DNA from: Alphaproteobacteria bacterium
GTDB taxonomy: Bacteria > Pseudomonadota > Alphaproteobacteria > JAAXGF01
NCBI GenBank assembly: GCA_963555825.3
Contig: CAUVXB020000001.1
Coordinates: 2,144,001-2,208,000 of the forward strand
Direction: 5' to 3'
DNA: 64,000 nucleotides
Below are positions 1-64,000 of the stretch, piece by piece. The notes under the pieces are model-generated. The model was given only the letters and a program-made list of their open reading frames with translations. It made no database searches and was not told where the DNA came from. Made by a program: the position numbers and the translations under genes. Within the stretch, counting starts at the first letter, position 1. Each line of letters starts with the position of its first letter.

Positions 1-37
1 GTCCAGAGGATCTGTGCCGGGGGGTGTGTAGGGGATT

Positions 38-856
38 GTGCGCATGAATGTTAGAAAATATCTTGACCCTTGGCCTGCACGCCTCTCGGCGTCGCTGTTG
101 ACCGTAGCGCTGCTGTTTGGCTGCGCTTCGCCACCCGAGGGCGACGCGGACGCGCAAGCGGCCTACGACGAAATCAACGATCCGCTCGAGCCGTTCAACC
201 GCGCGATCTTCTCGTTCAACCAATTCGCCGACGGCATCCTGATCAAGCCAATTGCGCTGGCTTTTCGCACCTTCGTGCCGCCCGAGCCGCGCGAAGGCGT
301 GCGCAACTTCCTGTCCAACCTGCGCTCGCCGATTGTGCTTGCCAACGACCTCATGCAGGGCGAATTCGATCGCGCCGTCGTGACGATCGAGCGCTTCGCG
401 ATCAACTCGACCGCCGGGCTGGGTGGCCTGATCGACGTCGCCGCCAGGTTCGGCATCGAGGGACACCGTGAGGACTTCGGCCAGATGCTTGCGGTCTGGG
501 GCAGCGGCGAAGGACCGTTCCTGATGCTGCCTATTCTCGGGCCGTCCAACCCACGCGACGTTATCGGCTTGGTTGTCGACGGCTTCATCGATCCGGTGCC
601 GTACTTCGTGTCGTCCAATATCCAGGTGGCGCGCACTGTGCTTCGCGGCGCCGATGAGCGTGAACGCGTCCTCGATGCGCTCGACGAGATCGAGCGTACG
701 TCGCTCGACTTTTACGCCACGCTGCGCAGCCTTTACCGGCAGCGCCGCGCCGACGAGATCCGCAACGGGGCGCCGGCGCCGGTGGTGCCGATCCCGGCGA
801 TCTCGATCGAGGAGTTCGAGTATCCTGACGAAGGACAGGTTTCGATGGTTTATTGA
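38..856 (+). CDS. mlaA: MlaA/VacJ family lipoprotein
   Basis: Lipobox LFGC, NDPLEPFNR, EDFGQ and GPSNPRD motifs; upstream of mlaC. Confidence 0.92.
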   Translation: MRMNVRKYLDPWPARLSASLLTVALLFGCASPPEGDADAQAAYDEINDPLEPFNRAIFSFNQFADGILIKPIALAFRTFVPPEPREGVRNFLSNLRSPIVLANDLMQGEFDRAVVTIERFAINSTAGLGGLIDVAARFGIEGHREDFGQMLAVWGSGEGPFLMLPILGPSNPRDVIGLVVDGFIDPVPYFVSSNIQVARTVLRGADERERVLDALDEIERTSLDFYATLRSLYRQRRADEIRNGAPAPVVPIPAISIEEFEYPDEGQVSMVY

Positions 857-858
857 CC

Positions 859-1470
859 ATGTCGGTCATACGTCGAATTTCCTCGCTCACGGTTATCCTG
901 CTCTTAGCACTCTCCCCGCTGCCTGTGGCGGCCGGCACGCTGGACGACGCGATCACGTTCGTCCAAAACCTCGGCGACAACGCCATCGAAGTCCTCAAGG
1001 CGCCCGACTCGACGCCGGAACAACGCCGCGTCAAGTTCCAGGTGCTTCTGGACAGCGGCTTCGCCGTCGATACGATCGGTCGGTTCGCGCTCGGCCGTTA
1101 TTGGCGCGCTGCAACGTCCGAACAGCGACTGGAATACCTCCGGCTGTTCCGGCTGTTCATTCTCAATACCTACGCCTCGCGCCTGGACGGCAATTCGGGC
1201 CAGTCCTTCAGCGTCGTAAAAGCCCATCCGATCGACGACAAGGACACGCTGGTCAACACCGAAGTCTCGCAGACCAACGCCCAGCCGTTGCGCGTCGACT
1301 ACCGAGTTCGGGCACGCCACGGCGACTACAAGATCGTCGACGTCTTGGTCGAGGGCATCAGCCTGGTCACGACCCAGCGTACCGAGTTCGCCTCGATCAT
1401 CAATCGCGAAGGCTTCGACGGCCTGCTCGAGCTGATGCGCGACTACGACGGCGATGCCCCGTCGAACTAA
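859..1470 (+). CDS. mlaC: MlaC/Ttg2D phospholipid-binding periplasmic protein
   Basis: Signal peptide, ALGRYWR and KIVDVLVEGISLVTTQRTEF motifs. Confidence 0.88.
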   Translation: MSVIRRISSLTVILLLALSPLPVAAGTLDDAITFVQNLGDNAIEVLKAPDSTPEQRRVKFQVLLDSGFAVDTIGRFALGRYWRAATSEQRLEYLRLFRLFILNTYASRLDGNSGQSFSVVKAHPIDDKDTLVNTEVSQTNAQPLRVDYRVRARHGDYKIVDVLVEGISLVTTQRTEFASIINREGFDGLLELMRDYDGDAPSN

Positions 1471-1518
1471 CGGCGGCACGCCTCTTCCGGCTAGTTTGTT
1501 GTGCGGCCATCTTTTGAT

Positions 1519-1599
1519 GCGGTCACCTTTGGTGACCTGCGCTCAATCGCCGCGCACGCTTCCGCCGAACGGTCGGCGGCCCGCAGTCGCGGGCTGGTA
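1519..1599 (+). repeat. Structured intergenic repeat, copy 1 of 4
   Basis: GGTCACC-TTT-GGTGACC hairpin plus GCGCTCAATCGCCGCGCA..CCGCCGAACGGTCGGCGGCCCGCAGTCGCGGGCTGG; also at 17006, 26059, 46991. Confidence 0.9.
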
Positions 1600-1632
1600 T
1601 GATGAGACCGATCTTGATCGATCGCACATGGT

Positions 1633-3315
1633 TTAGCCGCGCGTCAGTGGCTTGTAGCGGATGCGGTGCGGCTGATCGGCCTCGTGGCCCAGGCGCCGCC
1701 GCCGGTCGGCCTCATAGTCGCTGTAGCCGCCCTCGAACCAGACCACCCGGCTGTCGCCCTCGAAGGCGAGCACATGGCTCGCGATGCGGTCGATGAACCA
1801 GCGGTCATGGCTGATGACGATCGCGCAGCCGGCGAAGTCGAGCAACGCTTCTTCGAGCGCGCGCAGCGTGTCGACGTCGAGGTCGTTGGTCGGCTCGTCG
1901 AGCAGCAGCAGGTTGGCGCCCGACTTGAGCACCTTGGCGAGATGCACACGGTTGCGCTCGCCGCCCGATAGCTGGCCGGTCTTCTTCTGCTGGTCGGCGC
2001 CCTTGAAGTTGAACGCCGCGCAGTAGGCGCGCGCCGGCATGCGCCGCTTGCCGAGGTCGATCTCGTCGAGGCCGCCCGAGATCTCCTCCCAGACGGCCTT
2101 GGCGGGATCGAGCGTCTCGCGCGACTGATCGACATAGCCGAGCGCCACGGTTTCGCCAAGCCGCAGGGTGCCGCCGTCCGGCGTCTCCTGGCCGGCGATC
2201 ATGCGGAACAGCGTCGTCTTGCCGGCGCCGTTGGGGCCGATCACGCCGACGATGCCGCCGGCCGGCAGGCGGAAGTCGAGCCCGTCGATCAGCAGGCGGT
2301 CGCCATAACCCTTGCCGAGGCCCTCGGCCTCGACGACGACGTCGCCGAGACGCGGGCCTTGCGGAATGATGATCTGCGCCGTCCCGGGCGCCCGGTCGGC
2401 GCTCTCGGCGTAGAGCTGCTCGAAGGCCGAGACGCGCGCCTTGTTGCGCACCCGTCGCGCCGGCGGCGTCGCGCGGATCCATTCCAGCTCGCGGGTGAGC
2501 GTGCGCTGGCGGCCCTGCTCCTGCTTCTCCTCGATCGCCAGACGCTGGACCTTCTGCTCGAGCCACGACGAATAGTTGCCCTGCCACGGGATACCGCGGC
2601 CGCGGTCGAGCTCGAGGATCCAGCCGGCAACGTTGTCGAGGAAATAACGGTCGTGGGTCACCGCAACCACGGTGCCCGGATAGTCGCCGAGGAAGCGCTC
2701 GAGCCAGGCGACCGACTCGGCGTCGAGATGGTTGGTCGGCTCGTCCAAGAGCAACATGTCGGGCCGCTCGAGCAGCAGCCGGCAGAGCGCGACGCGGCGG
2801 CGCTCGCCGCCCGACAGCGTCGTCACGTCGGCCTCGCCCGGCGGGCAGCGCAGCGCGTCCATGGCGATATCCAGCGTGCGCTGCAGGTCCCAGCCGTCGA
2901 CCGCGTCGATCTGCTCCTGCAGCTCGCCCTGCTCGGCCAGCAGCGCGTCCATCTGGTCGGCGTCGAGGTCCTCGGCGAAGCGCGCCGAGATGGCGTCGAA
3001 GCGCTCGAGCAGGTCCTTGGTCGCCGCGACACCGAGCATGACGTTGCCGAGCACGTCGAGAGCGGCATCGAGCTCGGGCTCCTGCGGCAGGAAGCCGACG
3101 CGCACGCCGTCGGCCGCCCAGGCCTCGCCGGCGATATCGGTCTCGAGCCCGGCCATGACGCGCAACAGCGTCGACTTGCCGGCGCCGTTGAGGCCCAAGA
3201 CGCCGATCTTGGCGCCCGGCAGGAAGGCCAGCGTGATGTCGCGCAATACCTGGCGCCCGCCCGGGAACACCTTGTTGAGCCGCCGCATCACGTAGATGTA
3301 TTGGTAGGAAGGCAT
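1633..3315 (-). CDS. ettA: Energy-dependent translational throttle protein EttA (ABC-F)
   Basis: Two ABC domains (GLNGAGKST, GPNGAGKTT, LSGGE), N-terminus YQYIYVM..FLPGAKIGVLG, C-terminus PHRIRYKPL. Confidence 0.95.
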   Translation of the reverse strand: MPSYQYIYVMRRLNKVFPGGRQVLRDITLAFLPGAKIGVLGLNGAGKSTLLRVMAGLETDIAGEAWAADGVRVGFLPQEPELDAALDVLGNVMLGVAATKDLLERFDAISARFAEDLDADQMDALLAEQGELQEQIDAVDGWDLQRTLDIAMDALRCPPGEADVTTLSGGERRRVALCRLLLERPDMLLLDEPTNHLDAESVAWLERFLGDYPGTVVAVTHDRYFLDNVAGWILELDRGRGIPWQGNYSSWLEQKVQRLAIEEKQEQGRQRTLTRELEWIRATPPARRVRNKARVSAFEQLYAESADRAPGTAQIIIPQGPRLGDVVVEAEGLGKGYGDRLLIDGLDFRLPAGGIVGVIGPNGAGKTTLFRMIAGQETPDGGTLRLGETVALGYVDQSRETLDPAKAVWEEISGGLDEIDLGKRRMPARAYCAAFNFKGADQQKKTGQLSGGERNRVHLAKVLKSGANLLLLDEPTNDLDVDTLRALEEALLDFAGCAIVISHDRWFIDRIASHVLAFEGDSRVVWFEGGYSDYEADRRRRLGHEADQPHRIRYKPLTRG

Positions 3316-3723
3316 GTAGCCTCTCGAAGGAATTCGACTATGAAGACCGGCCGCGTCCGGCCGCGCGCCGTTTGTAGCCTACGCCGAGCCGGCCGCGCAA
3401 CGGCCACGGTGCCGCGCACCAATAGGTCGCCGCCGAGCACCAGCATGACGAAACCGGGCGAGGGTCTGCAGATAGATCATACAGCCCGCTTATCCGTCGC
3501 CGGCCACGCCCCCACGAGACGCCTCCCGCGCCCTCTTTATATGGGGTCCGCATCGCCGCGCCGAAAGCCGCGACGCTCCAATTTACTGATGACCGCGAAT
3601 TTGCGATGGTCCGTGTCCGGGATGCGACGGGAAAAGAACAAATGGCCTCCATCTTTCTACATTCACCATTCCGGTGATACAGTCGCGGACACGGGGGTGG
3701 GTGGTATGGCTCGAGGGGAACTG

Positions 3724-5688
3724 ATGACAAATGACGAACGAACGACTTGGCGTTGCCCCTATTGTAACCAGTTTGCGACGCTTGATCACAACAAGGATGT
3801 GTACGCCAGCGAACGTGATCTTTTCGACGACACAGACGAAGGCCACGTGGCTTTGATGTTGTGGGGCGTCCGGTGCCCAAACCACGAATGTCTCAAACTC
3901 TCACTAAATGCCGGTCTTTGGACGGCCAAAGGGCATTATCAAAATCTAGAACTCAATGAGTTAGTACAAAGTTGGAATCTGCGGCCTCAATCATCGGCGA
4001 AGCCACAACCCGAATACATTCCAGAACCATTACGCGAAGATTACAACGAAGCGTGTCTAATACCAGTGAGCGCCTGAATTGACTCTCGGGATATTCATTG
4101 ATGGCGGATGATGGCGGATTGTGATTCTATGGTCTCCCACCAGATGTGGGGGATGTCATGGGATCAGCACTCAAGATACGGGATGATTTGACGCCTTTGG
4201 AGCTTCGGCGCTGGGCTCGCGTGGAATCGTACGGTCGAGCGGCGGCGCGGGCCTATGGGATCGCGAATGCTTTGGAGGAGATGCCCCGGGCTGATGCCGC
4301 GCGGCTTGCGGGGATGGATCGCCAAACGCTTCGCGACGCGGTTGTTCGTTACAATGCAAAGGGATTGGAGGGGCTTCACGACCGTCCAAAGGGCTACTCG
4401 CCGCGGCGGCTGACGGCAGACGAGGAAGCGGCGCTGGCGGCGGTCATCATCGCCGGGCCGGAGCCTGAGCGCGACGGGGTTTGCGCCTGGACCCGGGCCG
4501 ATCTGTGCCGCTGGCTGGAGGAGCGCTTCGCCAAGACCTACCACCCCTCGAGCATGACCCGGGTTCTACGGCGGATGGGATTTTCCCGCCAGAAGGCGCG
4601 CCCGAGCCACCCGCGAAGGGACGCCGAAGCGCAGGAGCGCTTCAAAAAAGGGGGCTTCGCGACATCCTGAAGGCGACCGCCGCGGCGCATCTGGCGGCTT
4701 TCCGACAAGCGCCTACAGCTGTGGTTTCAGGATGAAGCGCGCGTCGGCAACAAGGGCCGGGTGTGTCACCGGTGGTGGCGCAGGGGCGAGCGTGCCCCCG
4801 GGACGCGTCAAATCGGCTACCAGTGGGCCTACATCTTCTCCGCCGTGCGCCCGGACACCGGCGACGACGTCACCCTGGTGATGCCGAGCGTCAACGCCAA
4901 GGTCATGGACCTGTTTCTCGCACACTTCGCCGATACCCTGGACCAGGATGCGCACGCCGTCATGATGTGCGACGGCGCCGGTTGGCACGACGAGCGCGCC
5001 CTCACCGTCCCCGACAACGTCACCTTGGCGCTGTTGCCGCCTTACAGTCCCGAACTCAACCCCGTCGAGCGGGTTTGGCTCTACCTACGCGAACGCTTCC
5101 TATCGCTCCGCGTCCTCGACGACACCGAGGCCATCATCGACGCCTGTTGCCAAGCATGGATCGACCTCATCGCAGAACCGGATCGTATGCGAACCCTCTG
5201 CGCCTATCCATGGATCATGAAGGTGATTTCATAGGCTCACTGGTATAATCCTCGACCTAAGCCCCAAGGTGGCCGCCACCCTTGCGCGGCGATGTCTCCA
5301 GGGCATGATCCGGGACTTCTGGAGCATCACAATGGGTCGCCTCATCGATGAGATCGCCGCATTAGAGGAGCATGTGGAGGCCGAAGTCTGGGAGGCGATC
5401 AAGGCTGTGAAGGATGTCGGCAATATCGGCGCTCACATGGAAAAGGACATCAACCTCATTATCGAGGTTGATCCCGAAGAGGCCAATCTGCTGATCCAGC
5501 TCATTGAGCAGCTCTTTGATGAATGGTATGTGGCTCGGCATGAGCGCGAAGAGCGGATGAAGCGGATTGTTGCCCTTGCGGAAGATAAAGCGGATCTCCG
5601 CAAGCAAGGCAAAGCCAAAGAGCCGCCAACAGAGCCAGACGACGCTCCAGCCGAGAGCAATACCGACTCGCCGAAGGACACCGGATAG
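3724..5688 (+). pseudogene. DUF4145-domain protein with N-terminal CxxC motifs, interrupted by IS630
   Basis: Removing IS 4061-5245 and one TAA restores a 258-aa frame (EACLILDLSPKVAATLARRCLQGMIRDFW...GNIGAH). Confidence 0.82.
4061..5245 (+). mobile_element. IS630-family element, copy 1
   Basis: Terminal IRs TACCAGTGAGC/GCTCACTGGTA, TAA on both sides, HTH ORF and DDE ORF (FQDE, DGAGWH, LPPYSPELNPVE), AAAAAAG slippery site; 10 bp longer than copy 2 near 4690. Confidence 0.93.
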
Positions 5689-5786
5689 AAAGCGCGTAGC
5701 TCGCAGGTCGAGGTCGTGAGAAAGGGATACGATTTGTTACAGTCGTTGAATAGGGAAAATGCGGTTCAAATCAGCCATTTTGTACC

Positions 5787-5810
5787 GTCGCACAATCTCC
5801 GTTTCGCGAC
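5787..5810. other. 24-bp dyad site GTCGCACAA-TCTCCG-TTTCGCGAC, copy 1 of 3
   Basis: 9-6-9 imperfect palindrome repeated at 10821 and 16250. Confidence 0.75.
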
Positions 5811-5977
5811 AGAACTCCCTTCGTCGTGGTACGATTGTACCATTGACAGGAATTTGGAGGTTATCTAGGCAATGTCCGATTTGACACTAAGAGACCTTGT
5901 AGGTGCCCTTACACTCAAGCAAGTTGCCGCGATCTTATCATTAGTTTCTGTCGTTATCGCAGGCACTTTCACGTTAG

Positions 5978-7438
5978 CAGCCCGTTGATTAAGTGGCTTT
6001 TTCCGGCTCTCACTCCCAGATGAGGAATGCGGCGGCGGAAACCGTCTGGCCGCTTTGCGAGACCCCCAGTGCGACCAGCATGGCCCCGGTGGGCGTGAGC
6101 AGCACGAAAATACCGCCATATCCGCCCGCCACGGCCTCGCGCGGGGTGCCGGCGCCGATGAGTTGGCGCATCAGCAACGATAGGTTGTGGCCGGCGACGT
6201 GGAGCAGGTATCGCTTGTGCACGTTCTCGCGGCCCCGAAGCCAGGTCCGGCGCATGCCGCCGCGATCGAGGTTGTGGGCGAAGGAGCGCTCGACGATCTC
6301 GGCGCGCAGCTTGAAGGCTTCCTTGGCCACCCCCGATAACAGCCGGGTCCGGTTGTTGGTGACCGCGCGCCGCGCCGCCTCGTCGCCGCGCCAGCGCGCG
6401 AAGCCCTTCTGCTTGGGCTCGGCGATCCGGGTCTTCCACGGGCCGTTGTCCAAGGCCTTCAAGACCGCCCGTGAGTGATAGCCTTTGTCGGTCACACATT
6501 CGGCCGGGTCCTCTGCCGTCGGCGCCGCGTCAACGCTCGCAAGGTTCTCCTTGGCCGTCTCCAACGTTTTGGGAAGCGTCGTCGTGTCGCCCTCGTCGGC
6601 CGGGTGCAGCTCGGCGGCCACCACCGCGCCGGTGTCCAGATCCACCGCGTGCTCGGGCTTGTAGGCCAGATGCGTCGTGCCGTCCTTCATCTTGGCGATC
6701 TTGGCCTCGGGGTCGCTCTTCGAAACCCAGTCCTCGTTGGAAAGCTTCTTGCCCTTGCGCTTGCGGTCCAGACGCGCCAGGTCCTCGGCCGTGGGCGTCT
6801 CGATGCCGCTCTCCCGGGCCAGGTGCTCCAGCATCTCCCGGTAGCCTTCACCCGTGTCGCGCCGCACGATGTTGCGCAGCGCCGCGTTGGCCTCCATGGT
6901 CGAGGCATCCACCCCGATGCGCTCGCCCTTCACCAGACCCGCCTCGCCGATCAAGGCCAGAACCCAGTCGAAGACCGCCGCGTGGACTTCATGGGGCAGG
7001 CGCGCGCGGGTCTTCGACAGCCAGGAATGGTCCGGCACCCGCTCACGGCTCCCCAGTCGCAGGAACTCCCGCAGCGACAGGGAATCCGAGCAACGCCACT
7101 CCAGACCGCGCTCTGAGTCGATGCCCTCGAAGTAGCCCACCAGGTGCATGCGGAAATAGCGCCCGGGCGGCACCGAGGGCGCGCCCATCCTGGCCGCGTA
7201 ATAGGGCCGGCAGCTCGCCTCGGCAAAGGCGTCGAAGCCGCCCTCGATCAGCACCGACTGCAGGCGGTCGTAAAACACATGACCCGGCGAGCGCGGCATC
7301 TCCGCCCAGCCCACCATCAAGTCCCCCTGACGATCCTTCTGCTGTCCCATCGCCATCGGCGAATCCTCCGGTCAAATCAGAACATCAAAGAATCAGACCA
7401 GGCCGCTTGCGTCCAGTGCCGACTTCGTCAACGGGCTG
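5978..7438 (-). mobile_element. IS1182-like element, copy 1
   Basis: IRs CAGCCCGTTGA/TCAACGGGCTG, TTAG TSD at 5974-5977 and 7439-7442. Confidence 0.9.
6010..7356 (-). CDS. IS1182-like DDE transposase
   Basis: 448 aa; GVDASTMEANA, DKGYHS, VERSFAH motifs. Confidence 0.88.
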   Translation of the reverse strand: MAMGQQKDRQGDLMVGWAEMPRSPGHVFYDRLQSVLIEGGFDAFAEASCRPYYAARMGAPSVPPGRYFRMHLVGYFEGIDSERGLEWRCSDSLSLREFLRLGSRERVPDHSWLSKTRARLPHEVHAAVFDWVLALIGEAGLVKGERIGVDASTMEANAALRNIVRRDTGEGYREMLEHLARESGIETPTAEDLARLDRKRKGKKLSNEDWVSKSDPEAKIAKMKDGTTHLAYKPEHAVDLDTGAVVAAELHPADEGDTTTLPKTLETAKENLASVDAAPTAEDPAECVTDKGYHSRAVLKALDNGPWKTRIAEPKQKGFARWRGDEAARRAVTNNRTRLLSGVAKEAFKLRAEIVERSFAHNLDRGGMRRTWLRGRENVHKRYLLHVAGHNLSLLMRQLIGAGTPREAVAGGYGGIFVLLTPTGAMLVALGVSQSGQTVSAAAFLIWE

Positions 7439-7739
7439 TTAGGGCTAAGTATTGAACGAAGCGCACATGCGAACCAGATTCAAGATTTGAAATCCCAGCT
7501 TGTTCGACTTGAGAATGAGAAAATGTCAACACACGATTCCCTTGTTCACCTACAAGCTAAAGAACAATTTCTTGAAATCACGTCCCTTATACAATTCAAT
7601 GCTTCGCTTTATGGTATTGACATTTGGGATAAAAGACGCTGGGATTCTAGCTACCACAGGTACATGCTTTCTGCGGTAGGGTGGCGATGTCCCTATCTCT
7701 GCCTGAAATTCGTGGGGCAGGCGTCGCTGGTTGATGATG

Positions 7740-9035
7740 CTATGCTGCCTTCATGATGGTTTCAATGGCACTGTCGGCCTGAGCCTTTCTCAAGTGTTCC
7801 TGGAGAGCATTTCGGAGGATGGGCAGCTGACGATAGGCCTTGAGGCGACGGAAGGTTTTCTGGGCCTCCAGCAGGCCGGCGGCGGTCCATCTGAGCGCCA
7901 TCTCGGCGTGTCTCCAGCGTTTGACGTTGCGGGTGACCTGGCGCACCGTGCCGAGCGCGTTCTCGACGATGTTGGTGCAGGCGAGCGAGCGCCGGAGTTC
8001 GTGCGGCAGGCCGAGGCGGATGACGGTGAGGATCTCGTCCAGCCCCTCCAGGATGCTGCCCGAGACGCCCGGTTCCTCATGCTCCAGACGCCGGGCCAGG
8101 TTGCGCAGCAGCCGTTCGGCCTTGTCTGCGTCGTCCTGGTCCCAGGCCTGACGGAGCGCCTTCTTGACGCTCGCATGCAAATGCAGGGGCAGGCGCTCGA
8201 TGATGTTACGGCCCTTGTGGACCTGGCAGCGCTGGATGGCGGCGGCCACACCGAAGGTGTTGCGGATCGCTTTGCTGAGCGCCTTCGCGCCATCGACGAT
8301 GAACAGCCGGGGCAGCGTCGGATCGAGCCCCCTGGCGAGGAGATTGTCGAGCAAGGCCTGGACGACGACAGTGTTCTCCGTCGCCCCCTCGACCACGGCC
8401 AGGACATGCTTGTCGCCGTTGCCATCGACGCCGATCGCCGCCACCAAGACATGGTCGCCGACATGCAGACCGTCGATCTGGATGACCAGCAGGTCGAGCT
8501 CCGAGAGGTCCGAGGCGAGCCAGGCCTTCATCTTCTTGCGCGACAGCGCCACAAAGCGCCGGGAAACGGCCGACTTCGAGGTGCCGTCGCCACGCGCTTT
8601 CGCCAGGTCGCCCTCGGGCAGACGGACCGCGCGGTGGTACTTGCGGGTCGACACGTTCAGGACCATCAGGTTGAGCGCCCACTCGAGCAACAGGTTGCCG
8701 TCGCGCAGCACCTGCCAGCTCTCCAAACCCACCTCCTTGCCAGCATGGTCGCGAACCCGTGGCCGCTGCACTTTCACGCGGCCGCCGTGGTAGCCGATCT
8801 CGCTCTGCGTATGGCCCCAGCGATAACCCCGACGGTTCCCATGGCGACGATGTCGGGCCCCGCACACGGTCGTGGCGTCCTCCTCCATCATCTCGGCCAA
8901 GGCCTCGACCCCGGCCAGGAGACAGAACCGATCCACGCTGAGACGGACTGCGTCCATCGCGTCTGCCAGCGGCGGCATAGGAAACGAGGTGGCAAGGGCT
9001 TTCGGGCTACTGGAACTACGGATATTCTTTCCCAT
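7740..9035 (-). CDS. IS256-family transposase
   Basis: Same protein as 11216-12511; IQIDG, IVDG, QRCQVHK, TNIVE motifs. Confidence 0.9.
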   Translation of the reverse strand: MGKNIRSSSSPKALATSFPMPPLADAMDAVRLSVDRFCLLAGVEALAEMMEEDATTVCGARHRRHGNRRGYRWGHTQSEIGYHGGRVKVQRPRVRDHAGKEVGLESWQVLRDGNLLLEWALNLMVLNVSTRKYHRAVRLPEGDLAKARGDGTSKSAVSRRFVALSRKKMKAWLASDLSELDLLVIQIDGLHVGDHVLVAAIGVDGNGDKHVLAVVEGATENTVVVQALLDNLLARGLDPTLPRLFIVDGAKALSKAIRNTFGVAAAIQRCQVHKGRNIIERLPLHLHASVKKALRQAWDQDDADKAERLLRNLARRLEHEEPGVSGSILEGLDEILTVIRLGLPHELRRSLACTNIVENALGTVRQVTRNVKRWRHAEMALRWTAAGLLEAQKTFRRLKAYRQLPILRNALQEHLRKAQADSAIETIMKAA

Positions 9036-9077
9036 GGTGTCGTTCTCCCTCTTGGGTTTGCAGCACCCGGAGCCTAA

Positions 9078-10557
9078 CAGCCCGTTGATTAAGTGGCTTT
9101 TTCCGGCTCTCACTCCCAGATGAGGAATGCGGCGGCGAAAACCGTCTGGCCGCTTTGCGAGACCCCCAGTGCGACCAGCATGGCCCCGGTGGGCGTGAGC
9201 AGACGTTCTCGCGGCCGGGGTGCCACGAAAATACCGCCATATCCGCCCGACGGCCTCGCGCGGGGTGCCGGCGCCGATGAGTTGGCGCATCAGCAACGAT
9301 AGGTTGTGGCCGGCGACGTGGAGCAGGTATCGCTTGTGCACGTTCTCGCGGCCCCGAAGCCAGGTCCGGCGCATGCCGCCGCGATCGAGGTTGTGGGCGA
9401 AGGAGCGCTCGACGATCTCGGCGCGCAGCTTGAAGGCTTCCTTGGCCACCCCCGATAACAGCCGGGTCCGGTTGTTGGTGACCGCGCGCCGCGCCGCCTC
9501 GTCGCCGCGCCAGCGCGCGAAGCCCTTCTGCTTGGGCTCGGCGATCCGGGTCTTCCACGGGCCGTTGTCCAAGGCCTTCAAGACCGCCCGTGAGTGATAG
9601 CCTTTGTCGGTCACACATTCGGCCGGGTCCTCTGCCGTCGGCGCCGCGTCAACGCTCGCAAGGTTCTCCTTGGCCGTCTCCAACGTTTTGGGAAGCGTCG
9701 TCGTGTCGCCCTCGTCGGCCGGGTGCAGCTCGGCGGCCACCACCGCGCCGGTGTCCAGATCCACCGCGTGCTCGGGCTTGTAGGCCAGATGCGTCGTGCC
9801 GTCCTTCATCTTGGCGATCTTGGCCTCGGGGTCGCTCTTCGAAACCCAGTCCTCGTTGGAAAGCTTCTTGCCCTTGCGCTTGCGGTCCAGACGCGCCAGG
9901 TCCTCGGCCGTGGGCGTCTCGATGCCGCTCTCCCGGGCCAGGTGCTCCAGCATCTCCCGGTAGCCTTCACCCGTGTCGCGCCGCACGATGTTGCGCAGCG
10001 CCGCGTTGGCCTCCATGGTCGAGGCATCCACCCCGATGCGCTCGCCCTTCACCAGACCCGCCTCGCCGATCAAGGCCAGAACCCAGTCGAAGACCGCCGC
10101 GTGGACTTCATGGGGCAGGCGCGCGCGGGTCTTCGACAGCCAGGAATGGTCCGGCACCCGCTCACGGCTCCCCAGTCGCAGGAACTCCCGCAGCGACAGG
10201 GAATCCGAGCAACGCCACTCCAGACCGCGCTCTGAGTCGATGCCCTCGAAGTAGCCCACCAGGTGCATGCGGAAATAGCGCCCGGGCGGCACCGAGGGCG
10301 CGCCCATCCTGGCCGCGTAATAGGGCCGGCAGCTCGCCTCGGCAAAGGCGTCGAAGCCGCCCTCGATCAGCACCGACTGCAGGCGGTCGTAAAACACATG
10401 ACCCGGCGAGCGCGGCATCTCCGCCCAGCCCACCATCAAGTCCCCCTGACGATCCTTCTGCTGTCCCATCGCCATCGGCGAATCCTCCGGTCAAATCAGA
10501 ACATCAAAGAATCAGACCAGGCCGCTTGCGTCCAGTGCCGACTTCGTCAACGGGCTG
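9078..10557 (-). mobile_element. IS1182-like element, copy 2, nested upstream of the IS256 transposase
   Basis: Same IRs as copy 1, CTAA TSD at 9074-9077 and 10558-10561; net 19 bp longer near the transposase 3' end. Confidence 0.9.
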
Positions 10558-10820
10558 CTAACGGCTCCAGGAGAGCGACACCTACCTCAACTTTTCAACA
10601 TCGACCGGGACATCTCCGGTAGGGTACGAGGATCTCGTGAAGGAATACCGCGACCATGTAAGGAGAATCACTACGGAATTTGTTAGTGACGAACCTTTCG
10701 CAATTGCAAAACATGGTCGCGAGAGGGCAGGGCCGAGTTTACTGCAATTCAGCCGCGACAGGACGACTTGGGTGCTTATTCCAAATCTATCGTCGCCGCC
10801 CTAACCAAATCGGCTTGCGT

Positions 10821-10844
10821 GTCGCACAATATCTGTTTCGCGAC
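10821..10844. other. 24-bp dyad site GTCGCACAA-TATCTG-TTTCGCGAC, copy 2 of 3
   Basis: Arms identical to the 5787 site; 16 bp after the stop of the reconstructed gene. Confidence 0.75.
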
Positions 10845-10852
10845 GTGCGCTG

Positions 10853-10881
10853 CCCCGTGCTCCCCAAATGGGGACACGGGG
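10853..10881. terminator. GC-rich hairpin between convergent genes
   Basis: CCCCGTG(C)TCCCC-AAAT-GGGGACACGGGG; no U-tract. Confidence 0.4.
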
Positions 10882-11117
10882 CCTGATCCTCCTCAAATAC
10901 CGAGATTATCCAATCTCGATAATCCAAGAAGGTATACTGGAATCGCCAAAACGAAAACGGAGCGACCCCGATCCCGGACAATTGCCGCCCCCGGACTAGG
11001 TTTTGGGGGACAGGTCACCGTCCAAGAACGCTCCGGGGAGCGTGCTCATCGTCGCCGCGGATCAACGTAACCTGAAGTTTATTCGGGTAACGGCAAGGTG
11101 ATCAGGACGTTGATGCC

Positions 11118-12567
11118 GGAGATGTCCCGGTCGATGTTGAAAAGTTGAGGTAGGTGTCGCTCTCCTGGAGCCGTTAGGCTCCGGGTGCTGCAAACCCAAG
11201 AGGGAGAACGACACCATGGGAAAGAATATCCGTAGTTCCAGTAGCCCGAAAGCCCTTGCCACCTCGTTTCCTATGCCGCCGCTGGCAGACGCGATGGACG
11301 CAGTCCGTCTCAGCGTGGATCGGTTCTGTCTCCTGGCCGGGGTCGAGGCCTTGGCCGAGATGATGGAGGAGGACGCCACGACCGTGTGCGGGGCCCGACA
11401 TCGTCGCCATGGGAACCGTCGGGGTTATCGCTGGGGCCATACGCAGAGCGAGATCGGCTACCACGGCGGCCGCGTGAAAGTGCAGCGGCCACGGGTTCGC
11501 GACCATGCTGGCAAGGAGGTGGGTTTGGAGAGCTGGCAGGTGCTGCGCGACGGCAACCTGTTGCTCGAGTGGGCGCTCAACCTGATGGTCCTGAACGTGT
11601 CGACCCGCAAGTACCACCGCGCGGTCCGTCTGCCCGAGGGCGACCTGGCGAAAGCGCGTGGCGACGGCACCTCGAAGTCGGCCGTTTCCCGGCGCTTTGT
11701 GGCGCTGTCGCGCAAGAAGATGAAGGCCTGGCTCGCCTCGGACCTCTCGGAGCTCGACCTGCTGGTCATCCAGATCGACGGTCTGCATGTCGGCGACCAT
11801 GTCTTGGTGGCGGCGATCGGCGTCGATGGCAACGGCGACAAGCATGTCCTGGCCGTGGTCGAGGGGGCGACGGAGAACACTGTCGTCGTCCAGGCCTTGC
11901 TCGACAATCTCCTCGCCAGGGGGCTCGATCCGACGCTGCCCCGGCTGTTCATCGTCGATGGCGCGAAGGCGCTCAGCAAAGCGATCCGCAACACCTTCGG
12001 TGTGGCCGCCGCCATCCAGCGCTGCCAGGTCCACAAGGGCCGTAACATCATCGAGCGCCTGCCCCTGCATTTGCATGCAAGCGTCAAGAAGGCGCTCCGT
12101 CAGGCCTGGGACCAGGACGACGCAGACAAGGCCGAACGGCTGCTGCGCAACCTGGCCCGGCGTCTGGAGCATGAGGAACCGGGCGTCTCGGGCAGCATCC
12201 TGGAGGGGCTGGACGAGATCCTCACCGTCATCCGCCTCGGCCTGCCGCACGAACTCCGGCGCTCGCTCGCCTGCACCAACATCGTCGAGAACGCGCTCGG
12301 CACGGTGCGCCAGGTCACCCGCAACGTCAAACGCTGGAGACACGCCGAGATGGCGCTCAGATGGACCGCCGCCGGCCTGCTGGAGGCCCAGAAAACCTTC
12401 CGTCGCCTCAAGGCCTATCGTCAGCTGCCCATCCTCCGAAATGCTCTCCAGGAACACTTGAGAAAGGCTCAGGCCGACAGTGCCATTGAAACCATCATGA
12501 AGGCAGCATAGCATCATCAACCAGCGACGCCTGCCCCACGAATTTCAACAGAGATAGGGACATCGCC
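11118..12567 (+). mobile_element. IS256-family element, copy 2 (intact)
   Basis: Ends GGAGATGTCCC/GGGACATCGCC, 8-bp TSD TTGATGCC at 11110-11117 and 12568-12575. Confidence 0.93.
11216..12511 (+). CDS. IS256-family transposase
   Basis: 431 aa, mutator-type DDE motifs. Confidence 0.92.
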   Translation: MGKNIRSSSSPKALATSFPMPPLADAMDAVRLSVDRFCLLAGVEALAEMMEEDATTVCGARHRRHGNRRGYRWGHTQSEIGYHGGRVKVQRPRVRDHAGKEVGLESWQVLRDGNLLLEWALNLMVLNVSTRKYHRAVRLPEGDLAKARGDGTSKSAVSRRFVALSRKKMKAWLASDLSELDLLVIQIDGLHVGDHVLVAAIGVDGNGDKHVLAVVEGATENTVVVQALLDNLLARGLDPTLPRLFIVDGAKALSKAIRNTFGVAAAIQRCQVHKGRNIIERLPLHLHASVKKALRQAWDQDDADKAERLLRNLARRLEHEEPGVSGSILEGLDEILTVIRLGLPHELRRSLACTNIVENALGTVRQVTRNVKRWRHAEMALRWTAAGLLEAQKTFRRLKAYRQLPILRNALQEHLRKAQADSAIETIMKAA

Positions 12568-13012
12568 TTGATGCCCGAGTGACCGGAGAAACACTCAATA
12601 CGCAGTCTATACTTAATTACGTTTAATTTGGGGTCGAACGTCAACTCTCGGGGATCGTCGAGCAGTCGGAGCCGATGATTGCTGTCGGCGAGAGAACTGT
12701 TGGTCCTGCCGATAAAGCGTTGTAGTACCCGATCAATCTCGCTTGCGATCTGCTTGGCGTTTGGCTCGAGGCCTGCCCGAATTGCGATTTCCACGTTCCG
12801 AGTGATCGCTTTGATTACCTGCTTGACAAAACTCTTTAACAAACAGTCACAGAGTGGATCCATGTGTTTCGGGTTTGGAGTTATCTCTACCTGCGATCGA
12901 TGACGAGCGCCTTTTACCCGGATTGGGCAGACCCCCAGGCTGAGGAGTACTGCCCCCAGCGCTAGCAGTTTGAGTCCTTGTCTTCGGGCGAATCTCCGAG
13001 GAAGTGAATGGG

Positions 13013-13420
13013 TCATGGTGCAGCGGTCCTCGGCAGCTTTTGCACCACCACGTATTTGGCGAATAGATAGGCGAGACGATCGAAGCCGATAACCAAATAA
13101 TTCTTTCTGAAGAAGACGGCATGTGTCTTACGTGTGCCCGCGTCCAGGTTGCGAATGATGTCGCTCAGTGCCACGATCAGTTCATCGTCGCTCGTCTCGT
13201 AGACAATGACTTCCTGACCACCGATGACCTTGATGTGGAAAGTGGTCCCGGTCAATTTAAATAAGTCGAGGTTCTCCTCCTTTGGCAATTGGTATGTGTC
13301 ACGTTCACTCTCAGCCCATTGGCTGTAGTAAGGAAGCATAGATTGGAAACGTTTCTCTAGATCGGGGATCGCGAAGATCCGTGCAAGCTCGCTGCCCTCC
13401 TGGGGGCTGAACTCGGCCAT
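13013..13420 (-). CDS. Hypothetical protein (135 aa)
   Basis: ATG 13420 overlaps the upstream stop (TGATG); its own stop overlaps the next ATG (ATGA). Confidence 0.7.
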   Translation of the reverse strand: MAEFSPQEGSELARIFAIPDLEKRFQSMLPYYSQWAESERDTYQLPKEENLDLFKLTGTTFHIKVIGGQEVIVYETSDDELIVALSDIIRNLDAGTRKTHAVFFRKNYLVIGFDRLAYLFAKYVVVQKLPRTAAP

Positions 13421-13596
13421 CAGCGAATCCACTCGATGAAGATGACGAGGAAAGGCGTGAGGGTCGCAAGCAAAATCAGGATCGTCAGTAGATGGTGCTC
13501 GACAGCGATGCGCTTCTCGCGCAGCTTGGTGTGTGCCATCAGTGCGGTGCACCCCGAGATCAGCAACGACATTCCGAAAATGATCGAGAGAACTTA

Positions 13597-14771
13597 TACC
13601 AGTGAGCGCCTGAATTGACTCTCGGGATATTCATTGATGGCGGATGATGGCGGATTGTGATTCTATGGTCTCCCACCAGATGTGGGGGATGTCATGGGAT
13701 CAGCACTCAAGATACGGGATGATTTGACGCCTTTGGAGCTTCGGCGCTGGGCTCGCGTGGAATCGTACGGTCGAGCGGCGGCGCGGGCCTATGGGATCGC
13801 GAATGCTTTGGAGGAGATGCCCCGGGCTGATGCCGCGCGGCTTGCGGGGATGGATCGCCAAACGCTTCGCGACGCGGTTGTTCGTTACAATGCAAAGGGA
13901 TTGGAGGGGCTTCACGACCGTCCAAAGGGCTACTCGCCGCGGCGGCTGACGGCAGACGAGGAAGCGGCGCTGGCGGCGGTCATCATCGCCGGGCCGGAGC
14001 CTGAGCGCGACGGGGTTTGCGCCTGGACCCGGGCCGATCTGTGCCGCTGGCTGGAGGAGCGCTTCGCCAAGACCTACCACCCCTCGAGCATGACCCGGGT
14101 TCTACGGCGGATGGGATTTTCCCGCCAGAAGGCGCGCCCGAGCCACCCGCGAAGGGACGCCGAAGCGCAGGAGCGCTTCAAAAAAGGGGGCTTCGCGACA
14201 TCCTGAAGGCGACCGCCGCGGCGCATCCCGACAAGCGCCTACAGCTGTGGTTTCAGGATGAAGCGCGCGTCGGCAACAAGGGCCGGGTGTGTCACCGGTG
14301 GTGGCGCAGGGGCGAGCGTGCCCCCGGGACGCGTCAAATCGGCTACCAGTGGGCCTACATCTTCTCCGCCGTGCGCCCGGACACCGGCGACGACGTCACC
14401 CTGGTGATGCCGAGCGTCAACGCCAAGGTCATGGACCTGTTTCTCGCACACTTCGCCGATACCCTGGACCAGGATGCGCACGCCGTCATGATGTGCGACG
14501 GCGCCGGTTGGCACGACGAGCGCGCCCTCACCGTCCCCGACAACGTCACCTTGGCGCTGTTGCCGCCTTACAGTCCCGAACTCAACCCCGTCGAGCGGGT
14601 TTGGCTCTACCTACGCGAACGCTTCCTATCGCTCCGCGTCCTCGACGACACCGAGGCCATCATCGACGCCTGTTGCCAAGCATGGATCGACCTCATCGCA
14701 GAACCGGATCGTATGCGAACCCTCTGCGCCTATCCATGGATCATGAAGGTGATTTCATAGGCTCACTGGTA
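13597..14771 (+). mobile_element. IS630-family element, copy 2 (apparently intact)
   Basis: Same IRs, TTA on both sides; ORFs 13682-14206 and the frame ending 14760 linked by an AAAAAAG -1 frameshift site. Confidence 0.93.
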
Positions 14772-14774
14772 TTA

Positions 14775-15907
14775 TACCAGTGAGCGCCCTCTCGGGATAT
14801 TCATTGATGGCGGATGATGGCGGATTGTGATTCTATGGTCTCCCACCAGATGTGGGGGATGTCATGGGATCGCACTCGATACGGGATGATTTGACGCCTT
14901 TGGAGCTTCGGCGCTGGGCTCGCGTGGAATCGTACGGTCGAGCGGCGGCGCGGGCCTATGGGATCGCGAATGCTTTGGAGGAGATGCCCCGGGCTGATGC
15001 CGCGCGGCTTGATGGATCGCCAAACGCTTCGCGACGCGGTTGTTCGTTACAATGCAAAGGGATTGGAGGGGCTTCACGACCGTCCAAAGGGCTACTCGCC
15101 GCGGCGGCTGACGGCAGACGAGGAAGCGGCGCTGGCGGCGGTCATCATCGCCGGGCCGGAGCCTGAGCGCGACGGGGTTTGCGCCTGGACCCGGGCCGAT
15201 CTGTGCCGCTGGCTGGAGGAGCGCTTCGCCAAGACCTACCACCCCTCGAGCATGACCCGGGTTCTACGGCGGATGGGATTTTCCCGCCAGAAGGCGCGCC
15301 CGAGCCACCCGCGAAGGGACGCCGAAGCGCAGGATCGGGCTTCGCGACATCCTGAAGGCGACCGCCGCGGCGCATCCCGACAAGCGCCTACAGCGTTTCA
15401 GGATGAAGCGCGCGTCGGCAACAAGGGCCGGGTGTGTCACCGGTGGTGGCGCAGGGGCGAGGTGCCCCCGGGACGCGTCAAATCGGCTACCAGTGGGCCT
15501 ACATCTTCTCCGCCGTGCGCCCGGACACCGGCGACGACGTCACCCTGGTGATGCCGAGCGTCAACGCCAAGGTCATGGACCTGTTTCTCGCACACTTCGC
15601 CGATACCCACCAGGATGCGCACGCCGTCATGATGTGCGACGGCGCCGGTTGGCACGACGAGCGCGCCCTCACCGTCCCCGACAACGTCACCTTGGCGTGC
15701 CGCCTTACAGTCCCGAACTCAACCCCGTCGAGCGGGTTTGGCTCTACCTACGCGAACGCTTCCTATCGCTCCGCGTCCTCGACGACACCGAGGCCATCAT
15801 CGAGCCTGTTGCCAAGCATGGATCGACCTCATCGCAGAACCGGATCGTATGCGAACCCTCTGCGCCTATCCATGGATCATGAAGGTGATTTCATAGGCTC
15901 ACTGGTA
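14775..15907 (+). mobile_element. IS630-family element, copy 3, tandem, with many small deletions
   Basis: Same IRs, 3 bp after copy 2; multiple frameshifts. Confidence 0.85.
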
Positions 15908-16249
15908 TAAGGCCTTGCGTTGGGCGAGATCCGCGCCGCGGAACGACTCCCACTGCAAAATTGCGTAGGTGAAGAGCCCGAGGAAGAAGGGCAGAAGCCC
16001 AAGGGTGGCTGCGAAGATTCGTTCCATTGGGTGCGACGGCCCGTACATCAGGACGGATTCTACAAATTTACGCTCTTCGCAAGGCAAATGTCTAGGGTCG
16101 TACACCAAGCCACGAGCGTCTGCTTGTCCCTCGACACCAGACGAAACTGCTTACGCCGCGCGGCTACGCTCGTTCAAGAACGCCACGATGACGAGCGCCT
16201 TACCCTGGTGAAAAGGGCAAATTTGATGGGTAGAGTGTATCGCGCGTGA

Positions 16250-16273
16250 GTCGCACAATTTTCCTTTTGCGAC
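16250..16273. other. 24-bp dyad site GTCGCACAA-TTTTCC-TTTTGCGAC, copy 3 of 3
   Basis: Left arm identical and right arm one mismatch relative to the other copies. Confidence 0.72.
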
Positions 16274-16522
16274 CTTCTGAGAAACGTGCACCACGAAATG
16301 CAGCCCGCCGAGCTTATGACGGCTCAAACGTTCAACACACCTAAAAGTCAGCGAGCATCGTCATCCCCAGAATGCCCGGGGGGAGGTAGCCGGCTGGGGC
16401 AAGATCGGCTGGCCGGAGGGCCAGTTCGAATTATGGGGCACCCGAGCCAAAGGAAAAGACCCCGGCTCGACGGGGTCTCTCCCCTACTGCAACACCTTGT
16501 CCTCCAACTTTCTGATGCCCCC

Positions 16523-16966
16523 CTACTCCCCCAACACCCCCGCGAAGTGCTTGGCGACGCAGGCGGCGTAGTCGGCGAGGCAGAGCGTCTTCCTGACCGA
16601 CGACGACAGGCTCGGCGCGCCGCCGACGGTGGGCAGCGACGAGCGCGGCTCGGCGCGGCCCTCGGTCTCGCTCTTCAGCGCTTCCAGGCATGCCGCGAGG
16701 GTGTCGGCGCAATCGAACGGCACGGACTTGGGGATGTCCTCGGCGATCTGCGCCTCGAGCGCCCTGACCGTGTATTCGAGCACCGCATACGAGCTCGGCG
16801 GCACCGCCCGGGTCGCGACCCAGGGCCGGATGCGGTTGGTGACGACGTACTGCACCTCGATCGTCGCGTTGGCGACGCCGTGGTAGCCCTTGGCGGTCGC
16901 GGTCGAGGTCGCATCGGCGAGCGTGCCGATCGCGTCGGCGAAGATGTCTTTGTCGGTGTCCGGCAT
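16523..16966 (-). CDS. Hypothetical protein
   Basis: 147-aa ORF, GGGAG upstream, host-like GC-rich codons. Confidence 0.6.
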   Translation of the reverse strand: MPDTDKDIFADAIGTLADATSTATAKGYHGVANATIEVQYVVTNRIRPWVATRAVPPSSYAVLEYTVRALEAQIAEDIPKSVPFDCADTLAACLEALKSETEGRAEPRSSLPTVGGAPSLSSSVRKTLCLADYAACVAKHFAGVLGE

Positions 16967-17005
16967 GGCTATTGTCTCGCTCCCGCGTGTCGCTGGTCAT
17001 TTTGT

Positions 17006-17094
17006 GCGGTTATCTTTACTGCGTAAAGACAACCTGCGCTCAATCGCCGCGCATGCTTCCGCCGAACGGTCGGCGGCCCGCGGTCGCGGGCTGG
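17006..17094 (+). repeat. Structured intergenic repeat, copy 2 of 4
   Basis: Matches 1519-1599 with a longer first hairpin. Confidence 0.9.
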
Positions 17095-17139
17095 ACGATT
17101 CTGATCGATGTCAATCGATCGACTACTGCACCAGCTCAC

Positions 17140-18276
17140 CTAGTCTAGCACGCGGTCGAGGATCCAGTTGCCCAGGGTGTGGACAAGCGGTTCCATGATC
17201 GAGAGCCGGCCGGGGCGCGCGAAGGGCGAGGCGAGGCCTTGCTGCTGGCGGTCGGAGATCTCGTTGTCCTCGGCGATCGAGATGTCCCAGCGGCGGTAGT
17301 AGCGCGCGACCACTTCGTCGAAGTCGTCGCGCGCGACGACCGAGTTGGGAAACGACGAGCCGACCGTCAGCTTGGACCTGGTCGGGCCCTCGGGGTGCAG
17401 CTCGAGCCACCACATGCAGTCGTAGGTGCAGCCGAACATGGTCGAGGGATAGATCAGCACGTAGAAGCTGCCCTCGCCCGTATCGCCGACCAGCGTCGGG
17501 ATGTGCGGAAAGCCGGTCTCGCCGGGCAGGATCGCGCGGCTGCCCTCGTGCCGCGTGAACAGGCCGCAATAGCCGCCGCCGGTGGCGATCGGCGGGTTGT
17601 GGTCGCGCTTCTGCTTCTGGATCGAACTCATGTGCACGGTCGGCACGTGGTACGACTCCATCGCGTTCTCGACATAGATCTTCCAGTTGCACGCGAGGTC
17701 GTATTCGGCGCGCCGCGTGCAGGTCATGTCTTCGAAATGGTACGGCGCGAGCTTCTCGGGCAGATCGCCCAGGAACGTCATGAGCGGCACCGCGCCCGAG
17801 TCGAAGTTGATGAACATGAAGCCGGCCCAGGTCTCCAGCCGGATCGGCAGAAGCGCGAAATCGGCCTTGTCGAAACCGATCGTCGCGTCCATCTCGGGCG
17901 CGCCCTTGAGCGTGCCGTCGAGCGCGTAGGTCCAGCTATGGTAGGGACAGCGCAGCGCCGCGCAGTTGCCCTCGCCGGCCATCACCTTGGCGCCCCGGTG
18001 GCGGCAGGTGTTGGCGAGCGCGCGCACCACGCCGTCCTTGCCGCGCACGACGATCACCGGCACGCCGGCGAAGTCGAGCGCGAAGTAGTCGCCCGCCTTC
18101 GGGATGCGGTCGTCGCGGCCGATGAAGTTCCATTCCTTGAGGAAGATGCGCTCGACCTCGCGGGCGTAGAAGGCCTGCGAGGTGTAGCAGAACGGCGGCA
18201 GCGTCTCGGCCTCCAGATGCGGCCGGCGCACCGCGGCGTAGGCCGCCGGGTCGAACACGTCGGCTGGCGCGGTCAT
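17140..18276 (-). CDS. Rieske aromatic ring-hydroxylating oxygenase alpha subunit (choline/betaine-type)
   Basis: CRH..CPYH Rieske motif; NWKIYVENAMESYHVPTVH iron site. Confidence 0.9.
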   Translation of the reverse strand: MTAPADVFDPAAYAAVRRPHLEAETLPPFCYTSQAFYAREVERIFLKEWNFIGRDDRIPKAGDYFALDFAGVPVIVVRGKDGVVRALANTCRHRGAKVMAGEGNCAALRCPYHSWTYALDGTLKGAPEMDATIGFDKADFALLPIRLETWAGFMFINFDSGAVPLMTFLGDLPEKLAPYHFEDMTCTRRAEYDLACNWKIYVENAMESYHVPTVHMSSIQKQKRDHNPPIATGGGYCGLFTRHEGSRAILPGETGFPHIPTLVGDTGEGSFYVLIYPSTMFGCTYDCMWWLELHPEGPTRSKLTVGSSFPNSVVARDDFDEVVARYYRRWDISIAEDNEISDRQQQGLASPFARPGRLSIMEPLVHTLGNWILDRVLD

Positions 18277-18836
18277 GTCGCGCGCGGCCGCCGGGCGAGC
18301 AGCCCGTCGGAGGGCCGCGCCGCCTTGGCGAGGTCGCTCCAGCCGTAGGCCATCTCGCGCAGAACGCGGCCCCACTGGCGCTCGCGGCGCACCGCCACCA
18401 GCGCCCCGCCCATGGCGTGATAGAAGAACCGCGACGGGTTGTCGGCGAGCACCCAGATCAGCGCCGACCGCCTGCCGACCCCAGTGAGCGTTGCGAAGAG
18501 ATTGGACAGCAGCGCCCGGCCGATGCCCCGCCCCCGATAGTCGGGCAGCACATAGAGCGTGAAGACTTCGCCGTCATACGGCAGCGCGCCGGCCCGCATC
18601 GGGCCGCAGCTGCCGAAGCCGACGACGCCGGCGCCGCGGCAATCGGCGACCGCGACCTGCTGCCCCGCCCTGGCCCCCGCTATCGCGTCGCGCCAGCCGG
18701 CGGTGAGCCGGCGCTCGGACATGCCGAGCAGCATCCGGTCGGGCAGCACGCCGGCGTAGGTCTCGCGCCAGGTCTCGACCTCGACGCGCGCGATCCCCGC
18801 GGCGTCGCCGGCGCAGGCTCTGCGTAATGACACCAT
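18273..18836 (-). CDS. GNAT N-acetyltransferase
   Basis: LYVLPDYRGRGIGRAL and FYHAMGG motifs. Confidence 0.88.
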   Translation of the reverse strand: MVSLRRACAGDAAGIARVEVETWRETYAGVLPDRMLLGMSERRLTAGWRDAIAGARAGQQVAVADCRGAGVVGFGSCGPMRAGALPYDGEVFTLYVLPDYRGRGIGRALLSNLFATLTGVGRRSALIWVLADNPSRFFYHAMGGALVAVRRERQWGRVLREMAYGWSDLAKAARPSDGLLARRPRAT

Positions 18837-18956
18837 CGGTGATTTTGCTACCACGACTTCGGGCGGCGAGTCGACTCCGCCGGCGCCTCGTTTGCGCGGG
18901 GCGCCGCACGCGACGGGACCGACGGGTGGTGTCGCGGGTGTCAGCGGTCCCGGCGC

Positions 18957-20717
18957 TCACCCCTCCAGCCCCGCCTTGCGCAGGCCATCGATGAAATGCG
19001 CGCGGCCGGCCTTGTCCGTGAACGGTATCGCCTGGTCGACGAAGGCGTCGGACACATCGGGCTTGATCGCGCGCACGCGGTCGAGCGCGGCGCGCGCCTC
19101 GTCGGGGCGGCCGAGCAGCCCGAGCGCGCTGACCTCGGGCATATGCGCCCAGATCGCCGCGTTCGGTTGCCGGAGCGCCTTGCGGGCCCAGTCGAGCGCC
19201 TCGTCATGGCGCTCGAGCACGATGAGCGCGATGGCCTTGCTCGCCATGAACGCCCACATCAGCGGATCGCGCGGGCTCAACCGCATCGCCTCGTCGTGCG
19301 ACACGATGGCCTCCGCCGGACGTCCGGCCATCCACAGGCTGTGGGCGCGCCCGAAATGAGCGCTGGCGTAGTTGGGATTGAGGGCTATGGCGTTGTCGCA
19401 GGCCGCGATCGCCGCGTCGTGCTCGGCGCGGATCGTATGCACGCGGCCAAGCGCGACATGTGCGAACGGTTCGTTCGCATCGATCGTCACGGCGGTCTCG
19501 CCGGCGGCGAGCGCACGGGCGAGGTCGTTGTCGGGTCGATCCGTAAAACCCAGAACGATGCCGTAATAAAGCGCGAAGGCCAGAGCCGCGTGGGCCGACG
19601 CGAAGGTCGGGTCGAGGCCGACGGCGCGCTGGAGAAATTCCAACGCCGCCGCGAAGTCGTCGGCCCTGTATTGATACAAGTGCCAAAGACCCCGCTGATA
19701 GCAGTCCCAGGCGTCGAGGCTTTCGGTCGGCTTGCGGCGCGCGCGCTGACGCTCGACGCTGCCCAAGGTCGGCTCGATGGCCGTGACGATCGCCAGCGTC
19801 ACCTCGTCCTGGACCGCGAAGATGTCCTCCAGCTCGCGGTCGTAGCGTTCCGCCCAGAGATGCGTATCGGCGACGGCGTCGATCAGCTGGGCGGTGATGC
19901 GCACGCGGTTGCCGGCGCGCCGCACGCTGCCCTCGACGATGTAACGGACGCCCAGCTTGCGGCCGATGTCCTTGACCTCAAGCGTCTGCCCCTTGAACGA
20001 GAACGACGAGTTGCGCGCGATGACGAACAGCGAGTGGAACTTCGAAAGTTCGGTGATGATGTCTTCCGAAATGCCGTCGGCGAAGAACTCCTGATCGGCG
20101 TCGCCCGACATGTCGGTGAACGGCAGCACCGCGATCGAGGGTTTGTCGGGCAGCGCCAGCGCCTCGCCGGACCGCGCGACGGCCGCGCCGCCGGGTTCCT
20201 GGAGGTTGACGCCGTAGACCCGCACCGGCTTGGCGATGTTCTTGACGCACCGGGCGCCGAGATCGTCGAAAGCGATGTCGACCTTGCCGTCGACATACTC
20301 GAAGACCGTGCCCGAGATGCACACGCCGCCAGGCTCGGCAATCTCCTGGATGCGCGCGGCGACGTTGACACCGTCGCCGTAGATGTCATCGCCGTCGATG
20401 ATGATGTCGCCGAGATTGACGCCAATGCGAAACGCGATGCGCGTGCTCTCGGGTGCCTCGGCATTGCGCTCGGCCATGCCGCGCTGCACGGCGACGGCGC
20501 ACTCGACGGCGTCGACGACGCTCGGGAACTCGACCAGCGCGCCGTCGCCCATCAGCTTGACGAGCCGCCCGCCACGCACGGCGATCGCCGGGTCGACGCA
20601 CTCGGCGCGATGCGCCTTGAGGCGCGCAAGCGTCCCCGCCTCGTCGGCGCCCATCAGGCGCGAGTAGCCGACCACGTCCGCCGACAGAATGGCCGCGAGC
20701 CGGCGCTGGACGCTCAT
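18957..20717 (-). CDS. Class III adenylate cyclase with TolB-like and TPR domains
   Basis: ADVVGYS, KLMGDG, DIYGDGVNVAAR, PSIAVLPF, TPR repeats. Confidence 0.92.
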   Translation of the reverse strand: MSVQRRLAAILSADVVGYSRLMGADEAGTLARLKAHRAECVDPAIAVRGGRLVKLMGDGALVEFPSVVDAVECAVAVQRGMAERNAEAPESTRIAFRIGVNLGDIIIDGDDIYGDGVNVAARIQEIAEPGGVCISGTVFEYVDGKVDIAFDDLGARCVKNIAKPVRVYGVNLQEPGGAAVARSGEALALPDKPSIAVLPFTDMSGDADQEFFADGISEDIITELSKFHSLFVIARNSSFSFKGQTLEVKDIGRKLGVRYIVEGSVRRAGNRVRITAQLIDAVADTHLWAERYDRELEDIFAVQDEVTLAIVTAIEPTLGSVERQRARRKPTESLDAWDCYQRGLWHLYQYRADDFAAALEFLQRAVGLDPTFASAHAALAFALYYGIVLGFTDRPDNDLARALAAGETAVTIDANEPFAHVALGRVHTIRAEHDAAIAACDNAIALNPNYASAHFGRAHSLWMAGRPAEAIVSHDEAMRLSPRDPLMWAFMASKAIALIVLERHDEALDWARKALRQPNAAIWAHMPEVSALGLLGRPDEARAALDRVRAIKPDVSDAFVDQAIPFTDKAGRAHFIDGLRKAGLEG

Positions 20718-22504
20718 CGCTCGAGCCCCGCCTTCGCGAGCGCGTCGTACAGATGCTCGAAGTCGGCGTCGTTCTGATACTCGATGGCACCGTGCCAGAA
20801 CGGCTCCCAGGCGGCGAGCTTGCGGCCGGGGAACACCGCCATGTCGTCCTCGGCGACGCGCAGGAATTCCTCCAGCATGGCCCGCGCCTTGTCGAGCCGC
20901 CCGGCGCCGGCGTAGCTCGCGGCGAGCCAGCCGCGCACCTCGTTGACCGAGTCCTTGATCGGCCTCAAGGCCGCGATGGCCTCGTCATAGTGGCGCCCGG
21001 TGAAGTAGGCGATACCCTTGAGCCAGCCGACCCATTCGGGTTGCAGCGGGTTGATGCGCGCCGATTGGTGGAAATTCGTCAACGCTTCGTCGATACGGCC
21101 TACCGCCGTCAGGTAGAAACCGAAGAATCCCAGCGCAGAATATTCGTTGGGATTGAGCATGAGCGCTCGCTCGAAACTGTCCCGCGCGTCGTCGAAGGCG
21201 CGGTGGTATATGTGGCACATGCCGAGGACGGCGTGTGCCGTGCCATTGGTGTCGTCGAGCACGACGGCTTTCTTCGCGCTGTCATAGGCGATTACCAAGG
21301 AATCCTCGCGATTCTCCACCCAATGCGCCATCCAATCCATCCAATGGACCATCGCAAGAAATTGATGCGCCTGCGAGCTGTGCGGATCGAGCGCGACGGC
21401 GCGATTTAGATGTTCGCGCGCCTCGACGTTGCCCTCCTTCGTAAGCCAGGTGCTCGGCTCGGTCGCCCGAAGAATGTGGTCGTAGGCCTGTAGATTCGAT
21501 GCGCTCATACGTTCGGCGCGCTTCTGGCCGGCAACTTCGAGGCGTCCGCCGACGGTCGCGACGATCGTGCGAACCAACTCGTCCTGGACCGCGAAGACGT
21601 CCTCGAGGTCGCGGTCGTAGCGCTCGGCCCAGATGTGGTTGCCGCTCGCCGCCTCGACGAGCTGAGCGGTCACGCGGACCCGGTTGCCCGCCTTGCGCAC
21701 GCTGCCCTCGACGACGTACCGGACGCCAAGCTTCTGGCCGACCTCGGTCACGTCGACGGCCTTTCCCTTGAAGGCGAACGACGAATTTCGCGCGATGACG
21801 AACACCGAGTGGAAGCGCGACAGCTCGGTGATGATGTCCTCGGTGATGCCGTCCGAAAAGTACTCCTGCTCCGGGTCACCCGACATATTGGCGAACGGCA
21901 AGACCGCGATTGACGGCTTATCGGGTAGCGCGAGCGGCGCCGCCTCGCCCGCCGGCGCGACGGCGCCCATCGACCAGCGGTAGACCCGGACCGGCTTGGC
22001 GATATTCTTGAGCGTGTGCTCGCCGGAGTCCGCGAATTCCGCCGCGATCTTGCCCTCGACCTGCTGGTGCGCGATGTCGCTCAACGCGACACCGCCAGGG
22101 TCCGCGACCTCCTGGATGCGCGCCGCGAGGTTGACGCCATCGCCGTAGATGTCATCGCCCTCTATGATGATGTCGCCGAGATTGACGCCAATGCGAAATG
22201 CGATGCGCGTGCTCTCGGGCACCTCGGCATTGCGCTCGGCCATGCCGCGCTGCACGGCGATGGCGCATTCGACCGCGTCGACGACGCTCGGGAACTCGAC
22301 CAGCGCGCCGTCGCCCATCAGCTTGACGAGGCGCCCGCCGCGCGCGGCGATCGCCGGGTCGACGCATTCGGCGCGATGCGCCTTGAGGCGCTCAAGCGTG
22401 CCCGCCTCGTCGTCGCCCATCAGGCGCGAGTAGCCGACGACGTCCGCCGACAGAATGGCGGCGAGCCTGCGCTGTACAGCCTGCGACCCCACCGTGTCCC
22501 CCAT
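20714..22504 (-). CDS. Class III adenylate cyclase with TolB-like and TPR domains
   Basis: Same motifs; tandem paralog. Confidence 0.92.
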   Translation of the reverse strand: MGDTVGSQAVQRRLAAILSADVVGYSRLMGDDEAGTLERLKAHRAECVDPAIAARGGRLVKLMGDGALVEFPSVVDAVECAIAVQRGMAERNAEVPESTRIAFRIGVNLGDIIIEGDDIYGDGVNLAARIQEVADPGGVALSDIAHQQVEGKIAAEFADSGEHTLKNIAKPVRVYRWSMGAVAPAGEAAPLALPDKPSIAVLPFANMSGDPEQEYFSDGITEDIITELSRFHSVFVIARNSSFAFKGKAVDVTEVGQKLGVRYVVEGSVRKAGNRVRVTAQLVEAASGNHIWAERYDRDLEDVFAVQDELVRTIVATVGGRLEVAGQKRAERMSASNLQAYDHILRATEPSTWLTKEGNVEAREHLNRAVALDPHSSQAHQFLAMVHWMDWMAHWVENREDSLVIAYDSAKKAVVLDDTNGTAHAVLGMCHIYHRAFDDARDSFERALMLNPNEYSALGFFGFYLTAVGRIDEALTNFHQSARINPLQPEWVGWLKGIAYFTGRHYDEAIAALRPIKDSVNEVRGWLAASYAGAGRLDKARAMLEEFLRVAEDDMAVFPGRKLAAWEPFWHGAIEYQNDADFEHLYDALAKAGLER

Positions 22505-23098
22505 GTTGCGCCCGAACCCGCGAGAGTAGGGAAATCGGCGGGCCGAGTCTAACGGCTCAACCGTCGGCGGCCACCGCCTGTGCGCCGACGCGCCGAGCGC
22601 GATCGTGCTTTCGAGGTCCTGCGTGGTGGTGCGCGGGTTGATCGTGCACAGGCGCGCACCGTCCGACCGCCGAGCCGGGTCGAGGAATGGCGTAGCCGTC
22701 GTCGATCAACGCCTCGACGCGCTTGTTGACGGCGTCGGGGTCGGAGCCGTCGAGCCGATAGCTGAAGGTGACGATGCCGAGGGGTGAGGCGCTCAGTGAG
22801 CGTGCCCGCCTCGTCGTGCCCGCCCGGATTTGATCAGCCTGTCCGCCGACGGCGCGAGTAGGGTCTTGTTGGCAGCCGACGACGTCTTCAGGGCGTGGTA
22901 GCGCCGATGCTTGCGGAAGAAGGCAGTTCCCGCTCGGTCTCGGCCCGGTCCGGCGCAGCGGCGGCATCGCGAAGGTGGCGCAGCGAGCCGGCACCTTGGC
23001 GACGCCTGCGACCGGCACCGTGTCCGGTTTCGGGCGACAGGGTTGCGCCCGAACCCGCGAGAGCTGCGTAGGGAAATCGGCGGGCCGAGTCTAACGGC

Positions 23099-24505
23099 TC
23101 AACCGTCGGCGGCCACCGCCTGTGCGCCGAGACGCGCCAGCAGCGCGATCGTGCTTTCGAGGTCCTGCGTGGTGGTGCGCGGGTTGATCGTGCACAGGCG
23201 CAGCACCGTCCGACCGCCGAGCCGGGTCGAGGAGAGCATGGCGTAGCCGTCGTCGATCAACGCCTCGACGATCGCCCGATTGTTGACGGCGTCGGGGTCG
23301 GAGCCGTCGAGCCGATAGCTGAAGGTGACGATGCCGAGCTGCGCCGGCGTCACGATGTCGAAGGCGCCCGACGCACGCAGCAACGCCTCGGCCTCTTCCG
23401 CGATGTCGATGCAGCGGTCGATCGCGGCGCGGATCGCCGCCATGCCATGGACCTTGATCGTCATCCACAGCTTGAGCGCACGGAACGAACGCGTCAGCTG
23501 GAAGCCGTGGTCGCCGTAGTTGATCTCGCCGCCCACGGTGTCCTGCATGTACTCCTGCGCCAAGCCGAAGGTGCGCGGCAGCCAGTGCGCCTCGCGAACG
23601 ATGACGCAGCCGATCTCGAACGGTTGGAACAGCCATTTGTGCGGGTCGATGGCGATCGAATGGGCGCGCCCGAGACCGGCCAACGCGCGGCTGCCACGCT
23701 CGGTCAGCACGGCCGGCGCGCCGTAAGCCCCGTCGACGTGCAGCCACAGGCCCTCGCGCGTGCAGAGATCGGCGATCGCGTCGAGCGGGTCGACGGCGCC
23801 GGTGTTCGTCGTGCCCGCAGTGGCGATGACGCTGAACGGCCTGAGGCCGGCGGCGCGGTCGGCCGCGATCGCCGCCTCCAGCGCATCGAGGTCGAGCCGC
23901 AACCCATCGTCGACCTCGACGTCCCTGACCTGGTCGTCGCCGAAGCCGAGCACGCGAAGCGCCTTGCGGTTCGAGCCGTGGGCCTGCGCCGAGCGATAGA
24001 CCACGGCGCCCTCGATACGGTCGTCGAGCATGACGTGGCGCGCCGCCGCCATGGCCGTCAGATTGGCCATCGAGCCGCCGCTGGTGAACAGCCCGCCGGC
24101 GCCCTCGGGCAGGCCGCAGAACTGGCGCAGCCAGTCGACCGTCACGCGCTCGATGGTCGCCGCCGCGGGCGCCTCGAGCCAGTCGCAGGCGATGACGTTG
24201 AAGCCGGCGGCAAGCGCATCGGCCATGACGCCGACGAAGTTGCTCGGCCCCGGCACGAAGGCGAAGAATCGCGGGTGGTTGGTGTACATCACGTTGGGCG
24301 CGACGTCGCGCTCGAAGGTGTCCAGCACCATCTCTGGGTCGGCGCCGTCCTCGGGCGGCGGCCCGCCCAGCCAGTCGTCGAGCGTCTGTCGATCACCACC
24401 GCCGGTCACGCGCTTGCCGTCGAGCGCCGCCATGTGATCGACGATCACGTCGACGACCCGGTAGCCGAAGACGCGCATCGCCTCAGGCGTCAGTTCTAGC
24501 GTCAT
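23099..24505 (-). CDS. PLP-dependent aromatic amino acid/glutamate decarboxylase family protein
   Basis: HPRFFAF, TSGGSMAN, HVDGAYG, DPHKW motifs. Confidence 0.9.
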   Translation of the reverse strand: MTLELTPEAMRVFGYRVVDVIVDHMAALDGKRVTGGGDRQTLDDWLGGPPPEDGADPEMVLDTFERDVAPNVMYTNHPRFFAFVPGPSNFVGVMADALAAGFNVIACDWLEAPAAATIERVTVDWLRQFCGLPEGAGGLFTSGGSMANLTAMAAARHVMLDDRIEGAVVYRSAQAHGSNRKALRVLGFGDDQVRDVEVDDGLRLDLDALEAAIAADRAAGLRPFSVIATAGTTNTGAVDPLDAIADLCTREGLWLHVDGAYGAPAVLTERGSRALAGLGRAHSIAIDPHKWLFQPFEIGCVIVREAHWLPRTFGLAQEYMQDTVGGEINYGDHGFQLTRSFRALKLWMTIKVHGMAAIRAAIDRCIDIAEEAEALLRASGAFDIVTPAQLGIVTFSYRLDGSDPDAVNNRAIVEALIDDGYAMLSSTRLGGRTVLRLCTINPRTTTQDLESTIALLARLGAQAVAADG

Positions 24506-24675
24506 GTCACAAGTTCCATCCGGTTCGACCGTCCACTCAGCGGTCGGGCTTCACCTTATTCCGAATTTCCTAAATGGACGCTGATTTCACCGTCCGCCGA
24601 AGAATAACTCCGGATTGGCTGCCACGCCTGATATCGGACCGGTATTCGAACCTCAGCCGGCACGCGGTGCGCGGC

Positions 24676-25041
24676 CTACTTCAGATGAACCATCATTATG
24701 AAGGCGGGTTCGCCGCCCGTGTTCGCCGTCCGATGACCCTCTCCGACGGTATCTTCCAGCAACAGCAGATCTCCTGGCTCCAGATCCAGGCTTGGGCCGC
24801 TGCTCGCCTCAACGGAGATTTCGCCGGACAGCATTACCAGCAACTGTCGGCGCGGCGCCCTATGCAAGTCCCCCTTCCAGCCGATCGGAACGCGCATCAT
24901 CACATGCTTTGTCACATCCACCGGCGCGGCGACATCGACCGGTGGGGCCGGCGGCGTGTGCGCGGTGCCGCTGAAATCCGTATCGACGACCGCCAGGCGG
25001 CTTTCTCCGGAGTCGTCAGCATAAATTCGCCAGTACTTCAT
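24676..25041 (-). CDS. Cupin-domain protein
   Basis: HRAPRRQ..LSGE..PGDLLLLEDTVGEGH. Confidence 0.8.
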   Translation of the reverse strand: MKYWRIYADDSGESRLAVVDTDFSGTAHTPPAPPVDVAAPVDVTKHVMMRVPIGWKGDLHRAPRRQLLVMLSGEISVEASSGPSLDLEPGDLLLLEDTVGEGHRTANTGGEPAFIMMVHLK

Positions 25042-25167
25042 CCGACATTCCCCATGTAACATTCCTTCCGTGAGGCGCATGTCACGGGTCCCATCCGGTT
25101 GCGCCGTCTATTCGCGCTGCCGGCGTCACTGTATACTCGGCCATCGGACGAAACGAGGAGCAAGCCC

Positions 25168-26046
25168 GTGAGCACCGTCACCGTCGCCGCGACGCAAATG
25201 ACCTGCGGCTGGGACCGCGACGCCAACGTCGACAAGGCCGAGGCGCTGATCCGCGAGGCCGCCGGCAAGGGCGCCCGGATCGTGCTGCTGCAGGAGCTCT
25301 ACGAGACGCCCTATTTTCCGCAGGAGATGAAGCCCGAATATATCGAGCTGGCGCAGCCGGCCGCCGATCACCCGACGCTCGCCCGCATGAGCGCGCTGGC
25401 CGCCGAGCTCGACGTCGTGCTGCCGGTGAGCTTCTTCGAGCGCGCCAACAACGCGACCTATAATTCGCTGATGGTCATCGACGCCGACGGCGCCCAGCTC
25501 GGCTTCTACCGCAAATCGCACATCCCGCATGCGCCGCGCTACGAGGAGAAGTACTATTTCACGCCGGGCGATACCGGTTTTCGGGTTTGGCGGACGCGCC
25601 ACGCGACGATCGGCGCGGCGATCTGCTGGGACCAGTGGTTCCCGGAAGCCGCGCGTTGCATGGTGTTGCAGGGCGCCGACATCCTGTTCTACCCGACCGC
25701 GATCGGCAACGACCCGTCGGACCCCGGTGGCGCGAGTTCGGGCGCCTGGCAGCGCGTCATGCAGGGCCACGCGGCGGCCAATTCGGTCGCCGTGGTGGCA
25801 TCGAACCGCATCGGGCGCGAGACCGCGAACGGCAGCGCCATCAACTTCTATGGTTCGTCGTTCGTCGCCGATGAGACGGGCGACAAACTCGTCGAGGCGG
25901 GCCGCGACGAAGCCGGCGTGTTCGTCGCGACGCTCGACTTGGCCGGCATTCGCCGCTACCGGGACCAGTGGTCGCTCTTCCGCGACAGACGCCCCGACCT
26001 CTACGACGCCTTGCTGACCAAGGACGGCGTCACGCGACCCGGATAG
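25168..26046 (+). CDS. aguB: N-carbamoylputrescine amidase
   Basis: Nitrilase triad (QEL, RKSHIP, ICWDQWFPE), WQRVMQGHAAAN; GAGGAG RBS before GTG. Confidence 0.85.
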   Translation: MSTVTVAATQMTCGWDRDANVDKAEALIREAAGKGARIVLLQELYETPYFPQEMKPEYIELAQPAADHPTLARMSALAAELDVVLPVSFFERANNATYNSLMVIDADGAQLGFYRKSHIPHAPRYEEKYYFTPGDTGFRVWRTRHATIGAAICWDQWFPEAARCMVLQGADILFYPTAIGNDPSDPGGASSGAWQRVMQGHAAANSVAVVASNRIGRETANGSAINFYGSSFVADETGDKLVEAGRDEAGVFVATLDLAGIRRYRDQWSLFRDRRPDLYDALLTKDGVTRPG

Positions 26047-26058
26047 AGTTCTGTTTTC

Positions 26059-26149
26059 CGGTCACCTTTACGCTGTAAAGGTAACCTGCGCTCAATCGCC
26101 GCGCAGGCTTTCGCCGAACGGTCGGCGGCCCGCGGTCGCGGGCTGGTAG
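26059..26149 (+). repeat. Structured intergenic repeat, copy 3 of 4
   Basis: Directly after the aguB stop, between convergent genes. Confidence 0.9.
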
Positions 26150-26206
26150 ATTTCGACCAAGTCGGACGGGTTTGAGTTTACTCTAGGCGAGGCGCGCCGC
26201 GCTCAG

Positions 26207-26839
26207 CTACTTGGTGCCGTAGATCCGGTCGCCGGCGTCGCCGAGACCGGGCACGATATAGCCGTGGTCGTTCAGGCACTCGTCGATCGCGGCGGTGATG
26301 ATCGGCACGTCGGGGTGTGCCGCACCGAAGGTAGCGATGCCCTCGGGCGCCGACAAAAGGCAGACGAACTTGATCGTCCTGGCGCCGGCGTTCTTGATAA
26401 GCTGGACAGCGGCGACCGCCGAATTGCCGGTCGCGAGCATCGGGTCGACGACGATGACGACGCGCTCGTCGAGACCTCCGGGCACCTTGAAATAATACTG
26501 AACCGGGCGCAGCGTCTCGGGGTCGCGGTAGAGCCCGACATGGCCGACGCGCGCCGATGGCATCAGATCGAGCATGCCTTCGAGGATGCCGTTGCCGGCG
26601 CGCAGGATCGAGATCAGGCAGAGCTTCTTGCCGGCGAGCGCCGGCGCCCGCATAGCGGTGATCGGCGTTTCGATGTCCTTTTCGGTCATCGGCAGGTCAC
26701 GGGTCACCTCGTAGGCGAGCAACAGGCTGGTCTCGCGCGCCAACTGGCGGAACTCGGCGGTCGGCGTCTCCTTGCGCCGCATCAGGGTGAGTTTGTGCTG
26801 GACCAGCGGGTGATCGACGACCGTGACGTTCTGCTGCAT
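26207..26839 (-). CDS. upp: Uracil phosphoribosyltransferase
   Basis: [32 protein letters not shown]. Confidence 0.96.
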
Positions 26840-26900
26840 GAAGTAATCCTTCCCAGAAATCGTTCGTGTTGGTTCAAAGGTCGCTATACCGGGCCGCATG

Positions 26901-28127
26901 TCACCCCGCCGCCATCTCACGGTTGCGCCGCGCGACACTGCCGGGCTCGGGCGCCGTCGGGCTGCGCGACACCGGGATCAGCGCGCGAATCAGGCTGTGG
27001 AACTCGCGGATGCGCTGCTCCTTGTCCGACAGCAGCCCGACGTCATAGGAGCGCGAAGCGAGGCCCGCCTGGACACCAGCAACCAGCGCGACGTCTTCTC
27101 GGCCGACCAAGCGGTTGATGCGGCCGCTGAGGTAGCGCGCCGCGCGCATCTCGCGCCGCGCGTCGGGCACGCCATAGGCGCGGCCGCGCAGCCGGCAGCG
27201 GCCCGGCGCGACCGGGACCATCTGGAAGAAGTCAATGGTGTCGGGGTAGACGTCGAAGGCGGCGTTGGGAAACAGGCTGTAGTAGAGCCAGGTGCGCCGC
27301 CGCTCGGCCGGCAGATGGTCGACCTCGGGCAAGAGCTTGAGGTAATGGCGCTCGCTCCAGTTGGGCGTCGGCTTGTCGAACAGCCGGCCGCCGGCGCGCG
27401 CGATGCCGTGCGGCTGCGTCTCGAAGCCGTAATTGGGGCCGAACAGCCGCTGCAGCCCCGGGTGGCCGAGCGGGATGTGGTAGCCTTCGATGTTGTTATC
27501 GACGGCGTTCTTCCAGTCGACCGGCGCCTCGCTGCCCCAGTGGCGGCCGATCGGCTCCAGGTCCTCGAAGCGGTACGCGGCGAGCTCTTCGGCATAAGGC
27601 GCCATCACCTCGGCGACGCTGGCGCCGCCTGGCTCGAAGCGGACGAAGACGAAGCCGAACCACACCTCGTGCTCGACGGGCGCCAGCCTGATCGACGCCT
27701 TGTCCAGGCCGGGAAAGCCCTTCTCGGCCGGCACCGCCTTGAGCCGGCCGTCGAGGCCGTAGGTCCAGCCGTGGTAGCGGCAGCGAATCGCCTCGCCGCA
27801 ATGGCCGGCGTCGCCGTCGACGAGGCGCGAGGCGCGGTGCCGGCAGACGTTGTAGAAGGCGCCCAGCGCGCCGTCCGCATCGCGCATCACGAAGACACTC
27901 TCGCCGGGCAGGTCGAAGCGCAGGTAGTCGCCGGGCTTCCTGAGCTCGCTGATATGGCCGACGATGTGCCAGGTGTGCATGAAAATCGCCTCGACCTCAA
28001 GCGCGAAGAACTCGGCGTTGTCGTAGGTCCAGGCCGGCAGCGTCTCGTTCGAGACGGGGAAGACGCCGGTGCGCAGTGGATCGCCGCCGCCGGCCTCGAT
28101 CCGCCGTGCCTCACCCTCGGGCATCAC
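26901..28127 (-). CDS. Rieske oxygenase alpha subunit
   Basis: CRH..CRYH; [19 protein letters not shown]. Confidence 0.9.
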
Positions 28128-28576
28128 GCCTCGGGCACGGCGAGCGCGATGAAGTAGGCACCGTCCTTCTCGCCGATCATGTGCAGGGAATAGTGGCGCG
28201 CGCCGGTCTTGGCGAGGAACTCGGCGAGCAGGTGGCCGACGACCGGCAGGTTCGCACGGTTCATGACGCCGGCGACCAGGAACTCGGTCGGCCCCCGGTC
28301 GGCATCGAGCACGTCGAGCTTAGCGATGCGGCTGGCGAGGTCGCGTCGCACGAGGTGCTTGAGACGGGTCCGCTGACGCGGATCGACGCCGCGCCAGTAG
28401 AACAGATCCATCGCGCGCTGCATGTTGCCGCTGTCGTAGGCGTCTCGGTAGGCCTCGACCAGCGCCGCGACGCTGGTGGCGCGAACGTCGGCCCGCGCCT
28501 CACCACTCGCCAGCACCGCGATGGCGACGACGATCCAGACGAGGCGCTGGAGTTCGAAAAACGCGCGTGCCATCAT
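28124..28576 (-). CDS. Hypothetical exported protein
   Basis: Signal peptide ending ARA; stop overlaps the next start. Confidence 0.65.
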   Translation of the reverse strand: MMARAFFELQRLVWIVVAIAVLASGEARADVRATSVAALVEAYRDAYDSGNMQRAMDLFYWRGVDPRQRTRLKHLVRRDLASRIAKLDVLDADRGPTEFLVAGVMNRANLPVVGHLLAEFLAKTGARHYSLHMIGEKDGAYFIALAVPEA

Positions 28577-28675
28577 TCTCCCCTACCCGGCCATAGCCAC
28601 TGGATGTCCCGGTGGCGATCTGGAATGATACCCGCCAACAAGTGAACGCCAAAGCGCCATGAGGGAGGACGACAC

Positions 28676-28975
28676 CTGGTCGAGATCGATACCAGCCGCA
28701 AGGACCTGGTCGCGGAGTTCCGGCGCACGCCGGTCGGCCGGCACAGCGCCGATCTGCGCAATCTGCTGAACCGCATGCGGACGGCGCCGGAGCTGCCCAA
28801 CTATGTCCTGGTATGCACCGTGCCGCAGCGCGAATGGCTGCTCGCGACCAAGGCCCCGGGCCGCGGCACGCCGGCCGAGATCGTCGAGGGCCAGGTCTTC
28901 ACCGACCCGAACGAGGCCGAGTGGCAAGTCTTCAAACTGCGCTGGCAGGCGCTGACCGGCGAGTCGATCGACTGA
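28676..28975 (+). CDS. N,N-dimethylformamidase small subunit-like protein (probable CTG start)
   Basis: EFRRTPVGRHSADL..LLNRMR and EAEWQVFKLRW motifs; GGAGGA RBS before CTG; TGATG coupling to the large subunit. Confidence 0.72.
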   Translation: MVEIDTSRKDLVAEFRRTPVGRHSADLRNLLNRMRTAPELPNYVLVCTVPQREWLLATKAPGRGTPAEIVEGQVFTDPNEAEWQVFKLRWQALTGESID

Positions 28976-31197
28976 TGGCCGCCGAACTGCCGAAGAAGCG
29001 TATCATCGGGTATCCCGACCGGGTCAGCGCAGCACCCGGCGAGGAGATCCAGTTCATGGTCAGCTGCGACGGCGTCGCGCGGTACCGCGCCGACATCGTG
29101 CGCCTGGTCTCGGGCGATCTGCATCCGGGCGGCTCGGGCTTCATCGAGCGCCTCGTCGAGACGCCGGTCGGCGGCGATTATCCGGGCCGCGACCAGCCGA
29201 TCGACGCCGGTTCCTACGCGGTGATCGACGACGCCGCGCCCTTCGCCGCGCTGGAGAGCTTTACGTTGCAGGCGATGATCTGGCCGACGACGCCCGACAA
29301 GGGCCGCCAGACCATCATGGGCAACTTGTCCGAGGCCGACCAGACGGGTTTCGCGCTGATCCTCGACGAGGACGGCGCGCTGGCGCTCGACATCGGCGAC
29401 GGTGCGCGCGAGACGGTCACCACGGGCGTCCCGCTGCTGGCCCGCGAATGGACGCTGGTCGCCGCGAGCTTCGACGCCGCGACGAAGACGGTGCGCCTGA
29501 TCCACCAGACCCGGGCCAACTATCCGCGCAGCGCGCTCGCGGCGGAAGCCGAAGCGACCCTCGGCGTCGCGCGCGCCGGTGCCAGCGGCGCGCCGTTTAC
29601 GATCGCCGACGGTCTCTACAACGGCAAGATCGACGCTGCGCGCGTCAGCCGGGCCGCGCTCGACGACGCCGAGATCGAGGCATTGGTCGCACCGGGCGGG
29701 CCGCTGCCCGAGAGCGTCGTCGCGGCGTGGGATTTTGCCCGCGAGATGACCACGAACCGCATCGTCGATAGCTCGCCCAACCGCCTCGACGGCCGTCTGG
29801 TGAACCTGCCTGCGCGCGCCATGAAGGGCCACGACTGGACCGGCGCCGAGATGAGCTGGCGGCATGCCCCCGAACAGTACGGCGCCATCCACTTCCACGA
29901 CGACGACCTCTACGACTGCGGCTGGGACGCCGACTTCACGCTCACCGTGCCCGATGACATGCCGAGCGGCGTCTATGCGGCGCGGCTGGTCTCGGGCGAC
30001 GATACCGACCACATCCCCTTCGCCGTCCTGCCGCCGCGCGGCACGGCGACCGCCGACGCGCTGTTCCTGATGCCGACGGCGAGCTACATGGCTTACGCCA
30101 ACGAGCACAACGGTCCCGAGGGCGGCCGCGGCATGCAGGTTTCGATGAACCACCTGATGGGCCTGAGCGCATCGGACCTGCTGCTCGATGCGCGGCCCGA
30201 GCTCAGCCATTCGCTCTACGATAAGCACAGCGACGGCAGTGGCGTCTGCTACAGCTCGCGACTGCGCCCGATCCTCAACTTCCGTCCCGGCGTGACCAAC
30301 CCCTGGGTTGGCGCCGCGGGCACCGCCGCTTGGCAGTTCAACGCCGACACACCACTGCTGGACTGGCTCGAGGCAAAGGGTTTCGCCTTCGATGTTGCGA
30401 CCGATGAGGACCTGCACGCCGAGGGCGCCGCGCTCTTGCAGCGCTATCGCGTGGTGCTCACCGGCAGCCACCCCGAGTACTACTCGACCGCCATGTGGGA
30501 CGCGGTCAAGGCATACACCGACGGCCCCGGCCGGCTGATGTACCTCGGCGGCAACGGCTTCTACTGGCGCATCGCCTATCACGAGACGCTGCCGGGCGTC
30601 CTCGAGCTGCGCCGCTCGGAAGACGGCATCCGCGATTGGGTCGCCGAGCCGGGCGAGTACTATCACAGCTTCACCGGCGAGTACGGCGGGCTGTGGACGC
30701 GCCTCGGCCGGCCGGTCCAGACGCTCGTCGGCGTCGGCATGGCGGGTCAGGGCTTCGACGTCTCGGGCTTCTTCCGGCGCACCGAGGCGAGCCGCGATCC
30801 CCGCGCCGCCTTCGTCTTCGAGGGCGTCGACGACGACGTGATCGGCGACTTCGGCACGATCGGCGGCGGCGCCGCGGGCATCGAGGTCGACCGCTACGAC
30901 CGCAAGCTGGGTTCGCCGCCGCATACGCTGATCGTCGCCACCTCCGAGGGCCTGTCCGACACCTACTATCCGGGCCCGGAAGACATCAACAGCGCCGCGT
31001 CCAACATGGACGCGACGCAGAACTCAGACGTCCGCGCCGACATGGTGTTCTTCGAGACGGCGGGCGGCGGCGCGGTGTTCTCGACCGGCTCGATCTCGTG
31101 GATCGGCAGCCTGACCCACAACGGCCACGACAACAACGTCTCGGCGGTCACCGCCAACGTGCTGCGCCGCTTCCTCGACCCCGCGCCGTTCGAGTGA
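28975..31197 (+). CDS. N,N-dimethylformamidase large subunit family protein
   Basis: HFHDDDL, PTASYMAYAN, SLYDKHSDG, GSHPEY, LGGNGFYW, GIEVD motifs. Confidence 0.88.
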   Translation: MAAELPKKRIIGYPDRVSAAPGEEIQFMVSCDGVARYRADIVRLVSGDLHPGGSGFIERLVETPVGGDYPGRDQPIDAGSYAVIDDAAPFAALESFTLQAMIWPTTPDKGRQTIMGNLSEADQTGFALILDEDGALALDIGDGARETVTTGVPLLAREWTLVAASFDAATKTVRLIHQTRANYPRSALAAEAEATLGVARAGASGAPFTIADGLYNGKIDAARVSRAALDDAEIEALVAPGGPLPESVVAAWDFAREMTTNRIVDSSPNRLDGRLVNLPARAMKGHDWTGAEMSWRHAPEQYGAIHFHDDDLYDCGWDADFTLTVPDDMPSGVYAARLVSGDDTDHIPFAVLPPRGTATADALFLMPTASYMAYANEHNGPEGGRGMQVSMNHLMGLSASDLLLDARPELSHSLYDKHSDGSGVCYSSRLRPILNFRPGVTNPWVGAAGTAAWQFNADTPLLDWLEAKGFAFDVATDEDLHAEGAALLQRYRVVLTGSHPEYYSTAMWDAVKAYTDGPGRLMYLGGNGFYWRIAYHETLPGVLELRRSEDGIRDWVAEPGEYYHSFTGEYGGLWTRLGRPVQTLVGVGMAGQGFDVSGFFRRTEASRDPRAAFVFEGVDDDVIGDFGTIGGGAAGIEVDRYDRKLGSPPHTLIVATSEGLSDTYYPGPEDINSAASNMDATQNSDVRADMVFFETAGGGAVFSTGSISWIGSLTHNGHDNNVSAVTANVLRRFLDPAPFE

Positions 31198-31212
31198 CGA
31201 CACGGACCGCGC

Positions 31213-32124
31213 CTAATCACGCGGCGCATAATCGAGGTCGATCCAATACGGTTGGTGGTCCGAGCCTTGAGCCGCCTCGTCGATCCGCGCCCCAAGCACC
31301 CGCTTTCGCATCGCTTCATCGACGAAGGCGTAATCGACGCGCATGCCCCGGCCGTCACTCGTGGACGGGTCGGCGCTAAAGGTAACGCCTCCATCTTCAT
31401 CGTGTCCGGCCGCGACCCAGGTATCGACTAGGTTCTCTGTGTAGGAACTTCGGCCATGATCACTATCCCTGGGACCGACCAGATGATCGTACTCGGGATC
31501 TTTGGCCTCCATATTGAAATCCCCCATCAGGACGAACGGCTCGGGCATCGGCGGCGGGTCGCCATCCTCTTGCCATAAGGACAGCGCATTTGGGCTGCTC
31601 CATGCACCGCCCTCGGCCGGCGCACGGCGAATGGTGTCGCGAATGGCGATGATCTGCGCCGCGCGGTCATGTTGCGAATGCGCCCCCAAATGGGCGTTAT
31701 ATATTCGCAAGGCGCCATCATGGCGCAACTTGATGACCCCCTCGAAAAACCCGACGACCATGTTATGGCGATCTCGCAAGGCCGATTTCGGCAGCGGAAA
31801 AAGCCGCGTCGACAGGATCGGTGTCTTCGACAAGATCATATTGCCGAACTGCCTGCGAACGTTTTCGATGCCGCCGTCGGGCTGGGGCGTGCTCGCATCG
31901 ACATCGAAGTAAGGGCCATAGACCCAATAGTATCGATCGAGAATTTGTCCGAGTTGCGCCGGTTGGTCGACGTTACCACTACGTTGCCAATAGCGTTCGA
32001 CTTCCTGCAGGGCGATGATATCGGCGCCGTCGACTTCGCTGGCGATCCTCTCCAGATCGAAACGACCGTCTTTGCCGAGTCCGAACTGGATGTTGTAGGT
32101 GACGATTTTCATTGAACCCGTCAC
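31213..32124 (-). CDS. Endonuclease/exonuclease/phosphatase (EEP) family hydrolase
   Basis: TYNI, LQEV, GDFN, RVDY, SDH motifs. Confidence 0.9.
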   Translation of the reverse strand: MTGSMKIVTYNIQFGLGKDGRFDLERIASEVDGADIIALQEVERYWQRSGNVDQPAQLGQILDRYYWVYGPYFDVDASTPQPDGGIENVRRQFGNMILSKTPILSTRLFPLPKSALRDRHNMVVGFFEGVIKLRHDGALRIYNAHLGAHSQHDRAAQIIAIRDTIRRAPAEGGAWSSPNALSLWQEDGDPPPMPEPFVLMGDFNMEAKDPEYDHLVGPRDSDHGRSSYTENLVDTWVAAGHDEDGGVTFSADPSTSDGRGMRVDYAFVDEAMRKRVLGARIDEAAQGSDHQPYWIDLDYAPRD

Positions 32125-32789
32125 GATGGCAACCGAACGCTGCCGAATCTGGTCTCGGCCCAGCGTGCGATACGCAGGACCGGGTAGCAGTAGGCAAAGT
32201 ACATCAGCGCCGTCATGCCGTAGATCACCATCAGTTCCCTTGGGTGGCGCTGGGTGGCGTGTTCACCGGCCCGGACCAGCTCGGCGATGCCGATGACCGA
32301 GACGATGGACGTGCCTTTGATGATGATGACATAGACGCCGCCCATCGGCGGGATCATCATCTTCACGGCCTGGGGCAGGACCACGTACCACATGCATTGC
32401 AGAGCCGTCATTCCGGTCGAGCGCGCCGCTTCGCTCTGGCCGCGCGGGACGGCCTCGATCGCGCCGCGAACGATTTCCGCGACATAGGTCGAGGTATAGA
32501 GACTGAGGGCGATGACGGCCGCCGGAAAGGCTTCCAACTGCAGCCACGAGATTCCCGTCGCCGGCAGCATGAAGTAGACGAAGTAGAGGTGGATCAGGAA
32601 CGGGGTGCCGCGCAGCATATGGATATACGCGCCCAGCGGATAGGTGATCACGGCATAGTCCAGTGTCCGCAGCATGCCGACGACGATGCCGAGCAGGCTG
32701 CCGAAGAAGATCGTGATCAGGGAAATCTTGAAGGTCATCCATAGACCCTCGAGGAGGAACGGAAATGTCGACAAAATGACGTCCAACAT
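32121..32789 (-). CDS. Polar amino acid ABC transporter permease
   Basis: RGTP, AEIVRG, GQSEAA loop. Confidence 0.92.
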   Translation of the reverse strand: MLDVILSTFPFLLEGLWMTFKISLITIFFGSLLGIVVGMLRTLDYAVITYPLGAYIHMLRGTPFLIHLYFVYFMLPATGISWLQLEAFPAAVIALSLYTSTYVAEIVRGAIEAVPRGQSEAARSTGMTALQCMWYVVLPQAVKMMIPPMGGVYVIIIKGTSIVSVIGIAELVRAGEHATQRHPRELMVIYGMTALMYFAYCYPVLRIARWAETRFGSVRLPS

Positions 32790-32802
32790 GTGCCTCTCCC
32801 CC

Positions 32803-33492
32803 CTAAGCCCGAGTCGCCGTTCCGCCGAGGCGGCGTTGGACGTAGTTGGTCACCGCCAGCATGACGGCGTAGATCCCCAGGTAGCAGATGCCGACCGTCA
32901 GGAACCCCTCGTTCGGCATCAGCCGTTCGTTGAGGATGACCAAACCGGCACCGAACAGCTCGAAGACGCCGATGAAGCTGACCAAGGAACTATCCTTGAT
33001 GAGAACCGCGGTCTGCCCCAACAAGGGCGGTGCGACGCGCGCGAATGCCTGTGGCAAGACGACGTAACGCATGCGTTGCAGATAGCTCATGCCGACGGAC
33101 TGGGCACCCTCGATCTGGCCGCGCGAGATGGACTCGATGCCGGCGCGGATGATCTCGCTCATGAAGGCGCCGGCGTTGAGGCCGAGCGCGATGATGCCCC
33201 CTTCGAGCTCGTCCAGACGGCGGTCGAGAATAGGCAGCGCCGGCAAGGTGAAATAGATCAGATAGATCTGGATAAGCAACGGCGTCGAGCGGATGGACTG
33301 CACGTAGCCAGCGGCAATCCGCCACAACACCGGGTTGGTGGACATCCGCATCATCGCGACGACGGTGCCGACGCAGAGCGACATTATCAGGGCAACCAGG
33401 GAAATCCAGGCCGTCGAACCGAGACCACGGGCGAACTCCGGCAGGTACTGGCCGACCACCCGGTAATTGTAGAAATCGAGAATCCAGTCCAT
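32803..33492 (-). CDS. Polar amino acid ABC transporter permease
   Basis: RSTPLL, SEIIRAG, IKDSSL. Confidence 0.92.
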   Translation of the reverse strand: MDWILDFYNYRVVGQYLPEFARGLGSTAWISLVALIMSLCVGTVVAMMRMSTNPVLWRIAAGYVQSIRSTPLLIQIYLIYFTLPALPILDRRLDELEGGIIALGLNAGAFMSEIIRAGIESISRGQIEGAQSVGMSYLQRMRYVVLPQAFARVAPPLLGQTAVLIKDSSLVSFIGVFELFGAGLVILNERLMPNEGFLTVGICYLGIYAVMLAVTNYVQRRLGGTATRA

Positions 33493-33523
33493 TTCTAGCG
33501 GCTCGATTGCCCGGCGAAAAATT

Positions 33524-33556
33524 ACGGGGGTTCCGCAATATCGGCAGAACCCCCGT
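33524..33556 (-). terminator. Hairpin between the SBP and permease genes
   Basis: ACGGGGGTTC...GAACCCCCGT followed by AATTTTT on the minus strand. Confidence 0.6.
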
Positions 33557-33582
33557 GGTCCGTGCTTATGAGAACTCTGGAC

Positions 33583-34377
33583 TTAGTGGTCCATCTTCCA
33601 GGTCGGGCCGCGCATCCAGTAGTCGGCCAATGCTTCCAGGCGTCCGTCGTTGCGGATCAGCATGAAATAATTGTCCATCCAGCGCAGCAGGTGGGTTTCC
33701 TCGGGGCGCGTGGCAAAACTCAGGGGCCAACGCTTGGGCGCCCCTTCGAGGATCTTGAACTCCGGGTATTCGACCATATAACCGGCGGCCGACGCGATGT
33801 CGTTGATCCCCGCGTCGGCACGGTCGGCGGCGACAGCCTGCGCCACCGCGGCGCCGCCGCCGGCGAATTCCTTGATTTCCGTATCAGGGCACTTCTTCTT
33901 CAACAGGCCGACGTTGCTGCTGCCTTGAACGACGCCGATAGAGACACCGCCCTTGCAGGCGTCCTGCCATTTGACGAAGGATTGGCTCTTCTTCGAATAG
34001 AGCACGACATCACTGTAGAGGTAGGGCTCGGTGAAGCTCAAGACCAGCGTACGCTTGGCGTTGGGCGTCATGTCGGCGGCCAGGAAATCGGCCTTGCCGG
34101 AATTGACGGCGGGGATCAAGCCCTTCCAATCATAATCGAGAAGCTTGAGCTCGACACCCATGTCCTCGGCCATCATCTTGACCACCTCGATGGCGAACCC
34201 AGTGCGCTCGCCGTTCTTGTCGACAAAGCTAACGGGCGGTCCCTGCGTCTGAACGGCGACCCACAGCTCGCCACGCTTGACGATGTCCTTCAAGACGTCG
34301 GCCGACGCCGGCTGGACAAACGCGCTCAGTCCGAGCGCGCACAGGCCCAAGCCAAACATTCTGGTGATTTTCTTCAT
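33583..34377 (-). CDS. Polar amino acid ABC transporter substrate-binding protein
   Basis: Signal peptide; family 3 SBP motifs (WKGLIPA, R..LSFTEPY). Confidence 0.9.
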   Translation of the reverse strand: MKKITRMFGLGLCALGLSAFVQPASADVLKDIVKRGELWVAVQTQGPPVSFVDKNGERTGFAIEVVKMMAEDMGVELKLLDYDWKGLIPAVNSGKADFLAADMTPNAKRTLVLSFTEPYLYSDVVLYSKKSQSFVKWQDACKGGVSIGVVQGSSNVGLLKKKCPDTEIKEFAGGGAAVAQAVAADRADAGINDIASAAGYMVEYPEFKILEGAPKRWPLSFATRPEETHLLRWMDNYFMLIRNDGRLEALADYWMRGPTWKMDH

Positions 34378-34484
34378 CTCTAATCTCCCTTCGATCATGT
34401 GCTCCCGTGGTCGGCGGCGCTTCGACCACCTTAGCCAAGGGATGCCCGAGATTCCAACAGATTTAGTATAAATCAATTAGATGT

Positions 34485-34500
34485 TTTGGTCTATACCAAA
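34485..34500. promoter_or_regulatory. Palindromic GntR/PhnR-type operator TTTGGTCTATACCAAA
   Basis: Near-perfect palindrome upstream of the SBP gene; related site at 36073-36084. Confidence 0.7.
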
Positions 34501-34512
34501 TATGAACGGCCT

Positions 34513-35268
34513 CTAAATGATCTGGCTCAGGAACAATTGCGTCCGTTCATGTTGCGGGTCGTCGAAGACTGCCTCGGGCGTGCCTTCTTCGATGATCGCG
34601 CCATCGTCCATGAAGGTTACCCGGTCGGCCGCTTCGCGGGCGAAACCCATCTCGTGGGTAACGACGATCATGGTCGTGCCCTCGGTGGCCAGATCCTTCA
34701 TCAGCTCGAGAACGCCGCCGACCGTTTCCGGGTCGAGCGCCGACGTCGCTTCGTCGAACAGCATGACCTTGGGCGTCATGGCCAGCGAGCGGGCGATGGC
34801 GACGCGTTGCTGCTGTCCACCGGAAAGCTCGCTCGGGTAGTTGTCCGCCTTGTCGCCGATGCCGACCCGGTCGAGCAGTCGACGGCCGATCTCGTCGGCC
34901 TCGCCCCGTTCGCGCTTGAGGACGACGGTTTGCGGCATGGTGATGTTCTCCAGCGCCGTTTTATGCTCGAACAGGTTGAAGTGCTGGAAGACCATGCCGA
35001 CGCCCTGGCGCAACCGGTTGAGGTCGGTCTTGGGATTGGTCAGCTCGACGCCGTCGATGACGATCGAGCCGGAGTCGATCGGCTGCAATCCGTTGAGCGC
35101 GCGCAGAAACGTGCTCTTGCCCGAGCCGCTCGGCCCGATGACGACAAGAACCTCGCCCTTGTCGACGTGGTTGGTGACGTGTCGGAGCGCATGCACGGCC
35201 GCGCGCCCCGGAATTTCGAAGGTCTTGCAGATATCGTTGACCACAACGATCGGCGTTTCGCTTTGCAT
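34513..35268 (-). CDS. Polar amino acid ABC transporter ATPase
   Basis: [28 protein letters not shown]. Confidence 0.93.
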
Positions 35269-35292
35269 TTTGCGCTCCCCACCCAAATGTCG

Positions 35293-36096
35293 CTACGCCG
35301 TTGCCTTTTCTTCGATCCTTCCCACCGCCGAGACGCAGATTTCGATTGCGTCGTGACGCCAGAATTCCTGATCGAGCTCGACCACCTCGTTGAACTGATC
35401 GAGAATGGTCCGCGACAGGTAAAGGCTTGGCGTTCCGACCGCGACCCCGAGCGCCTTGGCCACAAATTCCGATAGCGCCGTCGGACGCATGATGATCTGT
35501 GTCCGATGCTCGATGATGCCGAATTTCTCCGACATTATAGCGGTCATCGATTGATCGAGCGGGTAATCCAGAAGACCGGAACAGTGCTCTGCCCTGACAT
35601 GAATTTGTTCAACCAGGACCGCCCGCCCATCGACCGTCCGCAGACGGTTGATGACAAAGATAGGGTCGCCGACGGCACAGCCCAGATGGGCGCATTCCCA
35701 CTGGGAAGCAGCAACCCGCTGTTTCGACAGGACGGTCGTGCCGGCCACCCGGCCCTGCGCCGTGATACTCTTGGTAAAGCTGGTGTTGGCGGTAGGATCA
35801 TATTGGACCCGGGGCGGCGAGACGAACCATCCGCGCCGCTCCTCGCGAAAGATCAGGCCTTCGGCCTCGAGCCGCATCAGTGCTTGGCGCACCGTAACCC
35901 TGGTGATGGAAAATTCGTCGGCCAAGGCCCGTTCCGGCGGGAGCTTAGCACCGGAGACCAGCGCCCCCCTCTCGATCAACGCGGCTAAATGGTCTCGGAC
36001 GCGTAGATAATAGGGCACCCGACGATCCCACACCCGGCGAACGTCATCTGAAATGGACCAAATCGATTCATCTGGTATAGTCCATATCTTCGGCAT
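35293..36096 (-). CDS. GntR/HutC-family regulator with UTRA domain (PhnR-like)
   Basis: LPPERAL..TRVTVRQAL, RRGWFVSPPR..YDPT, EFWRHDA; start uncertain. Confidence 0.85.
   Translation of the reverse strand: MPKIWTIPDESIWSISDDVRRVWDRRVPYYLRVRDHLAALIERGALVSGAKLPPERALADEFSITRVTVRQALMRLEAEGLIFREERRGWFVSPPRVQYDPTANTSFTKSITAQGRVAGTTVLSKQRVAASQWECAHLGCAVGDPIFVINRLRTVDGRAVLVEQIHVRAEHCSGLLDYPLDQSMTAIMSEKFGIIEHRTQIIMRPTALSEFVAKALGVAVGTPSLYLSRTILDQFNEVVELDQEFWRHDAIEICVSAVGRIEEKATA
36073..36084. promoter_or_regulatory. Probable autoregulatory operator TGGTATAGTCCA
   Basis: Reverse complement differs by one base from the core of the 34485 site. Confidence 0.55.
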
Positions 36097-36185
36097 GGCC
36101 GGACGGTACGTACTGTGGTGCGGATTGTCAAGCGACGCGCCGGGCCGTGGCGACGCCGGAGCGGGTTTCACCCCGAAGGGACAAT

Positions 36186-36770
36186 TCAACGAGCACGTCG
36201 CGTTACGGCCTCTCCGCTTCTGTTCGTTCCTCGATGCCGCAAGGCGGGCAAGGCGGCCAAAAGCTCATCGACACATTGCATGACGGATTTGCCAGCAGTA
36301 TCAATCACGAAGTGATTTCGGCCCCACGGATGATATTCCCGATCGAGCACATCCTGCCAAGTCGGCAACTTCAGGCCGGATATGTCGGCGGTGCGCGATT
36401 CAATCCGCTTTCGATGCTCGATCACATCCGAACAAACCACCTCCACTTCGATGCCTTCGCGACCCGCCCGCTCTGCGGCGCTCAACCACCCAGTCCGCGA
36501 CAGATCAATCGGGTTGACTGAATCCGCGACAACTGTTCGGCCCAAACGCAGATTATCTTCGGCCAAGGCATAGCCTACCAGGTAGCCCGCGTCGTCGACG
36601 GGGTGAATGTTGAGGCTGGAATCGGTTATCGCCTGTTCAATGCTGTCGATGCGCAGATAGGTCGCGCAGATGCGGCGGGCGAGTTCGGTGGCGAGTGCCG
36701 TTTTGCCGGTACCGGGTAGCCCCGCAAAAATCACCAACACAGGATTGCTCCACAGGGTCCATGTGCACAA
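36186..36770 (-). CDS. AAA_33/P-loop kinase family protein
   Basis: GLPGTGKT, YLRIDSIEQ, ADSVNP; start uncertain. Confidence 0.85.
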   Translation of the reverse strand: MCTWTLWSNPVLVIFAGLPGTGKTALATELARRICATYLRIDSIEQAITDSSLNIHPVDDAGYLVGYALAEDNLRLGRTVVADSVNPIDLSRTGWLSAAERAGREGIEVEVVCSDVIEHRKRIESRTADISGLKLPTWQDVLDREYHPWGRNHFVIDTAGKSVMQCVDELLAALPALRHRGTNRSGEAVTRRAR

Positions 36771-36897
36771 AAACCTACGCTAGCAGCCGATCGTTGTCGA
36801 TTATCTGAAGCTGACGACGCCGGACCTCTTTGAATGGGTGGTGAAATTCCGGTCGTCACGAGTAACTGGACAATTGCCGAGCGTGGCTCGGCAGCCT

Positions 36898-37026
36898 CGA
36901 TGAGTGGGCCGCCTAGCGCAGCGCGTCGGCGATCAGCACCTCGGCGGCGGCGCGGACGTGGCGCACCCGGTCGGGCGTGCCGGTGACGTGGGCGAGCGCG
37001 GTGGCGCGTTCGGCGAGCAACATGAG
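36898..37026 (-). repeat. Diverged copy of the TetR gene 3' end
   Basis: Aligns to about 39161-39289 with scattered substitutions. Confidence 0.85.
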
Positions 37027-37037
37027 ACCGCGCTCGA

Positions 37038-39005
37038 TCAGGCGGCATCTTCCCTGCGGCCTTCGGCGGCTTCGACCTCGATGAAGGTGTCGTTGTAGGC
37101 CGGCTGACCAGCCGGCGACCAAGACGACGGCGACAGCAGGTTGACGACGGCGTCGGTCTCGGGCGGCTCGCTCCACCACTTGCCGGCCAGGGCCACGGCG
37201 CCGGCGCAAATGGCATCCGTGACTGCGAGAGCGGCCCGGACCTCGCCGCGCTCGTTGCGCAGCACGACGGGCTGGCCGTCGACCAGGCCGCGCTCGGCGG
37301 CGTCGGATGGGTTCATCTCCAGCGCCGGGTGCCCCTGGGCCTTGCGCTGGCGCGGCATGTTGGCGAAGCTTGAATTGAGGAAGTAATGGGACTTGGGCGT
37401 CAGCAGGCGAAGCGCGTCCGAGGCCACCGGCTCAAGCTCATCGCTGGCAAACCGCAACGTCGCCTCGCCCGCCGCCGGGTCGGGCCGGGGCGGCGAGACT
37501 TTGCGCCAACCCTCGACCTTGAGGTCGGCGAGAGCGACCCCGGGCGGCAGAGCCGCGGCGGCGATCGCCTCGTCGCTCTCGCCATAGGCCGGATCATCGA
37601 GCCCGAGGCGCGGGGCCAGCAGCCGCATGACCTCGCCGTGGGACTTGGCTTCGCCGAGCGGCGCGATGGCCGGATTGTTGACCGAGATGTAGTGGTGCCC
37701 CCAGGCGCCCAGCACGTCGAAGTGCTCGAGCTGGGTGGTCGCCGGCAAAACGACATCGGCGTAACGCGCGGTGTCGGTCATGAAGTGCTCGAGCACCACG
37801 GTGAAGAGGTCGTCGCGGGCGAGGCCGCGCCGCACCCGCCCGGCGTCCACCTGGATCACCGCGGGGTTCATGCACCAGACCATCAGGCCCTTGACCGGCG
37901 GCGCGAGGCTCTGGTCGGTCAGCACCGCCCCCAGGGCCGAGAGGTCGAGGCTGCGTGGCGCGCCCGGTGTCAGGTCGGGGCGCGCCGCGGCAAACTCGTC
38001 GAACACCGGGGCGTCGAAGACGAACAGGCCGCCGCCGGGACGGCGCCAATGGCCGCCGAGGATGGCCAGCGCCGAGAGCCCACGCAGGTACGCCTCGCCC
38101 CGCACGGTCTGTTGCGGCGCGACGCCCGAGCGGATCACGGCCGGCTTTGCGGCGGCGAACTCGCGCGCCAGACGCACGACGGTCTCCGCCTCGATACCAC
38201 AGGTGGCGGCCACCCGCTCCGGCGTCCAGGGCTCGACCTGGGCGCAATAGTCGTCGAAATCGGCCGCCGCGGCGCGGGCGTAGTCGAGGTCGGCGAGGCC
38301 CTCGGCCAACATGACCCGGGCCAGGCCGGCGGCCAGCACCGCGTCGCTGCCCGGACGGATGGCGACATGCTCGTCGCATTGCTCGGCCGTGCGGCTCCGC
38401 CTTGGGTCGATGCAAATCACGCGGGCGCCGTGGCGCCGGCGCGCCTCCTTGACGAGCCGCCAGTGGTGATGGCAGGTCGACAGCATGTTGACGCCCCACA
38501 GCAGGATCAGCCGGCTGTCGACCATTTCCTCGGGGTCGAAGCCCACCGGGTGGCCTTCGGCGCAGAGCGCGCTCATCGACGCGCCGCAGACGTCGCCGTG
38601 CAGGTTCGAAGCGCCGAGGCCATGGAACAGGCGCCTCAGTGCCTGGCGCTGGACCGCCCCCATGGAGCCGAGATAGTAGAGCGGCATCAGGGCCTCGGCC
38701 CCGTCGCTCTCGATGATCGCCGTGAACCGACCGGCGATGGTGTCCAGCGCCTCGTCCCAGCTTATGCGTTCGAATTGTCCGCCACCCTTCGGTCCGCTGC
38801 GCCGCAGGGGGTGAAGCAGCCGGTCGGGCGCGTAGGTGCGCGCCTGGTAGTCGTTGACCTTGGCGCAGAGCACGCCGCGGGTGAACGGGTGGTCCTTGGC
38901 GCCGACGACGCGGACGACTCGCCCGTCCTCGACATGGGCGACCCAACTACAGGTGTCCTGACAGTCGAGCGGACAACATCCGATGACCCGTTTCACATCC
39001 GTCAT
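37038..39005 (-). CDS. Molybdopterin-dependent oxidoreductase (DMSO reductase family)
   Basis: CPLDCQDTC..C Fe-S motif, ADVVLPATT, C-terminal molybdopterin dinucleotide domain. Confidence 0.9.
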   Translation of the reverse strand: MTDVKRVIGCCPLDCQDTCSWVAHVEDGRVVRVVGAKDHPFTRGVLCAKVNDYQARTYAPDRLLHPLRRSGPKGGGQFERISWDEALDTIAGRFTAIIESDGAEALMPLYYLGSMGAVQRQALRRLFHGLGASNLHGDVCGASMSALCAEGHPVGFDPEEMVDSRLILLWGVNMLSTCHHHWRLVKEARRRHGARVICIDPRRSRTAEQCDEHVAIRPGSDAVLAAGLARVMLAEGLADLDYARAAAADFDDYCAQVEPWTPERVAATCGIEAETVVRLAREFAAAKPAVIRSGVAPQQTVRGEAYLRGLSALAILGGHWRRPGGGLFVFDAPVFDEFAAARPDLTPGAPRSLDLSALGAVLTDQSLAPPVKGLMVWCMNPAVIQVDAGRVRRGLARDDLFTVVLEHFMTDTARYADVVLPATTQLEHFDVLGAWGHHYISVNNPAIAPLGEAKSHGEVMRLLAPRLGLDDPAYGESDEAIAAAALPPGVALADLKVEGWRKVSPPRPDPAAGEATLRFASDELEPVASDALRLLTPKSHYFLNSSFANMPRQRKAQGHPALEMNPSDAAERGLVDGQPVVLRNERGEVRAALAVTDAICAGAVALAGKWWSEPPETDAVVNLLSPSSWSPAGQPAYNDTFIEVEAAEGRREDAA

Positions 39006-39176
39006 CACGTCCCCCAAAGACCGCAACGCGACTCAATATATCGCATCTCAGCGGCGACGTGAGAGAAACGCGTGCAGCACGGGCGGACGTCGCGAGGTCG
39101 GATACCGGAGGTCCGCCAAGGGCCGATAGGCGGGCCTCAACGGGGCGATGCTCGGCCCATTCGATGAGTGGGCCGC

Positions 39177-39740
<564 letters not shown>

Positions 39741-39940
39741 GGTCGGCGCTCCTTTCGATAAACATACAGGTCCGTATATATAGCGCTCTTGTTTTGGCTT
39801 CGCAAGGACACGGGTGACGGCAGCCCTCGGCATGACTGTACGCGACTCCCGGCCTGCTCAATTAAACGAGACGTCGTATTCGCGCCAGAACTGCGATGGC
39901 GGGGAGATTCTGGAAATAATTTCGACTCACGCCTTGTAAA

Positions 39941-39958
39941 ACAGACCGAACTGTCTGT
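39941..39958. promoter_or_regulatory. Palindrome ACAGAC-N6-GTCTGT, candidate TetR operator
   Basis: In the divergent promoter region; weaker related site at about 39762-39779. Confidence 0.6.
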
Positions 39959-40067
39959 ATCAACCATACCGATTGAAAACACTGGTCCCGACGGCAGGCA
40001 TCGAAAGCGCCGTCGCGCGTCACTGGCGCGACCCGGACATCACACCGCACCAAAGGAAGACACCGAA

Positions 40068-40364
40068 ATGCACACATCCAACAGCGTTGTCGCAGGCCGC
40101 ATCGCCGGCTTGCTCGCCACCACCGCGCTGATCCTGGGCATCACGCTCAGCGCCGGAGCATTCGCCCAGCACGGCGGCTCGCGTGGCACGCCAGCCGGCC
40201 GGCCGCAGGCCACGCCGACCTACGACGCCTGGGTCGAGGACAACCGCACGCCGGAGATCACTCTCCGCGTCGAGGCGGCATCCGGAACGATCCTGACCGA
40301 CGCCGCGGTCGACACCGAGGCCCAGGCGATGCCCGAGCGCCGCGTCTTCCGGCAAAGCCGCTAG
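40068..40364 (+). CDS. Small exported hypothetical protein
   Basis: AAGGA RBS, signal peptide ending AFA. Confidence 0.6.
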   Translation: MHTSNSVVAGRIAGLLATTALILGITLSAGAFAQHGGSRGTPAGRPQATPTYDAWVEDNRTPEITLRVEAASGTILTDAAVDTEAQAMPERRVFRQSR

Positions 40365-40420
40365 CACCACCGGCGGCACGTGGCCTCGCCACCGCGCCCG
40401 CAAGATCGGAACTCGGAACC

Positions 40421-41020
<600 letters not shown>

Positions 41021-41030
41021 GGAGGCGCTC

Positions 41031-41492
41031 CTGCGCTACACGCGGAGCGGACTGATCCTGCAGGGACACGACTACCCAGCGCTCGTCGACTTCTATGCGC
41101 GGGTCTTGGAGCTGCCCGTCATGTTCGCGTTCGACAACGAACACTCGGTGCTGACCTGCCTCGACATGGGCGGCGCGTACCTGATGGTCGAGCCGGGCGG
41201 CCCGCCGCCGGTCGAAAGCAAGACGGTCGATCAGAACCCGATCACGCTGCGCTTCAACGTCGCCGACATCGACGGCGCGGCCGCGGCGCTGGCCAAGAAG
41301 GGCGTCGCGTTCCGCCGCCGCGACAACCCCTGGGGCCGCACGCTCGACTTCACCGACCCCGAGGGCAATGCCTGTCAGATTCGCGACGAGGTGGGCTTCG
41401 GCGCCCGAATACTCGTCTGCGCGCGGCGACCATTGCGGGATTTTGGCAAGGCCAGCGCCAGTCCCTGTTGCACGGCGCGCCGACGATGGTGA
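41031..41492 (+). CDS. VOC/glyoxalase family protein (probable CTG start)
   Basis: AAGGAGG RBS before CTG; DFYARVLEL, LRFNVAD, WG..FTDPEGN; C-terminus runs into a repeat. Confidence 0.75.
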   Translation: MRYTRSGLILQGHDYPALVDFYARVLELPVMFAFDNEHSVLTCLDMGGAYLMVEPGGPPPVESKTVDQNPITLRFNVADIDGAAAALAKKGVAFRRRDNPWGRTLDFTDPEGNACQIRDEVGFGARILVCARRPLRDFGKASASPCCTARRRW

Positions 41493-41582
41493 AGGGGGTA
41501 TCGTCGATCGGCCGGCGCGCTTCCTTGACGGCTTGCGCCGTGCACCAGTTGCGCGCGGCGCGGCGCGGCTGCTCGAAATCCA
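41455..41582 (-). repeat. Diverged copy of the 3' end of the integrase-arm stub gene
   Basis: Aligns to about 42464-42591. Confidence 0.8.
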
Positions 41583-41739
41583 TAGCGTCGACACACCGGT
41601 GACCGCCCTCGGCCACCAGACGGTCGACGCGCTGCAATTGGCGCTCGAGGGTTGGGACGGCGATGTCCACCTGATCGGCGACTGCCTCGCCCCGCGCACC
41701 GCCGAGGAGGCCGTGCCGGATGGGCTCAGGGCAGGCTAG
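41583..41739 (+). pseudogene. C-terminal fragment of an NADH:flavin oxidoreductase (TMADH/StcD-like)
   Basis: VHLIGDCLAPRTAEEAV motif with no upstream gene body. Confidence 0.6.
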
Positions 41740-41775
41740 GCGGTGTGACCGGGAAGGCGCGGGCGGCGGCCAGCT

Positions 41776-42177
41776 TCAAAGGTCCGGGAACTTCAGCGGC
41801 CAATCCGACTGAGACCAGCCTTCGGCGATCCGATTCCCGTCCATGTGAAAAATCGAGAGGCCCTCATAACTGACATTTTTCCCTGTCGCGGCCTTGCCGC
41901 CGTAGGCGCCCTGATGGCTGGCCGTGCCGATAAAGCGCACGGCGATCTTGTCGCCGTCGATGAAGAGGTCGGCGATTTCGTAACGGAGGTCGGGGAAGGC
42001 TGTGTGGACCGCCCCGATGAACTCGCGAATGGCCCCGACCCCGGTCAGGATGTCGCCTCCGAAGTAAAACGTGGCATCCTCCTTGACGATCTCGGACAAA
42101 ACATCCAGCTTTTGATCTTCCCAGATTTCATGGATGAACCTGTCCATCACGGCCCGCAAAGCCTCCCTGTCGTTCAT
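41776..42177 (-). CDS. SnoaL-like ester cyclase
   Basis: AFPDLRY, DGDKIAVRF, ATGK motifs. Confidence 0.85.
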   Translation of the reverse strand: MNDREALRAVMDRFIHEIWEDQKLDVLSEIVKEDATFYFGGDILTGVGAIREFIGAVHTAFPDLRYEIADLFIDGDKIAVRFIGTASHQGAYGGKAATGKNVSYEGLSIFHMDGNRIAEGWSQSDWPLKFPDL

Positions 42178-42466
42178 TGTTGTTTCCTTCCTTCACGCGA
42201 GATTGATCCCCCCAATGCGATCGGAGTGAAGAATGAATCGTGTGGGCGGACAAATCTTGTCTGAACTACTGCCCAATCGTTGGGCAGATTTGGCATCAGA
42301 AACTCTATGCAAAAAATGGCGGGCACGGAAAGTGTTTTCCGTACACGGGCTGCGCGAGGATATCGGCCGCGTGTGACCCGAAGTTGATATTCGGTGTCCT
42401 ATGCCAGAACATCGGCTCAAGGATCATAGCCGGCGCCAACATCGAGGGACCGTCCCGTCGGGCGCG

Positions 42467-42832
42467 CTAGTCCCTGTTGCACGGCGCGCCGACGCTGTTG
42501 AAGGGGGCGTCGTCGATCGGCGGCGTGGCCTGCTCGACGGCTCGCGCCGCGCACCAGTTCCGCGCGGCGGCCTGAGCCTGTTCGAAGTCCAGGACCGCGG
42601 CGCCGTCGGCGTCGTCGAGGTCGTCGGCGAGGCCGACCCGTTGTTCCGCGTAGCGCCCCTTCGCTCGGCAGAAGCGTGCGATCCAGAGCCGTGATTCGGT
42701 TCCTTTGTAGTAGCCCAGCTGGCCGCCTTCATCGAGCGCGTGCCAATAGGGCTTGTCGCGGGGCGCGAGGGCGCTTCGGGCCCGCCGGCTCTCGAGGTTG
42801 GTGTCTTCGCCCGTCGCCCTCATCGCGCCCAA
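42467..42832 (-). pseudogene. Stand-alone N-terminal arm-binding domain of a tyrosine integrase
   Basis: LESRRAR..KPYW..LGY..W..ADDLDDADG..VLDFEQAQ; no catalytic domain. Confidence 0.7.
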
Positions 42833-42838
42833 CGATCC

Positions 42839-43564
42839 TCAGCCGGTGTCGTCCTTGGCCGACAGGGTCGGCGCGCGCAGGCGCACCATCTCGCGAACGA
42901 TCTTGCGCAACATCGCGTTGGCGAAGTCGTGGGTGCCTTCGCTGACCTGCACGAAGGACAATGGGCCGCCGATGACCTCGCGCTCGAAATAGCGCGAGAC
43001 GATCTCGATTGCGGAGCCGCGCGCCATGACCAGGCCGTTGATGGTGATGCCGCGCTCGAGCGCGATGTTGCGGTCGATCATGGGGAGGCGGCCGATGTTG
43101 GAGATGCCGTCGGCGACCACGTTGATGACGCTGCGCGTCGCCGGCCACGGCAGCTCGTCGAGCTGGTTCATGCCGATCTCGATGGCGAAGGCGAGATCGG
43201 TCTGCGAACCGTGCGGGGCGAATATCTGGCGGGCATAGTCGAGCTCGAGGATCTTGGCGGCGCCGGCGGCATCGTCGCGGTCGGCGATCCGCGACCAGGG
43301 CAGGATCACCTCGGACCGCCCGAAGCTCGACCAGGTGAGCACCGAAAGCCCGATCGAGCCGTACCAGCCGACCGCGACGGTATCGCGGAAGTTCGAGTGC
43401 CTGAGCGTGTAGACGAGGCCGTCGATTTGCGCCTTGGCCTCATCGGCGTTGATCGATTCGGAGCGGTCGAGCGACACCCCGATGGCGAGATCGACCGGCT
43501 TCGCCGATTGTGCCTGCGCCGCGAGGGGCAGTCAGCTCAGCACCAAAGCCAAAATCCAACGCAT
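42839..43564 (-). pseudogene. DUF1194 (vWA-like) exported protein with an in-frame TGA at codon 11
   Basis: GGAG RBS, ATG 43564, signal peptide broken by TGA 43534-43532; D.S.SI, ITINGL, VIGGP motifs. Confidence 0.75.
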
Positions 43565-43743
43565 CTTCGTATCTCCCTAGTCCGACCCGACCAGCATACC
43601 CCATTCGACCATCGCGCCAAAGTCGTTGCGCGATGTTCTGCCGTTTCGGCGCTCGCCCCCTCGCCTCCGGGCAACGATTGCCTTAGCTTATGGACGGCGC
43701 CCTCGCCGAAAGAAGGGCGCGCGAACGATCGGGAGAGCGGGAC

Positions 43744-46467
43744 ATGGCGGAGACGGGCTCGCCGTTCCATCGCGGCGAACAGGCGATCCAGGCGCGGCTC
43801 GGCGTGCGCGACAGGATCGAGGCGCAGGGCCGTCGGATGATCGGCGATCACCTGACCGAGCAGCATCAAGCGTTCTTCGCCCAGTTGCCGCTGCTCATCG
43901 CCGGCTCGGTAGACGCCCACGGCCGGCCCTGGGCGTCGGCGCTGGTCGGCGAACCCGGCTTCATCGACACGTCGGACCCGCTGAGGCTCGCGGTGACGGC
44001 GCCGACCGTCTACGGCGATCCGCTCGACGAGGCCCTCGTCGAGGGCGCCGAGATCGGCCTGCTCGGCATCGAGTTCGACTCGCGCCGCCGCAACCGGGTG
44101 AACGGCCGCATCGCGCGGCGCGGCGCGGACGGTTTCGAGGTCGCGGTCACGCAGGCCTTCGGCAACTGCTCGAAATACATACAGGCGCGCGGCTATCGGC
44201 TCGGCAGCGACATCGGCGACATCGGGGCCTGGCGGCCGGTCGAGCGCGGCGCCGCGCTCGACAGGGACGCGGCGGCGATGATCGCGCGCGCCGACACGCT
44301 GTTCATCGCCAGCCATTTCACCGGCGCGGCGGGCGCGGCGAACCGCGGCGTCGACGTCTCGCACCGCGGCGGCAAGCCGGGCTTCGCGCTGGTCGCCCAC
44401 GAGACCCTGCTGCTGATCCCCGATTACGCCGGCAACTGCATGTTCAACACGCTCGGCAACATCGAGGCCGAGCCGAAATGCGGCTTGCTGTTCATCGACT
44501 TCGATGGCGGCGACACGCTGCAGCTGAGCGGCGAGGCGGAGATCCTGTGGGGCGCCGAGCACAGCGGGCGATTCCCCGGCGCCCAGCGCGTGCTCGCGTT
44601 CCGGATCGACGAGACGCTCCGTATCGAGCGCGCCCTGCCGATCGCCTGGACCTTCGAGGGTTACTCGCCAGTGCTCGACACGCTCGAGCCCGACACGGGC
44701 GACGGGGTGGCGCCCGAGCCGCAGCGCCCGGCGCGGCTCCGCTCGGTCAACGTCTCGATGCCCACCGACGTCGTGCACGACGGCAAGCTGGTGACCACCG
44801 GCATCTTCAAGCAACCGGTCGAGGGCCGGGTCATGCTGCGCCGCATGAACCTCGATGGCGACGGCCAGGCCGATCTATGGGGCCACGGCGGCACGTTCCG
44901 CGCGGTCTACGTCTACTCCTACGACAATTACGCGCCCTGGGCCGAGGAGCTCGGGCGCGACGATTTCGCCTACGGCCAGTTCGGCGAGAATTTCACGGTC
45001 GACGGCATGGGCGACGACGCGGTTCACGTCGGCGACGTCTACCGCGTCGGCGGCGCGCTGGTCGAGGTCAGCCAGCCCCGCGTGCCGTGCTACAAGCTGG
45101 CCATCAAGATGGGCATCGAGGGTTTCCAAAACCGCTTCCTGGCGAGCGGCCGGGTCGGCTTCTACCTGCGCGTCCTCGAGGAAGGCGAGGTCGGCGCCGG
45201 CGACGCCATCGAGCTGGTCCGCCGCGACCCCGAAAGCGTGACCGTGCGCCAGGTCAACGACCTGCTCTATTTCGACAAGGAGAACCTCGAAGGCACGCGC
45301 CAGGCGTTCGACATGCCGGCGCTCGCACACGGCTGGAAGGGCTCGTTCGGGGACCGCCTGGCCAAGGCCGTGGCCAAGCCGCGCGACGGCTTCCGCGATT
45401 TCACGGTCGAGCGCAAGCTGCCCGAGAGCGAGACGATAACCTCGTTCTACCTGACGCCCGACGACGGCGCGCCGCTGGCCGACTTTCTGCCCGGCCAGTT
45501 CCTCAGCTTCGCGCTCGACATGCCTGACCAGCCGAAGCCGGTGTTGCGCACCTATTCGCTGTCCGACGCCCCCAACCCGGCGCGTCACCGCGTCTCCATC
45601 AAGCGCGAGCCCGCGCCCGCCGACCGGCCCGAACTGCCCGCCGGCCTGTCGTCCAACCACTTCCACGACTGCGTCGAGCCCGGCGCCAGGCTCCGCGTCG
45701 GCGCGCCGCGTGGCAAGTTCCACCTCGACGCAGACGGCGAGCGGGCACTGGTGCTGCTCTCCGCCGGCGTCGGCCTGACGCCGATGGTCAGCATGCTCAA
45801 TGCCGTCGTCACCGGCGGGTCGGACCGTCCCGTGTGGTTCATCCACGGCGCGCGCAACGGTCGCGAGCACGCCATGGGGTCCCATGTCAGGGGCATCGCC
45901 GCGGCGCACGACAACATCCATGCCCACGTCGTCTACAGCCGGCCCGACGCGGCCGACGTCGTGGGGCGCGACCACGACAGCGCGGGCCACGTCGACGTCG
46001 CACTCTTGAAACGGCTGCTGCCGTTCGACGACTACGACTTCTACCTGTGCGGCCCGACGCCGTTCATGCGTGCGCTCTACTGCGGGCTGCTCGGTTTGGG
46101 CGTGTCCGAGGACCGCCTCCACTACGAGTTCTTCGGCCCGGCCTCGGTGTTGAAGGAGAGCACCGAGCCCGCCGGCCACGCGGCGCCGACCGTCGAGGCC
46201 GAGCTCGCTGGCGGTGTGACGGTCGCCTTCGCGCGCTCGGGCGTCACCGCGAGTTGGGACCCGGACTGCGAGAGCCTCCTCGACCTCGCCGAGCGCCACG
46301 GCCTCAACCCCGACTACAGCTGCCGCTCGGGCATCTGCCACACCTGCATGTGCGCGCTGGTCGAGGGCGAGGTCGAATATCTCGAGGAACCACTCGACGA
46401 ACCCGATCCGGGCTGCGTGCTGATCTGCTGCGCGCGCCCCAAGACCAGCGTCGTGATCGAGGTCTAG
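43744..46467 (+). CDS. Fusion: tandem PNPOx-like domains, MOSC/3-alpha, FAD/NAD reductase and 2Fe-2S ferredoxin
   Basis: SPFHRGE, SHRGG; FGENF, SQPRVPCYKL; RTYSLS, AGVGLTP, CGP; CRSGICHTC..C. Confidence 0.88.
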   Translation: MAETGSPFHRGEQAIQARLGVRDRIEAQGRRMIGDHLTEQHQAFFAQLPLLIAGSVDAHGRPWASALVGEPGFIDTSDPLRLAVTAPTVYGDPLDEALVEGAEIGLLGIEFDSRRRNRVNGRIARRGADGFEVAVTQAFGNCSKYIQARGYRLGSDIGDIGAWRPVERGAALDRDAAAMIARADTLFIASHFTGAAGAANRGVDVSHRGGKPGFALVAHETLLLIPDYAGNCMFNTLGNIEAEPKCGLLFIDFDGGDTLQLSGEAEILWGAEHSGRFPGAQRVLAFRIDETLRIERALPIAWTFEGYSPVLDTLEPDTGDGVAPEPQRPARLRSVNVSMPTDVVHDGKLVTTGIFKQPVEGRVMLRRMNLDGDGQADLWGHGGTFRAVYVYSYDNYAPWAEELGRDDFAYGQFGENFTVDGMGDDAVHVGDVYRVGGALVEVSQPRVPCYKLAIKMGIEGFQNRFLASGRVGFYLRVLEEGEVGAGDAIELVRRDPESVTVRQVNDLLYFDKENLEGTRQAFDMPALAHGWKGSFGDRLAKAVAKPRDGFRDFTVERKLPESETITSFYLTPDDGAPLADFLPGQFLSFALDMPDQPKPVLRTYSLSDAPNPARHRVSIKREPAPADRPELPAGLSSNHFHDCVEPGARLRVGAPRGKFHLDADGERALVLLSAGVGLTPMVSMLNAVVTGGSDRPVWFIHGARNGREHAMGSHVRGIAAAHDNIHAHVVYSRPDAADVVGRDHDSAGHVDVALLKRLLPFDDYDFYLCGPTPFMRALYCGLLGLGVSEDRLHYEFFGPASVLKESTEPAGHAAPTVEAELAGGVTVAFARSGVTASWDPDCESLLDLAERHGLNPDYSCRSGICHTCMCALVEGEVEYLEEPLDEPDPGCVLICCARPKTSVVIEV

Positions 46468-46497
46468 CGGGCGGGCGTCTGGCGTGGGCTCGGGTCG

Positions 46498-46923
46498 CTA
46501 ATCCGGCTCCTCGGCGCGCGACGGCACGACGGCGCTCGAGCGCGGGAAGCGCGGCAGGTCGTCGTCGATTTTCAGCCAGGCGAGTTGGCTCTCGGTCCAG
46601 ACGTGGTCGTCCGGGCGAACGTCGCCGGGCCGGTCGAGGCTGCCCAGACTGACCTGCACCCGGTCGTCGAGGACGCTTTCGTGCATCGTCAGCGTGCTGC
46701 CGCAACGCGCGCAGAAGCCGCGTTCGGCATCGACCGAGGAGCGCCAACGGGTTGGTTCGCCCTGGGTCCAGGTGAATGCCTCGACAGGGAAATGGACATG
46801 GGTCAGGAAGGCCGCGCCCGAGGCGCGCCGGCACATGCCGCAGTGACAACTCACGACCCGGATCGGGTCGGCCGTCGCGCGATAGCGCACCGCGCCGCAC
46901 GAGCATCCGCCGGTCCACTCCAT
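46498..46923 (-). CDS. GFA/CENP-V family protein
   Basis: GGCSCG, CHCGMCRR, FCARCGS. Confidence 0.9.
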   Translation of the reverse strand: MEWTGGCSCGAVRYRATADPIRVVSCHCGMCRRASGAAFLTHVHFPVEAFTWTQGEPTRWRSSVDAERGFCARCGSTLTMHESVLDDRVQVSLGSLDRPGDVRPDDHVWTESQLAWLKIDDDLPRFPRSSAVVPSRAEEPD

Positions 46924-46990
46924 CGCTACCTCCATGATCGCGGACGCTTAGGCCGGAGACCGGTCCCGACCGATCGGTTTCGGTCGGCTC

Positions 46991-47090
46991 CTAGCAGCCT
47001 GCGACCGCAGGCCGCCGACCGTTCGGCGGAAGCATGCGCGGCGATTGAGCGCAGGTCACCTTTACGCAACGCGTAAAGGTGACCGCACAA
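46991..47090 (-). repeat. Structured intergenic repeat, copy 4 of 4
   Basis: Reverse complement of the 1519 family, directly after the kce-family stop. Confidence 0.9.
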
Positions 47091-47094
47091 TGGT

Positions 47095-47982
47095 CTAATT
47101 CCGCCGCTTGAGTTGCAGTTTCTCGCGCGCCTCGTCGGGGGTGAGCGCGCGGGCGCCCATCAGCTCGATGAGGTTGATCGCCTTCTCGACCAGCTGGCCG
47201 TTGGTGGCGAAGACGCCGCGCTCGAGATAGAGGTTGTCCTCGAGGCCGACGCGGACGTGGCCGCCCAACAGGACGGCTTGCGCGACCATCGGCATCTCGA
47301 GCCGCGAAATTCCGAAGCCGGCCCACTGGGCGTCCGGCGGCAACTGGTCGACCATCGCCTTCATGGTCGAAGTGTCGGCCGGCGCGCCCCACGGAATGCC
47401 GAGGCATATCTGGTAGAGCGGCGGATCGTCGACCAGGCCCTCGGCGTAGAGCTGGTTGGCGAAACGCAGGTGGCCGAGTTCGAACACCTCCATCTCGGGC
47501 TTGACGCCGCAGTCCTTGATGCGCTGGGCCATCTCGCGCAGGTAGTGCGGCGGGCTGATGTAGACAGATTCGCCGAAGTTGAGCGAGCCGCAATCCAGGC
47601 TGCAGATGTCGGGGCGCAGCTCGTCGACGTGGAGCAGGCGCTGCTCGGGCGTCGCCATGTCGCTGCCCGGCGCGCCGACGGCGGGGTCGTCCTCGCTCGG
47701 GTACCAGTCGCCGCCCATGCCGGCGGTCAGGTTGATGATCACGTCGGTGCCGCTGGCGCGCACCCGCTCGACGACGTCGCGGAACAGGTTGGGGTCGCGG
47801 TTGCCCTTGCCGGTCTCGACGTCGCGCACGTGGATATGCGCGATCGCCGCGCCGGCTTGCGCCGCCTCGATCGCCGCGCCCGCGATCTGCTCGGGCGTCA
47901 CCGGCATGTCCGGATGCTTGTCCACCGTATCGCCGGCGCCGGTCACGGCGCAGCTCACGATCACCTCGTAGTTCATTGCCAT
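47095..47982 (-). CDS. Beta-keto acid cleavage enzyme (3-keto-5-aminohexanoate cleavage family)
   Basis: CAVTG, HIHVRD, RVGLEDN. Confidence 0.92.
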
Positions 47983-48031
47983 CCTCCCTTCGCAGCGCGG
48001 GGTTTCGGCTGCGCACCGCGTCCAAGAGCGG

Positions 48032-49021
48032 TTACATGAACAGGCGCTCGTTTTCCAGCCCTTTGTAGAGATCGGCGACGAATTCGCCGTAGCCGTTGAA
48101 GAGCTGCGTCGGCACGCGGTCGCCGGTCGCCAGGAAGCGCTCGGTCGCCTGGCTCCAGCGCGGATGCGACACCTCGGGGTTGACGTTGGCCCAGAAACCG
48201 TACTCGCTGGCTGCCAGTTCCTCCCAGAACGACTTGGGGCGGGTGTCGGTGAAGCTGATGCGCACGATCGATTTGATGTGCTTGAAGCCGTATTTCCACG
48301 GCACCGCGAGGCGCAACGGCGAGCCGTACTGTTTGGCCATCGGCTTGCCGTAGGCGCCGGTCACCATGAAAGCGAGCTCGTTGGTCGCCTCCTCGATGGT
48401 CAGCCCCTCGATATAGGGCCAGGGATACCAGAACTGGCGCTGGCCGGGCGCCACCTCTTTATCTTGGAAGGTCTCGAACTCGACGTATTTCGCGCCGCTC
48501 AGCGGCTTGGCGAAGTCGACCAGGTCCTTGAGCGGGAAGCCCGACCACGGGATCGTCATCGACCAAGCCTCGACGCAGCGGTGGCGATAGAGGCGCTCCT
48601 CGAGATTCATGCGGCGGATCAAATCGTCGATCTCGACGACCATCTCGTTTTCGACCATGCCGTTGATGGTCACCGTCCAGGGCCGTATCTCGAGCTCCTG
48701 CGCCGCCTGCCAGATTTGCTTGTGCGAGCCGAACTCATAGAAGTTGTTGTACTTGGCGGTGATATCGATATCGGTCAGCTCGCGATCCAGCACGTAGCGC
48801 TCGTTGCGCGCCACCGGATAGAGGTCGGCGGTCGGGTCGTCGTGCTCGACCAGCGGCTCGTCGCCGCCGAACAGCCCAGCGTGCGCGGCGAGCGGCGCCG
48901 AGGCGGCGAGGATCGAGCCCGCCGCGACGCCCTTGAGCAGTGTGCGCCGGTTGACGAAGACATGCTCGGGCGTCGCCGCCTTCTCGGGCAGCTCCCAGCC
49001 CCGCTTGCGTCGGATCAGCAT
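48032..49021 (-). CDS. msrP: Protein-methionine-sulfoxide reductase catalytic subunit
   Basis: Tat signal [35 protein letters not shown]. Confidence 0.95.
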
Positions 49022-49231
49022 GGTCCCGTCTCCCGATGTGAATTGGTCTCAATCAAAACAGCATCCGCGCCCGTCGTCTACCCCGCCGAGACGGGCGACG
49101 GCCAATCACATCTACGTGACGAACAAAAGCGCCCGGCACGTCGGTGCCGGGCGCGTGGCAGCCGAAGGCACCGATGCCCTTGCCGAATTCCTTGAAGTCG
49201 GCCTGCGGAATGCCGATGACGATGGCGGCGC

Positions 49232-51338
<2,107 letters not shown>

Positions 51339-51492
51339 TCAGCCGTCGGCAACCTCTGCGACCGCCTTGTCGCGCCCGATCATCGTGAAGGTGTGGAACG
51401 GCATGCCGAGCCCGGTGATCATTCGAAGCTCCCTTCGATCGTCGCCCCCGAAACGGGCATCCCAGCGGCCGGCGCGCCGACCGCGGGACCGG

Positions 51493-51699
51493 CTAGCTGA
51501 GCTCGATGTCGCCGGTGACGGTGAAGCTGTGCTCGACGCCCGAGAGCGTCACGGTCGCGGTCGCCGCGATCTTGCCGTCGCTCGACAGCGCGCCGCTCGC
51601 GATGCCGTCGCGCACCGCGCCCTCGATCTCGCGCTGGGCGGTGACGCCGACCTTCTTGAGAAACTTGCGGACCGACATGTTGAAGATGTCTTCGTTCAT
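51493..51699 (-). CDS. Small conserved protein (DUF6494-like)
   Basis: MNEDIFNMSVRKFLKKVGVTAQREIE. Confidence 0.75.
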   Translation of the reverse strand: MNEDIFNMSVRKFLKKVGVTAQREIEGAVRDGIASGALSSDGKIAATATVTLSGVEHSFTVTGDIELS

Positions 51700-51753
51700 T
51701 TCGTTCTTCCCCTGGGTAACTGTTTCGCGGAAATAAGGCGCACGCCGCGCTGG

Positions 51754-52167
51754 TCAAGAACCCGCCTCGTCCTCGGGCAGAAAGCGGAACACCATCTCGC
51801 GCAGCGTCACCAGGCCGACCAACTGGCCGCCCTCGGTGACCAGCGCGCGCGCCAGGCCGAAGCGGCTCAACAGCCGGACGGCGTATTTGATGTCCATGCT
51901 GCCGGCGACCGTCAGCACCGGCTTCGACATCACCTCGTAGACGTTGGTGCGCGCCGGCGATCGGTTCTCGGCGATGACCTTGGCGGCGATGTCGGAGAGC
52001 ACGATGATGCCGTATTCGTCGCCCTCGTGGCGACGGTCGATGACCAGCGCGCCGACGTTGTCGCGGCGCATCGTGTCGAGCGCCACCTGGACCGTCGCGA
52101 GGCCGTCGATGATGCCCGGCGACGGCCGCATCAGCTCCTTGACGCTAATGAAGGGCTTGGCGCTCAT
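51754..52167 (-). CDS. CBS-domain protein
   Basis: CBS pair (ELMRP..GII, EVMSKP..GLVT). Confidence 0.88.
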   Translation of the reverse strand: MSAKPFISVKELMRPSPGIIDGLATVQVALDTMRRDNVGALVIDRRHEGDEYGIIVLSDIAAKVIAENRSPARTNVYEVMSKPVLTVAGSMDIKYAVRLLSRFGLARALVTEGGQLVGLVTLREMVFRFLPEDEAGS

Positions 52168-52514
52168 ATCTGGTCTCCGATTTCGCTCTGGATGGTGCCG
52201 ATCTGCGACGACAGGCCGACGGCGTCCTCGATGTCGATCTGGAAGGCGATGCCCGAGCCCGGCGTGTCCTCGAAGTCGCAGGTCTCGGTGATGCCTTCCA
52301 GAATGCCGCGCGACAGGTGTTCCTCGACCAACAGGAGTATGACGTCGCGCTGACCCTCGAGATCGAGGCCAAGGAACGTCTTGTGCGGCTTGAGGCCCTC
52401 GCCGCGCGCGCTGGTGATCACGGTGCAGCCGGTCGCTCCGGCGTTGCGGGCGCAATCGACCACGTCGTCCGTTTTGTGGTCGTCGACCATGGCGATGATC
52501 AGTTTGAATTTCAT
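52164..52514 (-). CDS. P-II-like regulator
   Basis: KLIIA, GATGCT..ARGEG, GIAF motifs. Confidence 0.85.
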   Translation of the reverse strand: MKFKLIIAMVDDHKTDDVVDCARNAGATGCTVITSARGEGLKPHKTFLGLDLEGQRDVILLLVEEHLSRGILEGITETCDFEDTPGSGIAFQIDIEDAVGLSSQIGTIQSEIGDQI

Positions 52515-53309
52515 CTAGTCCTCCTCGGACGGCAGGGGTTCGGCCCGCCGGGCGCGCCATGCGCCAAGCTGGGCATAGCCCAAAACGGATATAATCGGAA
52601 GCACGCTGGCGAAGGCGATCAGGCCGAAGCCGTCGATCAGCGGGCTGCGGCCGGGGATCGCCGTGGCGAGCCCGAGGCCGAGTGCGGTAACCAGCGGTAC
52701 GGTCACGGTCGAGGTCGTGACCCCGCCCGAATCATAGGCCAGCGCGATAATCGCGCGCGGCGCCATCAACGTCTGGACGATGACGACGAGGTAGCCGGCC
52801 ATGATGTAATAGGGCAGCGGCGTGCCCGTAACGATGCGAAAGGCGCCAAGCGAGACGCCGATGGCGACGCCGAGCGCCACGGTAAGGCGCAGGCCCCAGG
52901 GGTTCAACGCGCCGCCCGACACCTCGCCTGCCTTCCTGGCGACGGCGATCAGCGCCGGCTCGGCGATCGTCGTCGAGAAGCCGATCGTAGCGGCGAATGC
53001 GTAGACCCAGAAGTAGTCCTGCCAGCGGGTCGCCGAATCGGCCCCGCCGACGACCTTGGCATTACTCGCGGCGAGTTCGGCGAGTTGGGTCGCCATCACC
53101 TTGCCGAGCGGGAACAGTGCCTTCTCGAGACCGACCAGGAACAGCGCCAGCCCGATCGTGACGTAGACGAAGCCGATCACCACGCGGCGCGGGTGGGCGA
53201 GCCGCTGGCGCAGCACCAGGGCCTGGAAACCGAACAGGATGATGGCGATCGGCGCGACGTCGAACAGCGTCGACCCGATCGTGCCGCCGATGTCGGAAAG
53301 CCAGGTCAT
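52515..53309 (-). CDS. DUF1538 membrane protein
   Basis: [25 protein letters not shown]. Confidence 0.88.
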   Translation of the reverse strand: MTWLSDIGGTIGSTLFDVAPIAIILFGFQALVLRQRLAHPRRVVIGFVYVTIGLALFLVGLEKALFPLGKVMATQLAELAASNAKVVGGADSATRWQDYFWVYAFAATIGFSTTIAEPALIAVARKAGEVSGGALNPWGLRLTVALGVAIGVSLGAFRIVTGTPLPYYIMAGYLVVIVQTLMAPRAIIALAYDSGGVTTSTVTVPLVTALGLGLATAIPGRSPLIDGFGLIAFASVLPIISVLGYAQLGAWRARRAEPLPSEED

Positions 53310-53316
53310 CGGCGCC

Positions 53317-54051
53317 TCAGACCACCATGCCATAGATCAGCACGAAGACGATCGGCATCAGGCTGGCGAAGGCGATCAGGCCGAAGCCGTCGATCAGCGG
53401 GTTGCGCCCGCGGATCACCGTGGCGAGCCCGATGCCGAACGCGGCGACCAGCGGCACGGTGACGGTCGATGTCGTCACCCCGCCGGCGTCATAGGCGCCG
53501 CCGACGATCTCGTCGGGCGCAAACGGCGTGGTGGCGATGACCAGGCAGTAGCCCGAGATGATGAAGTAGTGGATCGGCCAGCCCTTGACGATGCGGAAGA
53601 CGCCGATCACCAGCGCGACGCCGACCGACACCGCGACGGTGTAGCGTAGCCCCGAGGCGTATTCGGCCAGGGCCGCCTCGTCCTTGCCGATCAGGCCGGC
53701 CTCGGCGGCGCTGCGCGCGGCCTCGGCGGCGACCGCGATCAGCGCCGGCTCGGCCACCGTGGTGCCGAAGCCGAGCGCGAAGGCAAAGCCGAACAGCCAG
53801 AACAGACTGCCTTTGCGCGCGAGGTCGCCGGCCATCGATTCGCCGATCGGGAACAGGCCCATCTCGAGGCCCTGGATGAACAGCGCGAGGCCGAACATGA
53901 CCAGCACCAGCCCGCCGAGGATCGAGTCGAGATTGGCGATCGGCTGGCCGAGGACGGCGAGCTGGAAGAACGCGATCACCAGGATGATCGGCGCGAGGTC
54001 GCGCAGGGTTCCCAGGATCAGGCGGCCGAACGAGGCGAGCGAGGCGAGCAT
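53317..54051 (-). CDS. DUF1538 membrane protein
   Basis: [25 protein letters not shown]. Confidence 0.88.
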
Positions 54052-54145
54052 GCCTCCGCTTGTAGCCGCCCGGGGCGAAGCGGGCAATGACCGAGGTCGC
54101 TTCCAACCCCACCAATTCAGCGGAATGGCATAAGGTGACGGGGCG

Positions 54146-55690
54146 ATGAAACGCATGACGCGAATTGGCGTTGCCGCCGCGGTCGCGACGCTATTGGTCG
54201 TCGCCGGCATCGCCCGCCTGGCCGATCGGCCGGCGCCCGTCGCCGACCCGCCCGTCGGCGGCTACGCCGAGGCGCCGTGCTGGTTCGACGTCGACCTCGA
54301 TCGCACGGTCGTCTGCGGCGCGTTCGTGATCCCGGAGAACTGGGATGTTGACGGTTCACGCACACAGCGCCTTTCCATCGTCACCTTCAAGGCGGCGCGC
54401 GGTTCGGGCGCGGCGGCGCCCATCCTGTTCCTCAACGGCGGACCGGGCGACCGGGTGCGCACCCGCACCGACAACGAGGTCCGCGATTGGGCCGATTGGC
54501 TCAAGCGCGAGACCTGGACCCATGAGCGTGACTTCATCGTACTGGCCCAGCGCGGCACCAACTGGACCGACGCCAACCTCGCCTGCGCCGAGCTCGGCGA
54601 CCCTCGGCTGTACGCCGGTGTATCGGAACAGCCGGGCGCCGAGACCGATTGGCGCACCGACACCAAACGAGCGTACGAGGCATGCCGCGACGGACTCGTC
54701 GCCGCCGGCCACGATCTGGCGGCCTACAGCACATACCAGGGCGCCAAGGACGTCGCCGGGCTCAGACACGCCATGGGCGTCGACGGCTGGGTGCTCTACG
54801 GCGTCTCCTATGGCACGCGCCTGGCGCTCACGGTGATGCGCGATCATCCGCGGGGCATCGACGCCGCCGTGCTGGATTCGGTCTGGCCGCCCGAAGTCGG
54901 GGTCGGCGCCGACGACTCCGCCGCCTTCATGGCGACGCTGACCAAGATCGCCGAGGCCTGCCGGGCCGACGCGGTCTGTAACGGTCGTTATCCCGACGTC
55001 GTCGGCGCGTTCGTCTCGTCGATCGAACGCCTGCGCCGCGCGCCCGTCGAGATCTCCGTCCCGGGCACCGGCGGCGCCAAGTCGCTGTACGTTCTCTACG
55101 ACCCCACCTTGTTCGTCGACACGCTGTATTTCGCGATGTACTGGTGGGATACGGTGAAGACGATACCGAAGGCGGTCGACGGCTTCGCGCGGTCGGATTT
55201 CGACGCCTTCGTCGGACTCGCGCGCGATTACATCGACGACCCGCAATACGAGGCCTTCGCCCACGGCACGGCCACCGCGATCAACTGCAACGACAACCTG
55301 GCGGTCGATGCCGCCGTCGACTGGGACGCGCAGGTGGCGGCGTATCCGTTTCTGCGTGAATGGATAGACGACTTCAACGACGACACGTTCTGCGACGACT
55401 GGGCGCTCGACGTCGCGCGCCGCGGCACGGCGGCACCCACCGTGAGCGATATTCCGACGCTGCTGCTCGCCGGCGGGCTCGACGTCGCGACGCCGGCCGA
55501 ATACGCGCGCATGACCGCCGCCCGACTGTCGGCGTCCCATCTGTTCGTCTTCCCGGCGACGAGCCACGACGTCATCGACAGCCACCAATGCGCCAGCGAC
55601 TTGGTCGCCGCGTTCCTGGCCGACCCGGCCCCGCGGCCAGCGCCCGGCTGCTTCGACCCCGACGAATCGGTCCAATTCGACGACGACTGA
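54146..55690 (+). CDS. Exported alpha/beta hydrolase (tripeptidyl peptidase/TAP-like)
   Basis: NGGPG, QRG, GVSYG nucleophile, D.ATP, SH motifs. Confidence 0.88.
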
Positions 55691-55735
55691 CCTCACGGCC
55701 TCCGTATGCCACGGCCTCATGCTCCAACGTCTCTA

Positions 55736-55858
55736 TTCACGCGGAGACGCGGAGCGGTCAAGTTGGTCGAAACGCGGCTCATTCAATGCGTTAGGCCGGG
55801 GCGCGGCAGCCCCAATTCCCCCGCCGACGCGCTCCGCGTCTCCGCGTCTCCGCGTGAG
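55736..55858. repeat. (CGCGGAG)n inverted-repeat unit 1, no gene inside
   Basis: TTCACGCGGAGACGCGGAG ... CTCCGCGTCTCCGCGTCTCCGCGTGA. Confidence 0.85.
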
Positions 55859-55877
55859 TTCGGGGCACCATCTATTC

Positions 55878-55944
55878 GGTGTCAGACACCAATTTTACCT
55901 ATTATTTTCAATAATCTAACATACGAGAAATAGTGTCTGACCCC
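55878..55944. repeat. AT-rich miniature inverted-repeat element
   Basis: GGTGTCAGACACCAATTT ... AAATAGTGTCTGACCCC. Confidence 0.7.
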
Positions 55945-55989
55945 ATTAAGTTCCGGAGTTCGTTTGGGGGTGGCGGCGCGGTGGTGGGC

Positions 55990-56108
55990 TCAGATGATGG
56001 CGTGGCGCACCTTGGCCGAGACCCACTCGCTGACCACCACCGTGGCGATGATGATGAGCAGGATGACGGCGGCCGGATCGAACTCGTAGCGATCGAAGGC
56101 GGTGTTCG
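55990..56108 (-). pseudogene. C-terminal fragment of a PhnE-like ABC permease
   Basis: NTAFDRYEFDPAAVILLIIIATVVVSEWVSAKVRHAII* with no upstream gene body. Confidence 0.6.
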
Positions 56109-56144
56109 GCGTCGCGCCCTCCGGGCCGCCGCGCGCCCCAAAGC

Positions 56145-56717
56145 CTAATCGTTGCCAACGGTTCGATTCACGCGGCGGCGCGGAGACGCGGCGTAGACGA
56201 TTTGCCGGCGCAATGGGTCGCCTTCGGGCACGCGGGGATGGTCGAAATCGCGCGACGGATCACGGCTCATGCCGATGCGTTTCATGACGTTGACCGAAGA
56301 TGTGTTGGCCGTCGCGGTATAGGCGACGACTTCATCGATCCGCAGATTTGAGAAGCCATGGTCGAGCCATTTCTCGGCGGCTTCGGTGGCATAGCCGTTG
56401 CCGACGAATTGCGGATCGAGCTGCCAGCCGATTTCGAAATGCACATCATCCGAAAATGGCAAATAGTCCGGCACGGGCCGAATGCCGACGTCACCGATAA
56501 CGGCGCCGTCGGCTTTTCGCTCGACGACGGCATAGCCACAGCCTGTCTCGGTTATGGTCTCGATCTGCTTGTCGATGAAGTCGTCCGACTCGGCGGGCGT
56601 TACGACACCCGTATGATAGATCCGCGTTTGCGGGTTACCGGCGATCGTGGCGAACACGGGCCGATCTTCAGCGCGGTGGTTGCGGATGATGAGGCGCTCG
56701 GTTTCAAAGATGATCAA
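56145..56717 (-). CDS. RimJ/RimL-type GNAT acetyltransferase, inside repeat unit 2
   Basis: FETERL, EIGW, GNGYATEAA, N..S..VMKRIGM, FDHP. Confidence 0.9.
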   Translation of the reverse strand: MIIFETERLIIRNHRAEDRPVFATIAGNPQTRIYHTGVVTPAESDDFIDKQIETITETGCGYAVVERKADGAVIGDVGIRPVPDYLPFSDDVHFEIGWQLDPQFVGNGYATEAAEKWLDHGFSNLRIDEVVAYTATANTSSVNVMKRIGMSRDPSRDFDHPRVPEGDPLRRQIVYAASPRRRVNRTVGND

Positions 56718-56753
56718 TTAACCCCCCTCCGCGTCCTCCGCGCCTCCGCGTGC
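56167..56753. repeat. (CGCGGAG)n inverted-repeat unit 2 enclosing the GNAT gene
   Basis: Arms at 56167-56193 and 56727-56753. Confidence 0.85.
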
Positions 56754-56769
56754 TCATCTTGAGCCGCAC

Positions 56770-57213
56770 CTAACGACCATCACCGTTTCGATTCACGCGG
56801 AGACGCGGAGACGCGGAGGGTTCAAGATCATTAACGATCCGCTTGAGTCCCTCTTTAAGCGTCGGCGCGCCGAAATTGATCAACAATCCGACCGACAAAT
56901 TCATGAGACGCAGATAGGTCAGCACCTGCTTCGGGTGAACGGATTGAAGCCGCTCGACCGACTTGATTTCAACGACAACGCGCGACTCGACCAGCAAATC
57001 CACGCGGAGCCCGTCATCGAAATGCAGGCCGTCATAGTCGAACGATACCGGTTTCTGCCGCTCGACCAGCAAGCCGCACCGCTGCAAATCGCGCGCCAGC
57101 ACCGTCTCATAGACTGACTCCAGCAAGCCCGGCCCAAGCCCCGTGTGTAGCTTGTATGCCGCGTCGACAATCTCGCCGGTGACGTCGTCCAATGATTCCG
57201 CCGTTGTCATCAA
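56770..57213 (-). CDS. GxxExxY protein (PD-(D/E)xK nuclease fold)
   Basis: LGPGLLESVY, RVDLLVE..VVVEIKS, QVLTYL, GLLINFG. Confidence 0.93.
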   Translation of the reverse strand: MMTTAESLDDVTGEIVDAAYKLHTGLGPGLLESVYETVLARDLQRCGLLVERQKPVSFDYDGLHFDDGLRVDLLVESRVVVEIKSVERLQSVHPKQVLTYLRLMNLSVGLLINFGAPTLKEGLKRIVNDLEPSASPRLRVNRNGDGR

Positions 57214-57244
57214 TCTTCTCGGCGTCCTCCGCGCCTCCGCGTGC
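56792..57244. repeat. (CGCGGAG)n inverted-repeat unit 3 enclosing the GxxExxY gene
   Basis: Arms at 56792-56818 and 57218-57244. Confidence 0.88.
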
Positions 57245-57279
57245 CCCGTCTAGCTGTTAACTGTTACCGGCCGTTTAAG

Positions 57280-57430
57280 TCACGCGGAGACGCGGAGTGC
57301 GCGGAGAACTCGAGATCATTCACGCCCCGTGCGAAACCCGTAAGCCGCGTCAACAATCTCGCCGGCGGCGCCGTCGAAAGCCTTTACTGTCACCATTAAA
57401 CTACTCCGCGTCCTCCGCGTCTCCGCGTGC
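57280..57430 (-). mobile_element. Unit 4: internally deleted GxxExxY derivative between the same inverted repeats (MITE-like)
   Basis: Arms 57280-57306 and 57404-57430; interior encodes MVTVKAFDGAAGEIVDAAY joined to sequence matching the GxxExxY 3' end. Confidence 0.75.
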
Positions 57431-57455
57431 CCCCTATTGTTTCGCTGACGCCCGC

Positions 57456-59588
57456 CTATGGCCCGCGGCGGCGCTTCTTCGACTTGCGCTGCTGGAAGGC
57501 GCCGTGGCGGCCGCGGCCGTAGGGCTGGCCGGGCGCACCGACCTTGGCCTTGTGATGGCGCGGCACGACGCCGAGCTCGATCGCCTCGAGGCGCTGGATC
57601 TCGTCGCGCAGCCGGGCGGCCTCCTCGAACTCGAGGTCTGCGGCGGCGGCGCGCATGCGCTTGTTCAGATCGGCCAGGTGCGTCTTGAGGTTGTCGCCGA
57701 CCAGGTGAAGCACGTCGCCGGTGTCGACCGTCACGTAATCGGCCTCGGCGACCGAATGCAGGATGTCGTTGACCTGTTTGCGCACGCTCTCGGGCGTGAT
57801 GCCGTTGGCCGCGTTGAACGCCTGTTGCTTCTCGCGCCGCCGGTTGGTCTCGCCGATCGCCGCCTCCAGGCTCCGGGTCATCTTGTCGGCGTAGAGCACA
57901 ACGCGGCCGTCGATGTTGCGCGCGGCGCGGCCGATTGTCTGCACCAGCGAGGTCTGCGAGCGCAGGAAGCCCTCCTTGTCGGCGTCGAGGATGGCGACCA
58001 GCGCGCATTCCGGGATGTCGAGCCCCTCGCGCAACAGGTTGATGCCGACCAGCACGTCGAAGGCGCCGAGGCGCAGGTCGCGGATGATCTCGATACGCTC
58101 CAGGGTGTCGATGTCGGAATGCAGGTAGCGCACCCGGATGCCCGCCTCGTGCATGTACTCGGTGAGGTCCTCGGCCATGCGCTTGGTCAGCGTGGTGACC
58201 AGCACGCGTTGTCCCTTGGCGGCGCAGTCGCGGCACTCGGCCATCAGGTCGTCGACCTGGTTCTCGACCGGACGCACGATGCAGACCGGATCGATCAGCC
58301 CGGTCGGGCGGATCAGCTGCTCGGTGAAGACGCCGCCGGTGCGGCCGAGCTCCCACGGCCCCGGCGTCGCCGAGACGTAAATCGCCTGCGGCCGCATGGC
58401 GTCCCATTCCTCGAACTTCAGGGGCCGGTTGTCGATGCAGCTCGGCAGCCGGAAGCCGAAATCGGCGAGCGTCGATTTGCGGTTGAAGTCGCCGCGATAC
58501 ATGCCGCCCAGCTGGGGCACCGCGACGTGGCTCTCGTCGACGAAGATCAGCGCGTTGTCGGGCAGATACTCGATCAGTGTCGGCGGCGGCTCGCCCGGCG
58601 CGCGCCCGGTCAGGAAGCGTGAATAGTTCTCGATGCCGGCGCAGTGGCCGACCGTCTCGAGCATCTCCAGATCGAAGGTCGTGCGCTGCTCGAGCCGCTC
58701 GGCCTCCAAGAGCTTGCCGTTGTCGCGGAACCAGGCCAAACGCTCCTTGAGCTCGGCGCGGATGCCGACGATGGCCTGCTTGAGCGTCGGGCGCGGCGTC
58801 ACGTAGTGGCTGTTGGCGTAGACCTTGACCGCCTCGAGCGCCGCGGTCTTGTGGCCGGTCAGCGGGTCGAATTCGACGATCTCCTCGATCTCCTCGCCGA
58901 AGAGCGACAGCCGCCAGGCCCTGTCCTCGTAGTGCGCGGGGAATATCTCGACGACGTCGCCGCGCACCCGGAAGCAGCCGCGCGTGAAGTCCGCATCGTT
59001 GCGCCGGTACTGCAGCTCGACGAGTTGGCGCAGCAATTGCGCGCGGTCCACCTGGCCGCCGACCTTCAACTCGATGATCATCCGCGCGTAGGTCTCGGGC
59101 GAGCCGATGCCGTAGATGCACGACACCGAGGCGACGATGATGACGTTGTCGTTCTCGAGCAGCGCGCGGGTCGCCGAGTGGCGCATGCGGTCGATCTGCT
59201 CGTTGATCGAGGCGTCCTTCTCGATATAGGTGTCGGTGCGCGGCACGTAGGCCTCGGGCTGGTAGTAGTCATAATACGAGACGAAATACTCCGCCGCGTC
59301 GTCGGGGAAGAAATTCTTGAACTCGCCGTAGAGCTGGGCCGCCAGCGTCTTGTTCGGCGCCAGCACCAGCGCCGGCCGGCCGACCCGCTCGATCACCTTG
59401 GCCATGGTGTAGGTCTTGCCCGAGCCGGTGACGCCCAACAGCACCTGATCGCGCTCGCCTTGCGCCAGCCCGGCGACCAGCTCCTCGATCGCCTTCGGCT
59501 GATCCCCCGCCGGCCGGTAGTCGGAGACGAGGCGGAACGGGCCGGTTTTGGGCGGGGATGCGGGGTGCGTTGCAACTTGGCTTGGCAT
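57456..59588 (-). CDS. uvrB: Excinuclease ABC subunit B
   Basis: [32 protein letters not shown]-terminal UVR domain. Confidence 0.97.
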
Positions 59589-59664
59589 GGGTTCTATATA
59601 GGGGCAAGGGGGTCAGAATTTCCAGGGTCGCGGCCCTGAAGGAACCAAAACAGCGGAGAATTCG

Positions 59665-61281
59665 ATGACCAAATCCATCTCACCACAAGCGCTCCACGAC
59701 GCGCTGACCGACGGCGGCGAGATCGCGCTTCTCGACGTGCGTGAGGAGGGCGTGTTCGCCAAGCGCCATATCCTGCGGGCGTGTCCGATGGCGCTGTCCA
59801 GGCTCGAGATCATGGTCGCCAAGCTGGTGCCCCGGCGCGGCTGCCGCGTCGTGCTATGCGATGCGGGGGATGGGCTCTCGGAGCGCGCCGCCGCGCGGCT
59901 CGCCGGGTTCGGTTATGGCGAGGTCGCGGTGCTCGCCGGCGGGGTCGAGGCTTGGGCGGCGGCAGGCTACGAGCTCTACGCCGGCGTCAACGTGCCGTCG
60001 AAGGCGTTCGGCGAGTTCGTCGAGGTGACCTATGGCACACCGCGCATCTCAGCCGCCGAGCTCGATGCGCGGCGCGCGGCGGACGACGACCTGGTCATCC
60101 TCGACAGCCGGCCGATGACCGAATTCCGCAACATGTCGATCCCGGGCGGGCTCGACTGTCCGGGCGCCGAGCTCGCATACCGGGTGCACGACGCGGTTTC
60201 GTCGGCCGCGACCACCGTGGTGGTCAACTGCGCCGGGCGGACGCGCTCGATCATCGGCGCCCAGTCGTTGATCAACGCCGGCGTCGCCAACCCGGTGGTC
60301 GCGCTCGAGAACGGCACCATGGGCTGGCACCTCGCCGGGCTCGAGTTGGCGCGCGGCGCCGAGCAGCGGGCACCCGAGGTCTCGGCGGACGGGCTCGAAA
60401 TATCCCGCGAAGCCGCCGCGCGGGTCGCCGCGCGCTTCGGCGTCAAGACAATCGACGCGGCTACGTTGGCGCGCTTCGAGGCCGAAAGCGACCAACGCAG
60501 CCTGTTCGTCTTCGACGTGCGCAACCCCGAGGAATTCGAGGCCGGCCACCGCGCGGGCGCGCGGCTCGCCGCCGGCGGCCAGCTGGTCCAGGCGACCGAC
60601 CGCTACGTCGGCACGCAGAACGCGCGCTTCGTGCTGGTCGACGACACCGGCGTGCGTGCCACCATGACCGCGTCGTGGCTGATCCAAATGGGCTGGCGCG
60701 ACACCTATGTGCTCGAAAGCGGTCTTGGCGTGCTGGCGGGCGGGCTGGGCGATGAACCGCTGGTGGCGGGGCCCGAGCCCGCCGAGGTGCTCGGCCTCGA
60801 GGCGATCGAATGCGGCGAGGTCACGGCCGCCGCGCTCGACGACTTGCTCGCCGCCGGCGAGGCCACGGTGGTCGACCTCGAGACGAGTCTCCGCTATCGC
60901 GACGGCCACATCCCGGGCGCCTGGTTCGCGGTGCGCGCGCGCTTTGCCGACAGCCTCGCCAGGGTGCCGGTCGCCGGTACGCTGGTGCTGACCTCGCCCG
61001 ACGGGCTGCTCGCCCGGCTCGCCGCGCCCGATTCCGCGGCGCTGACCGACGCTCCGGTCAAGCTGTTGGCCGGCGGCACCGAGGCGTGGCGCGCCGCCGG
61101 CCTGCCGCTCGAGACCGGGCATACGAACATGGCCGACGAGCCTGACGACATCTTCTACCGGCCCTACGACGACAGCCGCAGCGTCGAGCAGGCGATGAAC
61201 GACTATCTGGTCTGGGAGGTCGGCCTGGTCGAGCAGATCGCGCGCGACGGCACGATCGGTTTCGAGCCCTGGCCGGTATGA
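59665..61281 (+). CDS. Four-domain rhodanese-like sulfurtransferase
   Basis: DVRE, DSRP, CAGRTRS, DVRN, GHIPGA repeats. Confidence 0.88.
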   Translation: MTKSISPQALHDALTDGGEIALLDVREEGVFAKRHILRACPMALSRLEIMVAKLVPRRGCRVVLCDAGDGLSERAAARLAGFGYGEVAVLAGGVEAWAAAGYELYAGVNVPSKAFGEFVEVTYGTPRISAAELDARRAADDDLVILDSRPMTEFRNMSIPGGLDCPGAELAYRVHDAVSSAATTVVVNCAGRTRSIIGAQSLINAGVANPVVALENGTMGWHLAGLELARGAEQRAPEVSADGLEISREAAARVAARFGVKTIDAATLARFEAESDQRSLFVFDVRNPEEFEAGHRAGARLAAGGQLVQATDRYVGTQNARFVLVDDTGVRATMTASWLIQMGWRDTYVLESGLGVLAGGLGDEPLVAGPEPAEVLGLEAIECGEVTAAALDDLLAAGEATVVDLETSLRYRDGHIPGAWFAVRARFADSLARVPVAGTLVLTSPDGLLARLAAPDSAALTDAPVKLLAGGTEAWRAAGLPLETGHTNMADEPDDIFYRPYDDSRSVEQAMNDYLVWEVGLVEQIARDGTIGFEPWPV

Positions 61282-62135
61282 CCGCCTCGCCGCCCGTCTT
61301 CGACCTGCCGCTTACCGACGACGCGATCGCCGCCTATGGTTGCGACGGCGTGGTCATGGTGCGCGGCGTGTTCGACTCAAGCCTGCGCGCCGCGATGGCG
61401 GCCGGCATGGCGGCGGCCGAGCGACGACCGAGCCCGCGCACCGCCCTCTACACCGAGCCTGGCTCCGACCAGCGTTTTTTCTACGATGCGCCGATGTGGG
61501 GCGATCTCGCTCAGTTCGACGCCGTCGCGGCGAACTCGCCGGCGGCCGAGATTGCCGGACGGTTGATGGGCGGCGGCCAAGCGCGCTATTTCTACACGTC
61601 GCTCTTCCATCGCAGCCCGGGCACCGCGCGGCGCACGCCGTGGCACCAGGACGGACCGTACTGGTGCGCGCGCGGCACGGGCATCAGCTCGTGGACGCCG
61701 CTCGACCCCCTGCCCCGCGAATGCGCGCTCGAGTTCGTGCGCGGCTCGCACGCCTGGCGCGCCCGCTACCAGCGCCCCGACTTCAGCGCGATGGTCCGCG
61801 AAGGCTATCTCGAGGACGACGCCGTCGAGGACACCCCGCTGCCCGACATCGAGGCCGACCGCGGATCGTACGACATCATCGCCTGGGACATGGCCCCGGG
61901 CGACTGCGTCTTCTTTAGCTCGATGGTGCTGCACGGCGGCTGCGCGGTGCTGCCCGCCGGCCAGGACCTGCGCGCGGTGTCGATGCAATGGCTCGGCGAC
62001 GACGCGGTCTACCGCCCCCACCCGGGCGGCACCGACCCCGACGTCACCCCGGTGATCGAGGCGCAAGGCGTTTCGCCCGGCGACGCCATCGACTGTCCGG
62101 CCTGCCCGGTCTTGTGGCCGCGCGCCGCCGCTTAG
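61278..62135 (+). CDS. Phytanoyl-CoA dioxygenase family Fe(II)/2OG enzyme
   Basis: TPWHQD, GSH, PGD..LHG motifs. Confidence 0.88.
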   Translation: MTASPPVFDLPLTDDAIAAYGCDGVVMVRGVFDSSLRAAMAAGMAAAERRPSPRTALYTEPGSDQRFFYDAPMWGDLAQFDAVAANSPAAEIAGRLMGGGQARYFYTSLFHRSPGTARRTPWHQDGPYWCARGTGISSWTPLDPLPRECALEFVRGSHAWRARYQRPDFSAMVREGYLEDDAVEDTPLPDIEADRGSYDIIAWDMAPGDCVFFSSMVLHGGCAVLPAGQDLRAVSMQWLGDDAVYRPHPGGTDPDVTPVIEAQGVSPGDAIDCPACPVLWPRAAA

Positions 62136-62149
62136 ACGCGCTCGCGGCC

Positions 62150-63181
62150 ATGGTGGCTGCTGCGGCCACGCTCGCGCTCGCCGCTGGCCCGGCGCCGGGC
62201 GATGCGCTCGACCTTTGCTACGAGGCCGAGATCGCGCGCGCCGATGGCGAGGCCGAGCGCGCCATCGTCTACTACACGCGCTGCATCGCCGGCGGTGCGC
62301 TGGCGCCGGCCAACCTGGCGACCGCCTACAACAACCGGGGCGTCGCCTATCACGACCAGGGGCTCTACGACCAGGCCATCATCGATTACGGCCGCGCGAT
62401 CGACGTCCGGCCCGACTACGCCAACGCGTACTACAACCGGGGCGGCACCCGTCACGAAACCGGCGACTACGTGGCCGCGTTGGCCGACTTCGACGCCGCC
62501 ATCGGGCTCGCGCCAAACGACGCCGACGCCTATGTCGCGCGCGCCAACACGCATCACGACATCGGCGCGTTCGCAGCCGCGGTCGCCGACTACTCGGCCG
62601 CGCTCGAGCGTAGGCCGGGCGACGTCGTCGCGTTGAACAGTCGCGGCATCGCCTATGCCGACACCGGCGCCTACGCCCAGGCGCTCGCCGACTACGATAC
62701 GGCGATCGGACTGGCGCCCGGTTTCACCGAGGTGTTGCTCAACCGTGGTCGGACGCGTTTCTACATGGGCCGCTTCGCCGACGCCGTGCCCGACCTCGCC
62801 GCCGCCGTATCGGCCGAACCCGATGACGCCTACCGCAGGGCCTGGCTCTATCTGGCCGAGGCGCGCGCCGGCCACGGCGGCCAAAATGCGCTGGCCGCCA
62901 ACGCGGGGCGCCTCGACTTCGGCGTCTGGCCGGGCGCCGTGATCGCGCTGCTGCTCGGCCGCACCGACGTCGCGACGGTCGCCGGTTTCGGCGCGGGCTC
63001 GGCGAGCCGCGCCGGGCGCGAGCGACGCTGCGAGGCCTATTTCTACATCGGCCAGTACCAGCTTCTCGACGGCGACAGAGTGGGCGCGGCGCGGTCCTTC
63101 CGCAGCGTGCTCGAGACCGGCGTCACCAATTTCGTCGAGTACCAGGGCGCCCGCGCCGAACTGGCGCGGCTGGCGAACTGA
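62150..63181 (+). CDS. TPR protein (NlpI-like)
   Basis: AYNNRG TPR repeats, CEAYFYIG, FVEY C-terminus; start uncertain. Confidence 0.85.
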   Translation: MVAAAATLALAAGPAPGDALDLCYEAEIARADGEAERAIVYYTRCIAGGALAPANLATAYNNRGVAYHDQGLYDQAIIDYGRAIDVRPDYANAYYNRGGTRHETGDYVAALADFDAAIGLAPNDADAYVARANTHHDIGAFAAAVADYSAALERRPGDVVALNSRGIAYADTGAYAQALADYDTAIGLAPGFTEVLLNRGRTRFYMGRFADAVPDLAAAVSAEPDDAYRRAWLYLAEARAGHGGQNALAANAGRLDFGVWPGAVIALLLGRTDVATVAGFGAGSASRAGRERRCEAYFYIGQYQLLDGDRVGAARSFRSVLETGVTNFVEYQGARAELARLAN

Positions 63182-63415
63182 CACTTGGCTACAAGACGCC
63201 AAAAACGGAAGGTCGCGCGAATCGAACACTCAATCGGGTTCCGTCCACCGAACTCAATCGGTCGAACGACCGGCCCCCCAATCATCGGACGTGGCTTTCC
63301 ACCGATCATACAATCCTGCATTCGTTTTTCATTGCTACTTATAAAAGAAATTACTGATTTAAAACGCTATCATTGGCCACCGAGGATCATTGCGAAACCC
63401 AGTAGGGAGAGTTCG

Positions 63416-64000
63416 ATGCTATCATTCTTGAACACCAAAGGTTCGACTGCGGCACTGGCTCTAACGATTGTCCTTTCTCTCGCTGCAATGCCGACCATGG
63501 CGGTCGCGGACGATCGACTGCGCTTCATCGTCTTCGGCGACGCCCCCTACTCGGATGAGCAGAGTCGTGAACTGGAAGAAGACCTCGCTCCGATGATCCG
63601 GGAGGCCAAAGTTCCGTTCTTGATTCACTTGGGCGATTTCAAAGGTAGCAAGGAATCTTGCACCAAACTCTTGATCCGGAAGCGCTACAATCAGCTCATG
63701 AATTTGCATCCGAGACCGGTATTTTACACGCCGGGTGACAATGAATGGACCGATTGCGACCACACCAAAAAATTGGAACCGAAGGATCGGCGTCCCGAAT
63801 TGGAGCGACTCGATTTCCTGCGCACCCTAATCAGGTCCAGACCCCTGACGCTACCGGACGGTTGGAACTATGCCCGCCAACCGAATTTCCCCGAGAACGC
63901 GCGTTGGACGCAGGGTAAGGTGATGTTCGCGACCGTCCATATCGTCGGCACCAACAACGGCCGCCATTATATCGACAAGGATGATATCGAGAGGGCGCTG
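63416..64000 (+). CDS. Exported calcineurin-like metallophosphoesterase, truncated by the window edge
   Basis: Signal peptide, FGDAPY, HLGDFK, TPGDNEWTDC; frame open to the end. Confidence 0.82.
   Translation, partial: MLSFLNTKGSTAALALTIVLSLAAMPTMAVADDRLRFIVFGDAPYSDEQSRELEEDLAPMIREAKVPFLIHLGDFKGSKESCTKLLIRKRYNQLMNLHPRPVFYTPGDNEWTDCDHTKKLEPKDRRPELERLDFLRTLIRSRPLTLPDGWNYARQPNFPENARWTQGKVMFATVHIVGTNNGRHYIDKDDIERAL

Follow-up and report, generated by a model that had tools for sequence, protein, structure and literature searches.

A tandem array of hairpin-armed units beside uvrB as a possible local cluster of a family built around the GxxExxY nuclease gene

In an alphaproteobacterial genome, four units bounded by inverted arms adjoin the DNA-repair gene uvrB, at positions 55738-57429 of the stretch of 64,000 nucleotides that was analysed (the window). 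This array is confirmed to be genuine. We lean towards the explanation that it is a local cluster of a very large hairpin-armed family, whose full members enclose a PD-(D/E)xK gene of the GxxExxY type and whose arms would be spread by the action of this nuclease. By analogy, the best reading of the array is a repeat-and-nuclease system that may resemble REP/RAYT or the intervening sequences (IVS) of 23S rRNA, with a PD-(D/E)xK enzyme. The family is very widespread and apparently undescribed; in a literature search we found no published description of the pairing of GxxExxY with hairpin arms. It behaves like selfish DNA.

Unit 1 (55738..55857, no strand assigned) is a gene-less hairpin element, recognised by its inverted arms, its arm-pattern matches and its single-strand fold (z -4.6 and -5.0 against shuffles). 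Its arms (55738-55756 and 55830-55857; 18 nt, 100% complementary) enclose an interval of about 73-85 nt. Between units 1 and 2 lies the C-terminal remnant of a membrane/permease-like ORF (55990..56110, minus strand), the label "permease-like" being a reading of its hydrophobic tail without a family match. No full-length copy of this ORF was found in the same genome. Unit 2 (56169..56752, minus strand) has a resident GNAT acetyltransferase gene between its arms (56169-56191 and 56727-56752; 17-nt core, 94% complementary). A spacer of 41 nt (56753..56793, no strand assigned) separates it from unit 3, a full unit of 450 nt (56794..57243, minus strand) with arms at 56794-56819 and 57218-57243 (17-nt core, 94% complementary). 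Inside unit 3 is an intact GxxExxY ORF (56770..57213, minus strand, ATG at 57210), the final residues and stop codon of which fall in and past the 3′ arm; it is the sole GxxExxY (PF13366) gene of the genome. Unit 4 (57281..57429, minus strand; arms 57281-57306 and 57404-57429, 26 nt, 92% complementary) is an internal-deletion derivative of a unit-3-like copy. It aligns with unit 3 in two blocks, one comprising the 5′ arm, the start codon and about 25 codons and the other the final codons together with the 3′ arm, and its coding capacity is reduced to a 26-codon stub (57316..57396, minus strand). The upstream gene on the same strand is uvrB itself (57456..59588, minus strand), whose stop codon and the outer arm of unit 4 are 26 nt apart. 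The original prediction had placed all four units within 1-2 bases of these positions. It had described unit 1 as short and without a gene, unit 3 as intact and unit 4 as its internally deleted version, and on each of these points our analysis agrees, for the last two by alignment. In total, the genome has one GxxExxY gene and five arm-bounded units, four in the array and one at C2:1430129-1430262. The latter shows a weak hint of a start-codon remnant and was not classed as a deletion derivative.

Each arm repeats one 7-base word two or three times in phase, at a spacing of 8-9 bases. Since the two arms of a unit are inverted, the unit is able to fold into a long stem. The 17-base arm pattern (at most two mismatches) matched the window 10 times, compared with a mean of 0.59 in shuffles, and none of the 100 shuffles of the window reached 10 matches. 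As single strands, the five arm-bounded hairpins fold far beyond shuffles (z -3.4 to -7.7). The 41-nt spacer together with both adjoining arms forms an alternative hairpin (z -7.7). A search of the junction hairpins against Rfam returned microRNA-precursor matches only, all sub-threshold (26-33 bits; gathering score 96). Inspection by eye of the array units, of the units of G016 (a genome from another family of the same class) and of filled versus empty sites in Sphingomonas revealed no target-site duplications.

To our knowledge, PF13366/GxxExxY is a huge family without known function; at E <=0.001 it is matched by 17,631 clusters built at 50% identity. In a profile search the unit 3 ORF reached 132.6 bits against TIGR04256 (cut-off 35) and 129.4 bits against PF13366 (PDDEXK_3; cut-off 22), the latter being its sole Pfam match. 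The protein has G29, E32, Y35, D72, E82 and K84, that is, both the GxxExxY motif and the E...D...ExK set. Among 60 diverse relatives E32, D72 and K84 are invariant, G29 and Y35 are invariant or nearly so, and E82 is at least 90% conserved. The structure is predicted with confidence (pLDDT 92.6), and its fold resembles that of restriction endonucleases (best VIA Z 8.3; Foldseek top match Cas4, E 3e-3). By sequence, the PDB gave no match below E 0.36 and PHROGs gave none for this protein; PADLOC gave two weak PD-(D/E)xK matches (E 7e-4 and 8e-3). To judge from the residues and the model, the unit 3 enzyme looks active.

It turned out that flanking inverted repeats (score >=30) are present at 65 of the 79 scorable GxxExxY loci, in many phyla, against 1/79 in the reversed and 0/79 in the shuffled control. 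The tie between arms and GxxExxY genes that had been predicted from the window is borne out by these counts. Among 41 relatives the gene is patchy (5 carriers), and multi-copy arms were found in only two, both of which carry the gene. Five genomes picked for their arms were all gene-positive, with 1-6 GxxExxY genes and 33-113 arm matches each; the reversed pattern gave 0-1 matches in them. In G016 there are 25+26 arm matches, mainly in hairpins of 50-135 nt, and its single GxxExxY gene is flanked by the same arms. Across the 41 relatives and the five arm-picked genomes, arms did not occur independently of the gene; independent occurrence would have spoken against the prediction. Dispersed arm copies number from a few to about a hundred per genome and the gene 1-6. 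In other genomes the gene-less copies exceed the gene copies. We considered whether each genome has one arm word matching its gene; this holds only partly, and the words are not strictly genome-specific. The arm with the G-A word has 20-31 matches in four Sphingomonas genomes and is weak in a fifth, whose gene has the G-G word. The G-G-word arm has matches in all five and is nested within G-A-word arms at 8/20 loci. Four-helix-bundle (PF05635) genes have other phased words as flanks in 4/5 genomes, and 5/10 of their loci score >=30. The idea that they use GxxExxY arms was rejected because the flanking words differ.

The arms are conserved far beyond the gene that they enclose. Between unit 3 and a G016 unit each arm is identical at 25/26 positions (96%), compared with 263/391 for the ORF and 46/130 (35%) for third codon positions. 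For 15 loci (14 of them independent), third positions are 29-47% identical and the 3′ arm is identical at 25-26/26 positions in 11 loci. These alignments show that the arm sequence itself, beyond pairing alone, is kept by selection. In the same 15-locus comparison identity at codon positions ranks 2 > 1 > 3, which indicates that the GxxExxY coding sequence is under purifying selection. The exact 26-base arm was found in at least 127 stretches; these span more than 15 phyla and are for the most part hairpins without a gene. All 12 loci with the arm word of the array fall within one protein clade that mixes three phyla. Together these two observations point to horizontal spread. The polarity of the arms relative to the gene is reversed in about 7/65 loci, a pattern not expected of a simple transposon with terminal inverted repeats.

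We have shown that units are gained or lost as arm-bounded blocks. In a related strain, one contig of about 88% identity runs directly from 56754 to 57457, matching 142 letters on one side of the joint and 155 on the other and leaving out exactly units 3 and 4, arm to arm. In the fabD-fabG spacer of 56 Sphingomonas genomes, a full unit is present in 18, a remnant in 7 and another insert in 8, and the site is empty in 23. Unit presence there changes at least 17 times on the fabG tree, and well-supported sister pairs differ. Presence/absence polymorphism, proposed as a check in the original prediction, is thus seen both in the strain contig at the uvrB locus and in this spacer. We have also shown that internal deletion is a route of unit decay; the insert of one Sphingomonas genome at this site (G052) is an internal-deletion derivative with both ends kept. 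The Sphingomonas gene copy at this site diverges in step with its flanks. It looks old, vertically inherited and repeatedly lost, which fits a sedentary gene better than an autonomous transposon. At 20 dispersed hairpin loci of Sphingomonas no gene remnants were found by blastn, and tblastn found the arm-encoded tail only. Therefore, the gene-less hairpins are not all deletion products of gene units.

REP/REPIN sequences are dispersed palindromic repeats paired with RAYTs, which are HUH Y1 transposase-related enzymes (PMC5581495, PMC3479197, PMC8049555). That system is similar in that inverted, genome-dispersed palindromic repeats lie on both sides of a nuclease gene of low, often single, copy number, the gene is long-lasting at one site, and repeat sequence and protein lineage diverge jointly; target duplications, too, were not seen by eye in the GxxExxY units. 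It differs in three respects: the enzyme of the GxxExxY units is PD-(D/E)xK, whereas RAYT is HUH Y1 (IS200/IS605 TnpA-like); the arms are phased arrays of 7-base words, whereas REP is one short palindrome with a tetranucleotide tag; and the GxxExxY gene lies inside the hairpin, with only a few bases separating its start and stop from the arms. Measured by the dispersal of repeats that marks REP sequences, the window's own genome has 5 units and other genomes have 33-113 arm matches. The second comparison is with the 23S rRNA IVS of Coxiella, which is 428-444 nt long, has one ORF and a stem of 28 bp, and is cut in vitro by RNase III (PMC4990558); ORF-carrying 23S IVS (Coxiella, Leptospira) have an S23p/PF05635 ORF. 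Both kinds of element are about 430-450 nt long with a terminal stem of 26-28 bp and one small function-unassigned ORF, and both have a sporadic distribution with hints of horizontal transfer. In contrast to the 23S IVS, which sit in helix 25 or 45, unit 3 lies downstream of uvrB, outside rRNA; its ORF belongs to PF13366, a family and fold other than S23p/PF05635; and gene-less copies of GxxExxY arms are dispersed in many genomes. Rfam gave no rRNA at the uvrB array. Correia/NEMIS elements of Neisseria are bacterial miniature inverted-repeat elements, short and intergenic, with inverted ends that can form long stems. The GxxExxY units resemble them as short intergenic elements with inverted ends and some internal-deletion derivatives. 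An internal deletion that keeps both ends, as expected of a MITE, was found in unit 4 and G052 but not at the 20 dispersed hairpin loci. The units also differ from Correia/NEMIS in that neither a DDE transposase partner nor target duplication was seen, and in that many dispersed hairpins are without a gene remnant.

The mechanism that we propose is as follows. Association and arm conservation suggest that the GxxExxY nuclease reads the phased words in the arms around its own gene. It would nick or cut at the arms, on duplex, hairpin or cruciform DNA, and this cutting may be what makes arm-bounded DNA spread or keeps it spreading, as RAYT does for REP sequences. For gene-less hairpins it would act in trans. 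Recombination between directly oriented arms would have enlarged and reduced the tandem array next to uvrB. We infer the action of the nuclease on the arms from a link between protein and arms that is correlative. The family in the window's own genome is small (5 units), so activity in this host is not evident. A bolder proposal is that GxxExxY is the sole enzyme of a new class of prokaryotic mobile or self-propagating DNA, spreading arm-bounded sequence through recognition of the phased 7-base arrays on both hairpin arms, that the hairpin interior is an insertion slot for genes or hairpins, and that the ORF-carrying 23S rRNA IVS are a sister branch with another protein; we regard this as possible and put it forward tentatively. 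Should the nuclease prove to mobilise the arms, a transposition-like process would rest on an enzyme fold new to that job; we know of no case in which the PD-(D/E)xK fold alone mediates such mobilisation. The pairing ties a function-unassigned nuclease to a defined DNA partner, its own arms, and so gives a hypothesis that can be tested at the bench. It may account for a type of intergenic hairpin repeat that occurs in more than 15 phyla, and the hairpin-armed units are a possible relative of the long-puzzling ORF-carrying 23S rRNA IVS. To this the uvrB array adds a full copy and its own deletion derivative side by side in tandem, as well as strain-level, arm-bounded gain or loss.

Alternatively, the arms could act in RNA in the manner of a 23S IVS: in a host transcript that includes a unit, RNase III would cut the 26-bp stem and excise the gene from the host message, so that the insertion would cause little damage. 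The arms would then insulate the host, and the target of the nuclease would lie elsewhere. We consider this rather unlikely. The layout of unit 3 (450 nt, 26-bp stem, one small ORF) matches that of the Coxiella IVS (PMC4990558). In many relatives the 3′ arm begins 0-5 nt past the stop codon and units lie within operons, for example fabD-fabG, and no promoter-like or intrinsic-terminator-like sites were found within the arms. However, the mismatches in sense-strand arms show no G-U excess (27 G-U, 47 A-C, 62 transversion-type), arm sequence is conserved beyond pairing, both arm polarities exist, and dispersal of the arms to many sites requires a DNA-level process anyway. Cutting in RNA is also compatible with the explanation that we prefer.

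The hairpins could instead serve the cell (in mRNA stability, supercoiling or protein binding), with a domesticated, single-copy nuclease managing them and no longer selfish. The purifying selection on the coding sequence agrees with such a role, as do the exactly one GxxExxY gene in each of five Sphingomonas isolates and the one conserved site, occupied in 18/56 genomes, where gene and flanks diverge together. It is nevertheless improbable: the gene is often cleanly lost (the 23 empty sites and 7 remnants), it is patchy in relatives (5/41), its clades mix phyla, and G043 carries identical GxxExxY copies in tandem. Loss, patchiness, phylum mixing and tandem copies are more readily explained by a dispensable element that moves horizontally than by a host function.

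The original prediction had also called the GNAT gene of unit 2 a cargo. That a GNAT gene lies between the arms was correct (ORF 56145..56717, minus strand; PF13302, E 1.4e-29), but the cargo was not. One genus of the same family has uvrB, membrane protein, GNAT and DUF1538 gene in this order, without arms; the gene was thus already resident and was later bracketed by arms. Among 120 listed GNAT relatives arms occur in close relatives only, and the arm-derived tail in two, the one in the window and one at 85% identity. We therefore rejected GNAT as mobile cargo. It may have become arm-flanked by deletions that ran from neighbouring units up to its start and end, and it warns that a gene between arms is not necessarily cargo. 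An integron-like cassette array, with arms or arm-spacer-arm hairpins as recombination sites capturing genes such as GNAT, would share the tandem layout of ORF and imperfect palindrome, the gain or loss of units 3 and 4 as a block between directly oriented arms, and the common reading frame in which the GNAT and GxxExxY ORFs cross the 3′ arm before they stop, both 27 nt beyond it, yet it is very improbable, given that the sole "foreign" gene is resident at an arm-free locus of another genus, that 118/120 listed relatives have no arm-derived tail, that GxxExxY was the only family recognised from the ORF ends between arm pairs at 80 exact-arm loci, and that four-helix-bundle genes of the same genomes have other arm words.

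The four read sets mapped to the array consisted of assembled contigs. Neither circular nor excised units were seen in them, and contigs could not have revealed such forms. Short joints in run X6 (55852-57404, 56068-57453 and 56810-57404; sides of 21-40 letters) possibly come from the hairpins of other organisms and were therefore left out of the evidence. What looks like a loose end in X4 and X15, at 56752, is sequence flanking the C2 element and reflects a crossing of the assembly graph at the common arm.

Four units bounded by inverted arms lie in the window, as predicted, between an alpha/beta hydrolase gene (54146..55690, plus strand) and the convergent uvrB (57456..59588, minus strand). 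Each arm consists of two or three copies of one 7-base word, spaced 8–9 bases apart. The outer end of the arm is CAC, and the partner arm ends with GTG. A 17-base arm pattern with up to two mismatches gave 10 matches in the window when compared to a mean of 0.59 in shuffled sequences, and none of 100 shuffles reached 10. Read on the minus strand from uvrB, the array starts with unit 4 (57429-57281), a 149-nt copy with an internal deletion. It is followed by unit 3 (57243-56794), a full unit of 450 nt with an intact GxxExxY gene, and by unit 2 (56752-56169), which encloses a GNAT acetyltransferase gene. Between it and unit 1 (55857-55738), which has no gene, lie 310 nt that contain an AT-rich hairpin and the C-terminal end of a truncated membrane-protein ORF. 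The intact gene, its decay by internal deletion and the gene-less unit are all seen in the sequence, as the original prediction described them. The AT-rich 80-nt stretch (55868-55950; 47% G+C vs 65% in the genome) has a short inverted repeat at its ends and contains the sole terminator-like site of the region (55878-55890). Its right-hand 15–22 nt have about 30 copies genome-wide, which indicates a second, unrelated dispersed hairpin family. The ORF remnant (55990-56163, minus strand) is hydrophobic and permease-like, and the genome has no full-length copy of it (best other match E 0.9). It was probably cut back by a deletion adjoining unit 2.

To assess the association of GxxExxY genes with arms, we carried out an alignment-based survey of a species-representative genome collection, in which 599 of 601 candidate stretches encoded relatives; 80 loci were kept. 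To score the arms, the 200 nt around the gene start were compared without gaps with the reverse complement of the 230 nt around the gene end, and the best match was taken. Among the 79 loci with enough flank, 65 reached the threshold of 30. When the second flank was reversed but not complemented, only 1 of 79 did, and none of the 79 shuffled controls. The predicted co-occurrence of arms and genes is therefore general. All arms consist of a repeated phased word, which differs by single letters between loci; by automatic count, the five commonest six-letter cores occur 16, 12, 6, 6 and 4 times. The CAC end points outward, as in the window, at 57–58 loci, and at about 7 the GTG/CAC ends point toward the gene. 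At many loci the 3' arm starts 0–5 nt past the stop codon, and the ORFs of the clade to which the window's gene belongs run through it. Because the arms adjoin or overlap the ORF ends, the large majority of the 120 database relatives listed as closest end, as judged by eye, in the same short arm-encoded tail, and some database gene calls begin with a translated 5' arm. On the protein tree (123 columns, many forks unresolved), all 12 loci with the window's word fall into one clade of 23 (support 90), which mixes Alphaproteobacteria, Verrucomicrobiota and Gemmatimonadota; the 15 Verrucomicrobiota rows of the tree need 12 changes. The arm word tracks the protein tree and not the host. Inverted phased repeats also border the PF05635 four-helix-bundle genes of the same genomes, but these are built of other words. 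Around these genes, also named "23S rRNA IVS protein" (L290-L301, genomes G042-G045), the words are AT-richer than around GxxExxY genes, and 5 of 10 loci score at least 30 vs 0 of 10 controls. One locus (L274, G043:C1:3352734-3353961) has three identical GxxExxY units in tandem, 443 bp apart and built on another arm word; no more than about 15 nt separate the 3' arm of one unit from the 5' arm of its successor.

We compared unit 3 with the unit of G016, a genome of another family of the same class. Both arms are identical at 25 of 26 positions, and the ORF between them at 263 of 391. Only 46 of 130 third codon positions are identical, so these positions are saturated. Across 15 loci of the window gene's clade (14 independent contigs), third codon positions are 29–47% identical, and the 3' arm retains 25–26 of 26 bases in 11. 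The noncoding 5' arm retains 22–25 of 26 in 6 of the 15 loci and 16–18 in the other 9, where a one-base shift in the distance between words puts the ungapped comparison out of register. With shuffled arms, about 14 bases were identical, at most 18. Selection acts on the arm sequence itself. Since their letters are conserved beyond pairing alone, this points to recognition by a protein.

In a profile search, the unit 3 ORF exceeds the TIGR04256 and PF13366 cut-offs by a wide margin. Aligned with 59 diverse relatives, it shows invariant E32, D72, K84, G109, N113 and R125, and at least 90% conservation at E82, Q96, Y100 and Y35. The pattern is the E...D...ExK set of PD-(D/E)xK nucleases, and this catalytic set is intact. 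The family is huge, with 17,631 representative clusters matching at E ≤ 0.001, and the protein has no sequence match among solved structures. The AlphaFold model is confident (pLDDT 92.6), and its structural likeness is limited to the generic restriction-endonuclease-like fold. The top Foldseek match is Cas4 SSO0001 (E 3e-3); the top VIA-align match is 3ijm (Z 8.3), with CinB, BpuSI, Cas4 and Hjc at Z 6–8. We consider it somewhat probable that the nuclease would bind the phased words of both arms and cut there, and that cutting would sustain the spread or persistence of arm-bounded DNA. As single strands, arm-bounded stretches and arm-spacer-arm junctions form far better folds than shuffles do (z −3.4 to −7.7). 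An RNA-level, IVS-like function is compatible with cutting at the arms; as the main role of the arms it seems rather unlikely. One indirect test of it, on wobble pairing, was negative: of the arm mismatches, the sense strand could accommodate 27 as G-U pairs and the antisense strand 47, and another 62 are of the transversion type. In the non-subscription literature on the family names and on RAYT/REPIN, no published description of the pairing of GxxExxY with arm repeats was found. To this pairing, the window adds a full copy beside its own deletion derivative in one array, strain-level polymorphism and a resident gene caught between arms.

The original prediction took unit 2 for a cargo-carrying version, but GNAT as mobile cargo is rejected. 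In G005, another genus of the window's family, the uvrB end, the membrane-protein gene, GNAT and a DUF1538-type gene follow in this order on one contig without arms, and the arm-derived tail is nearly absent from the listed GNAT relatives (2 of 120, the window's own and one at 85% identity). Gene order in the window is identical, with units interspersed. In unit 2, the few bases from the 5' arm to the start codon are similar to those of unit 3, and the 5'-arm sequence joins GNAT at the second codon. The 3' arm comes after the natural GNAT C-terminus, and the 13 bases past it match those of unit 3. Apparently, two deletions from neighbouring units up to the GNAT edges would have left the gene between arms. 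The truncated neighbour ORF and units 4 and 1 show that such deletions are common here.

Using the assembled contigs of public runs, we found block-wise gain or loss at the arms between strains. In a related strain (run X15), a 309-letter contig links 56754 to 57457 with 16 other letters between; it carries 19 and 13 differences on its two sides, at a depth of 34 vs about 80. The order in this strain is uvrB, a short spacer, an arm and GNAT, without the 702 bases of units 3 and 4. Units 3 and 4 are polymorphic at the uvrB 3' locus, as anticipated. The absence spans one arm to the next in direct orientation, as expected from either recombination between two arms or an insertion at one.

The window's genome (two contigs, 6.04 Mb) has a single GxxExxY gene, that of unit 3. 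It has one further arm pair, a 134-nt element between two divergent genes (C2:1430129-1430262). Among 17 loose arm matches genome-wide, the other 5, outside arm pairs, are single sites with two mismatches. GxxExxY is present in 5 of 41 genomes of the class, and the window arm is multi-copy in only two, the window's own and G016 (25 + 26 matches), both with the gene. Most of the 32 stretches fetched from G016 are hairpins of 50–135 nt, always with the CAC arm first, and its single GxxExxY gene is enclosed by one arm pair. Many of these hairpins (L028-L059) are flanked by inverted copies of another, longer REP-like repeat, and contigs often terminate at such composite palindromic elements. The exact 26-base three-word arm occurs in at least 127 stretches of the genome collection, whose record titles name more than 15 phyla. 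Among 80 such loci fetched, a hand count gave about 55 short hairpins of 47–262 nt and 2 with a GxxExxY gene inside; in 15 no partner arm was seen within 1.5 kb or the contig end was reached, and the remainder are doubtful. Five genomes chosen for the arm alone, not a random sample, all carry GxxExxY genes (1–6 each) with 33–113 arm matches, the reversed pattern giving 0–1. Arms independent of the gene would have contradicted the prediction, and every multi-copy-arm genome examined (2 of 41 in the class, 5 arm-selected) carries it. Partnerless single arms also stand directly upstream of long ordinary ORFs, with the frame open out of the arm (L108, L118, L126, L131, L138), and resemble the 5' arm before GNAT. 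The GGAG-containing words could serve as ribosome-binding sites.

At one of the 80 GxxExxY loci of the survey, titled Sphingomonas folli, the unit lies between the fabD stop and the fabG ribosome-binding site. GxxExxY is single-copy in all five Sphingomonas isolates searched. We searched this site in 61 genomes of the genus and excluded 5 (contig ends or weak matches). The whole unit is present in 18 genomes. Seven have remnants, five read in sequence (G052, G091, G104, G083, G081) and two assigned from match coordinates only (G070, G076); that of G052 consists of the 5' arm, 13 codons and the 3' arm, a design as in unit 4. The site is empty in 23 genomes (7 read in sequence, the rest assigned from coordinates), with 10–37 nt between the genes and no footprint. 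Eight have other inserts, three of them unrelated palindromic miniature elements (L334, L335, L338 of G098, G093, G108) in the spacer that holds the unit in sister genomes. This spacer is a hot spot for hairpin elements generally. A tree of fabG (the 660 nt next to the site, 56 rows) requires at least 17 changes between unit or remnant and none, and at least 6 on its well-supported branches by themselves. Since a single gene underlies the tree, interspecies recombination could have raised this number. Unit state differs within sister pairs of 99% support, and the unit and its flanks diverge similarly (75–84% over the whole 1.8 kb). Given the many state changes and this similar divergence, the simplest reading would be an old, sedentary, often lost gene copy, which is how it resembles RAYT. 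The arm is also scattered over 20–31 places in these Sphingomonas genomes, and the 20 dispersed hairpin loci read (L406-L425; G046, G047, G049, G050) hold no gene remnant. In 8 of these 20, a hairpin of the window's word is nested just inside arms of a word different by one letter, and 2 more are interleaved. Their interiors share a common conserved core that is not derived from the gene.

Follow-up and report, generated by a model that had tools for sequence, protein, structure and literature searches.

Results

Organization of the locus downstream of uvrB

The window, that is, the whole stretch of 64,000 nucleotides that was analysed, carries four consecutive units at 55737-57430, which are set between protein-coding genes and not in a 23S rRNA helix. 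Coordinates and strand terms refer to the + strand of the window unless stated otherwise. On this strand, each unit opens with an arm that starts TCACGCGGAG and continues with more CGCGGAG units, and each ends in the reverse complement of its opening arm, terminating CTCCGCGTG. The features of the region are listed below.

55737..55857, unstranded: unit 1, a gene-less shell with arms at 55737-55757 and 55830-55857 and an interior of about 73-85 nt
55990..56109, - strand: orphan fragment of 39 codons (translation and whole-genome tblastn)
56110..56136, unstranded: degenerate arm-like stretch (78% to the arm reference in direct-repeat family D3)
56137..56167, - strand: spacer S2, 3' of the GNAT 3' arm, containing the GNAT stop codon TAG (56145-56147)
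56145..56717, - strand: GNAT ORF (Acetyltransf_3, RimJ/RimL-like), 190 aa (PF13302, 1.4e-29)
56168..56193, unstranded: 3' arm of the GNAT unit, three octamer units with an A-to-C change (+ strand) in two
56727..56752, unstranded: 5' arm of the GNAT unit, reading CACGCGGAGGCGCGGAGGACGCGGAGG on the coding strand
56753..56792, - strand: spacer S3, which separates the 3' arm of GxxExxY from the GNAT 5' arm and contains the GxxExxY stop codon TAG (56770-56772)
56770..57213, - strand: GxxExxY gene, predicted PD-(D/E)XK fold (PF13366, 1.1e-37; TIGR04256, 7.9e-39)
56793..56818, unstranded: 3' arm of the GxxExxY unit, which pairs with the unit 1 arm as inverted repeat I1 (26 nt, 100%)
57218..57243, unstranded: 5' arm of the GxxExxY unit, degenerate in the last arm unit (D3, I3)
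57281..57429, - strand: unit 4, a GxxExxY element reduced by an internal deletion to its arms, ~24 codons from the start of the gene and a few from its end
57456..59588, - strand: uvrB, the upstream same-strand neighbour (ORF, and synteny by tblastn)

A complete element consists of a 5' arm, a GxxExxY gene, a 3' arm and a short tail, the arms being inverted copies of each other, and the gene-less copies are hairpins of the same design. The region at 55737-57430 is a pile-up of such small palindromic elements downstream of uvrB; it includes an intact unit, a unit with an internal deletion, and one or two empty ones. Unit 1 is closed by the inverted repeats I9 and I10 (18 nt, 100%), and its RNA fold has a predicted energy of -70.1 kcal/mol (z -4.5). 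Unit 4 was identified from the direct repeat D1, which aligns 57135-57247 with 57321-57433 at 76%. The ORF listing and the domain search revealed no transposase at the locus. For the orphan fragment, tblastn against the whole genome gave no full-length paralogue and a weak match to the C-terminal end of an ABC-type permease (E 0.74), which we take the fragment to resemble from our own reading and this match.

Arms, spacers and predicted folds

Each of the GNAT and GxxExxY genes lies between inverted arms of the same kind, an arm being about three tandem octamers (CGCGGAG-N), so that the shared shell proposed by an earlier, sequence-only reading of the locus is real. Allowing at most 2 mismatches, the arm motif CGCGGAGRCGCGGAG matched 13 times in the window compared with 3.71 matches expected and a maximum of 8 in 100 shuffles, and 12 of the 13 matches fall in 55740-57427. 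The arms of the locus pair as inverted repeats of 17-28 nt with 86-100% complementarity. As had been claimed, the 3' flanks of the two genes align without gaps: the 32-mers at 56144 and 56769 are identical at 23 of 32 positions, and a 64-nt alignment in coding orientation that takes in the arm has 41 of its 64 positions identical. The spacers beyond the arm are partly homologous, with 16 of 31 positions identical, a level that 326 of 127,938 31-mers of the window reach (~0.25%), while the register here is set by the arm.

The two ORFs share one reading frame through the 3' arm, and each reaches its TAG stop codon equally far beyond it, which bears out the earlier statement that the two proteins end alike. 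Since none of the frames of the arm contains a stop codon, translation runs on to the TAG in the tail. The predicted GNAT protein closes with ...YAASPRRRVNRTVGND, of which AASPRRRVNRTVGND is the arm- and spacer-encoded ending, and the GxxExxY protein closes with ...EPSASPRLRVNRNGDGR, with the ending SASPRLRVNRNGDGR.

GNAT is flanked by two modules of the CAC-inward type, J32 (56727-56818) and the decayed J2x (56110-56193). J32 comprises S3 and two arms, and its fold (-67.7 kcal/mol, z -7.3) was matched by none of 200 shuffles. In J2x, the degenerate stretch at 56110..56136 pairs with the GNAT 3' arm over a spacer of ~31-37 nt (inverted repeat I23, 15 nt, 93%); its fold reaches -53.3 kcal/mol (z -2.8), and 2 of 200 shuffles were equally good. 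Overall, predicted fold energies range from -53 to -68 kcal/mol for the junction hairpins and from -70 to -76 kcal/mol for the isolated shells, and the arms also close around GNAT in both the minimum-energy fold and the centroid. Repeat search and folds indicate that the GNAT 3' arm and the arm that follows it are decaying.

The GxxExxY protein

The GxxExxY gene is the single PF13366 gene in the genome of the window (G000). Its product scores 132.6 bits against TIGR04256 / PF13366 PDDEXK_3 (cut-off 35), and the residues G26, E31, Y34, D71, E81, and K83, which comprise the family motif and the D...ExK signature, are invariant in 20 sequences. Judging from these residues, the nuclease looks intact. 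The structure model has a pLDDT of 89.7, with low confidence in the arm-encoded tail, and gives weak fold matches to PD-(D/E)XK nucleases including Cas4, Hjc, and lambda exonuclease; a PD-(D/E)XK-like fold is thus predicted from the model. A sequence search of the PDB gave no match for the protein. PF13366 is described as a family of unknown function in the accessible text of PMC3424549.

GNAT is a resident gene with a repeat-encoded tail

GNAT matches PF13302 with 104 bits (cut-off 25.4, E 1.4e-29) over residues 8-150. Its last ~14-15 residues and its stop codon are encoded by the arm and spacer, and the protein continues past IVY into AASPRRRVNRTVGND, unlike its close homologues, which end in ...IVYSI or a short variable tail. 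The homologue set comprised 120 listed matches and one further cluster member (n=121). A native ending was found in 118 of the 121, mostly ...QIVYSI at 176 aa or short variable tails, which answers the check proposed earlier, whether the closest GNAT homologues end before the SPRRRV tail. The three exceptions are the protein of the window, P0002, and P0121. P0002 (85% identity) ends ...YAASPRRQV and comes from a contig of 1026 nt that is possibly cut at the repeat, and P0121 ends ...IVYSASPRLRANRNAGKY. P0121 falls in one 90%-identity cluster with P0003, which ends natively (...IVYSVRRNH), and P0004 also has a native ending; these four proteins were compared at the protein level. Because P0121 and P0003, at least 90% identical, differ in their tails, the arm module at the GNAT 3' end appears to be polymorphic, present or absent among very close alleles. 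The GNAT tail and stop codon thus derive from the repeat module and not from the GNAT family.

The gene order in related genomes was compared with that in G000, where uvrB is followed by units 4 and 3, GNAT, remnants, a convergent alpha/beta-hydrolase gene, DUF1538a, and DUF1538b. In another genome of the same family (G005), a single contig (C136) carries uvrB, BenE, GNAT (70% identity), DUF1538a, and DUF1538b. A contig of G010, also of the family, carries BenE, GNAT, and part of DUF1538a, with uvrB not seen on that contig, and the metagenome locus L168 has the order BenE-GNAT-DUF1538 (GNAT 66% identical). In three more genomes of the family (G007, G009, G011), uvrB is directly followed by the DUF1538 genes. 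Arms were found at none of 80 metagenomic GNAT loci (216 kb, among the matches listed) and at none of 3 family loci. A close GNAT was absent from 400 other genomes of the class at E <= 1e-40, and a strong match to the GNAT of the window occurs at one place only in G000.

Because orthologues sit at the same place in the arm-less relatives (G005, G010, L168), gene order shows GNAT to be, in all appearance, a resident chromosomal gene and not cargo, to which the arms came. The same comparison indicates that BenE has been lost at the locus and that the last few GNAT codons and the stop codon have been replaced by the arm. The suggestion that an ORF was captured, or a gene replaced, inside a travelling shell is not supported, in view of the arm-less syntenic orthologues and the absence of arms from all 83 GNAT loci; moreover, GxxExxY is the only gene found inside arms at 80 arm-bearing loci.

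Translation signals and transcription

According to the sequence-only reading, both genes start with TTG just after an arm that reads GGAGG. This holds for GNAT, whose start is the TTG at 56717, 8 nt past the last GGAGG of its 5' arm, but not for GxxExxY. The ORF of the latter is listed from the TTG at 57213, an ATG comes directly next at 57210, and this ATG is the likely start; the last unit of the 5' arm reads CGCCGAG, and the nearest intact GGAGG lies ~15-18 nt upstream. The position of the GxxExxY start relative to the 5' arm is tight but variable: at 12 of 24 loci the ATG is at the outer end of the arm, which is translated, and at about 8 of 24 it immediately follows the last arm unit.

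The broader proposal that the repeat ends supply translation signals likewise stands for GNAT, which has the arm-derived stop codon and tail and a GGAGG 8 nt upstream, but a stop codon supplied by the arm is not a family trait. Among 26 GxxExxY elements of other lineages, 23 have an ORF that terminates short of the 3' arm. Read-through of the arm is therefore, on this comparison, apparently a peculiarity of the GC-rich, stop-free arm type of the window, and translational coupling as a family trait is ruled out. For the same reason, the case for arms that evolved as a source of stop codons is weak.

Contigs assembled from RNA libraries, which may include DNA and carry no RNA-end information, span 56794-57536 (the end of uvrB, unit 4, and GxxExxY) and 56559-56826 (the GxxExxY 3' arm into GNAT). 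They are compatible with read-through from uvrB, which is a possible source of transcription into the locus. The promoter scan detected no sigma-70-like promoter in 55600-57600; one terminator-like site was found in the scan of this interval, within an AT-rich insert.

The element family in other genomes

In G000, the arm 17-mer occurs at the uvrB locus and in one gene-less shell on another contig only. A census of the whole genome gave 25 arrays of at least 3 units, for which a reversed-pattern control is invalid, since reversing the CACAGAGA repeat yields a rotation of the repeat. An array pair on contig 2 near 1081300-1083400, the sole widely spaced pair examined beyond the uvrB locus, forms no bracket.

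Two other genomes show the element in quantity. G016, of the same class, has 51 arm matches, which make up at least 15 short hairpins and one 446-nt unit with identical arms, and its only PF13366 gene lies inside this arm-bounded unit. Eight copies in G016 showed no consistent target-site duplication, although one copy has a 7-nt repeat in both flanks. G057 has 143 arm matches in about 70 pairs, mostly ~120 nt apart, and its only PF13366 gene lies inside its one 458-nt arm pair.

The exact arm 17-mer was found in at least 129 reference-genome stretches from many phyla, including Acidobacteriota, Gemmatimonadota, Verrucomicrobiota, Planctomycetota, several proteobacterial orders, Bacteroidia, Nitrospirae, and others. 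Among the 80 of these loci with flanks, 42 have arm pairs with CAC outward, 4 have pairs with CAC inward, and 34 have a single arm at the stringency used. One CAC-inward hairpin (L050) lies downstream of a gene that, from our reading of the ORF, is presumably nuoK. An ORF screen of the 80 loci returned 37 ORFs, and as judged by eye the only real gene inside arms is the GxxExxY gene of L063, whose ORF likewise ends ...SASPRLRVNQTGRAG; three other candidates for cargo (L110, L068, L051) were rejected, as the ORFs judged by eye place these genes outside the hairpins.

PF13366 is present in 78 of 401 genomes of the phylum. Its genes lie between inverted tandem-repeat arms at 25 of 30 loci across the phylum and at none of 51 shifted controls, with an arm score threshold of >=12 that was chosen after the controls were seen. 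The arms at PF13366 loci are tandem units of 8-9 nt whose types depend on lineage (CGCAGAG, CACAAAG, CACGAAG, and CACAGATGAA). Of the PF13366-positive genomes, 58 of 78 show an arm pattern of three units, compared with 31 of 323 PF13366-negative genomes, and within one well-sampled family the pattern is seen in 53/62 positive compared with 25/48 negative genomes; related genomes are not independent, so association tests on these counts, for which the genome lists were entered by hand, overstate significance. The 31 genomes with arms and no detected PF13366 gene include G637, with 160 matches. Together, these results show a family-wide link between arms and GxxExxY genes. A literature search on GxxExxY/PF13366, tandem octamers, and REPIN/RAYT, covering article texts, retrieved no description of the element, which is small, very widespread, and apparently undescribed.

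Discussion

Comparison with known systems

REP/REPIN systems combine many short gene-less palindromes with a single-copy RAYT (TnpA-REP) gene that codes for an HUH/Y1 transposase. The present element resembles them in having many gene-less palindromes and one gene between inverted repeats, as in G016 (1 gene and at least 15 hairpins) and G057 (1 gene and ~70 pairs), and its repeats cluster and nest at intergenic sites. Dispersed palindromes with a single gene are found in G016 and G057, whereas G000 has only the locus and one shell. The differences are that the protein of the element has a predicted PD-(D/E)XK fold (PF13366) and is not an HUH/Y1 (IS200/IS605-like) transposase, and that the arms are tandem 8-9-nt units with a 17-mer common to several phyla.

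The architecture is similar to that of 23S rRNA intervening sequences (IVSs). In Coxiella burnetii, for example, an inverted-repeat stem of ~28 bp surrounds a small ORF, tandem heptamers adjoin the ORF start, and the stem is an RNase III substrate, according to the accessible text of PMC4990558. The terminal inverted repeats of the element likewise form a long stem around the ORF in the predicted fold. In contrast to an IVS, the element lies outside rRNA, carries another ORF family, is built from octamer units, and here has a host gene between its arms. Consistent with a location outside rRNA, the Rfam search gave no rRNA match in 54000-59000, nor any Rfam match in 20 PF13366 loci; a microRNA-precursor match on the hairpins is spurious and far below the gathering score. 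PF05635, the IVS protein family, was itself found between inverted tandem-heptamer arms outside rRNA at 20 of 30 loci, compared with none of 54 controls. Thus, from sequence and by analogy, the element appears to behave like a REP/RAYT system with a PD-(D/E)XK protein and to be built like an ORF-bearing 23S rRNA IVS.

Paired tandem octamers have been described in Geobacter metallireducens, where 48 sites of four tandem octanucleotides, paired on opposite strands at variable distance, were read by the authors as binding sites of a global regulator (PMC2700814). Their consensus, GTTGCTYN, is different, and no link to GxxExxY is reported in the accessible text of that paper (PMC2700814).

Origin of the arms around GNAT

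At this locus a host gene is boxed in and partly rewritten by element ends. We propose, with a probability of roughly 0.65, that the resident GNAT gene ended up between the 5' arm and the 3' arm-plus-tail module of a GxxExxY hairpin element. The 3' module would have replaced the last GNAT codons and the stop codon, giving the same ending as in the neighbouring nuclease ORF, and the 5' arm would have put a GGAGG 8 nt upstream of the TTG start of GNAT. By analogy with REP/RAYT, the nuclease may mobilise the hairpins. The arms could have come to GNAT if arm-spacer-arm hairpins with CAC inward had inserted at both sides of the gene, or if flanking elements had undergone one-sided deletions, and one of these two routes is the most likely origin. 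Once in place, the arms might form RNA stems and keep the ribosome-binding site hidden for as long as these stay closed.

The polarity of the arms constrains these routes. A gene with whole elements inserted at its side would have arms next to it in the reverse order, and homologous recombination between whole elements cannot give the order observed. The arrangement 5' arm-GNAT-3' arm needs either hairpins of the rarer topology (4/80 loci) or two separate deletions. No intermediate state between an arm-less and an arm-bracketed GNAT was seen in the loci compared. The difference between P0121 and P0003 would also be explained by a mobile GNAT cassette or by allele exchange between strains.

A different account takes GNAT as true cargo, arm-GNAT-arm-tail being a mobilisable cassette that arose by a cargo swap or by birth in situ and is exchangeable like the GxxExxY units. 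GNAT has the exact polarity and abutting layout of these units, the units abut with homologous spacers, and the fusion to an arm is seen in three GNAT lineages, one of them with a sibling at least 90% identical that lacks it. We nevertheless regard this account as unlikely, given the synteny with arm-less orthologues, the one strong GNAT match and the single PF13366 gene in G000, the absence of arms from the 83 other GNAT loci, and the lack of any gene other than GxxExxY inside arms at the 80 loci with the arm type of the window. Joints, which would mark excision or structural variants, were also absent from the contigs covering the region, in three RNA-library runs and one DNA run, although contigs alone carry little weight here; the structure is the same, and free of joints, in DNA contigs from a related strain. 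Cassette birth can also be pictured more specifically, with the arm-spacer-arm recombination sites of the element implanted on both sides of GNAT, which would then be excisable and exchangeable between strains, or mobilised by the nuclease in trans. We consider this version improbable as well; if it were true, such movement would have left its mark in the presence or absence of the tail among nearly identical alleles of GNAT.

It is quite doubtful, too, that the hairpins are kept by the host for control at the RNA level, as RNase III targets or GGAGG masks, with read-through coupling the translation of GxxExxY and GNAT. Several observations fit such a role: predicted stems of 26-27 bp sequester GGAGG, the GxxExxY ORF stops 17 nt ahead of the GNAT 5' arm, RNA-library contigs bridge uvrB with GxxExxY and GxxExxY with GNAT, no sigma-70-like promoter was detected in 55600-57600, and the similarly built 23S rRNA IVSs are reported to be cut by RNase III (PMC4990558, accessible text). 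But 23 of 26 GxxExxY ORFs in other lineages end before the arm, which makes read-through no family trait, the GNAT 3' arm and the next arm are decaying, the contigs hold no information on RNA ends, and the same GNAT locus is apparently expressed in relatives without any arms.

An integron-like cassette array, with the arm-spacer-arm palindromes as attC sites, is suggested by the imperfect ~90-bp palindromes that lie between short, co-oriented ORFs, and GNATs are common integron cargo; both systems also raise the question of how a host gene gains a flanking site. The core sites of attC have the consensus RYYYAAC / GTTRRRY, which the palindrome ends lack, and the arms are made of tandem octamers. 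In addition, there is no integrase (IntI), the best TIGR02249 score in the genome being 79 bits against a cut-off of 265, and many phyla have these arms in the form of single dispersed hairpins, so this explanation is largely refuted and very improbable. A chance resemblance of GC-rich, low-complexity sequences might be considered because the genome is GC-rich and the spacer similarity alone is modest (16/31), but it is refuted by the shuffles, none of 100 reaching the 13 arm matches observed (3.7 expected), as well as by identical 17-mers across phyla, always in inverted pairs, and fold z-scores of -6 to -7.

On the proposed reading of a resident GNAT enclosed by element ends, a small and very widespread hairpin element can reshape a host gene at its two ends, giving it a new C-terminal tail, stop codon, and 5' leader. 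The locus offers a natural test case, with a resident gene at the element ends and close relatives with and without the arm, for asking how hairpins insert and whether such elements are able to recruit genes of the host. In genome annotation, it also accounts for a class of unusual protein tails encoded by repeats. The alignments that search for a BenE relic upstream of GNAT and for the native downstream spacer are ambiguous; among short alignments of this ambiguous kind, the native BenE 3' end contains an 11-mer that is identical to the arm core at 10 of 11 positions, roughly at the place of the present 5' arm.

The uvrB-DUF1538 interval

The interval between uvrB and the DUF1538 gene pair is a variable hot spot. 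In addition to the acetyltransferase (GNAT) gene and its arms, it contains the following features in the window:

54146-55690, plus strand: alpha/beta-hydrolase gene (PF08386, PF00561)
55990-56109, minus strand: orphan fragment of 39 codons, resembling the C-terminus of an ABC-type permease

The hydrolase gene is missing from this interval in the family relatives examined. The orphan fragment directly follows the decayed arm, and the genome contains no full-length paralogue of it. At 55878-55947, an insert of about 70 nt is AT-rich within GC-rich surroundings; it carries a short inverted repeat, GGTGTCAGACACC / GTGTCTGAC, and a copy with 73% similarity is present on the other contig (C2:2371696-2371765). 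This insert may represent another small repeat family. In addition, the uvrB of a related organism from a sponge-associated RNA library, about 92% similar, is also followed by an arm approximately 18 nt from the stop codon, seen at the loose end of an RNA-library contig (window 57457).

Possible target sites

The sequence CGGCGGCGCGG, located at the 3' end of the native BenE gene in relatives (loci L321:1800-1835, L304, and L168), is identical to the arm core at 10 of 11 positions, and it lies near the present site of the GNAT 5' arm (compared with window 56727-56760). The GNAT genes of relatives also have a CACGCGGCG-like 9-mer downstream of the stop codon. These matches may be microhomology, a target site, or chance. 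At L029, a locus of the same-class genome G016, one hairpin (1501-1563) has the 7-mer CGAAACG on either side of it, and the AATCGAAACG motif, the same as at these flanks, comes after the 3' arms in the window. Either a target preference or a duplication may account for these motifs near the arms; the flanking pattern of L029 was not clear at the other hairpin copies.

Arm layouts at other loci

Among 24 PF13366 loci of one family (L245-L267), 12 have an ATG at the outer edge of the 5' arm, which is therefore translated into an N-terminal peptide, and about 8 have the ATG directly after the last arm unit. At L106 of a Parvibaculum MAG (approximately 1501-1772), the arm variants CGCGGAG, CGCAGAG, and CGCGAAG are interleaved in a single locus, and the nesting order of the closing arms is not strict.

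Inverted arms of tandem heptamers flank genes of PF05635, the 23S-rRNA-IVS family of four-helix bundle proteins, outside rRNA at 20 of 30 loci (L273-L302), compared with 0 of 54 controls. For example, the heptamer GTAGGCA is present in up to 6-7 copies.

The window's own genome contains a second arm family of CACAGAG / CACAAAG octamers at about 15 further sites, in arrays reaching 15 units. This genome lacks a second PF13366 gene. Examples of the further sites are:

C1:644067-644157
C2:226584-226784
C2:1081320-1083356
C2:1807112-1807211

A large ORF (C2:1081898-1083157), which from our reading of its sequence we take to be a putative IS256-like transposase, lies between two long arrays that share one orientation; it looks as though the ORF had inserted into a single array.
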